From Synergistales bacterium (GTDB lineage Bacteria > Synergistota > Synergistia > Synergistales > JAFGMB01): a stretch of DNA of 64,000 bases. This document shows, one piece after another, positions 1 through 64,000 of the stretch (position 1 is its first letter; each line of letters begins with the position of its first letter). Under the pieces are notes generated by a model, which was not told the origin of the DNA, did no database searches, and was given only the letters and a program-made list of their open reading frames with translations. The stretch spans positions 96,001 through 160,000 of the forward strand of contig OY762654.1 in the NCBI GenBank assembly GCA_963666205.1. Direction: 5' to 3'. The position numbers and the translations under genes were made by a program.

Positions 1-150
1 GAAATGTCCGTGTTCGACCACTCCTGTATCTTTCTTGAGAATCAGAAGTCTGGAAGAATCTCTGGGCTCGGCAGGTTTCTGGGCTATCAGTTTTTCGGGT
101 AGAAAATAATTGTAAGTGTCCAACTTATATTTATCTTTCATAACGTTCAT
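1..150 (-). CDS. queA: S-adenosylmethionine:tRNA ribosyltransferase-isomerase QueA, 5' part (runs off window)
   Basis: Manual translation [38 protein letters not shown] matches the QueA N-terminus (LP..LIAQ.P...RD.SRLL); AGAGG RBS; follows spoIID as in the usual ruvB-spoIID-queA order. Not in the ORF track. Confidence 0.92.
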
Positions 151-171
151 TCTTACCTCTGTGAGTTAATC

Positions 172-1587
172 TTAATAGTATCGTTTTATAGTTGTTCCTG
201 GGTAGTAGTGGGATATTATCTGATTACTTTTCCATCCTTTTTCGGCCAGACTTTTAGCCCCCCACTGAGATAAACCTACTCCATGTCCCCAACCCTTTCC
301 CTTCAGAATAAAATCCGACCCTGAAGAGTAAGCCGATTTTTGCTTTTTCTTTATTTTAGAAGGCTCTCTGCTTAAAGCTTTTACAAGGTAAGACTTTCTC
401 TTTTCTGGATGAAGAAGCATGTCAATCATCTGTTCAGCATTAAAAAAACCCTGTTTAGTGAGAACAGTCATTAACTTTTCTTCTTCAATGCTTAGTTCTG
501 GCGATTCTTCATCAACAAAGGACAATCTTGGGGCTGGGGATTGCTGGTTAAGAAGTGTTTTTTGTTTACTTTCTTGGGACATCGCTCTATAACTCCCAGA
601 TGATATGTTGAACATGGTGCTTTTAATTGTTTTGGAACCTACAGCCATTCTGAAAGCATGAGAAGAAAGAACCTTTGCTCCCTCTGTTCCAGTAATCTTT
701 ATCATATCAGCTCTTCCGAAAGGGTTGAGTTGAGTTACTTCCAGATTTGTCACATCACCGATATTTACGCCTATACTATTAAGGGCTTTTTTAATATCAG
801 AGGATTTCAGAGAAGTGGTCCATGATGAATATGGTGATACATAGTCAAAGGGTTCTCTTGTTGCTTTTAAATAGGGAATCTGTCCACCCCAGACTGTTCT
901 TACATCCGCTGTTGCTCCACCGCTATCTGAATGGAAGGGAGTCAAAGCTATTTTCCCATTAAAGGTTACCACAAGTCCCCTGGTTTCTTTGACAGCTCTG
1001 TCGAGAAGGGGATCTTCTGCATTAACACCCCGATAGACCTGGCAATGAGGCAGATTACAAAGATCATATCCATCTTTAGAGTGTCTGCCCATGTGTCTGA
1101 AAGCGTAGGTTCTGGAAATAATAGCTTGTGTTTTGAGAGCTTCAAAGGGCCAACTGGGATTGACTTCCATTTTCAGAACGCCCCTTAAATAATCTTCTAC
1201 CTCAAGAACGTTTATCAGGTTCAATCCATGGTTTCCCTGAATGACCTTTAAGCTTCCTCTGTATTTTGTGTTGTTGAAAACCAGAAATCCCTTCCCTGAT
1301 ATAGAAAGAGGAAGATGGAAGATGTCATTCTTTATATTCACTATTCCTGGCCTACCCTTACTAGTAAGGACAAGGTTACTCTTGACCGTTATTTGTTTCC
1401 CCTTAGAATCCTGAAGGATATAAGATGAAGTAGATGAAATATTCAATGACATCTTGTCAGATACAAGTCCGATCTGGATATGTTTACTGGAAGCTTCCGA
1501 TATTGAAGTAAAGAAAATCAATATAGAAACAAAAAAAATAGCCAGTACAGGGATTTCATAAGGTCTAGATCTGGTCATCAGTACCAC
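172..1587 (-). CDS. SpoIID/LytB-domain peptidoglycan lytic transglycosylase
   Basis: N-terminal signal/TM; motifs YRGSL, EDYLRGVLKME, EALKTQAIISRTYA, DLC..PHCQVY, FHS.SGG.T, G.GWGHGVGLSQWGA, I..HYYPG. Confidence 0.9.
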   Translation of the reverse strand: MVLMTRSRPYEIPVLAIFFVSILIFFTSISEASSKHIQIGLVSDKMSLNISSTSSYILQDSKGKQITVKSNLVLTSKGRPGIVNIKNDIFHLPLSISGKGFLVFNNTKYRGSLKVIQGNHGLNLINVLEVEDYLRGVLKMEVNPSWPFEALKTQAIISRTYAFRHMGRHSKDGYDLCNLPHCQVYRGVNAEDPLLDRAVKETRGLVVTFNGKIALTPFHSDSGGATADVRTVWGGQIPYLKATREPFDYVSPYSSWTTSLKSSDIKKALNSIGVNIGDVTNLEVTQLNPFGRADMIKITGTEGAKVLSSHAFRMAVGSKTIKSTMFNISSGSYRAMSQESKQKTLLNQQSPAPRLSFVDEESPELSIEEEKLMTVLTKQGFFNAEQMIDMLLHPEKRKSYLVKALSREPSKIKKKQKSAYSSGSDFILKGKGWGHGVGLSQWGAKSLAEKGWKSNQIISHYYPGTTIKRYY

Positions 1588-1606
1588 GCTCCAGAGAATG
1601 TGATCA

Positions 1607-1843
1607 TTATCGGTTCCATCTGGAAAAAAGAGTCAATATAACCGTTATAATGACACTTACTATGATCATTGAGGTAAAGGGGGCAAAAATGTATATATCT
1701 TTTTTATGATATGAAAAATCACCCGGCAGATTCCCGAAAAGACTTAAGGGAAACCTGTCAGAAACAAGAAGTATTGATCCTGCCAATATAAGTAATATGC
1801 CTCCAAGTATGAGGAGCTTTCCAAAGTTATGCAAAACTTTCAC
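1607..1843 (-). CDS. DUF2905-family small membrane protein
   Basis: GKLLI..G..L...G...LGNLPGDF....F.P.TS.I..S pattern; typical position after ruvB. Confidence 0.8.
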   Translation of the reverse strand: MKVLHNFGKLLILGGILLILAGSILLVSDRFPLSLFGNLPGDFSYHKKDIYIFAPFTSMIIVSVIITVILTLFSRWNR

Positions 1844-1851
1844 CCATAAGG

Positions 1852-2904
1852 TTAAAGGATATCTTCATCTTGGAAACAGAATTGGAAATTGTTTTCGGAA
1901 GGACACGGTCTACCCAGGTACTGGTAGGCGTTCATGGTAGCCTTCCTTCCCCGCGGAGTTCTTTCCAGAAGTCCCTGTTGTATAAGGTAAGGTTCATAAA
2001 TATCTTCAATTGTCTGTTGTTCTTCATTCATAGCTGCAGCAATGGTAGACAGCCCTACCGGTCCACCTCCAAACAGGTCCACTATGACTTTAAGTATTTT
2101 TCTGTCTCCCTGATCAAGACCCAGTGCATCGAGCCCGAGCATATCCAATGCTGTTATGGAAAGAGGAGCATCGATTGTCCCGGCATTTCGGACTTCTGCT
2201 ACATCCCTCACACGGCGAAGCAATCTCAGGGCTACCCTAGGGGTTCCTCTGGACCTTTTTGCTATCTCCACTGCAGCTTCATCATTAATGTCTATTCCGA
2301 GTACTCTTGAACCTCTATGCACTATCTCAGTAAGGGTTTCTATTCCATAAAGGGCCAGTTGTTCAACTATTCCGAAACGTGCCCTTAGCGGTGAAGTCAG
2401 AAGTCCCAGTCTTGTGGTAGCTGCAACAAGAGTAAAGTTCGGAAGGGAGATACAGATATTATTGGCAAGGGGACCTTTCCCGACTATTATATGAAGAGAA
2501 TAGTCTTCCATGCCGGGATACAGTATTTCCTCTACGCTTGCTGGGAGACGGTGTATTTCATCAATGAACAGCACATCATTATCCTCAAGGTTGGAAAGAA
2601 TAGCTGCCAGATCACCAGGTCTTTCAAGGGCCGGGCCTGTAGTGACTCTAAGCTGTCCGCCCATTTCATGAGCAATAATACCTGCCAGTGTGGTTTTCCC
2701 GAGTCCTGGTGGTCCGTAGAACAAAGAATGATCAAGGGATTCCCCTCTTTGCCGGGCAGCCTGAATGTATATTTTCAACTTTTCCTTAAGATGATCCTGA
2801 CCAACAAATTCATCAAGGGTTTTGGGTCTTATAGAGAGATCTTCTTCTCCATTTAGAGGAGTAGAATTAAAAACCCTTTCTTCTTTTTCGAGCAACCTTT
2901 TCAC
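1852..2904 (-). CDS. ruvB: Holliday junction branch migration helicase RuvB
   Basis: [45 protein letters not shown]...RTPRGR. Confidence 0.98.
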
Positions 2905-3512
2905 CTCAGATTCCTGTTCAGTCCTTTCAGTGCAGCTTTCAACATCTGTCCTTCATTAATCCTGTCGAAATCATCTTTCATCTCTTCTTTTATCTTTTGC
3001 ATTACTGAAGCAATATCGTTAGTAGAAAAGCCAAGGGATCTAAGGGCAGAAATCACTGTGTCCGTAACGGCAGAACCAATCCCAGCAGTTAAAGGTGATG
3101 AAGGAAGAATAACATCATTAAAATGACGTTGAAGCTCGAAACATATTCTCTCTGCTGTTTTTTTACCAATGCCGGGAACGCTGATAAATGTATCCTGATC
3201 AGCATGTACTACAGCATTAACTATCTCTGAGGAAGACAACGAACGAAGTACAGTAAGAGCTAGTTTGCCCCCTACTCCCTTGATGGAAGTAAGTTTCAGG
3301 AAAATATCCCTTTCTTCTTCATTAGCAAATCCGAAGAGAGCAAGGCCATTTTCAGATACCTGGAGGTATGTTATCAAGCGTATTGTATTTGCTTCCTCGC
3401 TTAACCTCAAGGCCATAGATGAACAGCCTATTTCAAATCCAAAACCATGTACATCCATAACTATCGAATCTTTGTTTTTTACCAGAACGACTCCTTCGAG
3501 ACTTCTAATCAT
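2901..3512 (-). CDS. ruvA: Holliday junction binding protein RuvA (start adjusted to MIRSLEG)
   Basis: MI..LEG, LFGF....E...[23 protein letters not shown]; between ruvC and ruvB. Confidence 0.95.
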
Positions 3513-4029
3513 TGTTTTTGTACCCGGTCTTTCTTGAAAAAGAATCAAGAGCCAGGCCAGTAATAGCGATGGCTAAAGCATCCGCAGAGTCATCTGGCCT
3601 GGGGATTTCCCTTAGATTAAGTAAACGTTTAACCATTTTCTGTATTTGTGTTTTGTCTGCCGAACCATTTCCACAAACAGTCATCTTTATCTGATTGGGT
3701 TTTGGCTCGTAGTAACGAAGATTGTTTTGCGAAGCCAGAAGAAGAATAGTTCCTCTGGCTTGCCAGACATATCCGGCAGTAGTAGTATTTCTTCCAAAAA
3801 ACAATTGTTCAATGGACAAGAAATCCGGTTTCCATTGCTGTATTTTTTCATCGATAGACTGATATATAGTCTTAAGTCTTTTTGCGATATCACTTTTTGG
3901 TGGAGTTTCTATACATCCATATGACAAAGATTCATACGAATGTCCTCGTCGCAATACTACTCCATAGCCCAGTCTGCCAAGCCCAGGGTCTATTCCGAGA
4001 CAGATCACGTTGCTATGCTTCAAGTTCAT
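3505..4029 (-). CDS. ruvC: Crossover junction endodeoxyribonuclease RuvC
   Basis: LGIDPG...GYG, IEQLFF..N, G.GSADK.QI, PDD.ADALAIA. Confidence 0.97.
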   Translation of the reverse strand: MNLKHSNVICLGIDPGLGRLGYGVVLRRGHSYESLSYGCIETPPKSDIAKRLKTIYQSIDEKIQQWKPDFLSIEQLFFGRNTTTAGYVWQARGTILLLASQNNLRYYEPKPNQIKMTVCGNGSADKTQIQKMVKRLLNLREIPRPDDSADALAIAITGLALDSFSRKTGYKNND

Positions 4030-4765
4030 TGATCAGTTCATCTGGGATATCAAAGTTTGCGTATACGTTCTGGACATCATCCTGATCTTCTATGAGGTCC
4101 ATGAGTTTTAATATCTTATGGGCTTTATCCGTATTTGTTACTGGAACTGTTGTTTTAGGTATCATATCAGTATCAGCTTTCTCAAGGACATACCCTGCTT
4201 TTTCAAGGCTTTCTTTCACTGCAGAGAGGTTGGATGGATCTGAGTAGACAAGGAATCCCTCCTCACCTTTTTCTATATCCTCTGCACCTGCTTCTATTGC
4301 TTGCATCATAACTTCTTCTTCATCGAGGTCTTCTCCCAGTATCGTAATAACTCCTTTTCTTTCGAACATCCAGGCAACACATCCAGCTTCTCCCATGGAA
4401 CCTCCATTACGGCTCAGGATGGTTCTTAGTTCTGATGTGGTTCTGTTCTTGTTGTCGGTAAGAGTTTCAATAAGGATAGCAATTCCTCCTGAACCATATC
4501 CTTCATATATCAGTTCTTCATAGGATGCACCGGCTATTTCACCAGTTCCCCTTTTTATTCCTCTTGTAATGTTTTCCATGGGAACACTTGCAGCTCTTGC
4601 CCTTTCTATAGCTGTTTTTAACCTGGCATTCATAGCGGGATCTCCGCCACCCTCTTTTGCAGCAACTATAATGGCCCGAACAAGTTTTTGAAACAGATTA
4701 CCTCTTTTGGCATCCTGTGCAGCCTTCCTGTGTTTTATATTTGCCCATTTTGAATGTCCTGACAA
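4013..4765 (-). CDS. yebC: YebC/PmpR family protein
   Basis: MSGHSKWANIKHRK, YEGYG.GG, TDNKNRT, DDVQNVYAN. Confidence 0.97.
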   Translation of the reverse strand: MSGHSKWANIKHRKAAQDAKRGNLFQKLVRAIIVAAKEGGGDPAMNARLKTAIERARAASVPMENITRGIKRGTGEIAGASYEELIYEGYGSGGIAILIETLTDNKNRTTSELRTILSRNGGSMGEAGCVAWMFERKGVITILGEDLDEEEVMMQAIEAGAEDIEKGEEGFLVYSDPSNLSAVKESLEKAGYVLEKADTDMIPKTTVPVTNTDKAHKILKLMDLIEDQDDVQNVYANFDIPDELINELEA

Positions 4766-4800
4766 AGAAGATCACCTCTCCATTAAATATCTTGTATTTA

Positions 4801-5550
4801 TTATTCTATCGGGCACACAGGGGGCATTTCCCGTTTGTGTGCACTAATATACATTTTCTCTTCGATCTTTTTTTGCACTGATTCGGGAATTGGGCACAAT
4901 TTAAGAAAGTTGTCAATATCTCTGTATGTCAGTCCCATTTCTTTTTCATCTGTCTGACCTGGCCAGAGCCCTGCACTTGGTGCCTTGTATATGATCGATT
5001 CGGGAATATTTAGATATTTAGCAGTTTCAATCACTTGTTCCTTTCGCAGAGCACCTATAGGCAAAAGGTCTGATCCTGAATCCCCATGTTTGGTAAAATA
5101 ACCGACAGTAAGTTCAGCTTTGTTACTTGTGCCGCAGACCAGGTAATTCTTACTCTGCGCCAGAAGGTAAAGAGTCATCATCCTTAACCTGGGCTTAAGA
5201 TTAGCGGCAGCAAGTTTTGTCACGTTTATTTCAGAATTATTAAAATTTTTTAAAAACATATCGTAAGTATCAGAAAGATCTATGGTTATATTGGGTAGTT
5301 CGAATTGTTGTACGAGCATCATGGCATCCTGCAGATCCTGTTGCTGGCTATGGCATGGCATCATTACAGCCAGCATATTGTTTTCAACAGCTCTGTGCAG
5401 CAGAACAGATACTAATGCGGAGTCTATCCCTCCACTTAAACCGACTATACCACCTGATGCTTTTGCATTGGATATTTTGTTCTTAAGCCATGATTCAATT
5501 ATGTTAACAATTGAATCATGGGTGTGGGAGGTGTCTGCCAATATTGCCAT
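4801..5550 (-). CDS. nadE: NAD+ synthetase, single-domain (NH3-type)
   Basis: GLSGGIDSA, NLKPRLRM, GTSNKAE..GYFTKHGD, KAPSAGLWPGQTDEKEMG. Confidence 0.95.
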   Translation of the reverse strand: MAILADTSHTHDSIVNIIESWLKNKISNAKASGGIVGLSGGIDSALVSVLLHRAVENNMLAVMMPCHSQQQDLQDAMMLVQQFELPNITIDLSDTYDMFLKNFNNSEINVTKLAAANLKPRLRMMTLYLLAQSKNYLVCGTSNKAELTVGYFTKHGDSGSDLLPIGALRKEQVIETAKYLNIPESIIYKAPSAGLWPGQTDEKEMGLTYRDIDNFLKLCPIPESVQKKIEEKMYISAHKREMPPVCPIE

Positions 5551-5650
5551 CTCCTAACGTTGGGGTCAAAGAAATATCCTGGTTATTTTAACATATTCAT
5601 CCATATAATCCCTTTAAAGATGAGTAAACTATTTCTGAAATGGAAAAGTC

Positions 5651-6442
5651 TTAAAGGGTTGTGACAGAGTGATAAAGGGAATGATTCCTTCCATCAAAAA
5701 CAGGTAACATCCTTCTTGCCCTTGAAACTTCAGAGGTTTCAATATTGGTTTTAAGGATTTCGAAGCTATCCTTTCCTTCCTGCATTATCTCGCCAAATGG
5801 TGAGATAATCATTGATGTTCCTCCGTAGTTATATTTTCCAGAACGCCCACATTGGTTGACCCCAAGCACAAAGATTTCATTTTCTATCGCTCTTGCCTGA
5901 AGAAGAGTTCTCCAATGAGATATCCTGAGGGCGCCCCAGGCTGCAGGAACAAACAATATTTCAATGCCAGCCAGAGCCAGTGCTCTTATGTATTCAGGAA
6001 ACCTTATGTCATAACAAAGGACACACGAACATCTCACTTCCCCAATATTGAAAAACAGTGGGGCAGTACCAGGTGAGAACTGTCTGTCAAGTTCAGGGAA
6101 AAGATGGCATTTATCATATTTACCTACTATTATGCCAGAATCATCAATGATAAAACTCCGATTATACATTTTCCCTTTTTCATATACGGGCATAGATCCT
6201 CCAATGATCCAGGAGACTTTATTTTTTGCTACTCCTGCCAGAAATTCAAGGGCTTTAGAGGAAGATTCTGAATGGGTCATAAGATTTTCATTATCATATG
6301 AACATGTCCATAATTCGGGCAGAACAATGATGCTGAATGGTTTAACCTGATCATCTAGGATCCTTTTCAGGCTTTCTATGTTAGCAGAAGGGTTTCCAAA
6401 TTTAACAGCAGTCTGGATCATACTTATATTCAGATTTGTCAT
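5651..6442 (-). CDS. Carbon-nitrogen hydrolase (nitrilase superfamily, amidase-like)
   Basis: Glu-Lys-Cys triad motifs LPELW, YDKCHLF, LCYDIRFPE; ARAIEN. Confidence 0.9.
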   Translation of the reverse strand: MTNLNISMIQTAVKFGNPSANIESLKRILDDQVKPFSIIVLPELWTCSYDNENLMTHSESSSKALEFLAGVAKNKVSWIIGGSMPVYEKGKMYNRSFIIDDSGIIVGKYDKCHLFPELDRQFSPGTAPLFFNIGEVRCSCVLCYDIRFPEYIRALALAGIEILFVPAAWGALRISHWRTLLQARAIENEIFVLGVNQCGRSGKYNYGGTSMIISPFGEIMQEGKDSFEILKTNIETSEVSRARRMLPVFDGRNHSLYHSVTTL

Positions 6443-6537
6443 TGAAGGACCACCTTGATATTAGTTGTAAGTTTCCAACATGATTATATAGTATAGTTGA
6501 CCTGGATATAAAAGAAATGATCGGAGGTGTTTTCTTT

Positions 6538-6945
6538 TTGGAAAAACTGGTTCGATTTGGAGTTGCTGTACCTGAAAATCTCCTGGTTGAGTTCGATAAA
6601 TGGATCAAGAATAAGGGAATCCCCAATCGGTCCGAAGCTATTCGCCAGCTTATAAGGGAGTTTGTTGCAGAAGAACATTGGGATTGTGAAACAGGCACAG
6701 TATATGGAGCTATCACAATAACCTATGACCATCATGCCCATGATGCCATGGGGGGGCTGACAACTTTACAGCATGACTTTGGGGACATAATCAACTGCAG
6801 TACCCATGTTCACATTGATCATGACCACTGTCTTGAAGTGATAGTAGTAAACGGGAATGCAAAAAACATAAAGAAACTGGTCGACTCATTGTCATGCATG
6901 AGATGTGTGGAAACTGTTTCTCACAGGATAACTACGATCCTCTAG
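6538..6945 (+). CDS. nikR: Nickel-responsive transcriptional regulator NikR (TTG start after GGAGGT; ORF track starts at 6517)
   Basis: RHH domain RFGV.....L...FD....GIPNRSEAIR.LIRE; YDHH, LQH and THVHIDHDHCLE nickel-ligand motifs. Confidence 0.93.
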   Translation: MEKLVRFGVAVPENLLVEFDKWIKNKGIPNRSEAIRQLIREFVAEEHWDCETGTVYGAITITYDHHAHDAMGGLTTLQHDFGDIINCSTHVHIDHDHCLEVIVVNGNAKNIKKLVDSLSCMRCVETVSHRITTIL

Positions 6946-6955
6946 GAAGTGATAT

Positions 6956-6984
6956 AAAATAAGGGCAGCACACGGCTGCCCTTA
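6956..6984 (-). terminator. GC-rich hairpin with U-run on the minus strand; terminator for the Zn-ribbon gene, possibly also a SECIS element
   Basis: Minus strand TAAGGGCAGC-CGTGT-GCTGCCCTTA-TTTT. Confidence 0.75.
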
Positions 6985-6986
6985 AA

Positions 6987-7151
6987 CTAAATTCCTCATG
7001 AAGAACATGTATTCCTTTTCATTGATTCTCCTTCAAGGAGGAAGAGAATCTTGTTTTTGCATTCTGGACATTTCAAGTCCTTATCTTTCGAGGAAAGCTC
7101 AAATTCATGACCACATTCTGCACATCTGAAACGGCGAGTCTCTTCTGGCAT
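6987..7151 (-). CDS. Small zinc-ribbon protein (FmdB-like); 51 aa if TGA at 6996-6998 is stop, 54 aa if read as Sec
   Basis: MPEETRRFRCAECGHEFELSSKDKDLKCPECKNKILFLLEGESMKRNTCSS[TGA]GI[TAG]; two CxxC knuckles; strong RBS GAAAGGAG; below the ORF-track size cutoff. Confidence 0.85.
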
Positions 7152-7383
7152 CTAAACATCTCCTTTCGTCAAGCGAGAAAGTTGTCACTATTAATTATAG
7201 ATCACTATTTAATAAGTTACCAGATAGGTATTTCATAAAATAAAATGATTTGTTCAAAATGTTACCCTGACTCTAAAGTTTGTTAAAAAACATCCCAACC
7301 ATTCGTTAAAGGATAAAGCTTACGATGTCAAAGTAAGGGAAAACATATTCCTTCTTGAGAGTCTGACGGTCGTAAGACAATGG

Positions 7384-8613
7384 TTATAGTTCCAGCCTGG
7401 ACAGTGGCATAGTCATACACCTAGGGCCTCCCCTTCCCCTGCCCAGTTCTGATCCTCTGATCTCAAATACATTCACTCCTGCATCCCTGAGAGACCGGTT
7501 GGTTACAACATTCCTGCTATAGGTAATGACTTGCCGGGGAGCAACTGCAAATACGTTTGCTCCATCGTTCCATTGATCTCTTGCAGCTTGTACCGGATCA
7601 CCCCCACCTGTTTCTATAAAATTAATTTTTTCGAGGCGAAGGTTCTTTAAAAGGCATCTCTGCAGATCTTTGTGTTGAAACAGTCCAGTCAGTTTGCCTT
7701 CAGGGTCGTAATCCAACTGCCATACTTCCAGTAAATCATAAATTCCTTGATAAATTGTAAAGGAATCATGGTCGATCATAGTAAATACGGTGTCAAGATG
7801 CATGGCAGACCTTGTTTTGGGAATATCCACGGCTATGATTCTCTGACATGCTCCGCACCTGCTCAATTTAGTTCCAAGAGCCTGTATAGCTGAAGAAGAG
7901 GTCCTTTGACTTATACCTATAGCTATAATATCCGGGGAAAGAATAAGAATGTCTCCTCCTTCGACAGATCCGCAGCGTTTGTCTTCTTCAGCATTGCCGA
8001 AGATAACTTCAAGATCTGAAAGTTCAGGATGATGCTGAAATATATATTTCCCATAAAGCGACTCTCTCATTCTTGCAGGGAAATTCATGTTGCTTATAAT
8101 AACCTTGTTTCCTACAACAACATATGGATCACGCTGGAAATATAAATTGGGAAGCGGTGAGATCACAAAATCATCATCATTCATAATACTGATAGAAAGA
8201 CTTTTAATGGTATTGGTGTATTTCAGTAATTCCCCCCTGGTAATCCCCGAAAACAGGATTTCTATTAATGAAGCTATATCAATCCGATGAAGGGTATCTT
8301 CCAATTCATTTCTGAGAGTGACTTCAAGCACCTCATTCTTTAGAACGTCCTGGATTAATGAGAATCGTACCTCTTCCATCTTCAGGATATCTCCCAGGAG
8401 ATTCTTCAGATATGTTACTTCTGTACCACAGTTTCTAAGAGTTTCTACAAATGAGTCGTGTTCCTTCTGTGCTTCTTCAACCCATAAAAGATCATCAAAA
8501 AGAAAGAGATCCTTGTTTGCAACTGTAAGTCTGTCCAGTTCTTTTCCAGGTCTATGGAGCATCACATTTTTCAAAGGTCCTATTTCTGAAGTAATACCAT
8601 GTTTCTTTTTCAA
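7384..8613 (-). CDS. arcA: Arginine deiminase
   Basis: [64 protein letters not shown]. Confidence 0.96.
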
Positions 8614-8650
8614 TTCATCTCAACCTCTCTTTATGTGATGAAAATAATCT

Positions 8651-8675
8651 TATATTGAGTGCTATGCTCAATATA
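8651..8675. promoter_or_regulatory. Perfect inverted repeat upstream of arcA, candidate operator
   Basis: TATATTGAG-N7-CTCAATATA, about 40 bp upstream of the arcA start. Confidence 0.45.
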
Positions 8676-8809
8676 TGGAAAAAATCAAATCCAGGTGTTT
8701 AGTGGAATAAAACTGGAGAATCTTTTTTTAAATCTATTTCCGCATATAATGGGATGTTGAAAAGCGCGAGTCATGGCTCTTCAGTATAAGAGACCATAAC
8801 TTGGAATTA

Positions 8810-9667
8810 TCATGCATTATACTCTTCGATAATCTCCTGAAGAAATACAGGAAGGGTAAAACAGTGTCTATGTATAGCTTCTGAATAATATTTCAAGCCG
8901 GCAGGTGGAGTTCTCTGTGGGATTTGAGGGTCAATGCCCTTGCCTCCTATCGTGTATGTCCACATGCCAGTGGGGTAAGTAGGCATAGCTCCCCAACAAA
9001 GGTAAACATCTTTAAATGTTTTTTTCATTTCCAGATATGCCTGTTTCATCAATCTGGGTTCTGCAAAAGGTGATTCAGTCTGAGCAACAAGAAGACCCAT
9101 TTTTTTCAATGACTTGAAAACATCGGAATAGAAGCTTGACTGGAAAAGACCTGCCGCAAAATCTACTGGGTCAGTACTGTCTACTATAATTATGTCAAAC
9201 TGATTTTCATGATTGGTTATAAATTCCATGGCATCCATGGGCAAAATCTCTGCTTTTGGATGATTAAGGCCGCAACTGACATCGGGAAAGAAATCTCTTG
9301 AAGCCTGGATAACTTCCTTATCGATATCCACAAGGGTAACCTTGTCCAGGATATCGTATTTGACAATTTCCCTTAAGATTCCACCATCTCCACCACCTAC
9401 AATCAGTACTCTCGAGGGTTCTGGGTGAGAACACATTGCAACGTGAGCCATCATTTCGTGGTAGCAGAACTCATCTTTTTCAGTTATCTGAATTGCACCA
9501 TCAAGCACCATTATCCTGCCATATTCTTCAGTGTCTGCCACCATTATGTGTTGATATTCTGTATCTTTGTTCAGAAGGATGTCCGAGATCCTCAGATCAA
9601 GTTTCATGTTTTCTGTCTGGCATTCAGTAAACCAGAGATCCGTGATTCTTCTTCCAATTACTTCCAT
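8810..9667 (-). CDS. speE: Polyamine aminopropyltransferase (spermidine synthase)
   Basis: LWFTE, LDGAIQ.TE.DEF.YHEM, VLIVGGGDGG..RE, IIVDSTDP, PTYP.G.W. Confidence 0.96.
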   Translation of the reverse strand: MEVIGRRITDLWFTECQTENMKLDLRISDILLNKDTEYQHIMVADTEEYGRIMVLDGAIQITEKDEFCYHEMMAHVAMCSHPEPSRVLIVGGGDGGILREIVKYDILDKVTLVDIDKEVIQASRDFFPDVSCGLNHPKAEILPMDAMEFITNHENQFDIIIVDSTDPVDFAAGLFQSSFYSDVFKSLKKMGLLVAQTESPFAEPRLMKQAYLEMKKTFKDVYLCWGAMPTYPTGMWTYTIGGKGIDPQIPQRTPPAGLKYYSEAIHRHCFTLPVFLQEIIEEYNA

Positions 9668-10149
9668 CGATATCCCCTACTTTCTGAAAATAAAAGACAG
9701 GTTGCTATAACAGAGCCACATAAGCTTACCCGATGTTCAATGCCTTTGATCCGGATGTCTTGAAGTTGGAGTCTGAGTTCAGTAAATCTATCCTGTATTA
9801 TTGACGCTACAATGACAGTAACTTCCTGAACGCTAGCGAGATCTGAATGACCTACGATGACTCCATTTTCCATGGGATCATATGGAATACCTACTCCTAT
9901 TACAGACGATATAAGCTGGCCGGGATGCTCACTTGTAAAAACACAAGATACGCCTGATACTATGGATCCCTTCGACAATAAACCAGGACGAGATGTATAT
10001 TTGCACTCGGGAGGCAACTCTCTTTGAACTTCAATATTATTTATATTGTTCAAGCCGGCATCGCAAAAAGCGGAATTCTTGGAGAGAACTTCATCTGAAC
10101 CCTCTCCTCTACCTGTTAACAAAGTATATTTTTCTGGAATCTGGATCAT
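9658..10149 (-). CDS. Pyruvoyl-dependent arginine decarboxylase-like protein lacking the Ser-Ser cleavage site
   Basis: PdaD-like layout (P.KY.L..G.GEG, A..DAG..N.N...V...LPP, G.LIS..IG.GIP......GVI, EH.V..CG..IA) and coupling to speE; the expected VSS(I/V)LP reads VQRELP. Confidence 0.75.
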   Translation of the reverse strand: MIQIPEKYTLLTGRGEGSDEVLSKNSAFCDAGLNNINNIEVQRELPPECKYTSRPGLLSKGSIVSGVSCVFTSEHPGQLISSVIGVGIPYDPMENGVIVGHSDLASVQEVTVIVASIIQDRFTELRLQLQDIRIKGIEHRVSLCGSVIATCLLFSESRGYRWK

Positions 10150-10238
10150 CCTTGGAGTCCTCCCTTTGAAGCCTGTTAAAAAAAAACTTCAGAATAAACA
10201 GTAACTTCTTTCAGGAATCTTATTATCGGCATGAAAGA

Positions 10239-11294
10239 TCAGTGATCATTTTTATATTGTTGTAAAAGGAAGGAGATGGTATCTTTTATGTTATCAGAAC
10301 TACATTGTTCTATTATCTTTCCCTTTTCAAAAATAATAAACCCATGAGGAGTTCCTGCTATGCCTATGTCTGCATTCAGTGCTTCCCTGGGGCCATTGAC
10401 TTCACAGCCCATAACAGCAACTTTAAAACCATCCGGTAAATTATTGAACAATGGTTCCAGTTCATTTACTACCTTTTCCACATCTATTCGTTTTCGTCCA
10501 CAAGTAGGACAGGATATGATTTCCGGGCCCATATGCCTGAGACCGGTAGAACGAAGAATCTCGTAAGCAACGTCGACTTCCAGTTCGGGTTTTCCCGTAA
10601 GGCTAACTCTCATCGTATCGCCAATTCCCTGGGATAAAAGGATTGATAACCCAACTGCACTTTTGGTTATACCCCTGAAACCAGGTCCCGCTTCAGTTAT
10701 TCCAATATGGAAGGGAAATTCAGGGTACCTCTGGGAAAGAAGCACATTACTTTTCACAGTTTCCATAACATCGGTGGATTTTGCAGAAATAATGATTTCC
10801 TCAAAAGAATTATCTAGAAGAGATCTTATCTGCTCCTCGACTGCTATAAAAAGAGCTTTTCCAACATCCCCTTCTGCTTCCCTCAATTGGGATGTATTGA
10901 TAGAGCCGCTATTTGCTCCAATTCTTATGACTGTATGGTGATCCCGTGCGGAATCTATTACAGAACGGAGTCTAGAAACCGGACCCATATTCCCCGGGTT
11001 GATCCTTATAGCTTTGCATCCTGCTTCAATCGCTGCAAGTGCCAGTTTGTGATCAAAATGAATATCTGCCATTAAAGGTATAGGGGATCTTCTGACAATT
11101 TCTGAAAGATGGGTCTTAAGATCCATGGAGGGGAATGCGGCCCTGACAAGTTCACATTTTCTGCTACTAAGTTTATCAAGTTGATCCAGACACTGCTCTT
11201 TCATCGATATCGGGATCTTTAGCATGCTTTCTACCCTTACTGGTTGGTTTTTTCCTATTTTCAATCCTTGTATAGATACATTTCTGGTTAACAT
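10239..11294 (-). CDS. ispG: (E)-4-hydroxy-3-methylbut-2-enyl-diphosphate synthase
   Basis: ADIHFD, RINPGN, IRIGANSGS, HIGITEAG, GIGDT.RVSLT, SCPTCGR, VMGCEVNGP.EA. Confidence 0.97.
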   Translation of the reverse strand: MLTRNVSIQGLKIGKNQPVRVESMLKIPISMKEQCLDQLDKLSSRKCELVRAAFPSMDLKTHLSEIVRRSPIPLMADIHFDHKLALAAIEAGCKAIRINPGNMGPVSRLRSVIDSARDHHTVIRIGANSGSINTSQLREAEGDVGKALFIAVEEQIRSLLDNSFEEIIISAKSTDVMETVKSNVLLSQRYPEFPFHIGITEAGPGFRGITKSAVGLSILLSQGIGDTMRVSLTGKPELEVDVAYEILRSTGLRHMGPEIISCPTCGRKRIDVEKVVNELEPLFNNLPDGFKVAVMGCEVNGPREALNADIGIAGTPHGFIIFEKGKIIEQCSSDNIKDTISFLLQQYKNDH

Positions 11295-11321
11295 GTTGTT
11301 TCACACCTTTTCGTAAATTGA

Positions 11322-12356
11322 TCAATTAAATAATCTGATCAGGTCTTTCCAGGTAATGAATATTACCAAAGCTATTAAAAGGAAAAAACCCGCAAGGTGA
11401 ATATAGTTCTCTATATGGTCGGGCACTTTTTTCCTTGTTAACATTTCTAAAAAAACAAAAACAAGTCTTCCTCCATCAAGGCCAGGAAATGGGAAAAGAT
11501 TTATCATACCCAGGTTCAGGTTTATTACTGCAAGGAATGAAATAAAGGACCATAAACCAGCTTTGGCTGCTTCTCCTGCCATTGATGCGATACCGACCGG
11601 ACCAGTAATATCTACTTGAGACCTATTAGTAAGGAGCTGGAATATCCCTCTTACCCAGTCGCTACTCATTCTGAGAATATAATTAAAAGCACTGGCAAAT
11701 GCCTCGATCGGACCAAAAGTTCGAAAAACAGGCCTGATTCCCAGTAGAGGAACACCAAATTCCGGGTCATCTGGAATAACCAGTGTAAAGGTAAGGGTTG
11801 TTTCCCCTCTCTTTAATGCTATGGTAACAGGACCTTTCTCCGCATTTGTTCTTATAGATTGTGACATTTCCTGCCATGAATGGACACTCACTCCATTGAC
11901 CTTCTCTATCATGTCTCCTGGGGTAATGCCTATTTGCTGGGCTGGATACCCATCCATTAGTTCTCCTATTCGAGTACTCTCCAGGTCCAGGATCCCATGA
12001 CCCCAGAGTAAAAGACCAGTTAGAACAATAGCAAGAACAATGTTCGCAAGGGCCCCATCAAAAAGAATCAGGAATCTCTGGATAGCAGTTTTGTCATTAA
12101 AAGCTCCTCCCGGATGGACCTTTTCTCCCGGTTTTTCTTCATCCATTCCTGCCAGCCGCACAAATCCACCTATAGGAAAGATTCTAATTGACCAAAGAGT
12201 ACCATCTTGTCCAGGTCTTTGCCAAAGAACAGGACCCATTCCGAAGGCAAATTCATGAACCTGTACTCCAGCTAATCTAGCTGTTTTATAATGACCATAT
12301 TCGTGAGATATTACACATATAGCAATAACGAGAAGAAACGATAGTAAACTGATCAT
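11322..12356 (-). CDS. rseP: RIP metalloprotease RseP (M50 + PDZ); start adjusted to MISLL after AGAGG
   Basis: HEYGH, F.FGMGP, PIGGFVR.AG, GPVGI, NLFPFPGLDGG. Confidence 0.94.
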   Translation of the reverse strand: MISLLSFLLVIAICVISHEYGHYKTARLAGVQVHEFAFGMGPVLWQRPGQDGTLWSIRIFPIGGFVRLAGMDEEKPGEKVHPGGAFNDKTAIQRFLILFDGALANIVLAIVLTGLLLWGHGILDLESTRIGELMDGYPAQQIGITPGDMIEKVNGVSVHSWQEMSQSIRTNAEKGPVTIALKRGETTLTFTLVIPDDPEFGVPLLGIRPVFRTFGPIEAFASAFNYILRMSSDWVRGIFQLLTNRSQVDITGPVGIASMAGEAAKAGLWSFISFLAVINLNLGMINLFPFPGLDGGRLVFVFLEMLTRKKVPDHIENYIHLAGFFLLIALVIFITWKDLIRLFN

Positions 12357-12384
12357 TTGAATACCTCTTAATAAGATTAAAGTT

Positions 12385-13548
12385 CTATTTGCATACCAAT
12401 CTGGCCTTATTGCGAGCCCATTCAAGAATGGAAATACTTTCTTCAAGATTCGCTGGATCTTTTCCGGAGTAGGATTCCAGAACTTTCCGTATAACTGTTG
12501 CTATTTGCATAAAAGAAATCTCTCCTCTGATAAATGATTCTACTGCTATCTCATCTGCACCAACAAGAAGGGCTGGATATGGACCTCCAATTACAGCTAC
12601 TTCCATGGCTAAGCCGAGGCATGGGAACCTGACAAGATCTGGTTCTTCAAAGCGGAGATTCAGTGGGGCCAAGTTGAATTCAGGTAATGAGATGCGAGAC
12701 ATGTCAAGTCTTTCAGGAAAAGCCATTGCCGCAGCAGCCGGAAGAGTCATATCGGGATAGGAAGCCATCAGCTTTACTGTAAGATCTGTAAACTCTACCA
12801 TTCCATGTACAAGTGAACCTGGATGGACAACAGCTTTCACCTTAGAGTGATGAAGTTCAAAAAGATTCATCGCTTCGATTAACTCAATCCCTTTATTCAT
12901 AAGAGTTGCACTATCAATCGTAATCTTTTGTCCCATTTTCCATACGGGATGCTTCCCTGCCATTGCAGGTGTTACTAATTCAAGTTCTTTAAGGGACATA
13001 TCTTTGAATGGCCCGCCCGAAGCTGTCAGAAGTATTCTTTTTATGGTTTTTGTTTCTTCTCCCCGAAGACACTGCCATATGGCATTATGTTCGCTATCCA
13101 GTGGCCTGAGCTGATCCCGTCTTCTTACTAATGGCATCACCCAGGGTCCTGCCACTACAATACTTTCCTTATTAGCAAGAGAAATATTCTTGTCTGCCAT
13201 CAGTGCTTTTTGAAGGGCAGAAATAGCCTGTGTTCCGGATGATGCGAAAATAATGTGATCGGAAGCACTTTCTGTAGCAAGTTCGTCAAGAGATTCCAGA
13301 CCAGCCATAACCTCGCATCTATCCCCAATGCGGGACCGTAATTCTGAAGCTGCAGAATAATCAGTCATAAGAACTTTTTTGGGTCGAAACTCAGTAATAA
13401 TAGGTAGCATGGTTTCTATATTCTTGTGAGCGCACAGGGAATGGATGGAGAACTTATCCGGGAAGTGACGACAGACCTTTAATACGGAAGATCCAACACT
13501 TCCGGTAGCGCCTATAAGGCATAATCTGGTTATGGAGGGACTAGTCAA
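12385..13548 (-). CDS. dxr: 1-deoxy-D-xylulose 5-phosphate reductoisomerase
   Basis: GATGSVG, LANKES.V, DSEHNAIWQ, LTASGGPF, HP.WKMGQKITIDSATLMNKG.E.IEA. Confidence 0.97.
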   Translation of the reverse strand: MTSPSITRLCLIGATGSVGSSVLKVCRHFPDKFSIHSLCAHKNIETMLPIITEFRPKKVLMTDYSAASELRSRIGDRCEVMAGLESLDELATESASDHIIFASSGTQAISALQKALMADKNISLANKESIVVAGPWVMPLVRRRDQLRPLDSEHNAIWQCLRGEETKTIKRILLTASGGPFKDMSLKELELVTPAMAGKHPVWKMGQKITIDSATLMNKGIELIEAMNLFELHHSKVKAVVHPGSLVHGMVEFTDLTVKLMASYPDMTLPAAAAMAFPERLDMSRISLPEFNLAPLNLRFEEPDLVRFPCLGLAMEVAVIGGPYPALLVGADEIAVESFIRGEISFMQIATVIRKVLESYSGKDPANLEESISILEWARNKARLVCK

Positions 13549-14366
13549 TGTATAATCACTCCAAAAATAAGATAAGTCAACGTTCCACTTACCAGAATAC
13601 TATCGAAGCGATCCAGAAATCCCCCATGACCTGGTATGAGAGTTCCTGAATCTTTAACACCAGCTTCCCGTTTAAGGATAGATTCCCCAAGATCTCCCAT
13701 TTGTCCTGCGATACCACAAATCAATCCGATCAGAAGATAAGGAACGGGGGGTAAATTGTAAACATAGGGAATAAATAAAGAACCGAGCAAAGAACCAGCG
13801 AGTCCTCCCCAGAATCCTTCCCAGCTTTTTTTAGGGCTTACTTCCTCACAGAGTGCATTTTTCCCCCATCTCGAGCCAATAATATAAGCAAAAACATCAC
13901 ATGACCAGGTACACATGAAAAGTGCAAGGAGAATATACATGCCGTAGGGTTTTGTTCTCATAAGATACATAAATGTCCATGGCAGAATAACATACACTAT
14001 ACCGGAAATAGTCCCCCCAAGATTCCAGAGGGCACTGCTAGTTCCTGTAAGCTCCTTTCTTAATATCTCTATGAGTATAACGGCAAAGGCGCTTATAGTT
14101 AGAAGAGGAGTTGAATAAACTTCAAACAATCCGGATCTAGCCAGAATAAAAATTAGAAGGGTGCTTAGAATTCCAACACCCTTGGAAACATGGGTTCTTT
14201 GTGACAAAAGATCATAAAATTCCCAAAGTGACAAAATGGAAATGAGAAATACCGATCCCAGCCATGGTAGTCCTCCAACAATAATGCCAAGTACAATAAG
14301 TAATACAATAAAAATTCCGCTGAAAACGCGTCTGGCTGGTTCTTGTTTAAACTGTGAAAGATCCAT
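13545..14366 (-). CDS. cdsA: Phosphatidate cytidylyltransferase (start uncertain; ORF track 14387)
   Basis: D.FAY..G, SPKKSWEG..GG, GDL.ES.LKR.AGVKDSG.LIPGHGGFLDRFDS. Confidence 0.95.
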   Translation of the reverse strand: MDLSQFKQEPARRVFSGIFIVLLIVLGIIVGGLPWLGSVFLISILSLWEFYDLLSQRTHVSKGVGILSTLLIFILARSGLFEVYSTPLLTISAFAVILIEILRKELTGTSSALWNLGGTISGIVYVILPWTFMYLMRTKPYGMYILLALFMCTWSCDVFAYIIGSRWGKNALCEEVSPKKSWEGFWGGLAGSLLGSLFIPYVYNLPPVPYLLIGLICGIAGQMGDLGESILKREAGVKDSGTLIPGHGGFLDRFDSILVSGTLTYLIFGVIIH

Positions 14367-15054
14367 AACGTCTTTCCCTGCCCTCATAAGATTTAATTGC
14401 TTCGATCAAGTTATTCCTGTTAAAATCAGGCCATAGTATATCTGTGAAAAAGAATTCACTATAACTTGACTGCCAAAGCCAGAAATTACTCAGTCTGAGT
14501 TCTCCGCTTGTCCGAATTATCAGATCCGGATCAGGAACGTCAGGCAGATAAAGATTCTCTTCAAGTAAAGACTCTGTGATAGGCCCAATATGGCCGGAGT
14601 GTATTGTCTTATTTATAGCGTCAATAATTTCCTGTCTTCCACCATAATTCAAACAAAAGATGAGCTGGAGGCCTGTACATTCAGATGTTACATCTTCTGC
14701 AGAATCCATTAATGATAGCACCTCATCTGAAAGGTCGGACCTTCTGCCGGCAAATCTGATTCGAACATTCTCCAGTTTCAATTGTTGGGCTTTTTTGAGA
14801 AGATAGTATTTCAGAAGTCCCATAAGGCCTTTAATTTCTTCCTTTGGTCTTTTCCAGTTTTCTGTCGAAAAGGCATATAAGGATAGATAACGGATGCCAA
14901 TCTCATTTGCTGCCTTGACAATTCTTTCCACTGTCTCAACACCAGCTCTATGTCCTGCAACACGTGGTAAAAACCGTTTTTTGGCCCATCTGCCGTTGCC
15001 ATCCATTACGATAGCAATATGTTCTGGCATAACAACTGATTTTGTCTTAATCAT
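14347..15054 (-). CDS. uppS: Undecaprenyl diphosphate synthase
   Basis: PEHIAIVMDGNGRWA, YAFSTENWKRP..E, NYGGRQEI, PDLIIRTSGE.RLSNF.LWQ. Confidence 0.97.
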   Translation of the reverse strand: MIKTKSVVMPEHIAIVMDGNGRWAKKRFLPRVAGHRAGVETVERIVKAANEIGIRYLSLYAFSTENWKRPKEEIKGLMGLLKYYLLKKAQQLKLENVRIRFAGRRSDLSDEVLSLMDSAEDVTSECTGLQLIFCLNYGGRQEIIDAINKTIHSGHIGPITESLLEENLYLPDVPDPDLIIRTSGELRLSNFWLWQSSYSEFFFTDILWPDFNRNNLIEAIKSYEGRERRYGSFTV

Positions 15055-15065
15055 ATCAGATCACC

Positions 15066-15692
15066 TCAAACAGATGCACTCTGCTCTAGTCTTTCTTTAA
15101 CTTCTTTGATATCTTGCCATGTCAGATCTTTAGGACTTCCGGGTTTTCTGGATTGATTTCTCAGAAGATAACTTGGGTGGAACATGGGCATTAGATCAAT
15201 TCCTCTCCAGGAAAACCACTTTCCCCTGATCTTGGAAATGCCTTCTGTTGATTTTAGAAACCATTTCGTCGGTGTGCTTCCAAGGCAGACAATGATCCTT
15301 GGATTGATAATTGCTATCTGTGCTTCAAGGTAACTGCTGCACGCCATCATCTCTTCTATCATAGGGACCCTGTTGTTGGGTGGGCGACACTTGACTACGT
15401 TGGTTATAAACACCTGGTCTCTCGAGATACCAGCAGCTTCAAGAATTCTGGTTAAGAGCTGGCCTGCTCTTCCTATAAAAGGAATACCCTCTCTGTCTTC
15501 ATCAGCCCCTGGCCCTTCCCCCACGAACATAAGGTCCGCATTCCATGGACCTTCACCAAAAACTGTACAGTTCCTATCTTTGTGAAGAGGACAAAGAACG
15601 CACTTCTTCACCTGATCCTGAATTGTTTCCCAGCACTTCCTTTTCTCCTCCGCCATTTTATCCTGGCCAGGGTTATAGATTATGCGGTTCAT
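15066..15692 (-). CDS. Uracil-DNA glycosylase family 4 (Fe-S)
   Basis: C..C.L...R...VFGEG, GEGPG.DED..G.PF.G.AG.LL, TNVVKCRPP.NR.P, FHPSYLLRN. Confidence 0.93.
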   Translation of the reverse strand: MNRIIYNPGQDKMAEEKRKCWETIQDQVKKCVLCPLHKDRNCTVFGEGPWNADLMFVGEGPGADEDREGIPFIGRAGQLLTRILEAAGISRDQVFITNVVKCRPPNNRVPMIEEMMACSSYLEAQIAIINPRIIVCLGSTPTKWFLKSTEGISKIRGKWFSWRGIDLMPMFHPSYLLRNQSRKPGSPKDLTWQDIKEVKERLEQSASV

Positions 15693-16537
15693 TCAACGAA
15701 CACCTCTTTGATATTGACATCCACAGTTCTGACATCCATTCCGGTAAAATAACTTACTCCAGAAGCAGTTCTATTCTGTATTGACCTACTAAGTTCCAGA
15801 AGATTCTGTTTCCCCATATTAACATTGATATCTATAGATATGCTTAGCTGTTCGTCACTTGTCCGAATCCTTACTTCCATAACTTCCTTTACTTGTCTTG
15901 TTAATCTGATAATATATTCTACTATCTGGCTGATCGCAGCCATTTCAATGCAGAGATTTCCATAAAAACTGAATGGTGGTCTTACCACTGTTCTCTCGCC
16001 CTCATGCCTGTCCTTGGTTTTCCACAGTTCCCTAAGTCGGCCCACCAGCTTTCCCCCAAAGTTTTTCCTTATCTGAGCCTGGGAAACTGGAATAACATGA
16101 TGTCCTTTCTGTTGGCGTTCCAGTTTTGCCTGTCGGATTTCATCCTCAGTTGCTACATCTTCTATGTTTATAAACTCTGAAGGTTTTGGAAGTCTCAAAG
16201 TCTTTATGATCTTTTCAGCCATGGATTGAGATGTAGCGATTACCATCACCCTGCAGGGTGACTCATTAGCCAGGAATGCAATAACACTTTCTTTATGATC
16301 TGAAAACTGAAAAAGTGCTCTCCTTATGGCACTGATAAGGTTTTTTTCAGATTTGGCGCTTTTGCCTATCATAATCTTGCCACGAGAGACGACCAGCCCA
16401 TCATCTATAACATAATCCACTCTTCTTGTACGAGCAAGGAGCTGTGCTCTCCTGCTTTTTCCTGTGCCTGCAGGGCCAATAAAAGCAAGGACCTGAATCT
16501 GTTCAAGTTCCACTTTTGTTTTTTCAACTATGGCCAA
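15689..16537 (-). CDS. P-loop NTPase-like protein with C-terminal Asp23/Gls24-like domain
   Basis: GPAGTGKS.RA, IDDGL, G.SAK.E, G.HVIPV, E.TVVRP.FS..G.L.I; C-terminal FTGM.V..VDV.I..V Asp23-like ending. Confidence 0.75.
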   Translation of the reverse strand: MAIVEKTKVELEQIQVLAFIGPAGTGKSRRAQLLARTRRVDYVIDDGLVVSRGKIMIGKSAKSEKNLISAIRRALFQFSDHKESVIAFLANESPCRVMVIATSQSMAEKIIKTLRLPKPSEFINIEDVATEDEIRQAKLERQQKGHHVIPVSQAQIRKNFGGKLVGRLRELWKTKDRHEGERTVVRPPFSFYGNLCIEMAAISQIVEYIIRLTRQVKEVMEVRIRTSDEQLSISIDINVNMGKQNLLELSRSIQNRTASGVSYFTGMDVRTVDVNIKEVFVE

Positions 16538-17642
16538 GGTAGTTCAACACCTTTCTCAAAACAGAAAGAAACTTTTCATTCTCTTCTGGTAAACCGACAG
16601 AAATTATCAAATATCCAGGAATAGAGTGTTTTTCCCCATTTGTTACAAGAATGCCTTCTTTTGCTATGCATTCCCAGACTTTATCTGCTTGTACCAAATG
16701 GATCACAATATTGGGTGTGCAATTCTTTATTACCTGCAATCCCATTTCTTTAAGCCTATATTGCATCTTAGTCTTTTCTAACGAGATATTTTTCTTGATT
16801 TTTGTGATTCTTGCCTTCTCAGTCCATTGATTCAAGGCTTGTTGTAATGCATAGGCAGAAGGTAATGAAATATTTCCTATTTTATTATATTCCCTGGATA
16901 ATGGAGCGGGTAAGATCGAATAGGCCATACTTAAACCTGAAGTAGAGTACAATTCGTGAAAAGATCGTATTAATGCTATTTTCCCATAGTTCTTGAACAG
17001 TTCTGTTCCCAGGGAATCTGTATCAGGTAAGTCAAGAATATTTTCTGTTTCATCAACAAGCAGCAGGGTCCGGTATTTATCCATCCGTGAAAGGAGGGAT
17101 ACAATCTCCCTTTCGGGTACCTGTATGCCCGAAAGGAAAAGGGGGTTCTGGAGTATCATGACCTTGGTCTGGGAATTACATGCTGATAAGAGAAGATCTT
17201 CCCTGGGCATAAGGTCACTGTCTGAAGGAACGGGTGTAAAACTTCCGCCGTATAATCTGATAAGGTCCTTATATAGTGAAGGTGCAGGCGATGATAAAAC
17301 GACTTCATCATCATCTTCAATGAGGCAGAAGAGCAGGTTCCTCAGAAGGTCAGGCACGTTGTTTCCAATGATTACCTCAGATACCGAAACACCATTTACC
17401 CTTGCGATTTCAGTTTTAAGATATTTAAGACTTGTTCTCATATATTTTCGGTAGTCATTGTTCTCGGAAAACGGGACAGTTTCTTTTTGAAAATTCTTTT
17501 CAAGCACAAACCATCTGCTGGAATTATATCTGAGATCGAGAAAAGAATTGTTCAGATATAGACTATTGTCCTGTTCTGGTTTGAAAGGCTCATATTCTCT
17601 TATGGAGTGTCTGACAAGGTCCATAAGCCATGTCAAGATCAA
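16524..17642 (-). CDS. HisC/class I-II aminotransferase-fold protein with degenerate active site
   Basis: Overall HisC layout (LK..IA...GV....V..GN, P....Y, ..LQNP, LLVDE, RSF...Y...GL, G..EEN..FL) but no PLP lysine; TTG start overlaps the murA TGA. Confidence 0.75.
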   Translation of the reverse strand: MILTWLMDLVRHSIREYEPFKPEQDNSLYLNNSFLDLRYNSSRWFVLEKNFQKETVPFSENNDYRKYMRTSLKYLKTEIARVNGVSVSEVIIGNNVPDLLRNLLFCLIEDDDEVVLSSPAPSLYKDLIRLYGGSFTPVPSDSDLMPREDLLLSACNSQTKVMILQNPLFLSGIQVPEREIVSLLSRMDKYRTLLLVDETENILDLPDTDSLGTELFKNYGKIALIRSFHELYSTSGLSMAYSILPAPLSREYNKIGNISLPSAYALQQALNQWTEKARITKIKKNISLEKTKMQYRLKEMGLQVIKNCTPNIVIHLVQADKVWECIAKEGILVTNGEKHSIPGYLIISVGLPEENEKFLSVLRKVLNYLGHS

Positions 17643-18946
17643 TCACCCCCCTCTGGGGTAACTCCATTCACTTTAGATTCAATTTTATCAACGGGAAGAA
17701 TGGATACTTCCCCTCCCAGCTTACGTAGCTTTTCGTCAATATTTTCATATCCACGCCAGACATGGCCGAGATTAAAAATGTTTGTTTCGTCACATGCAGC
17801 AAGACCAGCAAGTATCAATGAAGCACCAGCTCTAAGGTCTGTAGCTACAACGTCTGCTCCAATAAGCTCCCTTACTCCCTTTATGATAGCTGTATGTCCC
17901 TGGACTTCAATTGATGAGCCCATCTTGTTCAATTCGCTTATATGACGGAATCTTGATTCGAATACACTTTCCTGGATAATGCTTGTTCCGTCGGCCAATG
18001 ACAGTGTAGCCATTATCTGAGGTTGAAGGTCCGTGGGAAAACCAGGAAAAGGCAGGGTTTTGAGAGAAACAGCCTTGATCTTGTCAACCGGATGAACGGT
18101 GACACTGTTTTCTGTTATAGATAGAGGGACTCCTGCTTCTTCGAGTTTTGCGATAAGTGCATCTACATGGTTGATATTCAGATCTGTGACCTGGACTTCT
18201 CCTCCTGTTATTACTCCAGCAAGCAGATAGGTACATGCTTCAATTCGATCTGGAATGATAGTTGCAGAAGCACTATCCAGTTCAGCAACTCCCTGAACAA
18301 GAATCTCACCTGTGGGACGTTCTTCGATCCTGGCACCCATAAGATTCAGAGTAGAGATAAGATTGGAGATCTCCGGTTCCCTCGCAACATTTTCCAGCAG
18401 CGTTTCTCCTTTTGCGAACACTGCTGCCATTAGAAGGTTTTCAGTTGCACCAACAGAGGGGAAATCAAGGTATATACGACAACCTTTCAGGCCTTTTGCG
18501 GATGCGTGAACAGCACCATGATCCAGTTCAATGGTAGCACCCATCCTGGAAAGTCCCTTGAGGTGAAGATCTATAGGCCTGCTTCCGATTGAACATCCCC
18601 CGGGTAGTGGCATAACAGCTTTTCCGCAACGGGCTACAAGGGGGCCAAGAACCAGTGAAGAAGCCCTCATTTTCCTTACCAGGTTGGCAGGAGTTTCCCA
18701 ACAAAGCTCAGAAGGAACCCTTAGGATCATTTCATGGCCGGTGTAGGATACATCCACTCCAAGAGTAGCAAGTAGATCTGCCATGGTTTTAATATCCCGG
18801 AGGTTAGGTACTCGACGGAGCTTAAGAGTCTTGTCTTTCAGAAGCAACGCTGAAGCCAGAATGGGAAGGGCAGCGTTCTTTGCTCCCTGGGTCGTTACTG
18901 TTCCCTTGAGTCTAATTCCACCTTTAATATTCATTTTAGAATTCAA
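17639..18946 (-). CDS. murA: UDP-N-acetylglucosamine 1-carboxyvinyltransferase (probable TTG start; ORF track 18955)
   Basis: GAKNAALP, MRAS..VLGPL, LPGGCSIGSRPIDLH, SVGATEN, PFPGFPTDLQ, DLRAGA, RGYE. Confidence 0.98.
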   Translation of the reverse strand: MNSKMNIKGGIRLKGTVTTQGAKNAALPILASALLLKDKTLKLRRVPNLRDIKTMADLLATLGVDVSYTGHEMILRVPSELCWETPANLVRKMRASSLVLGPLVARCGKAVMPLPGGCSIGSRPIDLHLKGLSRMGATIELDHGAVHASAKGLKGCRIYLDFPSVGATENLLMAAVFAKGETLLENVAREPEISNLISTLNLMGARIEERPTGEILVQGVAELDSASATIIPDRIEACTYLLAGVITGGEVQVTDLNINHVDALIAKLEEAGVPLSITENSVTVHPVDKIKAVSLKTLPFPGFPTDLQPQIMATLSLADGTSIIQESVFESRFRHISELNKMGSSIEVQGHTAIIKGVRELIGADVVATDLRAGASLILAGLAACDETNIFNLGHVWRGYENIDEKLRKLGGEVSILPVDKIESKVNGVTPEGGD

Positions 18947-19028
18947 AAAAATCACCTCAATGGCAGGGGTGAACTAATCACTTGCTTCGAAACTGCCAAA
19001 GTAAGTAAGTAGTCATATGAAATATACA

Positions 19029-20153
19029 CTATCTCGTGCTACAAAAAGATCGAATTATATTCTCGATCCTTTCTGCTGCTTTGCCATCTCCGAAAGGATT
19101 CCTGGGTTTATCCGTTATCTCTTTGTAATGTTCTCTGTCTTCAATTAATCTGCGGCATTCCCGGATTATATCAGCTGTATTTGTACCGACCAGGATGCCG
19201 GTTCCCTGTTCTGTAGCTTCGGGTCTTTCAGATTGATACCTAAGGATTAACAGTGGTTTCTGAAGAGCTGTTGCTTCTTCCTGAACTCCTCCACTGTCTG
19301 AAAGTATCATATAACTGAGTTGCATAAGTCTCACAAAATCAGGATAAGAAAGTGGTTCACAGAGAGTAAGTCTTTTCTGATCTGAAAGAGAGCTATACAC
19401 TATTTTACGAACTTCCGGGTTTTTATGAACCGGGAATATGACATGGAAGTTATCATACTGGGATAACAGGGTCTTTATGGCTTTACATATAGAAGTCATG
19501 GGTTGCCCCCAGGATTCCCTTCTATGCGCTGTAACCAGCACTATCCTTTTATTTGGGGAAAGATGAGCAACACAGTCCGGTTTATATGATCCCAGATTCT
19601 CTATAGTCCAGAAAAGCGAGTCTATTACTGTATTTCCTGTAATGAAAACCTTATCACGATCCCTTCCCTCTGATATAAGGTTTTTATGGGCATGAATAGT
19701 TGGAGCGAAAAAGAGCGTAGAAAGATCATCGGCTAATATCCTGTTAAGTTCTTCCGGAAATGGAAGATAAGGGTCGTGACTTCTCAGACCAGCCTCTACG
19801 TGTCCTACAGGTATTTTACGGTAAAAAGCAGCTAAGGCGGAGGCAAATGTAGTTGTAGTATCCCCATGAACAAGAACCATATCAGGGCATTCTTTATCCA
19901 GAACCTGTCCTACCCCTTCCAATACACTGGAAGTAAGATAATCAAGAGACTGCTTTTCTTTCATTATCTTAAGGTTAAAATCAGGAAGGATGCTGAAGTG
20001 CGATAAAGCCTGATCCAGCATATCTGTGTGCTGACCAGTTGCAAGAACCCCACATTTAAATTCCTTGGACATTTGGAACTTTTTTATCACAGGAGCCATC
20101 TTTATTGCTTCAGGGCGTGTACCAACAACACAGATAAGATATTTAGTCTCCAA
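19029..20153 (-). CDS. wecB: UDP-N-acetylglucosamine 2-epimerase (non-hydrolysing)
   Basis: GTRPEAIKMAP, TGQH, VHGDT.T, GHVEAGLRS, PFPEE.NR, TAHRRE, DSGGVQEE, PFGDG.AA. Confidence 0.96.
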   Translation of the reverse strand: METKYLICVVGTRPEAIKMAPVIKKFQMSKEFKCGVLATGQHTDMLDQALSHFSILPDFNLKIMKEKQSLDYLTSSVLEGVGQVLDKECPDMVLVHGDTTTTFASALAAFYRKIPVGHVEAGLRSHDPYLPFPEELNRILADDLSTLFFAPTIHAHKNLISEGRDRDKVFITGNTVIDSLFWTIENLGSYKPDCVAHLSPNKRIVLVTAHRRESWGQPMTSICKAIKTLLSQYDNFHVIFPVHKNPEVRKIVYSSLSDQKRLTLCEPLSYPDFVRLMQLSYMILSDSGGVQEEATALQKPLLILRYQSERPEATEQGTGILVGTNTADIIRECRRLIEDREHYKEITDKPRNPFGDGKAAERIENIIRSFCSTR

Positions 20154-20173
20154 TTAGATCCTCCAGGTATAAA

Positions 20174-21061
20174 CTAAGCCCAGCATAACAAAAGGTAGAT
20201 TCCAGATGTAAGCAAAAGGCCATGTGCTATTGTAAGGGTCAAGACAGTGGAAGTTCCCGTTAACCCTCTATCAAGAAGTCGATGGTGAAGGTGTCCCCTA
20301 TCAGCCATAAAAGGAGATCCATGATGTAAAGATCTTCTGGTTATTGCAAACAGAGTATCCACTGCAGGTATTCCTCCCAATAGGGATAGTATGACAAGGA
20401 GATAAAAAAAGTCCAGTCCCCGGATCCTTTCTGGAAAGGAAAGAATTAAATGAGAGGAAAAAATAAAACCCAGCACAGTACTTCCACCATCACCCAGAAA
20501 AGTCAAAGCCCTGGGGAAGTTCCATCTCAGCAGGCCTAGAGAAAGTCCCATAAGGGGCCACCAATAGATCTTAGGCGTCCACAACGAAGTAATGAACACT
20601 GAAGTCAGAAATAGCATCAGGCATAACCCATTTATGCCATCAATGAGGTTATATGCATTTGTCATCCCGGTGATCCAGATTATGAGTATCATTTTTTCAG
20701 GCAGTCCCATACCCAGCGGAGATACTACAATGGCGGCCGCTATAAAATGGAGCCCGAATCTCAGAATCGGTCTTACCGGTGTGATGTCGTCAAGATACCC
20801 TGTGAGAAAAACCATCGTTACAGCTGTTCCATAATATCCTATCATTGCCCCTTGCGGAGAGAAAAAAAGAGTCCATAACATATAACCTGTCCATAAGACC
20901 AACCCCCCCCCATAGGGGGTAACGCTACTGTGGGTCTTTCTTCCACCCGGGAGGTCCAGTATCCGGAAACGTTTAGAAATACTTATGGATACTGGTGTTA
21001 TGATCAGACTCCAAAGGAATAGCATGCAAGAAATCCAGATAATGTGGGCAATAGAATTCAT
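20174..21061 (-). CDS. Undecaprenyl-phosphate GlcNAc-1-phosphate transferase (WecA/TagO, MraY superfamily)
   Basis: D.PGGRK.H...TP.GG, GYLDD, NAYNLIDGINGL, FLGD.GS, RR......F.AD..HLHH. Confidence 0.9.
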   Translation of the reverse strand: MNSIAHIIWISCMLFLWSLIITPVSISISKRFRILDLPGGRKTHSSVTPYGGGLVLWTGYMLWTLFFSPQGAMIGYYGTAVTMVFLTGYLDDITPVRPILRFGLHFIAAAIVVSPLGMGLPEKMILIIWITGMTNAYNLIDGINGLCLMLFLTSVFITSLWTPKIYWWPLMGLSLGLLRWNFPRALTFLGDGGSTVLGFIFSSHLILSFPERIRGLDFFYLLVILSLLGGIPAVDTLFAITRRSLHHGSPFMADRGHLHHRLLDRGLTGTSTVLTLTIAHGLLLTSGIYLLLCWA

Positions 21062-21063
21062 CT

Positions 21064-22158
21064 TTATTTTGTTCCGTAGAGACGGTCTCCTGCATCTCCA
21101 AGTCCTGGAACGATGTATGCATGGTCATTAAGATGATCATCCAGAGCGGCTATGAAGATATCGACATCAGGATGCTCAGAATGGACTCTTGCTACTCCTT
21201 CTGGTGCCCCTATCAGACAGACAAGGGAAATCTTTTTCGCACCCTTTCTTTTAATCAAGGATATGGCAGCAGAGGCAGATCCACCTGTTGCAAGCATGGG
21301 ATCGATAACCAGAATGTCTCTTTCTTCAATGTCCCCGGGAAGTTTACAATAATATTCAACAGGTTCAAAAGTCTGTGGATCGCGATATAATCCAATATGA
21401 CCTACCTTAGCATTCGGAATAAGCTGGAGAATACCGTCAACCATTCCCAGACCGGCCCTGAGAACTGGTACAATTGCTAACTTCTTGCCTGCAAGAGTGT
21501 ATGCCTCTGTCTTGGCTACAGGTGTTTCTACAGTTGTTTTTTCCAGAGGAAGATCTCTTGTAATTTCATAGACCATAAGACCGGCTATTTCCTGTACAAG
21601 TTCCCGGAATTCCTTTACTGAAGTGTTTTTATCCCTGATCATCGTAACTTTATGTTGTATAAGTGGATGATTAAAGATAACAGTTTTAGCATTTCTTTCA
21701 GAATCTGTCCGGCACATGCGCTTTTCTTCATTTGTGATCTTTTCGAATCTTCTTAAATGACGATTACCTTCAAAATCAGTATTCAGCCATGTGCTAACTA
21801 TTTCCATTGCAGCTGGTTCAGAGAGAAGTCTTGCGCCCAGTGTCAGGATATTTGCATTATTGTGGGTTCGACTTAACCGGGCAGTCTCCAGATCATGAAC
21901 TACAGCCGCATAGGCTCCAGGTACTTTGTTAGCAGCTATGGACATACCGATACCAGTACCGCAAACAAGTATACCTTTATCAGCTTTCTTATCAGCTACG
22001 AAGTTTGCCACAAGAATCGCATAATCTGGATAATCACAGCTTGTTTCCTTACTATCTGTTCCCATGTCAACAACCTCATGACCGTTCTGTACCAGATAGT
22101 CTTTTAATGACTCTTTTAAAGTAAATCCTGCATGATCTGAACCCAAGGCAATCAGCAT
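21064..22158 (-). CDS. rpiB-upp: Ribose-5-phosphate isomerase B fused to uracil phosphoribosyltransferase
   Basis: N-terminal [38 protein letters not shown]-terminal [50 protein letters not shown] in one frame. Confidence 0.95.
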
Positions 22159-22210
22159 ATGGTCAACCTCCCCGTTATTCCTTATAAATTGATTGGATGA
22201 TTTTTCTCAA

Positions 22211-22244
22211 CAGAAAGGGTACAGGAAAACCCCGTACCCCTCTG
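22211..22244 (-). terminator. Probable terminator after mmdB
   Basis: Minus strand CAGAGGGGTACGGGG-TTTT-CCTGTACCCTTTCTG hairpin. Confidence 0.6.
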
Positions 22245-22298
22245 ACGAGACATTATCAATATAAGTATAACCCTAAATGTATAGTATAGGATTTCACT

Positions 22299-23417
22299 TC
22301 AGCTCAACAGAGTAAGCATAACCCCGGCAGCGACGGCAGTACCGATTACTCCGGCCACATTCGGACCCATGGCATGCATGAGGAGGAAATTGCTGGGGTT
22401 CTCCTGCTGGCATATTCTCTGGACCACCCTGGCGGCCATGGGGACGGCACTCACTCCTGCCGCTCCTATCATGGGATTTATCTTTCCCCCGCTTATTATC
22501 TTCATAAGCTGGCCGAAGAGGGTTCCTCCGGCGGTGCTGAAGATGAAGGCCACCAGTCCCAGAAGTATTATCTTCAGAGTTCCCAGGGTCAGGAAATATT
22601 CGGCACTCATTGTGGCTCCTACCGACAGTCCGAGGAAGATGGTGGTGGCATTGAGTATCTCGTTCTGGGCCGCCTGGTTGAGCCTTTCCGTAACTCCGCA
22701 TTCCCGGAGAAGGTTGCCGAACATGAGCACTCCTATGAGGGGTACACTTGCCGGCAGGATAAGGCCGGCTGCTATGGTGCATATGACGGGAAAGAGCACT
22801 CTCTCAAGCTTGCTAACAGGACGGAGATTGTCCATCCTTATGGCACGGTCCTCCTTCGTGGTAAGCATCCTTATCACGGGCGGCTGAATGAGGGGCACCA
22901 GGGCCATGTAGCTGTAGGCCGCCACCGCTACGGCTCCCAGTATCTGGGGTGCCAGCTTGATGGTCAGGTATATGCTCGTGGGACCGTCCGCTCCTCCTAT
23001 GATGGCTATGGAGGCTGCTTCCTTCACGCTGAAACCGAGCATGAGCGCTCCGAAGAGGGCTATGAATACTCCCAGCTGCGCCGCCGCTCCAAGAAGAAAG
23101 GTTACGGGGTTGGCCAGAAGGGGCGCAAAGTCCGTCAGCGCTCCCACTCCCATGAAGATTATTACGGGATATATCTCGTGCTGGGTTCCGAAAAATATGT
23201 AATACAGAAATCCGCCTTCGTCCATTATCCCCGACAGAGGCAGGTTAACAAGGAGGCATCCGAAGGCTATGGGTACGAGCAGAAGGGGCTCGAATCCCTT
23301 CCTTATGGCCAGGTAGAGCATGACGAAGGCCACAAGGAGCATGGTGATGTTACCTCCACTTATGCCGGCAAAGCCGGATTCGTTCATTATCTTGACAAGT
23401 GCTTCAAAATATACCAT
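22299..23417 (-). CDS. mmdB: Na+-translocating decarboxylase beta subunit
   Basis: FEPLLLVPI.FG, IF.GVGA.TDF, GAAAQ.G, IIGGADGPT, AVAAYSYMALVP.IQPP, GVSAVPMAARV, HAMGPNVAGVIG. Confidence 0.95.
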   Translation of the reverse strand: MVYFEALVKIMNESGFAGISGGNITMLLVAFVMLYLAIRKGFEPLLLVPIAFGCLLVNLPLSGIMDEGGFLYYIFFGTQHEIYPVIIFMGVGALTDFAPLLANPVTFLLGAAAQLGVFIALFGALMLGFSVKEAASIAIIGGADGPTSIYLTIKLAPQILGAVAVAAYSYMALVPLIQPPVIRMLTTKEDRAIRMDNLRPVSKLERVLFPVICTIAAGLILPASVPLIGVLMFGNLLRECGVTERLNQAAQNEILNATTIFLGLSVGATMSAEYFLTLGTLKIILLGLVAFIFSTAGGTLFGQLMKIISGGKINPMIGAAGVSAVPMAARVVQRICQQENPSNFLLMHAMGPNVAGVIGTAVAAGVMLTLLS

Positions 23418-23488
23418 AGGGGCGTTTCTCCCTCCTTTGTCCTCTTTCCTGTTTCCCAGTCCGGTAACTGGTTAAAGGGGAGGGACTT

Positions 23489-23896
23489 CTAGCCTATCAC
23501 TAACAGAAGGTCTCCGGTGTTTACGGAGTCACCGTCATGTGCCCTTACTTCCTTCACTGTGCCGCCGGCGGGAGCAAGTATCTCGTTCTCCATCTTCATG
23601 GCTTCCAGAACCAGAAGAAGATCCCCTGCGTTCACCGCTGCTCCACTCTGGACAACCACCCTCAGTACCTTGCCGGGCATGGGGGCGGATATCTCCGTTC
23701 CCTCTACGGGGCCTGCCGGTGCCGGCGCTGCTGCTGGTTTGGGGGCAGGAGATGCTGCCGGCGCCGCTGCTGGTGCCGCTACTGCTGCCGTAACTGGTGC
23801 TGGGCTCGATGATGCGGGTGCACTGCTGCCTCCGAGTTCTTCCACTTCTACTTCGTAACTCGTTCCATCTACGGTCACTCTGTATTTCTTTGCCAT
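23489..23896 (-). CDS. mmdC: Biotin carrier (gamma) subunit of methylmalonyl-CoA decarboxylase
   Basis: KY.VTV.G..YEVEVEE, Ala/Pro linker, APMPG, LEAMKMENEI. Confidence 0.93.
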   Translation of the reverse strand: MAKKYRVTVDGTSYEVEVEELGGSSAPASSSPAPVTAAVAAPAAAPAASPAPKPAAAPAPAGPVEGTEISAPMPGKVLRVVVQSGAAVNAGDLLLVLEAMKMENEILAPAGGTVKEVRAHDGDSVNTGDLLLVIG

Positions 23897-23929
23897 CTTA
23901 TCTTCCTCCCGGACTTCCCACCTATGTTG

Positions 23930-23961
23930 GATTTTAGATTTTAGATTTTAGATTTTAGATT
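23930..23961. repeat. Heptamer tandem repeat (GATTTTA)x4 + GATT
   Basis: gattttagattttagattttagattttagatt in the mmdD-mmdC spacer. Confidence 0.95.
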
Positions 23962-24057
23962 AAGGCCATTCAGAAACGCTGAAAACATTCAAACAGTTTA
24001 AAACGTTTATATCCTTCGATCAGTCTGTCCCAGGGGGGGCAGTTTAATTCCCCGTCC

Positions 24058-24492
24058 TCAGGCCTTCCTCTTCCAGGGGTCCTTTACCATTCCCTGGTAG
24101 TTCTCCAGAAGGGCACTGGCCCTCCAGCCTCCTGAAAGAGTTCCCCTTACCCCACTGCCTGCGGGCGTTATGCTCTTTATCCTTACTGCCCTGCCTGTGG
24201 AGGCGAGGATGGCTGCACTTATGGCCGCTGCCAGCTTCCCTCCTTCAGGGGTCGACGGCGCTCGGGATGATACCTCTGCTGCCGGGCTTTCCTTCGGGGG
24301 GGCTGACTTTACCCTTTCCCCTCCCCTGGGGGGGGTGACTCCCTTATTACCCATTCCTCCTCCGAGGGCTGCCAGATACTTCACACAGTAGATAATGAGG
24401 GTCAGTCCTCCAAGTACCAGAAAGACCGTAGAAAAGGCTATGAGGGCGAGGCTCAGGGCCCCTCCTATTCCGTTGCTGAACTGGTTGCCCAT
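24058..24492 (-). CDS. mmdD: OadG/MmdD-family (delta) subunit
   Basis: N-terminal TM (F..VF.VL..L), Pro/Ala linker, AAISAAI, C-terminal W; position between alpha and biotin subunits. Confidence 0.85.
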   Translation of the reverse strand: MGNQFSNGIGGALSLALIAFSTVFLVLGGLTLIIYCVKYLAALGGGMGNKGVTPPRGGERVKSAPPKESPAAEVSSRAPSTPEGGKLAAAISAAILASTGRAVRIKSITPAGSGVRGTLSGGWRASALLENYQGMVKDPWKRKA

Positions 24493-24518
24493 GGTGTGTC
24501 TCTCTCCTCCCTCGTCCC

Positions 24519-26078
24519 CTACTGGGGCATTACGGAATGTTTCTTCCGGGGCAGGCTTTCCCTCTTGCCTTCCGTGGCCTTGAGGGCTTCGTAGATCTCA
24601 CCTCGGGTCTCTTCCGGAAGGATAACCCTGTCTACCAGTCCTCGCTTGGCTGCCTGGTAGGGGTTGGCAAAGGCTTCCCTGTATTCATCTATCTTCTGCT
24701 GCCTCTCTAGCTGCTGGTCCGCCGCTTTCTCGATTTCCTTACGAAATACTATGTTCGCGGCTCCTTCGGCTCCCATAACGGCTATCTCTGCCTGGGGCCA
24801 GGCAAGTACCATGTCAGCTCCAAGGGCCTTGCTGCACATTCCCAGGTAGGCTCCTCCATAGCTCTTCCGAAGGACTACCGTGATCAGGGGTACTGTGGCT
24901 TCGCTGTAGGCGTAAAGAAGCTTGGCTCCATGCCTTATAATACCGCCCCATTCCTGCGCGGTACCGGGTAGATAGCCGGGTACGTCCACAAAGGTCACTA
25001 TGGGTATGTTGAAGGCATCGCAGTGGCGGATAAAACGGCTGGCCTTGTCTGAACAGTCTATGTCCAGGCAGCCTGCCATGTTGCTGGCCTGGTTGGCCAC
25101 TATGCCCACTGCTTTCCCTCCGATCCTTCCGTAACCGGTGACTATGTTCTTCGCCCAGAGAGCCTGCACTTCAAAAAAACGGCCATCGTCAAGCACTCTC
25201 TTCAGTACTTCATGAACATGGTAACTCTTGTTCGGGTTCGTGGGCACTATGTTCCTGAGTTCCAGATCCCTCCGGTAGGGATCGTCATCGCTCTCCTTAA
25301 CGGGCGCATCCTCCATGTTGTTGGAGGGCAGGTAACCAAGTACTGTCCTTACCTGTTCAAAACATTCCTGCTCGCTCTTCGCAAAAAAATGGGCGTTCCC
25401 GCTGCGGCTGTTGTGCGCCATGGCTCCGCCTATCTGTTCGCTGGTAACTTCCTCTCCCGTGACCGCCTTGATCACGGCGGGCCCCGTTATATGCATTATC
25501 CCCGTCTTGTCCACCATGAAAATGTAGTCCGTCAGCGCTGGACTGTAAACAGCACCTCCCGCTGTGGGACCTACTATCACTGACAGCTGGGGAATTACTC
25601 CGCTGGCTATGGTGTTACGGTAAAATATACCACCGTATCCGTCCAGTGAATCCACCGCTTCCTGGATCCTCGCTCCTCCACTGTCGTTGATGCCTACTAC
25701 AGGGGCTCCGTTCCTCATCGCAAGGTCCATTACCTTCCAGATCTTGTGGGCATGCTTCTCTCCCAATGAACCTCCCAGTACAGTGAAATCCTGGCTGTAT
25801 ACGTATACCGGACGACCTTCCACTGTCCCCCAGCCCGTCACTACTCCGTCCCCGGGATATACCTTGCTCTCCATTCCAAAATGGCTGCAGCGGTGCTCCA
25901 CAAATTCGTCTATCTCTATAAAACTGCCTGCGTCAAGTAATAGCTCTATCCTCTCCCGCGCCGTCAGCTTACCCTTAGACTTCTGCTTCTCTATCGCCCC
26001 GGGACCGCCTCCCTCGCGGACCTGCTCTCGCTTCGCCTCCAATTGCTCACATAGTTCGTCTATATGCCTCTCCGACAT
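24519..26078 (-). CDS. mmdA: Acyl-CoA carboxyltransferase, methylmalonyl-CoA decarboxylase alpha subunit
   Basis: KGKLTARERI..LLD, GDGVVTG.G, QDFTVLGGSLG, DSGGARIQE, GGAVYSPALTD, DVPGYLPG, GAKLLYAYSEATVP, PRKKH..MP. Confidence 0.93.
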   Translation of the reverse strand: MSERHIDELCEQLEAKREQVREGGGPGAIEKQKSKGKLTARERIELLLDAGSFIEIDEFVEHRCSHFGMESKVYPGDGVVTGWGTVEGRPVYVYSQDFTVLGGSLGEKHAHKIWKVMDLAMRNGAPVVGINDSGGARIQEAVDSLDGYGGIFYRNTIASGVIPQLSVIVGPTAGGAVYSPALTDYIFMVDKTGIMHITGPAVIKAVTGEEVTSEQIGGAMAHNSRSGNAHFFAKSEQECFEQVRTVLGYLPSNNMEDAPVKESDDDPYRRDLELRNIVPTNPNKSYHVHEVLKRVLDDGRFFEVQALWAKNIVTGYGRIGGKAVGIVANQASNMAGCLDIDCSDKASRFIRHCDAFNIPIVTFVDVPGYLPGTAQEWGGIIRHGAKLLYAYSEATVPLITVVLRKSYGGAYLGMCSKALGADMVLAWPQAEIAVMGAEGAANIVFRKEIEKAADQQLERQQKIDEYREAFANPYQAAKRGLVDRVILPEETRGEIYEALKATEGKRESLPRKKHSVMPQ

Positions 26079-26115
26079 GGCCTTCGCATTCCTCCTTATA
26101 GAAAGATCATGAAGA

Positions 26116-27057
26116 TCAATTATTTAAAAAAACCATTTCCAGTATTTTACCGGCAACTGTATAAGGGTCTGTCTTTTTGGCCAGCAATGAGTCAAGAAGT
26201 TCCCGGGTGCAGTGCTCTTTCCATGTTTTTTCTGTGAATCGAGCTATCTCTCGCTGCAGTATCTCTTCAACTTCTATGGTTATCCTTTTCAATTTTTTAT
26301 CCAAACCTTCTCTTGATCCAGAGAGGAATCTTCCGTGGTCCATAAGACTCTGAGTCAGTTCTGGGAGACCTTTTGCTTTCTCTGCAACAGTAGTTAGCAC
26401 CGGTGGGGTCCAGGTTCCATGTTTTACGAGATCCAGCATTATCCTGACTTCCGCTACGACTCGTTCAAAACCATCCCTGTCTGCCTTATTGACGACGAAA
26501 ACATCTGCTATTTCCATAATTCCTGCTTTCATTATCTGTATATCATCGCCCATACCGGGTACAAGTATAAGGCATACGCTGTCAGCGATCTTGACAATAT
26601 CTATTTCTGACTGGCCAACTCCAACAGTTTCGATAAATATTACATCCTTACCGCAAGCATCAAGAATCATCGCTGCCTCATATGTTGACTTTGCAAGACC
26701 TCCCAGAGATCCCCTGGTCCCCATACTTCTGATATAGACATTAGGGTCCACTGAATGCCTCTGCATCCTGATTCTATCGGCAAGAATAGCCCCACCAGTA
26801 AAGGGGCTTGAAGGGTCAACGGCAATAACTCCAACGTTCTTCCCCTGCTGTTTAAAGTTGTCTATGAGCTTATCCGTCAGAGTGCTTTTTCCTGCTCCCG
26901 GACTTCCGGTAATACCGATAATATGAGCATTACCAGTATGAGGATATATCAATTTCATAATTTCTTCAGTATAAGGAGATTCACTTTCAACCATTGTGAT
27001 GATCCGCGCAATCGATCGAATATGTCCTCCAAGAGCTTTCTGAACTAAAGCCTGCAA
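26116..27057 (-). CDS. meaB: Methylmalonyl-CoA mutase-associated GTPase MeaB
   Basis: GITGSPGAGKST, AVDPSSPFTGGAIL.DRIRM, RSM.TRG.LGGL, ETVGVGQSE, GDDIQ..KAGIMEIAD. Confidence 0.96.
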   Translation of the reverse strand: MQALVQKALGGHIRSIARIITMVESESPYTEEIMKLIYPHTGNAHIIGITGSPGAGKSTLTDKLIDNFKQQGKNVGVIAVDPSSPFTGGAILADRIRMQRHSVDPNVYIRSMGTRGSLGGLAKSTYEAAMILDACGKDVIFIETVGVGQSEIDIVKIADSVCLILVPGMGDDIQIMKAGIMEIADVFVVNKADRDGFERVVAEVRIMLDLVKHGTWTPPVLTTVAEKAKGLPELTQSLMDHGRFLSGSREGLDKKLKRITIEVEEILQREIARFTEKTWKEHCTRELLDSLLAKKTDPYTVAGKILEMVFLNN

Positions 27058-27060
27058 TTT

Positions 27061-27480
27061 TTAACGTGTCTCCATGGCTCGTTTTTCTTTAACAGCATTT
27101 TTAAGCCAATCTGAACATGATGTGGTGGGCGTTCCAGGACCAAAAATAGCCCCTGCTCCAATTTCAAGAAGATGGGGAACATCATCTTCAGGTATAACTC
27201 CTCCTCCAAAAACAATAATGTCGGAGGCTTCCTTCTCTTTAAGAAGATCTATTACCTTAGAAAAATAGTACTCATGTGCACCAGAAAGGATACTAATACC
27301 GATTGCATCTGCATCTTCCTGTATTGCTGTCTCGACGATCTGTTCCGGGGTCTGGCGAAGGCCTGTATAGATAACCTCCATTCCTGAATCTCTGAGAGCC
27401 CTTGCGATCACCTTTGCTCCCCTGTCATGTCCATCCAGGCCAGGTTTGGCCACTACAACACGGATCTTATCTTCAGCCAT
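27061..27480 (-). CDS. Methylmalonyl-CoA mutase small, cobalamin-binding subunit
   Basis: [34 protein letters not shown]. Confidence 0.95.
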
Positions 27481-27521
27481 GATAATATTCCTCCTCTTGA
27501 GATCTTTTTATAATAAAGATC

Positions 27522-29204
27522 TTAAAGAACAATGTTTTCAGTGTATTCTCCGAATTCTTCCCTGAGAACACCACAGATCTCACCTTCGGTAGCATAACAC
27601 TTTACAGCGTCAATAATACGAGGCATCATATTGAGAGATTCGTCCCGCGCTGCACTTCTGACTTCCTCTAGTGAATTCTGAACGGCAATGTTATCCCTTG
27701 TCTCCTTCATCTTTTTCAGTCTGGATATCTGCATTCGACCAACAGACTCATCAACTTTAAGAAGTTGAAGATCTCTACGTTCTTCTTCCATTCTAAATTT
27801 GTTTACGCCAACTACTATGAGATCTTCATTTTCAATTGCTTTCTGATATTCGTATGCGGCATCCTGAATCTGTTTCTGAACATATCCTTTCTCTATGGCG
27901 ACCAACATTCCATCCATATCATCTATCTTCCTGATATATTCTTCAGCCTTTGTCTGAATATCATTTGTGAGGGCTTCAATGGCATAACTTCCAGCAATTG
28001 GGTCAACTGTATCTGTAACTCCGGACTCATTAGCTATGATCTGTTGTGTCTTCAAGGCAATACCAACACTCTTTTCAGTAGGTAAAGCAAGAGCCTCATC
28101 CATGCTGTTCGTGTGCAACGATTGTGTTCCTCCCAGAACAGCAGAAAGTGCCTGCAGTGCGACTCTCACAATATTATTTTCCGGCTGTTGAGCCGTAAGT
28201 GTACATCCTGCAGTCTGAGTATGGAATCGAAGCATCTGGGCTTTGGGATCTGTTACGCCAAATCGGGTTTTCATTATCTGTGCCCACATTCTTCTGGCTG
28301 CCCTGAACTTTGCTATCTCTTCAAGGAATCCATTATGTGCATTAAAGAAGAATGACAGTCTCTTTCCAAATATATTTGGATCCAGACCAGCTTTTATGGC
28401 AGCCTCAACATATGCTATAGCATCAGCAAGTGTAAATGCGACCTCCTGTGCTGCTGTGCTTCCCGCTTCTCTTATATGATACCCTGAAATAGAAATAGTA
28501 TTCCATTTTGGAACATTTTCACTACAAAACCCGAATATATCAGTAATCAGCCGCATAGAAGGTTTGGGCGGGAAAATGTAGGTTCCACGGGCAATGTATT
28601 CCTTCAGGATATCATTCTGAATGGTCCCGGAAAGTCGGTCCATTGGTATACCCTGTTTTTCTCCTACACAGATATACATGGCCAGGAGCACAGCCGCAGG
28701 TGCATTAATGGTCATTGAAGTTGACACTTTATCAAGAGGAATATGGTCAAACAGAGTTTCCATGTCAGCCAGACTATCTATGGCAACCCCTACTTTCCCG
28801 CATTCACCCTGTGCCATTGGATGATCCGAATCGTAACCTATCTGTGTTGGGAGGTCAAAGGCAACAGAAAGACCAGATCCACCCTGAGAAAGAAGATATC
28901 TGTATCGCTTGTTCGATTCTTCAGCCGTAGAAAATCCGGCATACATTCTCATTGTCCAGAATCGACCTCTATACATATTTGGCTGGACACCCCTGGTATA
29001 GGGATAGTGCCCCGGATAACCGATATCCAAGCCGTAATCCTGATTCTGTATATCTTCCGGAGTGTAAACCCTTTTCAGAGGTATACCACCTACTGTTGTA
29101 AATTGTTTCTTTCGTTCAGGATTTTTCGATAAAACCTTGTCAACTGCGATTTCATAGGATCGCTTTAATTCCTGAATTTCTTGGAGTTCTTTTTTTTCAA
29201 ACAC
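27522..29204 (-). CDS. Methylmalonyl-CoA mutase large, substrate-binding subunit
   Basis: [17 protein letters not shown] (Tyr, MCM-type), [17 protein letters not shown] (Arg, MCM-type), [23 protein letters not shown]. Confidence 0.95.
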
Positions 29205-29455
29205 TTTACTTTCCCCCTAGCAACAAGATTTAGCTTGTTTTCAGCTGTGACAGCGTTAATAACGTCATATATCCAATGTGCAATAACCCTCTGTGGGGCT
29301 GAATTTTCTATCCAGCTTAGGATAAACTGAAATGAATTATCTTACAAGTCAAATATTTTCAAGTATTGCCCCGATTTCATTTTCCAATTAGATCATATTG
29401 ATAATTACAGATATTTATAAATTATAGATGTATACTCTTTAAATAAGCCTTGATA

Positions 29456-29674
29456 CTATAAATATTTACTGATGACGTCTACTCCAGCAAAAGCATAAAA
29501 ACCAAGTGTAATAGATGCTGCCAGCATGAATCCTAAAAGCATCCGCAAGTATAATATCCATAATTCCCCCCCCGGCCACTTGCCTTGTCGGATGTTTGCA
29601 ACTATTCGTGCCAAAAAAAGACATCCTATAAACAGGCCTAGTGCTATCAGTGCCTGAACATTTACAATTGGCAT
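29456..29674 (-). CDS. Small hypothetical membrane protein (two TM segments)
   Basis: 72 aa with two hydrophobic stretches; AAGGAG RBS; fills an otherwise empty gap. Confidence 0.75.
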   Translation of the reverse strand: MPIVNVQALIALGLFIGCLFLARIVANIRQGKWPGGELWILYLRMLLGFMLAASITLGFYAFAGVDVISKYL

Positions 29675-29768
29675 CTATGACAACTCCTTTTTTATTTTAC
29701 AATAATCCCTTGTAGTTAAACACGGGTTTTCTTTAATGTACAATAGTCAAGGGTATTCCAATAACGAC

Positions 29769-29799
29769 AAAAAAACGGGAGGATAATAATCCTCCCGTT
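29769..29799 (-). terminator. Intrinsic terminator after the tig...Gfo/Idh/MocA run
   Basis: AACGGGAGGAT/ATCCTCCCGTT stem; T-run follows on the minus strand. Confidence 0.85.
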
Positions 29800-29823
29800 A
29801 AAAATACACCATAGAATATAAAA

Positions 29824-30798
29824 TTATGAAGTCTGTTCTTTATTGATTTTATTTGATCTTGATTCAGCAATATGGATTTGTTTTAGAACTGAAATGGCTA
29901 CTTCAAGCGCTCTTTTACCATCACTTCCCCCAACAAGAGGTTGTTTGCCTTCTCTAACGCAGGAAACAAAATGTTGTAGTTCCAATTTCAGGGGTTCACT
30001 TTTTGGAAAAACAGGATGTTCAATTACTTCAATCAGGCTGTTGTCTTCTTTCACACAACGATGAATCGAAACATCCTGAGTTTCATAGTTTACCGTTACA
30101 TATCTTTGAGGTTCACTGATTTCCAGTTGTCTAAGCCTTCTTTCTGAAACCCTGCTGACGTGGATATGAGCAATTGATCCATTTTCAAATGACATTTGTG
30201 CTGTTGCAAGGTCTTCATGGTCAGATCGCAGGCATCTGCCCATGGCTGATATCTCTCTGATATCCGATTTTACCAGAGACATTATTATATCGATGTCGTG
30301 GATCATCAGATCAAGAACAACCCCTACATCATTTATTCTGGTTGAGTATGGCCCAAGTCTTCTTGACTGTAGAAAAACCGGGTCATGTATTATCTTGGAA
30401 ATATATTGAATAGCACTGTTAAAACGTTCAATATGACCTACTTGGAGAACCAGATCATATTTTTCAGCTATTCGAAGCAGTTCTTCTGCCTCTCTAACTG
30501 TAGTTGTAACCGGTTTTTCAATAAGAACATGAATTCCACTCAAAAGAGCTTTTTTGGCGACCTCATAGTGCAGGATTGTCGGTACAACTACACTTACAGC
30601 TTCAGGTCTGGCTTTTTGAATAAACTCATCTATGTTCGTATAAAAGGGTACTCCAAGTGTTTCTCCAATGACGGATGCACGGGATTCACTCTGATCCACA
30701 ACACCCACAAGCTGTGTACCAAGGATTTCAGTATATACTCTTGCATGATGTTGACCTAGGTGGCCGACTCCAATAACTCCAAGTCTTTTGAGTTCCAT
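29824..30798 (-). CDS. Gfo/Idh/MocA NAD-dependent oxidoreductase (GnnA/WbpB-like)
   Basis: GVIGVGHLG.HHAR, VPT..H, HVLIEKP, VGHIERFN, DV.VVLDLMIHDID. Confidence 0.88.
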   Translation of the reverse strand: MELKRLGVIGVGHLGQHHARVYTEILGTQLVGVVDQSESRASVIGETLGVPFYTNIDEFIQKARPEAVSVVVPTILHYEVAKKALLSGIHVLIEKPVTTTVREAEELLRIAEKYDLVLQVGHIERFNSAIQYISKIIHDPVFLQSRRLGPYSTRINDVGVVLDLMIHDIDIIMSLVKSDIREISAMGRCLRSDHEDLATAQMSFENGSIAHIHVSRVSERRLRQLEISEPQRYVTVNYETQDVSIHRCVKEDNSLIEVIEHPVFPKSEPLKLELQHFVSCVREGKQPLVGGSDGKRALEVAISVLKQIHIAESRSNKINKEQTS

Positions 30799-30840
30799 AT
30801 ATGGATCACTCCTTGTTAATTGCTCTTAAAATATCCTTCT

Positions 30841-31632
30841 TTATATATTCTCCCACCAGAAAGGTGAATTTTGGTACATCTTTTTTAATCTTACCAGAAG
30901 CATCATTCTGCGAGAGGTCCCATTTCTTCTATAAGAATAAAATAAAGAATCTTTACATGATGTACAGTCGGTGATTCTGTTTATATGATCAATGGGTAAT
31001 CCATTTTCGTGTAGTTGCATGCTGATAGCTCTTCCAATATCAATTGAAATTAATCCATCCCCTGTTGATAACAAACATTCGACAGGAAGTCTATCTGCCG
31101 CCTCCATTGTTGAGGGATCAAGAGCCTTTCTGGTATAACAACAGGAACCTATCCCTGGTCCCACCCAGGAAAAAGCTGAATTCAAAGAATCATTTCCATA
31201 CCTGCGCTTCACGATAGAAATGCCCTCTTTTACAATATTTTTCAGAGTCCCCCTGTATCCCGAATGAAGGACAAGAGCCCATGGCTCAGGCTGGGAGGAA
31301 GATATCAGGACTGGAAAACAATCTGCAAACCGGAGAGATATAAAAAGATCAGTACTGGAAAGAAAGATTCCGTCAGCTTCAGGCCTTTGTGGTAATGTGA
31401 TTTCTTTAGAGGCTAAAAGAATTCTGGTTCCGTGAACCTGCTTGGGTGAGATTATTTGAGGCATGGTCCCAAAAAGGAGGTTTACGGCTTTAAGAGGGTC
31501 TCCATTGGAGTTGTCCATTATTTTGCCCTTTAAAAAAAGAGTTGCTGATAAGTACCTGCTTAGCATTCCTGGAGCAAGGTAAGATATCAATGATTGTTCC
31601 CGGGTATTTTTAAAAAAGAAATAGTTGTTCAT
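30841..31632 (-). CDS. pgeF: Purine nucleoside phosphorylase / peptidoglycan editing factor YfiH (PgeF)
   Basis: QVHG, ADG, ADCFPV, LHSGYRG, GPGIG.CCY, CTSC...FYSYRR. Confidence 0.88.
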   Translation of the reverse strand: MNNYFFFKNTREQSLISYLAPGMLSRYLSATLFLKGKIMDNSNGDPLKAVNLLFGTMPQIISPKQVHGTRILLASKEITLPQRPEADGIFLSSTDLFISLRFADCFPVLISSSQPEPWALVLHSGYRGTLKNIVKEGISIVKRRYGNDSLNSAFSWVGPGIGSCCYTRKALDPSTMEAADRLPVECLLSTGDGLISIDIGRAISMQLHENGLPIDHINRITDCTSCKDSLFYSYRRNGTSRRMMLLVRLKKMYQNSPFWWENI

Positions 31633-31638
31633 TTCCCA

Positions 31639-32976
31639 CTAGTCTCTAAAGGGAAAATCGTTTTTGAGTTTGTCTATCATAAGTCCCACAAGATAAAGAC
31701 TTCCGCAGATAACAACAGTTTCTGCTTCTAAAGATGCTTGTCTTACTGCAGTAAAAGGGTCTGATATTGCTCTTGGTTTCTTATTCCATCTGAACAGCGA
31801 GGCTACCCTTAATAATTCTTCAGCAGATTCGCATCTTGAATAATTCGGTATCTGGGTAAGAATGACCCCTGACCCACTCTTCGAGAGGAGCTCCAGAGCT
31901 GCTCTATAGTCTTTATCAGACATGGAAGTAAAAACAAACAACATTTTTTGTCTGGCTGATTCGGTTAATATTGAGTTCAAAGAACTAACAAGGGCTTTTA
32001 CACCCTGTTCATTATGAGCGCCATCGAGTATTACAGTAGGGTTATGAGAAATGATTTCCATTCTCCCCGGCCACCTTGTATTGCGAATGCCTTGTTTTAT
32101 TGAATGAATATCTATCCTTGTAAAATACTTTTGCAATTGAAGAGCCGCAATTACAGCAAGAGAACTATTATGTACCTGATAAAACCCGATCATGCTGGTC
32201 ATGACATGAACAGGGATTTCATTTCTATTCCAGTTTAGTAGATATTCTGTTGAATCAAGACTTAGATGGATATCTGAGTATGAGATGTGACCGGATACTA
32301 TAGTTCCAGTGCATTTCTTTTTCATGCACTGTTCTTCAAAAAGTATTTCCAGGTCCTTGTTTCCACCAAAATACAGAGCATTGCCATTCTCTCTTATAAC
32401 AGCAAATTTCTCTGTTGCGATAGATATTAGATCAGGACCTAGAAATTCAGAATGATCAAGAGAAACAGGAGTAAATACGGAGAGAACAATATTACCCATC
32501 AAGTTTGTTGCATCAAGCCTTCCACCCATGCCCGCTTCTATAACAGCAATATCGACATTTGCCTCTGCTATAAGTAGAAAAGAAATTGCAGTAAGGGTCT
32601 CGAAAAAGGAAGGAGGATCTTTTTTAAGCGTGGGGTCAGAACTGATAGAATCAAATACCTTTGCAGATGCTCTGATCCATCTATCTTTTTCGATACAATG
32701 ACCATCCAGTACCAGTCTTTCACCCAGGTGACTCAGATGAGGACTTGTGTATGTCGCTGTCTTATAGCCAGAAGAAATAAATATATTAGATAAAAAAACT
32801 GAGGTAGACCCTTTACCATTAGTGCCAACAACATGTACTGCATTGAATGAATCTTGTGGATTCCCAAGCTTTTTTAAAAGAATTGCAATACGGTCCAAGC
32901 CCGGGCGGATACCCGGGCTTGAATATTTTACTATGGATTTCTCAAGCTCTTCAAAAAAATGATGTTTGCTGGTCAT
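31639..32976 (-). CDS. folC: Folylpolyglutamate synthase / dihydrofolate synthase
   Basis: HVVGTNGKGS, YTSPHL, FFE.LT, EAGMGGRLDATN, WPGR.E, LDGAHN, GSLYLVG. Confidence 0.95.
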   Translation of the reverse strand: MTSKHHFFEELEKSIVKYSSPGIRPGLDRIAILLKKLGNPQDSFNAVHVVGTNGKGSTSVFLSNIFISSGYKTATYTSPHLSHLGERLVLDGHCIEKDRWIRASAKVFDSISSDPTLKKDPPSFFETLTAISFLLIAEANVDIAVIEAGMGGRLDATNLMGNIVLSVFTPVSLDHSEFLGPDLISIATEKFAVIRENGNALYFGGNKDLEILFEEQCMKKKCTGTIVSGHISYSDIHLSLDSTEYLLNWNRNEIPVHVMTSMIGFYQVHNSSLAVIAALQLQKYFTRIDIHSIKQGIRNTRWPGRMEIISHNPTVILDGAHNEQGVKALVSSLNSILTESARQKMLFVFTSMSDKDYRAALELLSKSGSGVILTQIPNYSRCESAEELLRVASLFRWNKKPRAISDPFTAVRQASLEAETVVICGSLYLVGLMIDKLKNDFPFRD

Positions 32977-35645
32977 GAATTCTTGAGACTGGCTATGTTT
33001 TCCAGTATACGTTGTTTGCGTTCTTCTCCCAGGCGCAGGCGTTCCCTCTCCTGTTCTACAACCTCCTGAGGGGCTTTTGAGACGAAAGCTGAATTAGAGA
33101 GTTTTTTTCTGTTTAATGAAATGTTTTTCTCCAGGGCTTGAAGTTCCTGATCTAATCTTGAGACCTCGGATGCTATATCAATCAGGTTACCTAACTCAAG
33201 GAATATTTCACATTTTGCCAGAACTGTTGACAAAGATCGTTCCGGTTTTTCTGAAGAAAGAGAACGGATCTCAATGATATCTACTCTTGTTAACAGTGAA
33301 ACCATATCACAATTTCTGTTGAGCAGGTCCGTGAAGTCTGTATCATCTGTTCTTATAATAAGTCTGGGTATCCGTTGCTGAGGTGGAAGATGTGCTTCGG
33401 CTCTCAGGTTCCTTATGTTACGGATCACTTCCTGAAATGAATCAACAGTCCCTTCAAGCACAATATCTATATCATCAACAGTAGCTTCTGGCCAGTTCTG
33501 TCGCTCTATGAAATCTTTACTGAAACCGAAGGAATTCCACAGTTCTTCAGTTACAAATGGGATAAAGGGGTGAAGAAGCATTAGCACTGATTTGAAAACC
33601 TTATGGATGACTGCTTGAGATACCTGTTTCCTTTTTACCCCTTCTTCTCCTTTTAGGGCTGGTTTTGCCATTTCAAGGTACCAATCACAAATATCTCCCC
33701 AGGTAAAATCGTAAAGCAGTCTGGCAGCTTCACCGATAAAATAACCATCAATCAGACTGGTGGTTTCCTGGATTACCCTGTTTGTTCTTGAAATTATCCA
33801 TTTGTCATGTAGCCTCAAACAATTGGGATCGAGGGTACATGAATCTGGAAATCCTTCAAGGTTCATAATTGCGAACCTGCTTGCATTCCATAGTTTGTTC
33901 ATAAAGAACCTGTAGGTCTCAACTCTTTTCGGTCCAAGAAGTATGTCTCTACCCTGTACTGTAAGTGCCGCTATTGTCATGCGAAGAGCATCTGCCCCGA
34001 ATTGATCTATCAGAGTCAATGGATCAACGACATTCCCTTTGGATTTACTCATTTTCTGTCCACTTTCATCTCGAACCAGGGCATGGATATAAACATCCTT
34101 AAAGGGTTCAACATCATCCATAAACTCAAGACCCATCATTATCATCCTGGCTACCCAGAAAAATATAATATCAAAGCCTGTAACCATTAACGATGTGGGG
34201 TAAAAATAATTCAGGTCCCGGGATTTATCCGGCCATCCAAGAGTAGAAAAAGGCCACAGCGCACTGCTGAACCAGGTATCAAGCACATCAGGGTCCTGAA
34301 CAATATTCTTGCTGCCGCATGAGGAACATTCGGTCGGATCATTTTCGGTTACAGTAATATGCCCGCAGTCCAAACATGACCAGGCTGGTATCCTATGGCC
34401 CCACCATAACTGTCTTGAAATACACCAGTCTCTGATGTTGTCCATCCACTGAAAATAAGTGTTTTCCCATTGAGGAGGTACCCATGTGATTTTCCCGTCT
34501 TTTACAGCCTTGACTCCGGCATCAGCAAGGGGTCGAGTCTTTACAAACCATTGTTCAGAAAGGTAGGGTTCAACTATGGTGTGACATCTGTAGCAATGTC
34601 CAATCGAATGACTGATTTCCTCAGTTCGGATAAGCAATCCCTTTTCTTCAAGGTGCTTGACTACAACTTTACGGGCTTCCAGAACAGACATGCCTGTATA
34701 CAATGGGGCATTCTCGTTCATAAGTCCATTCTCATCTATAACCTGTATCTGTTCCAGATCATGTCTCAAACCAACAAGGAAATCGTTAGGATCATGTGCT
34801 GGGGTTATCTTGACACATCCGGTTCCAAATTCGGGATCTACCATTATGTCTTCAATAATCTTTATAGAACGGTCTGTAAGAGGAACATAAACTTCCTGTC
34901 CTATCATTTCCCTGTTTCTTTCGGAACGTGGGTGAACTGCTATAGCAGTGTCTCCAAGAATTGTTTCAGGTCTAGTTGTAGCCACGACTACTTCTCCAGA
35001 ACCATTAATTAAGGGATATCTGACATAGTACAACTTCCCGGGTAAATCTTCATGGTCAACTTCTATATCAGAAAGTGCAGTATGGCACCTGGGACACCAG
35101 TTGATTATGTATTTGCCTTTATATATCAATCCTTTGTTGTAGAGTCTTACAAAAACTGACCTTACAGCTTTAGATAACCCTTCATCCATAGTGAAACGAA
35201 GTCTGCGCCAGTCACAGGAATCACCAAGTTTCTTTTGTTGTTCCACAATCCTGTTCCCGTACTCCTCTTTCCATTCCCAGACTTTTTGTACAAAATCCTC
35301 TCTGCCAAGATCATGTCTTGAAAGTCCTTCTTTAGCGAGTTTTCTTTCCACAACATTCTGAGTGGCAATACCGGCATGATCTGTTCCAGGTAGCCATAGT
35401 ACATTAAACCCCTTCATTCTTTTATAGCGGCAGACTATATCCTGAAAAGTATGATTAAAAGCATGTCCTATGTGTAACGAACCAGTTACATTGGGGGGGG
35501 GGATAACAATACTGAACGATTCCTTAGTGTTGTCAACATCTGCATTAAAAAGTCCTTCAGCTTCCCAGCGGGAATACCATTTTTCTTCAATAGGACCGGG
35601 ATCATATGTTTTATCAAGTGCTGGTTTGTTTTCCTTCATGTACAC
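32973..35645 (-). CDS. valS: Valine--tRNA ligase
   Basis: PPPNVTGSLHIGH, DWCISRQLWWGHRIP, DVLDTWFSS, KMSKS, C-terminal coiled coil F..KAP..VV. Confidence 0.98.
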   Translation of the reverse strand: MYMKENKPALDKTYDPGPIEEKWYSRWEAEGLFNADVDNTKESFSIVIPPPNVTGSLHIGHAFNHTFQDIVCRYKRMKGFNVLWLPGTDHAGIATQNVVERKLAKEGLSRHDLGREDFVQKVWEWKEEYGNRIVEQQKKLGDSCDWRRLRFTMDEGLSKAVRSVFVRLYNKGLIYKGKYIINWCPRCHTALSDIEVDHEDLPGKLYYVRYPLINGSGEVVVATTRPETILGDTAIAVHPRSERNREMIGQEVYVPLTDRSIKIIEDIMVDPEFGTGCVKITPAHDPNDFLVGLRHDLEQIQVIDENGLMNENAPLYTGMSVLEARKVVVKHLEEKGLLIRTEEISHSIGHCYRCHTIVEPYLSEQWFVKTRPLADAGVKAVKDGKITWVPPQWENTYFQWMDNIRDWCISRQLWWGHRIPAWSCLDCGHITVTENDPTECSSCGSKNIVQDPDVLDTWFSSALWPFSTLGWPDKSRDLNYFYPTSLMVTGFDIIFFWVARMIMMGLEFMDDVEPFKDVYIHALVRDESGQKMSKSKGNVVDPLTLIDQFGADALRMTIAALTVQGRDILLGPKRVETYRFFMNKLWNASRFAIMNLEGFPDSCTLDPNCLRLHDKWIISRTNRVIQETTSLIDGYFIGEAARLLYDFTWGDICDWYLEMAKPALKGEEGVKRKQVSQAVIHKVFKSVLMLLHPFIPFVTEELWNSFGFSKDFIERQNWPEATVDDIDIVLEGTVDSFQEVIRNIRNLRAEAHLPPQQRIPRLIIRTDDTDFTDLLNRNCDMVSLLTRVDIIEIRSLSSEKPERSLSTVLAKCEIFLELGNLIDIASEVSRLDQELQALEKNISLNRKKLSNSAFVSKAPQEVVEQERERLRLGEERKQRILENIASLKNS

Positions 35646-35718
35646 TGTCCCCCTCTAAAGTCTGTTTCATCCGACATAGTAATAATTTCAGATATCCTTT
35701 CACAAAACATTAATTATT

Positions 35719-36327
35719 TCAAGATTTTACTTCGGTAATTTCTGTAATATATTGTTCCAGGAACTCCCTTAATGAGTCCATTCCTTCGCCGTTGGGTACC
35801 GAAGTAAGAAAGGGAACCTCCAGAGAACGCAGGCCTTCTCTGATGTACTTATGTAAATAGGCTTTTCTTTTTCCTCTGGAGATCTTATCAATCTTTGTGA
35901 AAACCGTTAATAAAGGTATTCCAAGGCCATGTATCCATTCCTGGAGCATTTTGTCATTTTCAAGAAGGCCATGTCTAAAATCAACAAGGCTGACCAACAA
36001 TGCCAATGTTCCCCTGGTCTGTATATAACTTTCTATCAGCCTGGACCACTCTTTTCTCTCAGTTTTACTTCTGGAGGCAAAACCATAACCAGGAAGATCT
36101 ACCAGAACAAAGGAAATATCTCCTTCAATTCTATAAAAATTGATACTTCTGGTTTTTCCAGGTCTGGATGCCACATGGGCAATCTTTTGAGATACAAGTT
36201 TATTTAACAGACTGGATTTTCCGACATTTGACCTGCCCGCAATAGCGATTTCCGGGAGTCCTTCTTCAGGAAACTGAGATTTGTTAAAGGCAGTCTGAAG
36301 TAGTTGGACCTTCCATCTCTTATGCAT
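35719..36327 (-). CDS. engB: Ribosome biogenesis GTPase YihA/YsxC
   Basis: GRSNVGKSSL, PGKT..INFY, DLPGYG, TKIDK. Confidence 0.95.
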   Translation of the reverse strand: MHKRWKVQLLQTAFNKSQFPEEGLPEIAIAGRSNVGKSSLLNKLVSQKIAHVASRPGKTRSINFYRIEGDISFVLVDLPGYGFASRSKTERKEWSRLIESYIQTRGTLALLVSLVDFRHGLLENDKMLQEWIHGLGIPLLTVFTKIDKISRGKRKAYLHKYIREGLRSLEVPFLTSVPNGEGMDSLREFLEQYITEITEVKS

Positions 36328-36330
36328 GGG

Positions 36331-38670
36331 TTATTTCTCAAGTGCAATCTGGAAAACTTCTGAAACATCACTTACAAAATGAAATTTCATTCCATCAACT
36401 GCCCATGGGGCAAGTTCTTCAAGATCAAGCCTGTTGGAGGCTGGAAGAATAACTCTAAATATCTTGTTCCTTTTCGCAGCAAGGATCTTTTCTCTTATAC
36501 CACCTACAGGAAGAACCTGGCCAAGAAGTGTGATTTCACCGGTCATGGCGACAGAAGAAGAGACCTTCCTGCCGCTGACGGCTGAAAGCATGGCGAGAGC
36601 CATGGTTATACCGGCAGATGGACCATCTTTTGGGATGGCTCCTTCGGGAACATGGAGATGAATATCAATCGTATCCCATTCTATATGATCAAGGTTTAAC
36701 TTGTCTGAATTGGCTTTTAGAAAACCATAGGCGGTCTGGGCCGACTCCTGCATTATATCTCCCAGATTTCCTGTAAAAGTTACAGCCCCTTTACCTTTCA
36801 TTTTTGCTGCTTCAATTACCAGAGCATCTCCACCCGCTTGTGTCCATGCCAGACCTACAGCTATACCCTGTTGATCCTGTTTTGGTATACTCAGATCATA
36901 TGTTCTGGGAGGGCCAAGATAGTCTTTAAGATTGGATCTCTTTATTGATACTGAATGTCCCGGATTAGTCTGAATTGGAAGATCCTCAACAATCTGTTTA
37001 GTGACCTTGCGACAGATCTTCGCAAGTTCTCTTTCCAGACTTCGTACTCCGGCTTCTCTTGTATAATCCCTGATAATACATCCTAAAGAACCTGGTGTTA
37101 TCTTAACTTCTTTAGGGGTCAGGCCGTGTTCTTTCAGAATCTTGGGTATAAGGTGCCGTTTCGCAATATGAACTTTTTCTTCAGCAACATAGCCTGGTAT
37201 ACTGATTATTTCCATTCTATCCAGGAGTGGCTTGGGAATTGAATGGGTAACATTTGCTGTCGTAATGAACATAACCTTACTCAGGTCAAAGGGAACTTCC
37301 AGAAAATGATCTGTGAAGGAAAAGTTCTGTTCTGGATCAAGTACTTCAAGTAACGCTGCAGATGGGTCGCCTCTAAAGTCCATCCCCATTTTATCTATCT
37401 CATCCATGAGCATGACAGGATTAGAGGTTCCAGCCTGTCTGATTTTCTGGATGATCCTTCCGGGAAGTGATCCGACATAGGTTTTACGGTGGCCACGGAT
37501 TTCTGCTTCATCCCTCATTCCACCAAGGGACATGCTGACAAACTTTCTATCTAGTGACCTTGCGATTGATCGGGCAAGGGATGTTTTTCCAACTCCAGGA
37601 GGTCCTACAAAGCATAGTACCTGGCCACGCATGTTACCTTTGGCGAGGATTCTTACAGCAAGATACTCCAGAATTCTTTCCTTGACTTTTTCAAGTCCGT
37701 AGTGGTCTTCATCAAGAACCTTTCTAGCTAAGGTAAGATCCAGTCTATCCAAGGATTCAATGTTCCATGGTAGAGAGACCAACCAATCAATATAAGTTCG
37801 GACAACGGTTGCCTCAGCAGACATGACGGGCATTTTCGATAGCCGATCAAGCTCGTGAAGAGCTTTTGTCTGAACATCATGAGGCATTTGTGCGTCTCCT
37901 ATCTTCTGCTTGAACTCATCAAGCTCAGAAGAAGATTCTCCCTGTCCAAGCTCATCCTGTATGATTTTAAGCTGTTCTCTAAGGTAATACTCCTTATGGC
38001 CTCTTTCAAGCTCTTTCCGGACCTTGTCCTGTATATCGTGTTCAAGTTCAAGTATATCGATTTCTTCAATAAGCACCTTAAGAATATGTTTCATCAACAG
38101 TTCCGGGTCTGTAACTTCCAGAAGACGCTGTTTTTCACTGATGCGGATTGTCAGGTGTGATGCCACAAGATCGGCCAGCTGAGCAGCATCCTCTATATTC
38201 ATAGCAGAAATAAGCACTTCTGAAGGGATCTTTGGATGGAGGGTCACGTATTTCTCAAACTGTTCAAGAACACTCCGCCTCAGAGCTTCTGATTGTTCAG
38301 AAAGAGGCTTATCCCATCGAATAGTCTGAATATTTGCTTCCAGTACTTCTTTCCCCTTGATGAACTGGACTATCTTGACTTTTTCTACTCCTTCTATTAG
38401 AACTTTCGTTGTGCCATCGGGAATACGTACCATCTGTAGAATATTACACAGTGTTCCTACTTCGAACAGTTCATCGGGATTAGGATCTTCTACCTGCATA
38501 TCTTTCTGTGCAACGACGACAATAGTCCTATCCTGAAGCATTGCAAGCTCAATAGCTTTCAAAGACCTTGGTCTCCCCACAAACAGGGGGGTGATTATTC
38601 CGGGAAATAAAACAATATCCCTTACAGGCAGTACACAAGATTGTTTTGTATTCAGAAGTTCCGAAGCCAT
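36331..38670 (-). CDS. lon: ATP-dependent protease La
   Basis: LON N-domain; DHYGL..VKERI, GPPGVGKTS, DEAEIRGHR, PKDGPSAG, VGGIREK. Confidence 0.98.
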   Translation of the reverse strand: MASELLNTKQSCVLPVRDIVLFPGIITPLFVGRPRSLKAIELAMLQDRTIVVVAQKDMQVEDPNPDELFEVGTLCNILQMVRIPDGTTKVLIEGVEKVKIVQFIKGKEVLEANIQTIRWDKPLSEQSEALRRSVLEQFEKYVTLHPKIPSEVLISAMNIEDAAQLADLVASHLTIRISEKQRLLEVTDPELLMKHILKVLIEEIDILELEHDIQDKVRKELERGHKEYYLREQLKIIQDELGQGESSSELDEFKQKIGDAQMPHDVQTKALHELDRLSKMPVMSAEATVVRTYIDWLVSLPWNIESLDRLDLTLARKVLDEDHYGLEKVKERILEYLAVRILAKGNMRGQVLCFVGPPGVGKTSLARSIARSLDRKFVSMSLGGMRDEAEIRGHRKTYVGSLPGRIIQKIRQAGTSNPVMLMDEIDKMGMDFRGDPSAALLEVLDPEQNFSFTDHFLEVPFDLSKVMFITTANVTHSIPKPLLDRMEIISIPGYVAEEKVHIAKRHLIPKILKEHGLTPKEVKITPGSLGCIIRDYTREAGVRSLERELAKICRKVTKQIVEDLPIQTNPGHSVSIKRSNLKDYLGPPRTYDLSIPKQDQQGIAVGLAWTQAGGDALVIEAAKMKGKGAVTFTGNLGDIMQESAQTAYGFLKANSDKLNLDHIEWDTIDIHLHVPEGAIPKDGPSAGITMALAMLSAVSGRKVSSSVAMTGEITLLGQVLPVGGIREKILAAKRNKIFRVILPASNRLDLEELAPWAVDGMKFHFVSDVSEVFQIALEK

Positions 38671-38673
38671 AAA

Positions 38674-39963
38674 TTAGGCTACCTCCTCATTTTCTCTTCG
38701 TTTTATTACTGGTTTTGCTTTTCCTGCGACCATGTCCCCGGTAATCAGGATCTGGGAAATAGTATCAGCTTTTGAGGGAATCTCATACATGAGGTCAAGC
38801 ATCAGTGCTTCCATAATGCTTCTTAACCCCCTTGCACCTGTATTCTTACTGCTTGCAAGGGTTGCAATCTCAATTATGGCATCTTCAGAAAAATCAAGCT
38901 GAATGTTTTCCATTGCAAATGACTTCTGATATTGCCTGATAAGGGCATTCTTAGGTTCGAGGAGGATCTTTGCAAGTGCTTCTGTGTCAAGATCCTGAAG
39001 GGGAAGCGTTACAGGAAGTCTTCCAACCAGTTCAGGTATGAAACCATAACGCATAAGATCCTCTGGTTGTGTATGTATAATAAGGTTGAATTTGTCATGT
39101 TTCTGTCCGGTGATAACATTACCACCAAATCCAATTATTTTCTGGTTTACCCTTCTGGCAATTACGTCTTCCAGGCCATCAAAAGCACCTGCACAGATGA
39201 AAAGGATATTGGTTGTATCCAGCTGGATAAAGTCCTGGTATGGATGTTTTCGACCACCCTTAGGAGGCACATTGGCAACCGTTCCTTCAAGAATCTTTAG
39301 AAGGGCCTGCTGCACTCCTTCACCGGAAACATCTCTTGTTATAGATGTTGATTCGGACTTTCTGGATACCTTGTCGATTTCATCAATATAAATGATTCCC
39401 TTTTCTGCAGCTTTAACATCATAATCGGCTGCCTGAAGAAGTTTAACAAGAATGTTTTCAACATCTTCTCCAACATATCCTGCTTCAGTAAGTGTTGTTG
39501 CGTCTGCCATGGCAAAAGGCACATTCAGTTTTCGTGCAAGGCTTTGCGCTATCAGCGTTTTACCGCAGCCAGTGGGGCCAATAAGAAGCACATTACTTTT
39601 TTGGAGTTCTACGTCGTTCTCTGATCTGTAACTATTGTTATGGATTCGCTTGTAATGATTGTAGACGGCTACCGATATACCCTTTTTTGCAAGTTCCTGT
39701 CCTATTACGTACTGATCGAGAAATGATTTTATCACAGTAGGTTTTGGAAGTTCCTGGAGAGGGGTTTCCAGAACTGCCTCAATCTTATCAGCGTCCTCTA
39801 CCTCCTCATTGAGGATAAGGTTACAGAGGTGAACACATTCGTTACAGATGTAAACCCCGGGGCCGGCAATGAGCTTCTGAACTTCATCCTGTCCTTTGCC
39901 ACAAAAAGAACAGTGAAGGTCGTTCTTTCTTTCGCCATTTCCATGATCTTCAAATTTAAACAT
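38674..39963 (-). CDS. clpX: ATP-dependent Clp protease ATP-binding subunit
   Basis: CSFCGK zinc finger, [34 protein letters not shown] loop, TGARGLR. Confidence 0.98.
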
Positions 39964-40024
39964 TCAGCGACCTCCTTTGGAACCTCATCAATCTGAATCT
40001 CAGCGGGTTCCAAATCCAAACATC

Positions 40025-40083
40025 AAAAAACCCAAACAAGGGAGCTCCTATAGGGCTCCCTTATTGTACTGCTTTTTGGGTTT
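40025..40083 (-). terminator. Compound hairpin with U-run between clpP and clpX
   Basis: Inner AAGGGAGC/GCTCCCTT and outer AAACCCAAA/TTTGGGTTT stems, followed by T-run on the minus strand. Confidence 0.6.
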
Positions 40084-40096
40084 CACTGCAGTGTAT

Positions 40097-40678
40097 CTAA
40101 TTACGTGATTGAATGACTTTATCTATTATTCCGTAACTGACAGCTTCTTCTGCAGACATAAAGAAATCTCTTTCTGTATCAGCCTTAACCTTGCGTCTGC
40201 TCTGGTTCGTATGTTTGACCAGAATATCCGTCAGCCTTTCCCTCATCTGTAGAATTTCTCTAGCATGTATCTCAATTTCAGTGGCTTGTCCCTGGGCGCC
40301 TCCGAGTGGCTGGTGAATCATTATTCTAGCATTGGGAAGGGCGATCCTCTTTCCAATCGCCCCCCCGGACAAAAGGAGTGCTCCCATACTTGCTGCCTGG
40401 CCAATACAAATAGTAGAAACAGGGCATTTAACATATTGCATGGTGTCATAAATAGCAAGACCAGCTGAAACTATTCCTCCGGGGCTGTTAATATAAAGGT
40501 TAATGTCCTTGTCAGGATCTTCGCTTTCAAGAAATAGCATTTGAGCAACAATTACATTTGCGAGGGTCTCGTCAATCGGTTCACCGAGAAAAATGATCCT
40601 GTCCTTGAGAAGACGACTATATATATCGTAGGCCCTCTCACCCTTACCTGTCTGTTCAATAACCATTGGTATTAACAT
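40097..40678 (-). CDS. clpP: ATP-dependent Clp protease proteolytic subunit
   Basis: [37 protein letters not shown]. Confidence 0.98.
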
Positions 40679-40714
40679 AAGATCTCACCGCCTATACAGC
40701 AAAGAGCGCTGATT

Positions 40715-42073
40715 TTATTCTGCTTCAGATTCTACCTCTTCTGTCTGTTCTCCTGTAGTCTGCTTAATTGTGATCCTATCAAAAAGCGCTTCTACAGTTT
40801 TCTGATATCTAACTCTGTTTGAAATCTCACGAAGTCTTTCCTGATCCTTCAACATTGTGCCCATCAGTTTTTCAACATCAATATTATAAGTAGATGCAAT
40901 CTTAGCTACTTCATTGTAAATATCTTCTTTCGTGATGTCGATGTTCAGTTCTTTGGCCAGAGCATCCATTACAAGATAACGGGCAACAGCTTTTTTTGCC
41001 TGATCATTCATATTTTTGTGATACTCTTCCTTATCCTGAGGATTATCCTCAAAAAACTCATCAATTGTTTTGTGAAACCTTTTTTTGAAGTTTTCTTCGT
41101 CCTGTTCACGGATAGAGATTTCCTGTCGCCTAACCAGCGTATCAGGAATATCGAATTCTGCTAATTCTGCTAGTCTGTCAATTGCCATGTTTTCCATTTC
41201 CAACTTGTTTTCATTTTCAAGTCTGGATAAGATCCCCTTTTCTAAATGGTTCCTGAAAGCTGGAAGAGAATCAATAGTCTCTCCCGTGACCTTTCTGAAA
41301 AAGTCACTATTCAGCTCAGGAATGATCTTCTCTTTGATGCCTTTGATATCAATGGAATACATAGCCCTCTTGCCAGCTATTTCCAGATCAGGGTTGTCTT
41401 CCTCAATGGGAACTTCTACCTCAATATGATCTCCTACTTCACTGTCACAAAGAGCATTCCTGATCTCTTCCTTAAGTCCGTCCATGCCAAGATCAATTGT
41501 AGTTTCACCTGGGTCGTGTGATTTTATTGACTCATCATTCTCATCCAGCACTCTGGTTACATATGAGATGTCGACCATATCTCCAGATATGATCTTTGAT
41601 CTGCTTTCAACGGTGGGATATTCTGCAAACTGGTTCTGGATCTGAAGCATTGTTGTATCTATCATTTCATCGGTAACAGCTACTTCTTTTTTTATAACTT
41701 CAACCTTCTCCAGTTCCGGGAGCATAACCTGGGGAGAGACTTCAAAGGTGAAAACGAGCTCAAGCGGTTTTCCTTCTCCCATTGTTTCTATTTTAAGATC
41801 TGGTTCTTCTATGAGATCAAGTTCATAATCGTTTACTATTTCATTGATGATTCCCGGCATTATAGAATCGAGTGTCTCAGTGTAAATGGCTTCTTTTGTA
41901 AAACGCATTTCCAGAACGTTCCTTGGTACTTTACCCTTCCTGAAACCAGGGATATTCACTTTTCTTGACAGATCACGGATCGTAGCATCGACATTCTTGG
42001 TAAATTCGACTGTGTCCATCTCTGCTTTTATAACGACCTTATTCTTTTCCTGGGATAGGATTTCAGTTTTCAC
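40715..42073 (-). CDS. tig: Trigger factor (probable GTG start; ORF track 42091)
   Basis: IPGFRKGKVP ribosome-binding motif; length and position before clpP. Confidence 0.93.
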   Translation of the reverse strand: MKTEILSQEKNKVVIKAEMDTVEFTKNVDATIRDLSRKVNIPGFRKGKVPRNVLEMRFTKEAIYTETLDSIMPGIINEIVNDYELDLIEEPDLKIETMGEGKPLELVFTFEVSPQVMLPELEKVEVIKKEVAVTDEMIDTTMLQIQNQFAEYPTVESRSKIISGDMVDISYVTRVLDENDESIKSHDPGETTIDLGMDGLKEEIRNALCDSEVGDHIEVEVPIEEDNPDLEIAGKRAMYSIDIKGIKEKIIPELNSDFFRKVTGETIDSLPAFRNHLEKGILSRLENENKLEMENMAIDRLAELAEFDIPDTLVRRQEISIREQDEENFKKRFHKTIDEFFEDNPQDKEEYHKNMNDQAKKAVARYLVMDALAKELNIDITKEDIYNEVAKIASTYNIDVEKLMGTMLKDQERLREISNRVRYQKTVEALFDRITIKQTTGEQTEEVESEAE

Positions 42074-42119
42074 GTTAACAGCCCCTTTCACAAACCTTAA
42101 TTTCTTTTGAACAAAGCGT

Positions 42120-42128
42120 AGTATAGCA
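42120..42128 (-). promoter_or_regulatory. Putative extended -10 promoter for tig
   Basis: Minus strand TG-C-TATACT about 47 bp upstream of the start. Confidence 0.5.
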
Positions 42129-42341
42129 CAAGAAACGAATTGAATTCACCATTATGCAGATTTTTCAGTAAAATTGCCTTAATATATCTGTGACCGTTTA
42201 GATGTCTCGGTATTCAGTACATCTGATCAGATGGCATGTGTACCCAAAATCCGAGAAACAATAAGTGAAAAACGGATAAATGTCAAGTTTGGTTAGGGAT
42301 AGATATACGACAGAGTTAACAAAGGTTTTATGGAGAAAAAA

Positions 42342-42426
<85 letters not shown>

Positions 42427-42586
42427 ACTTTAAAAAGGTGACATAAATGAAATGAATTCCTTTTAACCAGTTCTTAGCGGTCTTTCTGTTTTAAGAAGCT
42501 AATAAACTCAGATCAGGCTAAGTGCAAGGGAATAATAACAAAAAAGCAAGACCAAGAAAAGAGGTTACGTTCTTCTTTTCTTAAGA

Positions 42587-42639
42587 ATATTAACCCCGGC
42601 AACGGGAGAAAGGATCGGACCTGTTGCCGGGGTTAATAT
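42587..42639 (-). terminator. Long hairpin after the ABC operon
   Basis: 17-bp perfect arms ATATTAACCCCGGCAAC / GTTGCCGGGGTTAATAT; a second weaker stem at 42554-42582. Confidence 0.65.
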
Positions 42640-42660
42640 CTTTATAACCTGGTAATGCTT

Positions 42661-43044
42661 TTATTTCTTGGGAATCACCCAGTCAGAAGCGCCTCCAAGG
42701 AGTGCCGGGATACTGAAAAGGGTCCCTTTCTTTGCATCGATTAAAAAGTCTTTTTCAATGAAATCTATAACTTTTTCTTCCTTTTCGTCCAACAGTTCGA
42801 CTCTTATCCGATGTTTCTTACCAATAACCGAACTGATATCACGATCATCTATCCACAACTCCAGTGGTTCCTGTGCATCTACGTAAACACGGACAGTTCC
42901 CCTAGCCTCGTAGGTCATTCCGTTCAGAATTACTGTCTGGTTATCAATAAGCAAATCATATCCCTTGCCGGAGATATACAGGAACATAGACAGTAACATG
43001 AACATAAAAACAAGCACAAGATTAACAGCAATCTGTTTTTTCAA
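42661..43044 (-). CDS. DUF6672-like membrane-anchored protein (TTG start after GGAGGT; ORF track 43125)
   Basis: N-terminal TM then GK...L.IDN, FS(I/L)PA..GG...W; last gene of the DUF3798 ABC operon. Confidence 0.7.
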   Translation of the reverse strand: MKKQIAVNLVLVFMFMLLSMFLYISGKGYDLLIDNQTVILNGMTYEARGTVRVYVDAQEPLELWIDDRDISSVIGKKHRIRVELLDEKEEKVIDFIEKDFLIDAKKGTLFSIPALLGGASDWVIPKK

Positions 43045-43063
43045 AGGGATACCTCCTAATGGT

Positions 43064-44167
43064 TCATGCATTACCACGGAGAGATCTCCGTGCCCGTTCC
43101 TTGTCCTTGTATCTCTTCCATGCATGAAGGGCCAATGCGATTGCGATTATTCCATAGGAAACGAACACCCTGAAATATTCTCCAAGTTGGGCCTGACCTA
43201 TAAGATATTTACCGGCCATGGGAGAGACCACGAACATGAGATGGAAAAGAATAACACCCAGAAATACGTTGGGAATTGTCGCTTTTGCAACACTAGCTCC
43301 TCCAACCAGAAGTGCTGCTATAGCGAACATACCGGCTTGCTCATGGCTGTTATAAGTATTCATGGTGCCGATGTTCTGCAGGAAAATGATTTGGCCGTAA
43401 CATGCAAGAACTGTTGATATAACTATTGAGATTATTCTTGTTCTTTCAACTTCAATCCCCGCAGAGCGGGCTACATCCATGTCCTGCCCAACAGCTCTCA
43501 TATCCTGTCCAAGCTTAGTTTTCTTGAACCATACTACAAAAAGACAGAAGAGTCCTATCACTAGAAAGGTAGCCATAGGAACAGATACGCCTCCTATGCT
43601 GACGGGTATGAGATTATCCAGACATTTTCTTATCCCTTCGAGGTTAGTAACGTTTCTTATGCCGAATCCTCGGGAGAGAAGCAATTGCGGATTTCTTATT
43701 GGAACGATCTTACCGAAACCGTAAAGAACGACAAGCTGATAGACTCCGTTCATGAAAAATCCAAGAATGAAGGATGTTACCATTTCTCTTCCTTTTGCCC
43801 TGTTCAATATTGCTCCACACATCCATCCCAGAAGAATAGCAAGAGGGGTGGATATGATCATGGCAAGGAACATCCCCTGAATACCGAGTATGTTCCAGTC
43901 CGTTATGAGTATCAGCCCTATTTCTCCCGCCATGGCACCGAGAACCATTCCGAAGTTAAGTCCCATCCCGGCCATTATAGGTATAAGAAGGGATAGGACC
44001 AGGAAAGAGTCCCTGGAAAGTCTGACGAGCATTTCCTGAAGGAGATACTCGCCAGAAAATCTCGAAACAGGAATGGCAAGAACACTTAGCACGATGAAAA
44101 TAATGGGTACGGCATTACTGATAAGGAAGTGTTGCAGATTATCTTTAGTAAATATATTTTTACTCAT
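43064..44167 (-). CDS. ABC transporter permease (CUT2/ribose-type)
   Basis: Multi-TM; AG.GLNFG, KT..GQ.MRAVG......A...GI motif. Confidence 0.9.
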   Translation of the reverse strand: MSKNIFTKDNLQHFLISNAVPIIFIVLSVLAIPVSRFSGEYLLQEMLVRLSRDSFLVLSLLIPIMAGMGLNFGMVLGAMAGEIGLILITDWNILGIQGMFLAMIISTPLAILLGWMCGAILNRAKGREMVTSFILGFFMNGVYQLVVLYGFGKIVPIRNPQLLLSRGFGIRNVTNLEGIRKCLDNLIPVSIGGVSVPMATFLVIGLFCLFVVWFKKTKLGQDMRAVGQDMDVARSAGIEVERTRIISIVISTVLACYGQIIFLQNIGTMNTYNSHEQAGMFAIAALLVGGASVAKATIPNVFLGVILFHLMFVVSPMAGKYLIGQAQLGEYFRVFVSYGIIAIALALHAWKRYKDKERARRSLRGNA

Positions 44168-45207
44168 GATTTCACCTTCACTACTCTGGTCAATGCATAG
44201 AGAATCATTCCGTTAGATACTATGATCCTTATGACCTCAGACATGTCAGTTTCTATCAGGCTATTTATTACAGACGGGGTCATGGTAAGAATTCCCTGGA
44301 AGAGGAATGTTCCGATCACTACATTCAGTATACTGGCTTTATGTACTGAAGCTCCGCCGATAAGTATGGCAGCTACTGCAGGAAAAGCCATGTAGAAGGG
44401 ACCCATGTAAAGCTGTATGAATCCAAAGCTCTGCTCATACATTATTATTCCTATGGCACCGAGAACAGTAGAAAGAATTACCGAAACAATTCTCATGCGG
44501 TCAACATCCACCCCTGCAGATCGAGCATACTCAGGATTTGAACCTACTGTGGTCATAGCTGTTCCCGTTTTGGTATGCATGAAAAGCCACATGAAAAAAC
44601 ACATGAAAGCAAAAAATATAAACATTCCTGTTGGACAGTAAAAAAAGTCCCCTAGATGAAAGGAACCTACATTACTTATGGCTTTTTCCCAATATCCTTC
44701 AACGGATATGGTAGTCCTAAGCCCAGTACCTGCGTATCCCCAGACCATGTTAGGGCTTTTGTATGGGAGCATCAGCCACATTATGCACATGAACGCGACA
44801 GAAGAAAAGCCAACATAAGTAGCAATCATCATTTCTCCACCCTTAACTTTGTTAAGGAGAACACCATAGGCAAAGCCTACAACAATTGCAACCGGGACTG
44901 CTATGGACATTGCGATAAGAATACCTGGAAGTCCGGTAACGCCCAGTTCTATGCTGGTTACCGCACCAATAAGACCTGCAATTATCCCAAGAGGTAAACC
45001 GAAATTCAAGCCGCATCCTGCCTGTATCATGGGAACCATGGCCAGGACCATTACACCGTTCATTCCGAATCTTACCAGGGTATCACTGATAGAAGTATCG
45101 ATCCGGACTCTGACAAAAGGGGCTACTATGAACAGTGAAAGCAGGAAAACTCCGATGATAACCCTTGGCCAACCTGCTTTTTCAATGAAGTTCAGTATTC
45201 TGTTCAT
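44164..45207 (-). CDS. ABC transporter permease (CUT2/ribose-type)
   Basis: Multi-TM; G.GLNFG, TK.G.AM..VG.NP..A...GV motif. Confidence 0.9.
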   Translation of the reverse strand: MNRILNFIEKAGWPRVIIGVFLLSLFIVAPFVRVRIDTSISDTLVRFGMNGVMVLAMVPMIQAGCGLNFGLPLGIIAGLIGAVTSIELGVTGLPGILIAMSIAVPVAIVVGFAYGVLLNKVKGGEMMIATYVGFSSVAFMCIMWLMLPYKSPNMVWGYAGTGLRTTISVEGYWEKAISNVGSFHLGDFFYCPTGMFIFFAFMCFFMWLFMHTKTGTAMTTVGSNPEYARSAGVDVDRMRIVSVILSTVLGAIGIIMYEQSFGFIQLYMGPFYMAFPAVAAILIGGASVHKASILNVVIGTFLFQGILTMTPSVINSLIETDMSEVIRIIVSNGMILYALTRVVKVKS

Positions 45208-46832
45208 GATGCCTTCTCACTTTCTGATCCGTTTTCGACTTTACCGAGCATGAGTATGCCGAATTCTGTGGATTCTGATGTTGCCGGTAAAATACCGGCT
45301 ATCTTTCCTTCATTAACTATGGCTATGCGATCACATATGGATCTGAGTTCTTCCAGTTCTGATGAGATCATTACTATAGTGGTTCCATATTTTTTGTTGT
45401 AGTTTTTAAGAGTATCCAGAACAACCCTTTTGGCTCCCACATCGATACCTCTAGTTGGTTCTGCAACAAAAAGAAGTTTTGGACGGGTCGCAAAAGCCTT
45501 TGCAAGGCAGACTTTCTGCTGGTTACCTCCAGAAAGTTCCTGGACTTGCTGGTTTTCGCTGACACACTTTATCTCAAGGGCTTCAATATAATAGCGTGTG
45601 CATTCATTTATCGCTTTCGTGTCCCTTATTCTGAGCATGCCACCAAGATATGATTTAAGGAATTTGTTCTGCATCTGAAGGGCTGTAAATGTAACATTCC
45701 AGGAAATAGGTTCTTCAAGAAGGAGCCCCACTCCTCTTCGGTCTTCAAATACTGCTGATAGTCCTTTACTAAGAGCTGATCTCGGATCATTGAGTATGAT
45801 CTCTTCGTCCTCAAAAGATACAGAACCACCAGAAGCGAACATTCCCATTATCCCGTTAGCTATTCCCAGCTTGCCCTGTCCAGCCAATCCTCCAATTCCA
45901 AAAATCTCTCCCCTGTAAATATCAAGAGAAACATTTCGAACCGTTTCACCTGGCATATCTACCCAGAGGTTTTTGACTTTAAGAATAGGTCTGGTCTGGC
46001 TACGGTCCAGGTTTTCTGAGACTCTCGTAAAAGCTGAATCAATGTTCCTACCAACCATATGAGATGCAATGTCTTTGATACTTGTCTGGACAGGTATAGT
46101 TTCTTCAACAACTTCACCGTCTCTCAGAACAATGATTTTGTCACATATCTCCATGATTTCCTGAAGTCTGTGGGATATAAATATAATGGCTATACCGAGT
46201 AGGGAAAGCCTTTTCATTGACTTGAGCAATATCTCGGCTTCTGATTCGGTAAGAACTGCTGTGGGTTCATCAAGTACAAGGATCTGAGTGTGTTCCTTGT
46301 CGATTTCCCTGGCAATTTCAGTGAACTGTTTATGGCCAACCGGCATTTCTGTTACAAGGGTCTCATCATTAAGTTGAACGTTGAGTTTTTCTATGGCTGC
46401 CTGTGCCCGTTCTTTCATCTTGTTTCTATCAAGGGTCCTTAGTCGTTCTCCGAAGGATTCGACAAGTATATTGTATTTAGTAGATTCCCTGTTAAGTACT
46501 ATGTTTTCTGCCGCAGTGAAGCCAGGTATAAGGGAAAATTCCTGATGAACCATCCCGATCCCTGCTTCAAGAGCATCCATGGGATTTTCGAAATGGATCT
46601 CTTTATTGTTTATCAAGACCCTTCCTTCATAACCTCCAGTTTCATGTATTACCTGCATTCCAAAGAGGATGTTCATAAGAGTGGACTTTCCTGCCCCGTT
46701 TTCGCCAACAAGTCCCAGAATTTCTCCCTTTTCGAGCGTAAAGTTGACATTTTTCAGAACACGGTTTCCGAAATATGCTTTCCCTATTCCCTCCATTTTC
46801 AATAATGGCCCCAGTGATGCCAAAGATATCAC
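45204..46832 (-). CDS. ABC transporter ATP-binding protein with two fused NBDs (RbsA/MglA-like)
   Basis: GENGAGKSTL, GMVHQE, LDEPT, ISH.L.E; second NBD LSGGNQQK, EPTRGIDVGAK. Confidence 0.95.
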   Translation of the reverse strand: MISLASLGPLLKMEGIGKAYFGNRVLKNVNFTLEKGEILGLVGENGAGKSTLMNILFGMQVIHETGGYEGRVLINNKEIHFENPMDALEAGIGMVHQEFSLIPGFTAAENIVLNRESTKYNILVESFGERLRTLDRNKMKERAQAAIEKLNVQLNDETLVTEMPVGHKQFTEIAREIDKEHTQILVLDEPTAVLTESEAEILLKSMKRLSLLGIAIIFISHRLQEIMEICDKIIVLRDGEVVEETIPVQTSIKDIASHMVGRNIDSAFTRVSENLDRSQTRPILKVKNLWVDMPGETVRNVSLDIYRGEIFGIGGLAGQGKLGIANGIMGMFASGGSVSFEDEEIILNDPRSALSKGLSAVFEDRRGVGLLLEEPISWNVTFTALQMQNKFLKSYLGGMLRIRDTKAINECTRYYIEALEIKCVSENQQVQELSGGNQQKVCLAKAFATRPKLLFVAEPTRGIDVGAKRVVLDTLKNYNKKYGTTIVMISSELEELRSICDRIAIVNEGKIAGILPATSESTEFGILMLGKVENGSESEKAS

Positions 46833-46942
46833 CTCTTTATTTTTGCCGGATTAAATTTGATAACCAGAAATGTGTAAAGTCTTGCCACATGATTCCGGCA
46901 TGAATTGGTATATGGAAAATCTGAAAGGGCAGATTCTAAAAT

Positions 46943-46973
46943 AAAAAAGGGGAGTACAAGAAAACTCCCCTTT
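46943..46973 (-). terminator. Intrinsic terminator/stabilising hairpin after the binding-protein gene
   Basis: AAAGGGGAGT/ACTCCCCTTT stem followed by T-run on the minus strand. Confidence 0.8.
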
Positions 46974-46992
46974 ACAGTTCGAGAATAGAATT

Positions 46993-48201
46993 CTATTTTA
47001 TTGTGAAATACTTTTCAGGGACTTCAACCTCAGTCATATTAAGGTAACCGAGACCAAATACATATGTATCCTGATACACCAGAATGTGATTCTTCTTTTT
47101 TACTCCTGTTTGGAGATCAGTATAAATACTGCCATTCCATTCTGCACCAGGGGTGAACTTTCCGTAGGTCTCGAAAAGTTCTGTTGGTTTAAAGCTTTTC
47201 TTAAAGGTTGTTGCATCGACACCTTTTTCAAGCATAATCTTTGCAAATTCTCCCAAAGCGGCAGTATTTGTATAACCATAGGAGAAAGCCCATGTACCCA
47301 TTCTCTTGGCTCCGCCTTTTTCAATAACAGCCTCTTCCACTCTCTTGAGAATAGCAGGCCAATCTCCTTTGACATCTGAGAGTTCAATGCCAAGAGCTCC
47401 TGGATATCCCATGAGGGGAGATGGCAGATCAGCTTCTACGAAATATCCACCGCCTTCAGCTACTCTTTTAAGCAACGGCTCAGTATGGGCATCATTGGTA
47501 CAGAAAAAAGCTGTCTCCTTGCCATATTTGTCAAGCCATGCAGGTACTTTTTCCAGGATAAACTGCTGGGCTCCAGCGACACCTACGTCACTGGTTGGAT
47601 CTGGGGCTGTTTCAAAGTGGAAGTCTATGCCAAGATCATTGCAGGCTTCTTCCATGATATTACGTCTTCTGGACAGAAGTTCGTAGCTCATATGTCTAGG
47701 AAATGAAATGTGAACGAAATGCTTAGCTCCCATTTTCTTTGCTGCTGCGATTATAAGATATCCTCTCGCTATGTTATCCGCATTGATTACAAGGTCTGCC
47801 GCAGACTCAATTACACCTGGATCTTCATGTGCTTCCCCCGCTATCAGAAGTATATCTGGGCGTTTTTCTCGTATTCTCCTGAATCCTTCAGTAGTTCCAG
47901 GAATAGCCTGGTTCACGATCACTGCTTTCATAAGCGGATCATCTGCCAGAGATGCGATCTGTGAAATAGTCGTTTCCATTTCTGTCATGAAATTATCAGG
48001 ATAGGTTATGTGCTGGATCATTCCACCATCCTGAACAGTTCCATACATTTCAATAAGTTTTTCTGCTCCTCTGAGGTCATCCTCTGACTGTGATACTGTT
48101 CCGGTACAGATTCCGATGTGGAAAGGTGCAGCTGCAATAGCTCCACCAGCCAGAACCAATACAAATGCCACACTTATCATGAGCGCTACAATTCTTTTCA
48201 T
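46993..48201 (-). CDS. DUF3798-family extracytoplasmic substrate-binding protein
   Basis: Signal peptide; HIGI.TGTVSQSED, TYPDNF..E.ETTI, F.H.SFPRH, APDP.SDVG, FF.TND, DLPSP..GYP. Confidence 0.85.
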   Translation of the reverse strand: MKRIVALMISVAFVLVLAGGAIAAAPFHIGICTGTVSQSEDDLRGAEKLIEMYGTVQDGGMIQHITYPDNFMTEMETTISQIASLADDPLMKAVIVNQAIPGTTEGFRRIREKRPDILLIAGEAHEDPGVIESAADLVINADNIARGYLIIAAAKKMGAKHFVHISFPRHMSYELLSRRRNIMEEACNDLGIDFHFETAPDPTSDVGVAGAQQFILEKVPAWLDKYGKETAFFCTNDAHTEPLLKRVAEGGGYFVEADLPSPLMGYPGALGIELSDVKGDWPAILKRVEEAVIEKGGAKRMGTWAFSYGYTNTAALGEFAKIMLEKGVDATTFKKSFKPTELFETYGKFTPGAEWNGSIYTDLQTGVKKKNHILVYQDTYVFGLGYLNMTEVEVPEKYFTIK

Positions 48202-48400
48202 TACCTGGCCCCCTCCTTAAATATTGTACTCAAAAACTTGTTTAAGAGTATAATAGATATCAGCCCTTGTCAACAAGAATAGAGCCATAAAGCCTGTATC
48301 CATAAGGTTTTACAGTAAACCAGGGTAAAGGAATCCAAAAACAGTGAACATTAATTTAGATATGTCAGGTCTCAAGAATAAATGGGGAAAAGGGGAAAAT

Positions 48401-48423
48401 AAAAACCCGTCCTATGGACGGGG
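48401..48423 (-). terminator. Terminator of the tRNA operon
   Basis: CCCGTCC/GGACGGG stem followed by TTTTT on the minus strand. Confidence 0.85.
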
Positions 48424-48430
48424 TAAGATT

Positions 48431-48506
48431 TGGTGGGTCATACAGGAATCGAACCTGTAACCCCCTGATTAAGAGTCAGGTGCTCTGCCAATTGAGCTAA
48501 TGACCC
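48431..48506 (-). tRNA. tRNA-Lys(CTT)
   Basis: GGGTCATTAGCTCAATTGG...CCTGA-CT-CTT-AA-TCAGG...GTTCGATTC...CCA. Confidence 0.97.
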
Positions 48507-48524
48507 ATTATGTACTTATTCTTG

Positions 48525-48601
48525 TGGCGCGCCCGGCAGGATTCGAACCCGCGACCCTCGGCTCCGAAGGCCGATGCTCTATCCAGCTGAGCTACAGGCG
48601 C
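48525..48601 (-). tRNA. tRNA-Arg(TCG)
   Basis: GCGCCTGTAGCTCAGCTGGATAGAGC-A-TCGGC-CT-TCG-GA-GCCGA...CCA. Confidence 0.96.
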
Positions 48602-48615
48602 TCATCAGATGAAGT

Positions 48616-48693
48616 TGGGGTGAGTGAGGGGACTTGAACCCCCAACCCCTGGAACCACAATCCAGTGCTCTGACCAGTTGAGCTACACCCACC
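48616..48693 (-). tRNA. tRNA-His(GTG) with encoded G-1
   Basis: CTGGA-TT-GTG-GT-TCCAG anticodon arm; C73 discriminator then CCA. Confidence 0.96.
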
Positions 48694-48708
48694 GTAAATC
48701 TGGAATAA

Positions 48709-48785
48709 TGGCGCGCCCGGCAGGATTCGAACCCGCGACCCTCGGCTTAGAAGGCCGATGCTCTATCCGGCTGAGCTACAGGCGC
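48709..48785 (-). tRNA. tRNA-Arg(TCT)
   Basis: TCGGC-CT-TCT-AA-GCCGA anticodon arm; encoded CCA. Confidence 0.96.
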
Positions 48786-48795
48786 CCTTTAAAAA

Positions 48796-48870
48796 TGGAG
48801 CGGAAAACGGGACTCGAACCCGCAACCCCCAGCTTGGAAGGCTAGTGCTCTACCATTGAGCTATTTCCGC
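48796..48870 (-). tRNA. tRNA-Gly(TCC)
   Basis: GCGGAAATAGCTCAATGG...CTAGC-CT-TCC-AA-GCTGG...TCCA. Confidence 0.96.
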
Positions 48871-48886
48871 TTTTTTAACTTTAAAA

Positions 48887-48964
48887 TGGTCGGGGCGAAA
48901 GGATTCGAACCTTCGACCCCCTGCTCCCAAAGCAGGTGCGCTAACCAGACTGCGCTACGCCCCG
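48887..48964 (-). tRNA. tRNA-Pro(TGG)
   Basis: CGGGGCGTAGCGCAG...CCTGC-TT-TGG-GA-GCAGG...ACCA. Confidence 0.96.
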
Positions 48965-49005
48965 ATATTCTATAAGACTTTCCAATAATTCGCAAGTACT
49001 ATTTC

Positions 49006-49080
49006 TGGTGGAGCTGGGGGGATTTGAACCCCCGGCCTCTTCCGTGCGAAGGAAGCGCGCTCCCCCTGCGCTACAGCCCC
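49006..49080 (-). tRNA. tRNA-Ala(CGC)
   Basis: GGGGCTG acceptor with G3:U70; CTTCC-TT-CGC-AC-GGAAG; encoded CCA. Confidence 0.95.
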
Positions 49081-49098
49081 ATCTGAGTGACGGCGACA

Positions 49099-49127
49099 AT
49101 TGTAGTAATGCTGAGCCGACTTGTCAA
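49099..49127 (-). promoter_or_regulatory. Sigma70-type promoter of the tRNA operon
   Basis: TTGACA-N17-TACAAT followed by GC-rich discriminator TGTCGCC, 18 nt upstream of tRNA-Ala. Confidence 0.8.
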
Positions 49128-49180
49128 GTCATGCGAAAGAAGTTAGTGTATTATTAATAATAAATCAGGAGGTATATTGA

Positions 49181-50854
49181 TTGAACTATGGACCTGAACT
49201 AGTGTATTTCTGGGCAAGATCCCTCAAACAACACTATATACCATCATTCATTGACCGAATAGAAGGTGGTGAACACTGGGTAGCATTAAAACTTTCACAT
49301 TCCAGAAACTGGTTGTTCCTTTCCTGGCATTCCGTTACTAATGGATGTTGTATTGTAAACAAAGAAGATATAGATCCCCTTATTGAAAACTCAAAAAGAG
49401 CCGATCCGGTGCTACTCTTTTTAAAAAAACATATTTTAAGATCAAGGCTGGTTAATGTTGAACAGGCTTATGGAGACAGGATACTTGCGCTTTACTTCGA
49501 GAGAACTCTTGGAGCTGGTTTCAGAACTGGGTTAACTCTCAATCTTGAGTGTACTGGCAGCAGATCGAATATGATACTCATAGATGACAATAATATTATT
49601 AGGGAAACCGCGAGGCATATTAACCCGGAGATTAACCGTTACCGAACTATTTTACCCGGAATCTCTTATTGCCCACCGCCCCCTTTCAAAGGTCTGGAAC
49701 TGGGAGATCTGTCATGTAATGAACTTAAAGGTTCTCTTTCAAGGCTAAAGGGGGTCGGAACTCCTCTGAGCAGGTTAATCTTGCGTTTGTGGGATACACG
49801 TGAACCACAAGAGTGGATGAGCCTGCTGAAGTTAATCTTCGATACCCATGTACCACTCTCGGATTTCAGTCTCATCCGTTGTGGTAACTACGTTACAGTA
49901 TTTCCCGAAATACTGGAGGGTTGCGAACGCTTAAGTAAGGATATTCTCAAGGGAAGCAGATCTATGATATCTGAGTTGATGACAGACAGAACCAGAATGA
50001 AACTTTATAAGCAGAGTTGTGACATTCTTGATATCTTGATTCAAAGGAAGCAAAAGCACATGGAGGGTCTTCTTAACCAGATTAACAATGCTGGAAGGGC
50101 GGATTTCTATAAAATGGCTGGTGAATTACTGATGGCTAATTCTTACCGACTCAAAAAAGGGATAACACAGGTTCAATTGTCATCCTGGGATGACCCTGCC
50201 ATGGTTGTGGATCTAACGCTTGACCCTCGTCTCTCAATAATTCAGAATGCCCAGAAATATTTCAGAAAGTTTAAAAAAACAACCGTGTCTCATCCTGAAC
50301 AGATCGAAGCAAAGGTAGCTGGTCTCAGAGCCTCAATACAAGAGTTAAATGAGCAGAAAGAATTGTTAGGAATGATTGACGACACGATCCTCCTTCGTGA
50401 AGCAGCTCAGGATATTTCCGGTTGGATTAGTGGTACAGATAAAAAAAGACCACGGTCCAAAAAGTATATCCCTCCACATATCAGACTTAATCTTAATAAA
50501 CACCAGATCCTTGTCGGAGTCAATGCAAAGGGTAATAGATATGTGACTTTTCGTCTTGCCCACGCACAGGATCTATGGTTTCATGTGCATGAAATACCTG
50601 GAGCTCACGTGATACTCAAGGAAATTGAACAATCTGATACTTCCGAAACTGAAACTGCTATTAAGGTTGCTGCTTCTCTTGCAGCGTATTACAGCAGGGC
50701 AAAAAAAACGCTTAAAGTCCAGATAGACTACACCGAAAAGAAAAATGTAAGACATATTTCAGGAAGTGGAATAGCTCATGTTACATATAGCAATCCTGAA
50801 ACAATATTGATTAGCCCTGATCTATGGAAAGAGTATTTTGCAGATAAACAATAA
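49181..50854 (+). CDS. rqcH: NFACT/Rqc2 family ribosome quality-control protein (FbpA-like)
   Basis: Q..GDRI, E..G..SN.IL.D, R.ILPG..Y..PP, LDP..S...NAQKYF.K.KK, G.NA.GN, DLWFHV..IPGAHV, AA.LAAYYS, IDYT..KNV. Confidence 0.9.
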   Translation: MNYGPELVYFWARSLKQHYIPSFIDRIEGGEHWVALKLSHSRNWLFLSWHSVTNGCCIVNKEDIDPLIENSKRADPVLLFLKKHILRSRLVNVEQAYGDRILALYFERTLGAGFRTGLTLNLECTGSRSNMILIDDNNIIRETARHINPEINRYRTILPGISYCPPPPFKGLELGDLSCNELKGSLSRLKGVGTPLSRLILRLWDTREPQEWMSLLKLIFDTHVPLSDFSLIRCGNYVTVFPEILEGCERLSKDILKGSRSMISELMTDRTRMKLYKQSCDILDILIQRKQKHMEGLLNQINNAGRADFYKMAGELLMANSYRLKKGITQVQLSSWDDPAMVVDLTLDPRLSIIQNAQKYFRKFKKTTVSHPEQIEAKVAGLRASIQELNEQKELLGMIDDTILLREAAQDISGWISGTDKKRPRSKKYIPPHIRLNLNKHQILVGVNAKGNRYVTFRLAHAQDLWFHVHEIPGAHVILKEIEQSDTSETETAIKVAASLAAYYSRAKKTLKVQIDYTEKKNVRHISGSGIAHVTYSNPETILISPDLWKEYFADKQ

Positions 50855-51863
50855 GCTCAGGTGGTAGGGGTTGAGTGAAATACAGCCTTTTCAGCGTTAC
50901 TGGATGAATAAAACCCAGTTTCCAGGAATGAAGAAAGACCCTACCCATTTCCTGGTAAGAGATATTTCTCCCCCCGTACAGGATATCGCCAGCAAGTGGA
51001 CATCCTATGTATCGTAAATGCACTCTTATCTGGTGAGTCCTGCCAGTAAGAAGGGTGCATTCTAGAAGGCTATGATTATTGCAGGACCATAGAACCCTGT
51101 ACAATGTTCTTGACTCCCGACCTGTAGATAAGATAGCCATCCTTTTCCTATTTCGCGGGTCTCGTCCAATGGGAAGATCGATGAGACCCTCCTTGTGCGA
51201 TGGAACACCTCTGGTCAATGCAAGGTATTTCTTTATTACAGACCTCGCTTTAAATTGGGCCTGAAGTCCTTCCATAGACTGCTGATCACGGGCTATTATC
51301 ATTAGACCGGAGGTAGACTGGTCTAAACGATGAACGATCCCGGGCCTTATCACATTATTGAATAATCCTATTTCTGGGTATCTGTAAATAAGTCCATGAA
51401 CCAGTGTCCCATGCCAGTTTCCCGGAGCGGGATGTACCACTATCCCTGCAGGCTTGTTAATCACAAGGATAGAGCCATCTTCATACAGTACATCAAAAGG
51501 TACTGGTTCAGGAGTTACCTGAAGATTTTCAACCGGGGGGATGGTTACCGTGATCTGTTGTCCTGACTGGACTCTGTTTGATTGTTTTAACCGTATTTGT
51601 TGATCATTGACTACGTTACCATCTTTTATAAGGTGTTGAACGAAAGATCTGCTAAGACCCATAACATTTGAGAGGTAAATATCCAGACGTTGGCCAGCAT
51701 TTACAGATTCTGGACTGATCTTGCAGAAAGTTACTTTTGTTTCGTTTTCATCGATAGGGCCAGGGTCGCTATCGTTCAGGATCCATAAAGAATCTCCACC
51801 TTCGTCTGGACAGGGAACGTTCATTGCATCATTATTTTTCTGTTCTGTCATTCTTTTCGTCAT
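50811..51863 (-). CDS. rluD: RluA-family pseudouridine synthase with S4 domain (RluD-like); true start may lie further downstream
   Basis: RLD.YL, YED...VINKPAG.VVHP, RPGIVHRLD..TSG, LTGRTHQIRVH, GD.LYG. Confidence 0.92.
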   Translation of the reverse strand: MTKRMTEQKNNDAMNVPCPDEGGDSLWILNDSDPGPIDENETKVTFCKISPESVNAGQRLDIYLSNVMGLSRSFVQHLIKDGNVVNDQQIRLKQSNRVQSGQQITVTIPPVENLQVTPEPVPFDVLYEDGSILVINKPAGIVVHPAPGNWHGTLVHGLIYRYPEIGLFNNVIRPGIVHRLDQSTSGLMIIARDQQSMEGLQAQFKARSVIKKYLALTRGVPSHKEGLIDLPIGRDPRNRKRMAILSTGRESRTLYRVLWSCNNHSLLECTLLTGRTHQIRVHLRYIGCPLAGDILYGGRNISYQEMGRVFLHSWKLGFIHPVTLKRLYFTQPLPPELIVYLQNTLSIDQG

Positions 51864-52206
51864 TTTCTTTGCAGGATTTGCAGTACCGTGCCCAAGGTTT
51901 TACAAGAAGTCTCTGGATTTCTATAGGCTTTAAACACCTTTCACATATACCGTATTTTTCAGCAGAATTATCCAGTTTATACAAAGCGTGTCTAACAATG
52001 GACAGTTCATTCGCTACAGTTAACATTTCTGCTGTAGTAGATTCTCTTTCAGTGAGATCACTTGCAATATCGACAAAATCTTTATTTTCATTAACTCCAG
52101 AACCAGACTTATCCATTTTCCCTGTTACCTGGATCAGTCTATCCATCAAGGCAACTAGTTCGCTCTCCCTGTTTTTGAGATTTACCCTGATCTCGTGAGT
52201 ACCCAT
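51832..52206 (-). CDS. TraR/DksA family C4 zinc-finger protein
   Basis: Coiled coil with DFVDIA tip; YGICERC..PI...RL...PWA.YC..C; GGAGG RBS. Confidence 0.88.
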   Translation of the reverse strand: MGTHEIRVNLKNRESELVALMDRLIQVTGKMDKSGSGVNENKDFVDIASDLTERESTTAEMLTVANELSIVRHALYKLDNSAEKYGICERCLKPIEIQRLLVKPWARYCKSCKENDEKNDRTEK

Positions 52207-52226
52207 TAGTTGATTACCTCCAGATC

Positions 52227-52261
52227 TGTCAGAGCCAGGAACTATAAACCCGGCTCTGACA
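52227..52261. other. Stable hairpin between ileS and the dksA-like gene (no 3' U-run on the minus strand)
   Basis: TGTCAGAGCC / GGCTCTGACA 10-bp perfect arms. Confidence 0.6.
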
Positions 52262-52273
52262 AAAATCCTTTTT

Positions 52274-55063
52274 TTAACTATTCATAACAAAAGAACAGCG
52301 GGGGCATAATCCTCCTCCATCCGTTTCTTCTGAATATTTCCAGCACCTTGGGCATTTCTGACCTGGAGCTTTATTGATCCCTATTTTAAGGCCGGTTTCC
52401 TCATCATGAAAAACAACAGAACAGTTCTTTACATCAGTTTCACCAGCAGTCTCAAAATCCGAAACGATGTTCAGAGTTTCCCATTCAATTTCTGAACAGG
52501 AGTTGAGAACGTTAGTATAATCTCCTGGAAGTATTTTGACCTGTGCTTCAAGAGGATGGCCTATCAGACCTTCAGCTCGTGCCTTTTCAAGAGCTCTGCT
52601 TAATGTCCCTTTGACATTGATAATGCCTGACCATTTTTTATCAAGTTCATTATTTATCATATTATCATCTTTTTGGGGCCAGTCAGCAAGGAATACACTT
52701 TCAGGAAGTGTCACATCGATCTTGAGAATTTCCTGCCATGTTTCTTCGGTTGTAAAGCTCAGAACAGGTGCAAGTAGTCTCGTAAGTGTAGTAAGTACAG
52801 ACCAGAGTACTGTCTGACAACCTCGTCTTGTTACACTATCCTTGCCATCAGCATAGAGACGGTCTTTGCTTGCATCAAGGTAGAATGCACTAAGTTCATT
52901 TACACAGAACTGGTGAATTATGAAAGTGGGCACATGAAATTCATATTCATCATATGCTTTTGTTGTTTTTCCTATGATCTGATTAAGCTGGGATAGAATC
53001 CACTTATCCATATCATGAAGGTCCTCATAAGAAACACTGTGTTCAGATGGAACAAAGTCAGATAGATTACCGAGAAGAAATCGAACGGTATTCCTTATTC
53101 TTCTATAGGATTCAGTAAGGTTCTTGATGATCCCATCGGATATCCGAACATCGTTCCTATAATCCGTAGATGCCACCCATAATCTGAGAATATCGGCACC
53201 AAACTTGTCGATGATCTCTTGTGGTTTAATCACATTACCAATAGATTTGGACATTTTTTTGCCATCTCCGTCAACAATAAAACCATGAGTAAGGACTTGC
53301 TCATAGGGAGCGCTTGCTCTGGTAGCAACGGAGGTTAACAGAGAAGTCTGGAACCACCCGCGATGCTGGTCGCTACCCTCGAGGTAGAGTTCTGCTGGCC
53401 AGTGAAGTTCATCCCTTGTTTCAAGAACGGCAAAGTGGCTTACACCTGAATCAAACCAGACGTCCATTATATCCCTGTCTTTTTTTAGATGTCTGCTATT
53501 ACAGTGGGGGCAGAAAGCAAGATCTCCGAGGAGATCTTCAGGTGACAGTTCCCACCATATGCTGGATCCATGTTCTTTAACCTTTTCCTGAACTTTTCTG
53601 ATCCGGTCTGGCACAAGGATTACCTTGCCGCAATCCTCACAGTAAAAAGCTGGAATAGGTACTCCCCAAATCCTCTGGCGACTGATACACCAGTCCGACC
53701 TGTCTCTTACCATATTGAAAATGCGATCTTTACCCCACTCAGGTATCCACTTTACGTGATTGTCTATTATATCAAGGGCTGAGTCTCTGAATTTGTTAAC
53801 ATTCACAAACCATTGATCTGTGGATCTGAATATAACGGGTTTTTTACAACGCCAGCAATGAGGGTAGGAATGCATCAATTTCTTATGTCCAAGAAGTCTA
53901 CCGGAATCTTTAAGGAGTTGAAGTACAATTGAAGCTCCCTCCTCAATTGATCTTCCGCCTACAATGGGTGTTTCGGGTACAAAATAACCTTTGTCATCTA
54001 CTGGATTATAGACCTTAATGCCATACTTAATACCTGTTTCGTAGTCTTCCACACCATGTCCGGGTGCAGTATGAACACAACCGGTTCCTTGATCAAGAAG
54101 TACATAATCTGCAAGAACAATCGGTATCTCTCTGCTCTCATAAAAAGGATGTCTTCCAACAATCCCCTCGAGTTCATGCCCCTTAAAACTGAAAAGAGGT
54201 TCAGAGAATTCCAGGCCAGTAAGTTCTTTCACAGTATCAAGGAGACCTTTCGCAACCATGTAAACCTTTCCTTCAGCTTTTACAAAGACATAGTCGAAAT
54301 TGGGGTTTATAGCCACAGCCATGCTTGCAGGAAGAGTCCATGGTGTAGTTGTCCAGACTATAACATTTACATCTTCTCCCTCAAGATCAGGTATGTGTGT
54401 TTCGATTTGTGGAATAGAATAAGCGACAAATATTGAGGGGGAAGATTCATCCCAATACTCTATCTCTGCAGTGGCAAGTGCTGTCTGGCAGTCAATGCAC
54501 CAGTAGACCGGCTTTTTCCCTTTATAGACAAGATCCTTTTCGACCATGTCTGCAAAAGCACCTATCTGGGCTGCCTCGTACTCTGGGTTGAGCGTCATGT
54601 AGGGATCATCCCAGTCACCTATAACACCAAGTCTTTTGAATTCCTCTCTCTGAATATCCCGGAACTTGTAAGCATATTCCGTGCATTCCCGGCGCAATTC
54701 AACTGGTTCAAGTTCATCCTTGGAAATTCCTTTGGATTTGAGTACATGAAGCTCAATAGGGAGACCATGGGTATCCCAACCAGGAACGTAAGGTGAAAAA
54801 TATCCTCTCATCCATTTATATTTTGGAATAAAATCTTTGAGGATCTTGTTAAAAGCAGTTCCAATATGTATATTTCCATTGGCATATGGAGGACCATCGT
54901 GAAGAATGAAGGATTTACAATTCTTTCTTGATTCGATCAGTTTCCTGTAAAGATCGATATCGTACCAGAATTTGAGGAAATCCGGTTCTCTTGTGGCAAG
55001 GTTTGCCCTCATCGGAAACGATGTTTTGGGCAGATTAAGAGTATCTTTGTAGTCTACAGGCAT
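52274..55063 (-). CDS. ileS: Isoleucine--tRNA ligase (type 1)
   Basis: DYK.TLNLP.T.FPMRA.L, HDGPPYANG.IHIG, WTTTPWTLP, EGSDQHRGWF, KMSKS, C-terminal KCPRCW...LCPRC. Confidence 0.98.
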   Translation of the reverse strand: MPVDYKDTLNLPKTSFPMRANLATREPDFLKFWYDIDLYRKLIESRKNCKSFILHDGPPYANGNIHIGTAFNKILKDFIPKYKWMRGYFSPYVPGWDTHGLPIELHVLKSKGISKDELEPVELRRECTEYAYKFRDIQREEFKRLGVIGDWDDPYMTLNPEYEAAQIGAFADMVEKDLVYKGKKPVYWCIDCQTALATAEIEYWDESSPSIFVAYSIPQIETHIPDLEGEDVNVIVWTTTPWTLPASMAVAINPNFDYVFVKAEGKVYMVAKGLLDTVKELTGLEFSEPLFSFKGHELEGIVGRHPFYESREIPIVLADYVLLDQGTGCVHTAPGHGVEDYETGIKYGIKVYNPVDDKGYFVPETPIVGGRSIEEGASIVLQLLKDSGRLLGHKKLMHSYPHCWRCKKPVIFRSTDQWFVNVNKFRDSALDIIDNHVKWIPEWGKDRIFNMVRDRSDWCISRQRIWGVPIPAFYCEDCGKVILVPDRIRKVQEKVKEHGSSIWWELSPEDLLGDLAFCPHCNSRHLKKDRDIMDVWFDSGVSHFAVLETRDELHWPAELYLEGSDQHRGWFQTSLLTSVATRASAPYEQVLTHGFIVDGDGKKMSKSIGNVIKPQEIIDKFGADILRLWVASTDYRNDVRISDGIIKNLTESYRRIRNTVRFLLGNLSDFVPSEHSVSYEDLHDMDKWILSQLNQIIGKTTKAYDEYEFHVPTFIIHQFCVNELSAFYLDASKDRLYADGKDSVTRRGCQTVLWSVLTTLTRLLAPVLSFTTEETWQEILKIDVTLPESVFLADWPQKDDNMINNELDKKWSGIINVKGTLSRALEKARAEGLIGHPLEAQVKILPGDYTNVLNSCSEIEWETLNIVSDFETAGETDVKNCSVVFHDEETGLKIGINKAPGQKCPRCWKYSEETDGGGLCPRCSFVMNS

Positions 55064-55090
55064 GTGGAGTTTCTCCCCTCTCTAAATAGG

Positions 55091-55118
55091 AAAATGCCGT
55101 CCCCCATGGGGAGACGGC
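55091..55118 (-). terminator. Terminator-like hairpin between TRAP gene and ileS
   Basis: Minus strand GCCGTCTCCCC-AT-GGGGGACGGC-ATTTT. Confidence 0.6.
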
Positions 55119-55176
55119 TTATATACCATGCTTACAGCATTTTAACACAAATTCTGGGTATAGGACCAGAAAACCA

Positions 55177-57144
55177 TCACTCCGTCATGGTATTTGCTTT
55201 TTTAAGCCTGACAACCTGAAGCAAGTGCATTGTTCCAAGAATCACCAGACCCGTAATGTCAGTCTGTATACCAGGGATAAGCAGACTAAGGGCTCCACCG
55301 AAACAAAGGATCCTTTGCCACCAGTCAAGCTTCATCTTATAGAAGCCGATCGACCCCATCCCGAGGAGGAAAACACCCAGAATTGCGGTAATTATAGCCA
55401 AAGTGAATGGTAAAGGCTGGAACCCGACCAGGACAAGCATGGGATTATAAACATATATATACGGGACAAGGAATCCAGCCAGAGCAAGTTTCACGGCTGT
55501 GGCGCCAGTCTTCATTGGTTCGGCACCCGCAATTCCTGCTCCCGCATAGGCAGCCAATGCAACTGGAGGACTCAGGTCTGCTGCAATACCGAAATAAAGA
55601 ACAAACATGTATGCTGCCATAGGTGGTACATCAAGCTGGAACAGGGCAGGTGCGCACATAGTGCTGGTCACAATGAAGTTGGCTGTGGTAGGAAGTCCTG
55701 CACCTAGAAGTATGCATGCGACCATGGTAAGAAGAAGAGATGGTAAAAGTTTTCCGCCTGCAATAGCTACAATAGCCCCGGCAATTCTCAGGCCGAGGCC
55801 TGTAAGAGTGGCAGTTCCTACAATAATACCTACAGTAGCACAAGCACATGCTACAGCCAGAGCCCCCCTGGCACCGCTTTCAAGGGCTTCTTTCAACTTA
55901 ACAGGGGTTAACATGGTTTCCTTATTCAAATATGATACGGCAACAGTGATAAGGATACCATAATAAGCAGCTTTTAAAGGAGTATAACCCGTCAGCAGGA
56001 AATAAACGATCCCGAAAAGAGGTAAAAGGAGATGTCCCTTTGTTCTTAAAAGTGTCCAGAGTTTAGGAAGCCTGTTACGGGGAAGTCCTTTGAGACCAAG
56101 CCTAGAGGCTTCAAGATGGACCTGGATCAAAACTGCAAAATAATAAAGAAGGGCCGGAACTATGGCTGCAAGGGCAACTTTGATATATGGTACACCCAGA
56201 AATTCAGCCATAATAAACGCAGCAGCACCCATAACTGGTGGCATGATCTGTCCTCCCGTTGAGGCAACTGCTTCCACTGCTCCTGCAAAATAAGGCTTAT
56301 ATCCGACACTTTTCATTAATGGAATAGTAAACATACCAGTTGTGCAGACGTTGGCCACGGAAGATCCTGAGATAGAGCCCATTAAACCTGAACTCAAGAC
56401 TGCAACCTTCGCCGGTCCACCAGTAGCATGACCTGCGAGTGCCATTGCAAGATCTATTATAAATCGGCCCATTCCGGTCTGTTCAAGAAAAGAACCAAAC
56501 AGAATGAACATGAAAACAAATGTTGCAGAAACAGCAAGGGGAATGCCGAATACACCCTCGGTTCCCATGTACATATGGTTGATTATGCGGGTAAAGTTAA
56601 ATCCTCTGTGCTGGAACATTTCAGGGAATTGTCTTCCGAAATAACAATAGAACAGGAAAAAGATTGCAATACAGGGAAGAATTGGACTGGAAACCCTTCT
56701 TGTTGCCTCAAGGAGAAGAACTATTCCGATGAATCCAACTATCAGATCTGTTTGAGTGGGAAGGCCGGCTCGATAGACCATCTGTTCAAAATTGAAGACC
56801 ATGTAAAGGGTAACACCAGCCCCAAGAATTGCTAGAATGTAGTCGTACCAAGGTATATCTTTTCTTGAACATTTATCAGAAAATGGATAAAGAAGAAAAA
56901 CTAGTACAAGGACAAAGGCCAGATGAATGGCTCTTTGTTTCATAGCAAGAAGGAGCCCGAACCCCGATGTATACAGATGAAATAATGACATCGAGACAGC
57001 AATGACGGTTATTATAAGAGCTTGCCAGCCGATGAGAGATCTGTTGCGGGCCTCAGTATCGAACTGTCTCCTGAGTTCATCCAGATCAATGGTACTTTCA
57101 TTTTTTTCTAAAATGGTTTCTGATATATTTTGCGAATTCGCCAT
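55177..57144 (-). CDS. TRAP transporter fused 4TM/12TM permease (TAXI-type); start adjusted to MANSQ
   Basis: EGVFGIP, GGPAKVAV.SS..MG.ISGSSVANV..TG.FTIPLMK, EAVASTGGQIMPPVMGAAAF, G.GLPTTA, SPPVALAAYA. Confidence 0.93.
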   Translation of the reverse strand: MANSQNISETILEKNESTIDLDELRRQFDTEARNRSLIGWQALIITVIAVSMSLFHLYTSGFGLLLAMKQRAIHLAFVLVLVFLLYPFSDKCSRKDIPWYDYILAILGAGVTLYMVFNFEQMVYRAGLPTQTDLIVGFIGIVLLLEATRRVSSPILPCIAIFFLFYCYFGRQFPEMFQHRGFNFTRIINHMYMGTEGVFGIPLAVSATFVFMFILFGSFLEQTGMGRFIIDLAMALAGHATGGPAKVAVLSSGLMGSISGSSVANVCTTGMFTIPLMKSVGYKPYFAGAVEAVASTGGQIMPPVMGAAAFIMAEFLGVPYIKVALAAIVPALLYYFAVLIQVHLEASRLGLKGLPRNRLPKLWTLLRTKGHLLLPLFGIVYFLLTGYTPLKAAYYGILITVAVSYLNKETMLTPVKLKEALESGARGALAVACACATVGIIVGTATLTGLGLRIAGAIVAIAGGKLLPSLLLTMVACILLGAGLPTTANFIVTSTMCAPALFQLDVPPMAAYMFVLYFGIAADLSPPVALAAYAGAGIAGAEPMKTGATAVKLALAGFLVPYIYVYNPMLVLVGFQPLPFTLAIITAILGVFLLGMGSIGFYKMKLDWWQRILCFGGALSLLIPGIQTDITGLVILGTMHLLQVVRLKKANTMTE

Positions 57145-57210
57145 TAATGTTACCCCCCCCAAGGATATTCCTAACATTAAAGATCATGAAAAATAACAAT
57201 GGTAAAAATT

Positions 57211-57735
57211 CTATTTATTTTCAAGTAAAAGAGTTGTCCCCTCTTCAAGAATAACTTTTATCAGTGGTTCTCGAATTACTTGAAACCTGAGTAGATGATC
57301 GGGCCATGAACTGTAAAGATCCATTCGTCTAAAAGGTGACAGGCTCATCCAGTTCTGACCAAGTTCAGAATTTCCAACACGAAGGTTTAACGTTTGCCAG
57401 CTATATCTCCCCCCCCTTACATACATCCATTTCCTATCACTGGAGAAACTACCGTTCCTTGGCGCTGCAACTGGCAATCCTGCATTGTGAGAAACTACCC
57501 TTTCCTCCCAGAGCCACAGTTTTGAGTCAAGAATTCTGTAATCATCCTCTACAGGCGTTAATTGGACTGAATGAATATATCCGGTACGTAAAGTCTGTCC
57601 TGACGAAACAGGCAAAGAAAATAACAAAGTGTTTTGTGTAAAAACACTTAATTTGTTGACTGGAGAACAGAAAATTACGACCAAACTGAGTATCATAACG
57701 AGAATAAGAAGTTTTTTGCCAAGTCCTGTGTTCAT
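57211..57735 (-). CDS. DUF1850-family protein (start adjusted to MNTG; ORF track 57924)
   Basis: N-terminal TM; YIHSV..TPV.D.Y, SHNAGLP motifs; typical neighbour of TAXI-TRAP permeases. Confidence 0.8.
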   Translation of the reverse strand: MNTGLGKKLLILVMILSLVVIFCSPVNKLSVFTQNTLLFSLPVSSGQTLRTGYIHSVQLTPVEDDYRILDSKLWLWEERVVSHNAGLPVAAPRNGSFSSDRKWMYVRGGRYSWQTLNLRVGNSELGQNWMSLSPFRRMDLYSSWPDHLLRFQVIREPLIKVILEEGTTLLLENK

Positions 57736-58452
57736 ATTCTTTTCCACACTTCCTGAAAATGCAATAGCTGAAATTATGTGATTGCATTTTCCCCTGAGCT
57801 TGCCAGAGATCAGATAAAGACCTATAGTCTGTTTTCCAGAAAGATATTGTATCAAGATAAAGCTCCAAGAACAAATACATATACAACATATTGCATAAAA
57901 TAATACAGTATTTGCCAGATCCATTTGATATTATTCATCCTGTTTACCGATAAAGTCTCCAAGATCATGTTTTCTGTAATCTTAGTACTAACGTGCATCC
58001 ACATACTCTGAGAATCCTAGCCTCGGCTTGAATGCATTCGGTTATACCCGTACCGATAAAATAGAGATATATCTACTAGTGTACCTTCTAGACAAGTTTC
58101 TCCTGAAGACTGGATAGATGAATTGTCTGATATTTGAGTAGACGATCCCTATTTTACGTGTAAATCCCCTTCTCCAGTATCCAGGAAAAGAATGATCAAG
58201 GGTTTTACGAAGGAAGATCTAGGTCGCAGGATTTTCACAACTACCAGGGTGTTCAACGTGAAGTAAAGAACGGGTTTCCATTTATTACAATAAATGTCTG
58301 GAAATCGGGAATGGAAGAGGAGGCTAATCCTTTTAGAGTCCTTAATTGTTCTGTGACTTTCCCTTCAGTTTTTCTGAAGTGGAGAAAATCATCAGGATTT
58401 CCTCCAGGGGAGGAGAATCTTTCCTTAAAGGAATTACATTATAGCTGTTCAT

Positions 58453-58491
58453 AAAAAAAGACCTCTTATCACATGAATAAGAAGTCTTTTT
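58453..58491. terminator. Bidirectional terminator-like hairpin downstream of tRNA-Arg(CCT)
   Basis: AAAAAAGAC-CTCTTAT...ATAAGAA-GTCTTTTT imperfect stem with A/T tails. Confidence 0.6.
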
Positions 58492-58586
58492 GAGTACTTG
58501 GCAGCAAACTATTCTATAACATGCAATCACTGTAGTATAAGGAATTACACGGTGTTATTTCTGTTGTCTCGAGACATAATACAAAA

Positions 58587-58662
<76 letters not shown>

Positions 58663-58701
58663 GCAGAACGGCGATTATCTTATCATTTGTTTGTTTTATA
58701 T

Positions 58702-59664
58702 TCAACCCGGTAAAACTTTTTTTTGATCTGTTGCAAGCTGGATAGCATTGGAAAAAAGCGAAAAGAAATTCTGGTTTTCATGGACGTGATTTTCGTATAC
58801 CTGTCTCACTACATCTGAATCGTCTCTGATCTGATGTCTGAGTTCTTCAATGGTTTTGAAAGCAAGTTCTCCTCTTAACCTTTTCAAAAAAACCAGATGA
58901 ATTGTTCTGCCATAAATATCACCGATAAAATCTAGTATATGTGCTTCGATACGAAGTTTTTCCAATGTGGCAAAAGTTGGGTTATATCCTATATTCACTG
59001 CTGAGGGCCACCATTTATCATCTATAAAGACTGCCGAGGCATAAACTCCTTCAGCAGGTACTGCCTTATGGGGATCCCGGTAAAGATTAGCTGTAGGATA
59101 TCCCAGTTTTCTTCCCCGCATATCCCCTTTTATTACCTTGCCTGTGATAAAGAAATCATAACCCAGCAGATTACTGGCCTTCATAACTTCTCCGCAACTT
59201 ACAAGTCCTCTTATCATGGTACTGCTTATTATTGTCCCAGATACTTTAATTGGTGAAACATGGGAGAAAAACAGGTCTTTTCTTGAAGCATAATTCTGGA
59301 GAAAATCTATATTTCCTGTTCTCCCGCGGCCGAATCTGAAATTATCTCCTACGACGATACCTGATAATGGAAAATCCCTTGAGATCTTATCAAGGAATTG
59401 CTCAGGCTGAAGACTGGCAAGTTTCTCATTGAAAGGAATGGTAATAACTTGTGTAATATCAAGGTATCTTGATATTACAGTCTTTTCTTCTTCAGTAAAA
59501 AGAAGTTTTGCTTTTTCAGGAGAGAAAATAAGGTTTGGGTGGGGTGTAAAAGTCATCACTGCCCAGCTAGTGCCAGATCTAAGGGCAAGTTTTTTCGCTT
59601 CTTTAAAAAGCGACTGGTGACCTTTATGAAAACCATCAAATGATCCAAGGACAACTATCATCAT
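58702..59664 (-). CDS. ribF: Bifunctional riboflavin kinase / FAD synthetase
   Basis: G.FDG.H.GHQ, TF.PHP, VGDNFRFG, ISST.IR, G..RGRKLGYPTAN, GVYA, NIG.NPT, IEAHI. Confidence 0.96.
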   Translation of the reverse strand: MMIVVLGSFDGFHKGHQSLFKEAKKLALRSGTSWAVMTFTPHPNLIFSPEKAKLLFTEEEKTVISRYLDITQVITIPFNEKLASLQPEQFLDKISRDFPLSGIVVGDNFRFGRGRTGNIDFLQNYASRKDLFFSHVSPIKVSGTIISSTMIRGLVSCGEVMKASNLLGYDFFITGKVIKGDMRGRKLGYPTANLYRDPHKAVPAEGVYASAVFIDDKWWPSAVNIGYNPTFATLEKLRIEAHILDFIGDIYGRTIHLVFLKRLRGELAFKTIEELRHQIRDDSDVVRQVYENHVHENQNFFSLFSNAIQLATDQKKVLPG

Positions 59665-60584
59665 TTTTCTCCAGTCAGAAAAATGTTTGTCTTAGGTTTG
59701 ACAAATGCTTTATTATCTTGAGTCAGGATATTACCAAATGAAATAATATCATTTCCCTCCAATACGACTGAAAAAGAAGAAGGAATCCTGCCCCATCGTA
59801 TACGATGAAGGGTTTCAAGACTTACAGCATTACCGTTTCGGACAGTGTCGGTAAGAAATAAGGGTATCCTGTAACTTGTATATTCAGCAAGAACAGTTTC
59901 CATCGGTTGGACTACACCAGGTATAGATTGACTGTCCAGTTCATCAAGGTTATGGATACAGTTGGGATTGCAAAGATCAAAGTTGCCGATTCTAGTTCTC
60001 GTGAGTCCTGAAACGTAGGCTCCGCATCCAAGAGACTTCCCGAGATCCCGAGCTAAACTGCGAATGTATGTACCTTTGTGACAATATACTCGAAGAAAGA
60101 TCTCACTGGCATAAGGACAGAGAGATCTTTCAATTCTCGAAATAGAAACAGGACGCGGTAATATCTTGAAATCCATGCCTTCTCTTGACATTCTGTGAGC
60201 TCTTTGACCGTCAATCTTTACGGCCGATATTTGTGGAGGTATCTGCATCCTGACTCCCTGAAATGAACGGATGGCCGCTTCCACGTTTTCAGGTAGAATT
60301 GAACCTATTCTGGTTCTGGCCAGAACGTTACCTGTGTAATCATCAGTATCAGTTTCCATACCTAGTACGATGCTCACTTCATAGATCTTGGGAAGTTCCA
60401 TCAGATACTGACTCAAACGGGTGGCTGCACCTATCAATACTATAAGTATTCCTCCAGCTGGGGAGTCCAGGGTACCAGCATGTCCAACCTTTATTCTTTT
60501 CCCAAGAATTGTTTTCACCCGGTTAACGCAATATGTGCTCCTGGTCCCGATCGGTTTATTCAGTACAATTATCCCTGACAGCAT
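59661..60584 (-). CDS. truB: tRNA pseudouridine(55) synthase (start adjusted to MLSGII; ORF track 60716)
   Basis: NKP.G.RS, KVGHAGTLD, LG.ETDT.D..G, Q.PP..SAVK..G, C.KGTYIRSLARD.G. Confidence 0.95.
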   Translation of the reverse strand: MLSGIIVLNKPIGTRSTYCVNRVKTILGKRIKVGHAGTLDSPAGGILIVLIGAATRLSQYLMELPKIYEVSIVLGMETDTDDYTGNVLARTRIGSILPENVEAAIRSFQGVRMQIPPQISAVKIDGQRAHRMSREGMDFKILPRPVSISRIERSLCPYASEIFLRVYCHKGTYIRSLARDLGKSLGCGAYVSGLTRTRIGNFDLCNPNCIHNLDELDSQSIPGVVQPMETVLAEYTSYRIPLFLTDTVRNGNAVSLETLHRIRWGRIPSSFSVVLEGNDIISFGNILTQDNKAFVKPKTNIFLTGEK

Positions 60585-61566
60585 ATCTTTTCGAGATTTC
60601 CTCCAGAATCTGGCGCTTCGCCATTTCAAGATCCATTTCCAGGGTACAACCCGCTGCTGGAATGTGACCTCCCCCGCCAAAGATCTGCGCGATCTCACGG
60701 GCCGAGATCTTTCCACAAGATCTGAGGCTTATTCGTACCTTTTCTTTTTCCTGAACGAATAGCACAGCAAAATCGATGTTTTTAAGGAAAAGGAATCTGC
60801 TTACGAGATTCTCTGTGTCTGTTTGATCTGCTCTTGTTTCCAGAAAGTCCTCTGTTCTGAGCCAAGAAAATATACATGTTTTGTGAATTCTGGTAGCCCT
60901 GGAAAATGCCCGTCCCCAGAGATACAAGGCAGAAAGAGTCTGATTCTGGAATATCAGCTGATTCATTCTGGCTGGATCAACACCACAAGAAATAAGATTG
61001 GCCGCCGCCAAGTGAGTGGTTTCTGATGTATTGGGATATGAAAACTTTCCACAGTCGGTAATTATAGCAGTATAAAGAGCCTCCGCCATTTGTTTTGTTA
61101 TCGGTATCATATTTTCTGTGAAAAATCTCCACATAATTTCCCCGGTTGATGAACTTTGAGGATCAACATGGACTAAATTGCCATACCTGGAATTGTCACC
61201 ATGGTGATCTATATTTATAACAAGTCGTGGGGATAGTGGTCCTTTTGAGTCTAAACCGGGAACAGATCGGTCAATATTACTGGTGTCCAGGACAACAGCG
61301 ATATAACTTTCATTGATCTGCAGATCAGAAACATTGAAAAGTCTCACATAATTGTCAGACAATGACAGATACGAATATGAAGGGGGGAAGTTATCAGCTC
61401 CACCCCAGTAAACCGTTTTCCCTGCATCTCTTCCGAACTGAGCAAGCGCACTGGCAGATCCAAGGGTATCTCCATCAGGTTTAATATGACTAATGATCAA
61501 CCAGGTTCCGAAGGTTTCGAGATAATCATATATCTTCTTCAGTACATTCCAGCTCTGCATTTTCAA
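60556..61566 (-). CDS. nrnA: DHH/DHHA1 phosphoesterase (nanoRNase/pAp phosphatase NrnA-like)
   Basis: H..PDGD..GS, IDHH, SST.E, LY.AI.TD.G.F, SLRS, FGGGGH..AAG. Confidence 0.9.
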   Translation of the reverse strand: MKMQSWNVLKKIYDYLETFGTWLIISHIKPDGDTLGSASALAQFGRDAGKTVYWGGADNFPPSYSYLSLSDNYVRLFNVSDLQINESYIAVVLDTSNIDRSVPGLDSKGPLSPRLVINIDHHGDNSRYGNLVHVDPQSSSTGEIMWRFFTENMIPITKQMAEALYTAIITDCGKFSYPNTSETTHLAAANLISCGVDPARMNQLIFQNQTLSALYLWGRAFSRATRIHKTCIFSWLRTEDFLETRADQTDTENLVSRFLFLKNIDFAVLFVQEKEKVRISLRSCGKISAREIAQIFGGGGHIPAAGCTLEMDLEMAKRQILEEISKRYAVRDNCTE

Positions 61567-61924
61567 CTATGGTTTTCTCCAACTGTTCTTCCAGGATACT
61601 ATCCAGTATCTTGTCAATTTCTCTTCCATATTCTTCACTGGTATCGATTCTGAAATGGAGCTCAGGTATCTGTCTTAAATGAAGTTGTTTCCCAAGCATT
61701 CCTCTGATCGACCCAGTTATCTTTTTAAGAGCCCTATGTACATCCCTCCGAATTTCTGTGTCCAGAGTGGTAAAGTACACTAATGCATGTCCAAGATCTC
61801 TGGAACAGTCAACGCCTGTTATGATGGCGAGTCTGGCGGTTTCATTCTTGATCCTGTACTCTAAAAGCAGAGAAATCTCCCTCTGAATCTGTTTGTTGAT
61901 TCTCTGCATACGAAAAGTCGTCAT
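61526..61924 (-). CDS. rbfA: Ribosome-binding factor A
   Basis: R..RI...I.REIS, IT.V..S.DL..A.VY, LR..PEL.F..D.S.EYG..I. Confidence 0.93.
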   Translation of the reverse strand: MTTFRMQRINKQIQREISLLLEYRIKNETARLAIITGVDCSRDLGHALVYFTTLDTEIRRDVHRALKKITGSIRGMLGKQLHLRQIPELHFRIDTSEEYGREIDKILDSILEEQLEKTIVENAELECTEEDI

Positions 61925-62237
61925 AACTATCTACCTCTTGCCTGTGACTTAATATCTCAAATTCTGAATCTGATTCGAGTCTTTCTACAAATGCATATAT
62001 CAGACTCATACGCCTGTTTACCATTGCCACTGTTGTTCCAACCCCTGAAAAGGCCAGTAGCGCTTGAGATCGAGATCCTGACGGCCCCAGATCCATAGCA
62101 GAAACGTTCCATCTTTTTATTACCCTGTCAATGATGGAACGTACTACCTGTCTTCTATCTTTAAGACTCCTGCTAAAACTGATCCTTATGTTAATGATCA
62201 GTAAGCCTACATATGGAGTAATTTCCTGATGGATCAT
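61842..62237 (-). CDS. DUF503 (YlxP-like) protein
   Basis: VG.L...I....S.SLK..R.VV.SI......NVS motif; between infB and rbfA. Confidence 0.85.
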   Translation of the reverse strand: MIHQEITPYVGLLIINIRISFSRSLKDRRQVVRSIIDRVIKRWNVSAMDLGPSGSRSQALLAFSGVGTTVAMVNRRMSLIYAFVERLESDSEFEILSHRQEVDSYDDFSYAENQQTDSEGDFSAFRVQDQE

Positions 62238-64000
62238 TATTCCAGATATCTCTTCTCCTCTACCAGTTCATAGGCTTCAATTATGTCTCCCTCTTTAAAA
62301 TCCTGGAAGTTATAAAGACTTATGCCACATTCGTATCCAGCAGCTACTTCCTTGGCATCATCCTTAAACCTTCTGAGGTTAGAAAGAGTGCCCTGCCATG
62401 AAACGATGCCATTACGAATGATTCGTACCTTGGAATTCCGGCGTATGACACCATCAATGACATAACAACCAGCAATCTTGCCAGCTTTGGGTATCTTGAA
62501 TACTTCCCGGATTTCTGCCTGTCCGGTAATCTCTTCCCTTACAAGAGGTTTCAACATACCTTCAAGAGCTGCAGTAATGTCATCTATGACATCATAGATG
62601 ACATCATAAGTTCTTATCTGAACTCCTTCACATTCAGCCAGTTTTTTTGCTTTCGAATCAGGTCTGACATTAAAAGCAATAATAATAGCATTAGAGGCAG
62701 TTGCCAGCATGACATCAGATTCGGAAATGCGTCCTACGCCTTTATGTATAAATGTCATTCCGACTTCATTGGTAGCCAGCTTCTGTAACGATGACTCAAG
62801 TGCTTCTACAGACCCCTGTACATCACATTTCAGGACAAGATTAAGTTGCGGAACTACTCCTTCCTGCATCTGAACATACAGCTCTTCAAGAGTAAGTCTT
62901 TTAACATTTCCACATTCTTCCTGTCGCCGTTCCTGATCTTTTTGAGAAATTGCATCGCGAGCGATCTTTTCATTGTCAACTCTGGTAAAAGCTTCGCCTG
63001 GTTGTGGTACCCCATTGAGACCAAGAAGTTCTACCGGAGTGCTTGGGCCAGCTACTTTAATCTGGTTGCCCTGGTAATCGAGCATAGCCCTTATCTTACC
63101 CCATGTAGTATCTAGAAGAAGAATATCTCCCTGGTTCAGAGTACCTTGTTTTACTATCACTGTGGCAACAGGCCCTTTGCCCTTATCGAGTTTAGCTTCG
63201 ATAACTATACCCTCTGGCGCGATACCCGCATCAGCTTTGAGTTCTTCTACTTCTGCTACAAGGAGGATCATTTCAAGGAGGTGATCAACGCCCAGCCCGC
63301 TTTTAGCTGAAACATCGACCATTATGGTATCTCCACCCCATTCTTCAGGGGTCAGACCATGGTCTGAAAGTTGTTGTCTTACCCTGTCTGGTCTCGCATT
63401 TGGTTTGTCTATTTTATTCACAGCGACTACTATAGGTACTCCTGCCGCCTTGGCATGATTGATCGCTTCCAGAGTCTGAGGCATTACTCCATCATCTGCG
63501 GCCACCACAAGAATAGCAATATCAGTGACCTGTGTACCTCTAGCTCTCATAGAAGTAAAAGCTTCATGTCCAGGAGTGTCTAGAAAAACAATTTCCTTCT
63601 CTTCAAGAAAAACCTTTGAAGCTCCTATGTGCTGGGTGATACCGCCAGCTTCCCTGGATGTAATATTTGTATCCCTTATAAAATCAAGCAGGGTTGTTTT
63701 TCCATGGTCAACATGTCCCATAACTGTAACAATTGGTGAGCGGGGCTGAAGGTTATTGCCCTTAAATACCGTCCGTTTCATTTTGGGAGTCTCTTCACTT
63801 TGTTCTACAACTGCATTAACAAGATCGAAGTCTTTACAGAAGGCTTCTGAAAGAACCAGTAATATTTCCTCATTGACCGAGGCGCTTGCAGGGACCATGA
63901 ACCCAGCATCCACAAGTTCTTTAACTGCTTCAGCAGGTGTAACACCAAGCATTTCTGAAACATCTCTTACAGTCGAACCTTTTGTAACTTTCAAAACCTC
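62237..64000 (-). CDS. infB: Translation initiation factor IF-2, 3' part (5' end outside window)
   Basis: [63 protein letters not shown]. Confidence 0.98.

Follow-up and report, generated by a model that had tools for sequence, protein, structure and literature searches.

The zinc-ribbon gene and its surroundings

The small zinc-ribbon gene considered here is located on the minus strand at positions 7151..6990 of a 64-kb stretch of Synergistales DNA, hereafter referred to as the window. The features of the locus are as follows.

6517..6945, plus strand: nikR, convergent neighbor, with 14 nt between its stop and the hairpin foot (NikR_C 89.6 bits; NF002169 131 bits)
6950..6959, minus strand: U-rich tail UUUUAUAUCA 3' of the hairpin (sequence and terminator scan)
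6960..6984, minus strand: hairpin UAAGGGCAGC/CGUGU/GCUGCCCUUA, proposed SECIS wholly in the 3' UTR, also terminator-like
6987..6989, minus strand: TAG, proposed true stop (read from the sequence)
6990..7151, minus strand: coding sequence of the proposed 54-residue selenoprotein (read-through translation; orthologues with the same architecture)
6996..6998, minus strand: TGA, proposed selenocysteine codon, residue 52 (conserved TGA and Cys in the aligned column)
7151, minus strand: ATG start codon of the zinc-ribbon gene
7160..7164, minus strand: Shine-Dalgarno sequence AGGAG, with 8 nt separating GGAG and ATG (read from the sequence)
7259..7286, minus strand: TTAACA-16-TAACAT, a weak match to a sigma-70 promoter ~108 nt ahead of the ATG (it agrees with the consensus at 9 of 12 positions, a likeness that says nothing on function)
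7384..8613, minus strand: arcA (arginine deiminase), same strand as the zinc-ribbon gene and upstream of it by 232 nt (profile matches)

The open reading frame up to the TGA comprises 51 codons, MPEETRRFRCAECGHEFELSSKDKDLKCPECKNKILFLLEGESMKRNTCSS, with zinc knuckles at C10xxC13 and C28xxC31, and the 3' end of the gene reads TGT TCT TCA TGA GGA ATT TAG. When translated through the TGA, the protein consists of a Zn ribbon, a strand with the sequence ILFLLEG, a basic linker, and a tail reading C49-S-S-U52-G-I. The AlphaFold model displays three strands (residues 5-10, 16-20, and 36-40) with a mean pLDDT of 75.5. The values fall at ~50-57 across tail residues 41-54, and the linker between the ribbon and the tail is probably disordered. 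The initial annotation had described the open reading frame, its ribosome binding site, the two CxxC knuckles, and the TGA-Gly-Ile-stop ending, and all of these statements hold, on the minus strand, which it had not specified. It had also referred to the gene as unannotated. A truncated 51-residue form is, in fact, already predicted in a public protein collection, but the proposed selenoprotein end is missing from it, and the gene is thus better described as mis-terminated.

Of the 29 related loci that are referred to below as Sec-type, 28 have a convergent nikR gene at a distance of 34-91 nt from the TGA. Directly upstream in 23 of these 29 relatives is an ornithine carbamoyltransferase (OTCase) gene, in the position held by arcA in the window. 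A conserved housekeeping block (ispG ... nikR, C-N hydrolase, nadE, yebC) surrounds the gene.

Sequences beyond the TGA in related loci

Related loci were gathered by a genome scan with a five-sequence alignment. The sample employed here (n = 48) is composed of the window and the best 47 of 79 such loci; the other 32 (L048-L079), which were weak, zinc-ribbon-only matches from other phyla, were left out. Protein identity among the relatives is ~45-55%. The initial annotation had looked to homologues for a conserved TGA with a short tail or for a cysteine aligned with the TGA, and both are present. In 30 of the 48 sequences, made up of the window plus 29 of the other 47, exactly two sense codons separate the TGA from a second stop. 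By chance, a tail of this exact length would be expected in ~5% of cases. The 30 Sec-type sequences are all related, and their agreement does not represent 30 independent events. The first tail codon is GGA in nine, GGG in nine, GGC in seven, GGT in four, and GCA in one, and the second encodes Ile, Val, Gly, or Ala. Twelve tails read Gly-Ile and are written with 8 different hexamers, and eight read Gly-Val, again with 8 hexamers, such that the differences within a tail type are synonymous. The second stop is always found 6 nt past the TGA (TGA in 19 sequences, TAA in 6, and TAG in 5). In the DNA alignment the conservation stops at this second stop, and the spacer beyond it differs in length. 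As judged from these sequences, coding continues beyond the TGA in the Sec-type genes.

Cysteine is the usual counterpart of selenocysteine, and the column of the proposed Sec residue holds Cys in five of the six Cys-type rows of the alignment designated A4. A common C-x-x-C-G/N-I ending is observed in L046 (= P0165), which terminates in CSTCGI, and in P0058, P0161, and P0163, which terminate in CPLCNI. Other Cys-type endings are CSCCH (L016 and L026) and CSGCGH (L028). The gene order in L016, L025, L026, and L031 is that of the Sec forms, with OTCase upstream and nikR downstream, and these four are thus orthologues. Some relatives carry tails rich in Cys, Gly, and Ser, for example CGGCSGGSCSTUGG or CSCKGGNCSSCAGQCG.

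The hairpin past the second stop

As given in the legend to Figure 2 of a recent review (PMC13188914), the bSECIS model calls for a stem of 4-16 bp capped by a 3-9 nt loop with a G in its first two positions, a spacing of 16-37 nt, and an energy no higher than -7.5 kcal/mol. The hairpin in the window, UAAGGGCAGC-CGUGU-GCUGCCCUUA, begins 12 nt past the UGA, and has 10 contiguous base pairs, an energy of -16.5 kcal/mol, and a loop that lies 21 nt after the UGA. Folding confirms the perfect hairpin that had been pointed out initially, including the G at loop position 2, and the 71-nt stretch as a whole folds at -23 kcal/mol (z = -3.9 versus shuffles). When tested with a script that re-implements the model for contiguous stems, rather than with bSECISearch itself, 28 of the 30 Sec-type sequences satisfy the published constraints versus 1 of the 18 others. 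The two that fail the strict test, L021 and L029, have weaker hairpins, with loops of GGUCU and CGUGU. Loops seen in the Sec-type hairpins are CGUGU, GUU, GUG, GGC, GUC, GGU, AGUA, AGUU, and GGUC.

Controls were drawn from the window. None of its 19 TGA-terminated long open reading frames is followed by a hairpin that satisfies the model, and the single stop codon among 52 that passes is that of nikR, from which the same hairpin is viewed from the opposite side. Among all TGA triplets, 37 of 2522 (1.5%) pass. The helix also covaries: both sides change in eight of nine pairs, and the observed score was reached by none of 500 shuffles. A single copy of the stem motif GGGCAGC-N3-7-GCTGCCC is present in the window, versus 0 expected from shuffles, and the 7-bp core GGGCAGC/GCUGCCC is retained in the window and 17 loci despite the low protein identity noted above.

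The hairpin is also terminator-like. It satisfies the criteria for an intrinsic terminator in the window (a G+C-rich stem-loop and a U tract), and it is called by a terminator scan with 10 pairs and a tail of TTTTATATCA. The initial proposal of a 3'-UTR SECIS that doubles as a terminator is in keeping with both the bSECIS model and the scan. The window by itself cannot separate the SECIS reading from the terminator reading. In 6 of the 28 hairpins (L003, L004, L017, L030, L035, and L036), the 9 nt past the stem contain three or fewer U's while the position and loop are kept, and a terminator role is therefore not general. A search of Rfam at E values up to 10 gave no match to the hairpin region from any family, including those for SECIS elements.

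Selenocysteine usage in the host lineage

Over 8.2 kb, the window shares 91.1% identity with a metagenome-assembled genome of Acetomicrobium hydrogeniformans. In the survey of Peng et al. (2016, PMC5029168), the entries for Anaerobaculum (now Acetomicrobium) hydrogeniformans and mobile score both species as SelD+ and Sec+ and count 10 known selenoproteins in the former and 8 in the latter, and 13 of 14 Synergistetes are counted there as Sec users. BSepDB includes a Sec-containing SelD from A. mobile. The literature thus supports the presence of Sec machinery for the organism of the window at the level of the genus. Neither selA, selB, selC, and selD nor other selenoprotein genes were found within the 64-kb window or near relatives of the gene, and no tRNA-Sec was found in the window or in the 47 loci. 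Among the other open reading frames of the window with TGA read as U, the one striking case, at 22182-23417 on the minus strand, proved to be a normal OAD_beta/MmdB gene ending at its own TGA. The match to its Pfam profile spans positions 2-349 of 349 and extends to residue 371, and the gene was rejected as a selenoprotein.

Proposed decoding and function

On the strength of the two-codon tails, the Cys-containing relatives, and the fit to the SECIS model, all of which strongly support the original suggestion of a selenoprotein, the gene very likely encodes a 54-residue protein in which a short basic linker joins a four-Cys zinc ribbon to the C-terminal residues C-S-S-U-G-I. We infer that selenocysteine is inserted at UGA 6998-6996. 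According to this model, the SelB/tRNA-Sec system would decode the UGA while the hairpin at 6984-6960 tethers SelB. With the hairpin wholly beyond the presumed real stop, UAG, the SECIS would be a 3'-UTR element, and in this genome it probably ends transcription as well. The second stop is 9 nt nearer to the loop, too close for the SECIS model, in which the spacing is at least 16 nt. This arrangement fits recoding of the first UGA and not of the second, even in those genes in which the second stop is itself UGA. Under a shortage of selenium, translation would be expected to yield a form of 51 residues that ends in CSS. Taken together, the sequence comparisons point to a probable new selenoprotein family with C-x-x-U-G-x-COOH carried on a Zn ribbon and its SECIS entirely in the 3' UTR.

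With respect to function, the family and fold searches returned generic Zn-ribbon matches only. A tentative suggestion, to which we give somewhat less than even weight, is that Cys49 and Sec52 on the flexible tail form either a selenylsulfide redox center or a pair of ligands for a soft metal, with the tail serving as a swinging arm that is docked by means of the Zn ribbon. A far more speculative picture, and one that we regard as doubtful, is that of a phylum-wide Synergistota family missed by annotation and by the catalogues, with a natural 3'-UTR SECIS in the 34-91-nt nikR spacer. A single hairpin would bring in SelB, stop transcription, and form part of the 3' end of the nikR mRNA, and the Sec-tipped arm would deliver reducing equivalents, nickel, or some other soft metal to a partner, thereby tying selenium status to nickel or hydrogenase physiology.

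Alternative explanations

Recoding of UGA in bacteria competes with RF2, and thus a truncated product is to be expected. This speaks for a selenium-dependent switch, in which both products would be made and be of consequence to the cell and the ratio of the 51- to the 54-residue form would report the selenium supply, or the SelB-bound hairpin would modulate termination or read-through into nikR antisense. Such a switch is unlikely in our estimation. One hairpin appears as both SECIS and terminator in the window, and it lies within the convergent spacer shared with nikR in nearly all Sec-type relatives. Against this, a functional or regulated truncated form is without support, the scarcity of U's after the hairpin in six relatives indicates that a dual role is not general, and the adjacency to nikR may merely reflect the conserved housekeeping block.

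If the gene had an ordinary end, the TGA would be a real stop, the protein would contain 51 residues, and the hairpin would be a terminator common to two convergent genes. A terminator-only hairpin had been offered initially as an equally good explanation, and from the window alone it is viable: the hairpin is called by the terminator scan, TGA is a common stop (21 of the 58 long open reading frames of the window), gene callers and public databases end the protein there, and the window is devoid of Sec machinery. It is the relatives that make this explanation improbable. An ordinary end leaves unexplained why two sense codons and a stop follow the TGA in 30 of 48 sequences with synonymous third positions, why the Cys forms share the C-x-x-C-G/N-I ending, why the loop type and spacing are kept where few U's follow the hairpin, and why the stem sequence is conserved across families.

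The tails of FmdB-family proteins, which are of low complexity, are reportedly suggested in the TIGR02605 description to mark precursors of modified peptides, and the Cys/Gly/Ser-rich tails of some relatives could be viewed in this light. A RiPP-like precursor is nevertheless very improbable, in that the conserved neighborhood contains arcA, OTCase, ispG, and nikR instead of maturation or export genes, and the tail in the window is short, with only Cys49 and Sec52. Coding conservation past the TGA does not alone name the inserted residue, but read-through without Sec, whether by near-cognate insertion of Trp or Cys or by codon reassignment, is scarcely credible given that TGA ends many genes of the window and also closes 19 of the 30 tails, which argues against reassignment, and that there is a Cys in the aligned column, a hairpin of the SECIS-model type at the right distance, and a phylum known to use Sec.

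Significance

If selenocysteine insertion at this UGA is confirmed, one more selenoprotein family would be added to a phylum already noted as selenoprotein-rich. A systematic annotation error would also be corrected, namely that the relatives are nameless or misnamed and the Sec-type copies end at the TGA. In its account of these elements, one review (PMC13188914) reflects the view, still held in reviews, that bacterial SECIS elements reside in coding regions. The gene described here would offer a compact natural case of a bacterial SECIS wholly past the stop codon. With a SECIS that is also a terminator-like hairpin, the ways in which SelB binding, RF2 competition, and termination affect one another would be testable on a 54-codon gene. 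Tails of two codons may escape Sec-finding programs that need long extensions after the UGA.

Family assignment and comparison with known systems

No Pfam or NCBIfam family reached its cut-off with the window protein or its relatives. The best Pfam match, PF09723 (Zn_ribbon_8), scored 29.9 bits versus a cut-off of 34.4, and the second-best NCBIfam match, TIGR02605 (FmdB), scored 28.3 versus 31.3. The FmdB-like assignment made initially thus falls just under the cut-offs. HypA (PF01155) scored 27.1 bits versus 28.9 over profile positions 67-106 of 112, which correspond to its zinc domain, and RpoP/Rpo12 likewise lay under the cut-off (89). A Foldseek search against the PDB gave no matches at E values of 0.001 or less. 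Foldseek together with a profile search of PDB sequences led to generic zinc ribbons only (RpoP/Rpb12, an MCM zinc finger, and the HypA zinc domain), and the ESM Atlas returned unnamed clusters scoring ~0.9, which were uninformative. All 44 database relatives are nameless or are labeled "hypothetical protein" or "RNA polymerase subunit P", and the Sec-type database copies among the sequences read end at the TGA. To our knowledge bacteria have no RpoP, and thus the "RNA polymerase subunit P" names are taken to be mis-annotations.

No description of this Zn-ribbon family was found in the literature searched on bacterial selenoproteins, zinc ribbons, SECIS, and UXX-star, the texts of Haft & Tolstoy 2025 and Haft & Gwadz 2023 lying outside its scope. 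The matches listed for the BSepDB supplement include no UXX, ribbon, or Acetomicrobium entry. Likewise, no such Zn-ribbon protein is present in the portions consulted of the deep-Sep selenoprotein lists for two Synergistota genomes, which means that it was either overlooked by the method or discarded.

With regard to known selenoproteins, the comparison with UXX-star covers NF041211 ("family 2"), the fusion NF041212, and the description in the review, with "family 1" outside it. As summarized in that review (Haft & Tolstoy 2025, via PMC13188914), the Sec of these two families is third from the C-terminus, and UXX-star Sec residues are suggested there as possible metal ligands. The same position is seen in the window protein (U52-G53-I54-stop) and in its 29 Sec-type relatives, and in both cases the SECIS must therefore lie past the stop codon. 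UXX-star proteins, however, have a GxGU motif, whereas the family of the window has C-x-x-U-G or C-x-x-x-G-U-G (CSSU, CSTU, SGU) and is set apart by its Zn ribbon. UXX-star models were absent from the NCBIfam matches, at E values up to 10, of the window protein and seven read-through relatives, with the best 25 matches considered for the window protein and L040.

Two predicted selenoproteins of anaerobes are also similar in kind. NF041197, the "dual CXXC motif small (seleno)protein" (hypothetical protein DW of deep-Sep), is small like the window protein, but it scored 14.3 bits with the latter and 10.6-19.5 with the relatives versus a cut-off of 40, and a single knuckle was covered. NF049953, "zinc ribbon-containing (seleno)protein DG", carries a zinc ribbon and scored 13.5 bits versus a cut-off of 130. 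The HypA zinc domain and archaeal RpoP/Rpo12 have the generic zinc-ribbon fold in common with the window protein. RpoP chains are the best whole-ribbon matches in the PDB, and the N-terminal nickel site of HypA is absent from the window protein.

Sec-containing FmdB-like proteins, which were cited in the initial annotation, are indeed in print. The FmdB-family selenoprotein from the GOS data is, like the window protein, small, with an N-terminal CxxC...CxxC zinc ribbon and a CxxU/UxxU motif, and it was likewise predicted by Cys/Sec pairing and a SECIS. There, however, Sec replaces the cysteines of the first knuckle (U at both positions in the published representative), whereas both knuckles of the window protein are all-Cys, beginning with C10xxC13, and its Sec is in the C-terminal tail, which places it outside that family.

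The position of the proposed Sec is reminiscent of the mammalian thioredoxin reductases. Their -Gly-Cys-Sec-Gly ending, like that of the window protein, places Sec near Cys on a flexible C-terminal tail with Gly after it. An engineered precedent is provided by rat TrxR1 (Sec498-Gly499-end; PMC3834832), which was made in Escherichia coli from a construct with a 17-nt bacterial-type SECIS, and almost none was produced when the SECIS was omitted. That construct, like the window gene, has its stop almost directly past the UGA and a short SECIS hairpin downstream. The TrxR construct, however, is artificial and encodes a large flavoenzyme in which Cys and Sec are adjacent, whereas the window would provide a natural 54-residue Zn-ribbon protein with C-x-x-U.

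The small gene and its hairpin

The initial annotation proposed a candidate zinc-ribbon selenoprotein of 54 residues with the C-terminus CSSUGI; read in this way, the coding sequence would span 7151-6990 and the tail would be C49-S-S-U52-G-I. The sequence elements that define the gene are as follows.

Features of the small gene and its 3' flank
7164-7160, minus strand: Shine-Dalgarno sequence AGGAG, with 8 nt separating GGAG from the ATG
7151, minus strand: start codon, ATG
6998-6996, minus strand: in-frame TGA, followed by GGA ATT
6989-6987, minus strand: second stop codon, TAG
6984-6960, minus strand: perfect 10-bp hairpin, UAAGGGCAGC/CGUGU/GCUGCCCUUA
6517-6945, plus strand: nikR, convergent with the small gene

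The reading frame up to the TGA is MPEETRRFRCAECGHEFELSSKDKDLKCPECKNKILFLLEGESMKRNTCSS (minus strand). The hairpin begins 12 nt past the TGA and its loop 21 nt past it, with UUUUAUAUCA lying directly 3' of the helix, and the whole is housed in the 41-nt spacer between the TAG of the small gene and the stop codon of nikR. Upon re-reading of the window, the open reading frame, ribosome binding site, TGA tail, and hairpin all proved to have been described correctly in the initial annotation, which omitted only that the gene lies on the minus strand.

Relatives of the encoded protein

The only close protein retrieved by a word-indexed search (P0002) is 82% identical, likewise contains 51 residues, and ends in NTCSG. 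An exhaustive protein search led to small relatives bearing Cys/Ser/Gly tails, and querying the protein collection with a profile yielded 44 relatives, all of which are nameless or labeled as "hypothetical protein" or "RNA polymerase subunit P/RPC12". Two sources give three bacterial family members (P0038, P0163, and P0171) the name "DNA-directed RNA polymerase subunit P/RPC12", a mis-annotation arising from generic zinc-ribbon similarity. Among the sequences inspected, database entries of the Sec type end at the TGA.

Scanning a single genome for each species revealed 79 loci, of which the best 47 were analyzed; the remainder (L048-L079), weak ribbon-only matches from other phyla, were left out. 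Locus L001, from an Acetomicrobium hydrogeniformans metagenome-assembled genome (MAG), aligns collinearly with the window at 91.1% identity over 8.2 kb, and thus the window derives from a sister species within Acetomicrobium (phylum Synergistota).

A conserved TGA with a two-codon tail

As a check, the initial annotation had suggested looking among homologues for a conserved TGA with a short tail or for a cysteine aligned with the TGA, and both were found. Past the TGA, the window and 29 of the 47 loci each have two sense codons, no more and no fewer, and then a stop, a tail length for which the chance expectation is ∼5%. These 30 Sec-type sequences display three kinds of tails.

C-terminal tails of the Sec-type sequences
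Tail 1, ...C-[SP]-S-U-G-[IV]: window and L001-L004
Tail 2, ...CxxCxxxxCS[TG]-U-[GA]-x: 18 loci
Tail 3, ...C-A-[PAS]-[SA]-G-U-G-I, with the variant CLPSGST-U-G-I: 7 loci

The codon directly 3' of the TGA is GGA in nine sequences, GGG in nine, GGC in seven, GGT in four, and GCA in one. The 12 Gly-Ile tails are encoded by eight distinct hexamers and the eight Gly-Val tails by eight. Third positions thus drift while the residues remain constant, as is characteristic of translated sequence. In the DNA alignment, conservation runs up to the second stop, beyond which lies a spacer of variable length.

In the protein alignment, the Sec column is occupied by cysteine in five of the six Cys-type rows. 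Four loci (L016, L025, L026, and L031) encode proteins ending in ...CSSGCSCCH and are orthologues of the Sec forms, given their shared gene order with the ornithine carbamoyltransferase (OTCase) gene upstream and nikR downstream. The protein at L046 (P0165, annotated as Synergistetes bacterium) ends in ...CSTCSTGTCSTCGI and has the tail 2 architecture with cysteine replacing Sec, and three database proteins (P0058, annotated as Thermosynergistes, P0161, and P0163) end in ...SCPLCNI. L028, with an OTCase gene upstream, has a Cys-rich tail ending in CSGCGH, and the proteins of L044 (Mahella sp. MAG) and L045 (Clostridiales MAG) are longer and have another ending. Ten further loci (L027, L032-L034, L037, L039, L041-L043, and L047) constitute a Cys-rich paralogue group lacking Sec, with the N-terminus MHKY[RK]CASCG and tails such as CSCKGGNCSSCAGQCG. 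In L042 and L043 a tsaD-like reading frame immediately follows the paralogue, which in L043 is two genes past Hsp33; the L046 homologue directly follows Hsp33.

The hairpin as a probable SECIS element

The bacterial SECIS model was re-implemented from the Figure 2 legend of PMC13188914, under which the loop has 3-9 nt with a G within positions 1-2, the stem has 4-16 bp, the loop lies 16-37 nt from the UGA, and the energy does not exceed -7.5 kcal/mol. In our implementation the strict model is passed by 28 of the 30 Sec-type sequences versus one of 18 others, which bears out the SECIS-like hairpin of the initial annotation. The two that fail, L021 and L029, have weaker hairpins at 17-18 nt with loops GGUCU and CGUGU. 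An early G-U or G-G occurs in every loop. The second stop, also a TGA in 19 of the 30 sequences, lies 9 nt closer to the loop and hence below the 16-nt minimum, which would fit recoding of the first UGA alone.

Within the window, a model-conforming hairpin follows none of the 19 long reading frames terminated by TGA and only one of 52 gene ends tested, that of nikR, which is the same hairpin seen from the opposite side. Such hairpins accompany 37 of the 2522 TGA triplets (1.5%). The window contains a single copy of the stem motif, and shuffled sequences contain none.

In an alignment that includes badly aligned outliers, 85.8% of the helix cells are paired, eight of nine pairs vary on both sides, and none of 500 shuffles reaches the observed covariation score. 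Covariation by itself would be compatible with a terminator too, yet six of the 28 hairpins (L003, L004, L017, L030, L035, and L036) are followed by three or fewer U in the next 9 nt while retaining position and loop type. The window and 17 loci share an identical 7-bp core, GGGCAGC/GCUGCCC, despite the proteins being only ∼45-55% identical. The window hairpin is terminator-like as well, and for this genome the dual role of SECIS and terminator put forward in the initial annotation is accepted. That the TGA is a true stop and the hairpin a terminator alone is quite improbable. The two-codon tail, the cysteine counterparts, and the SECIS-model hairpin support the selenoprotein interpretation, and the TGA very probably encodes Sec.

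Selenocysteine machinery

The 64-kb window contains no tRNA-Sec, none of its 58 annotated reading frames is a sel gene, and Rfam gave no match for the small-gene/hairpin region or the window. A cluster of seven tRNA genes at 48431-49080 (minus strand; Lys, Arg, His, Arg, Gly, Pro, and Ala) likewise lacks tRNA-Sec. Peng et al. 2016 (PMC5029168) count 13 of the 14 Synergistetes genomes as Sec users and give Anaerobaculum hydrogeniformans and A. mobile as SelD+/Sec+ with 10 and 8 known selenoproteins, respectively. The SelD of Acetomicrobium mobile contains Sec, as shown in the BSepDB paper. The literature thus supports the Sec trait at the genus level.

Genomic context

In 28 of the 29 Sec-type loci, 34-91 nt separate the TGA from a convergent nikR, which is also present in all four cysteine orthologues. 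This tail-to-tail arrangement extends across several Synergistota families, with nikR the sole opposite-strand gene of the block. The entire stretch is a conserved housekeeping block (dxr, rseP, ispG ... nikR, C-N hydrolase, nadE, yebC, and ruvCAB), and the adjacency is therefore a lead rather than evidence for a function in nickel metabolism. In 23 of the 29 loci the same-strand gene immediately upstream is that for OTCase, preceded by arcA or ispG; the OTCase gene is absent from this place in the window and L001, where the upstream gene is arcA. Genes for a pyruvoyl-dependent arginine decarboxylase, spermidine synthase, and arginine deiminase occur in a row at 7384-10149 (minus strand), upstream of the small gene.

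Elsewhere in the window, a plus-strand frame of 372 codons (22374-23492) was rejected as a shadow of the real minus-strand gene, having no family match. The latter (22299-23417) encodes a Na+-transporting decarboxylase beta subunit (OAD_beta, 522.9 bits) with an ordinary TGA end. A complete methylmalonyl-CoA pathway cluster at 22.2-29.2 kb (minus strand; mutase large and small subunits, MeaB, and decarboxylase alpha, gamma-like, biotin carrier, and beta components) suggests succinate/propionate metabolism. The 364-residue frame at 21064-22158 (minus strand), matching ribose-5-phosphate isomerase B (residues 1-145) and uracil phosphoribosyltransferase (residues 158-364), is an apparent RpiB-Upp fusion.

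Fold, possible function, and comparison with known selenoproteins

The structural model of the window protein shows three short strands, with the tail of low confidence from residue 41, and comparisons with the PDB gave generic zinc ribbons only. Even the highest-scoring profiles fell short of their cut-offs: Zn_ribbon_8 (29.9 bits; cut-off 34.4), FmdB, TIGR02605 (28.3; 31.3), HypA, zinc domain only (27.1; 28.9), and RpoP (30.1; 89). The protein is presumably built as a Zn(Cys)4 scaffold with a linker that is basic and flexible and, at the C-terminus, a paired Cys and Sec. This pair may serve as a selenylsulfide redox center or as soft-metal ligands, by analogy with CxxU proteins, with thioredoxin reductase and its GCUG tail, and with the UXX-star and SaoC proteins as described in a 2026 review.

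In the literature searched, no description of this family was found, and no such protein is among those that deep-Sep lists for Cloacibacillus porcorum or, in supplement 1 part 2, for Aminobacterium sp. MB27-C1. Neither the window protein nor seven read-through relatives matched the UXX-star, DW (NF041197), or DG (NF049953) models at cut-off. Sec-containing members of the FmdB family are known from two GOS reads; in these the first zinc knuckle carries the Sec, whereas the window gene would place it in the C-terminal tail. The UXX-star selenoproteins, as presented in the review (PMC13188914), carry Sec third from the end, a layout common to the window gene. The small gene is accordingly a candidate for a new selenoprotein family, so far confined to the Synergistota, in which the UXX-star layout is built upon a zinc ribbon.
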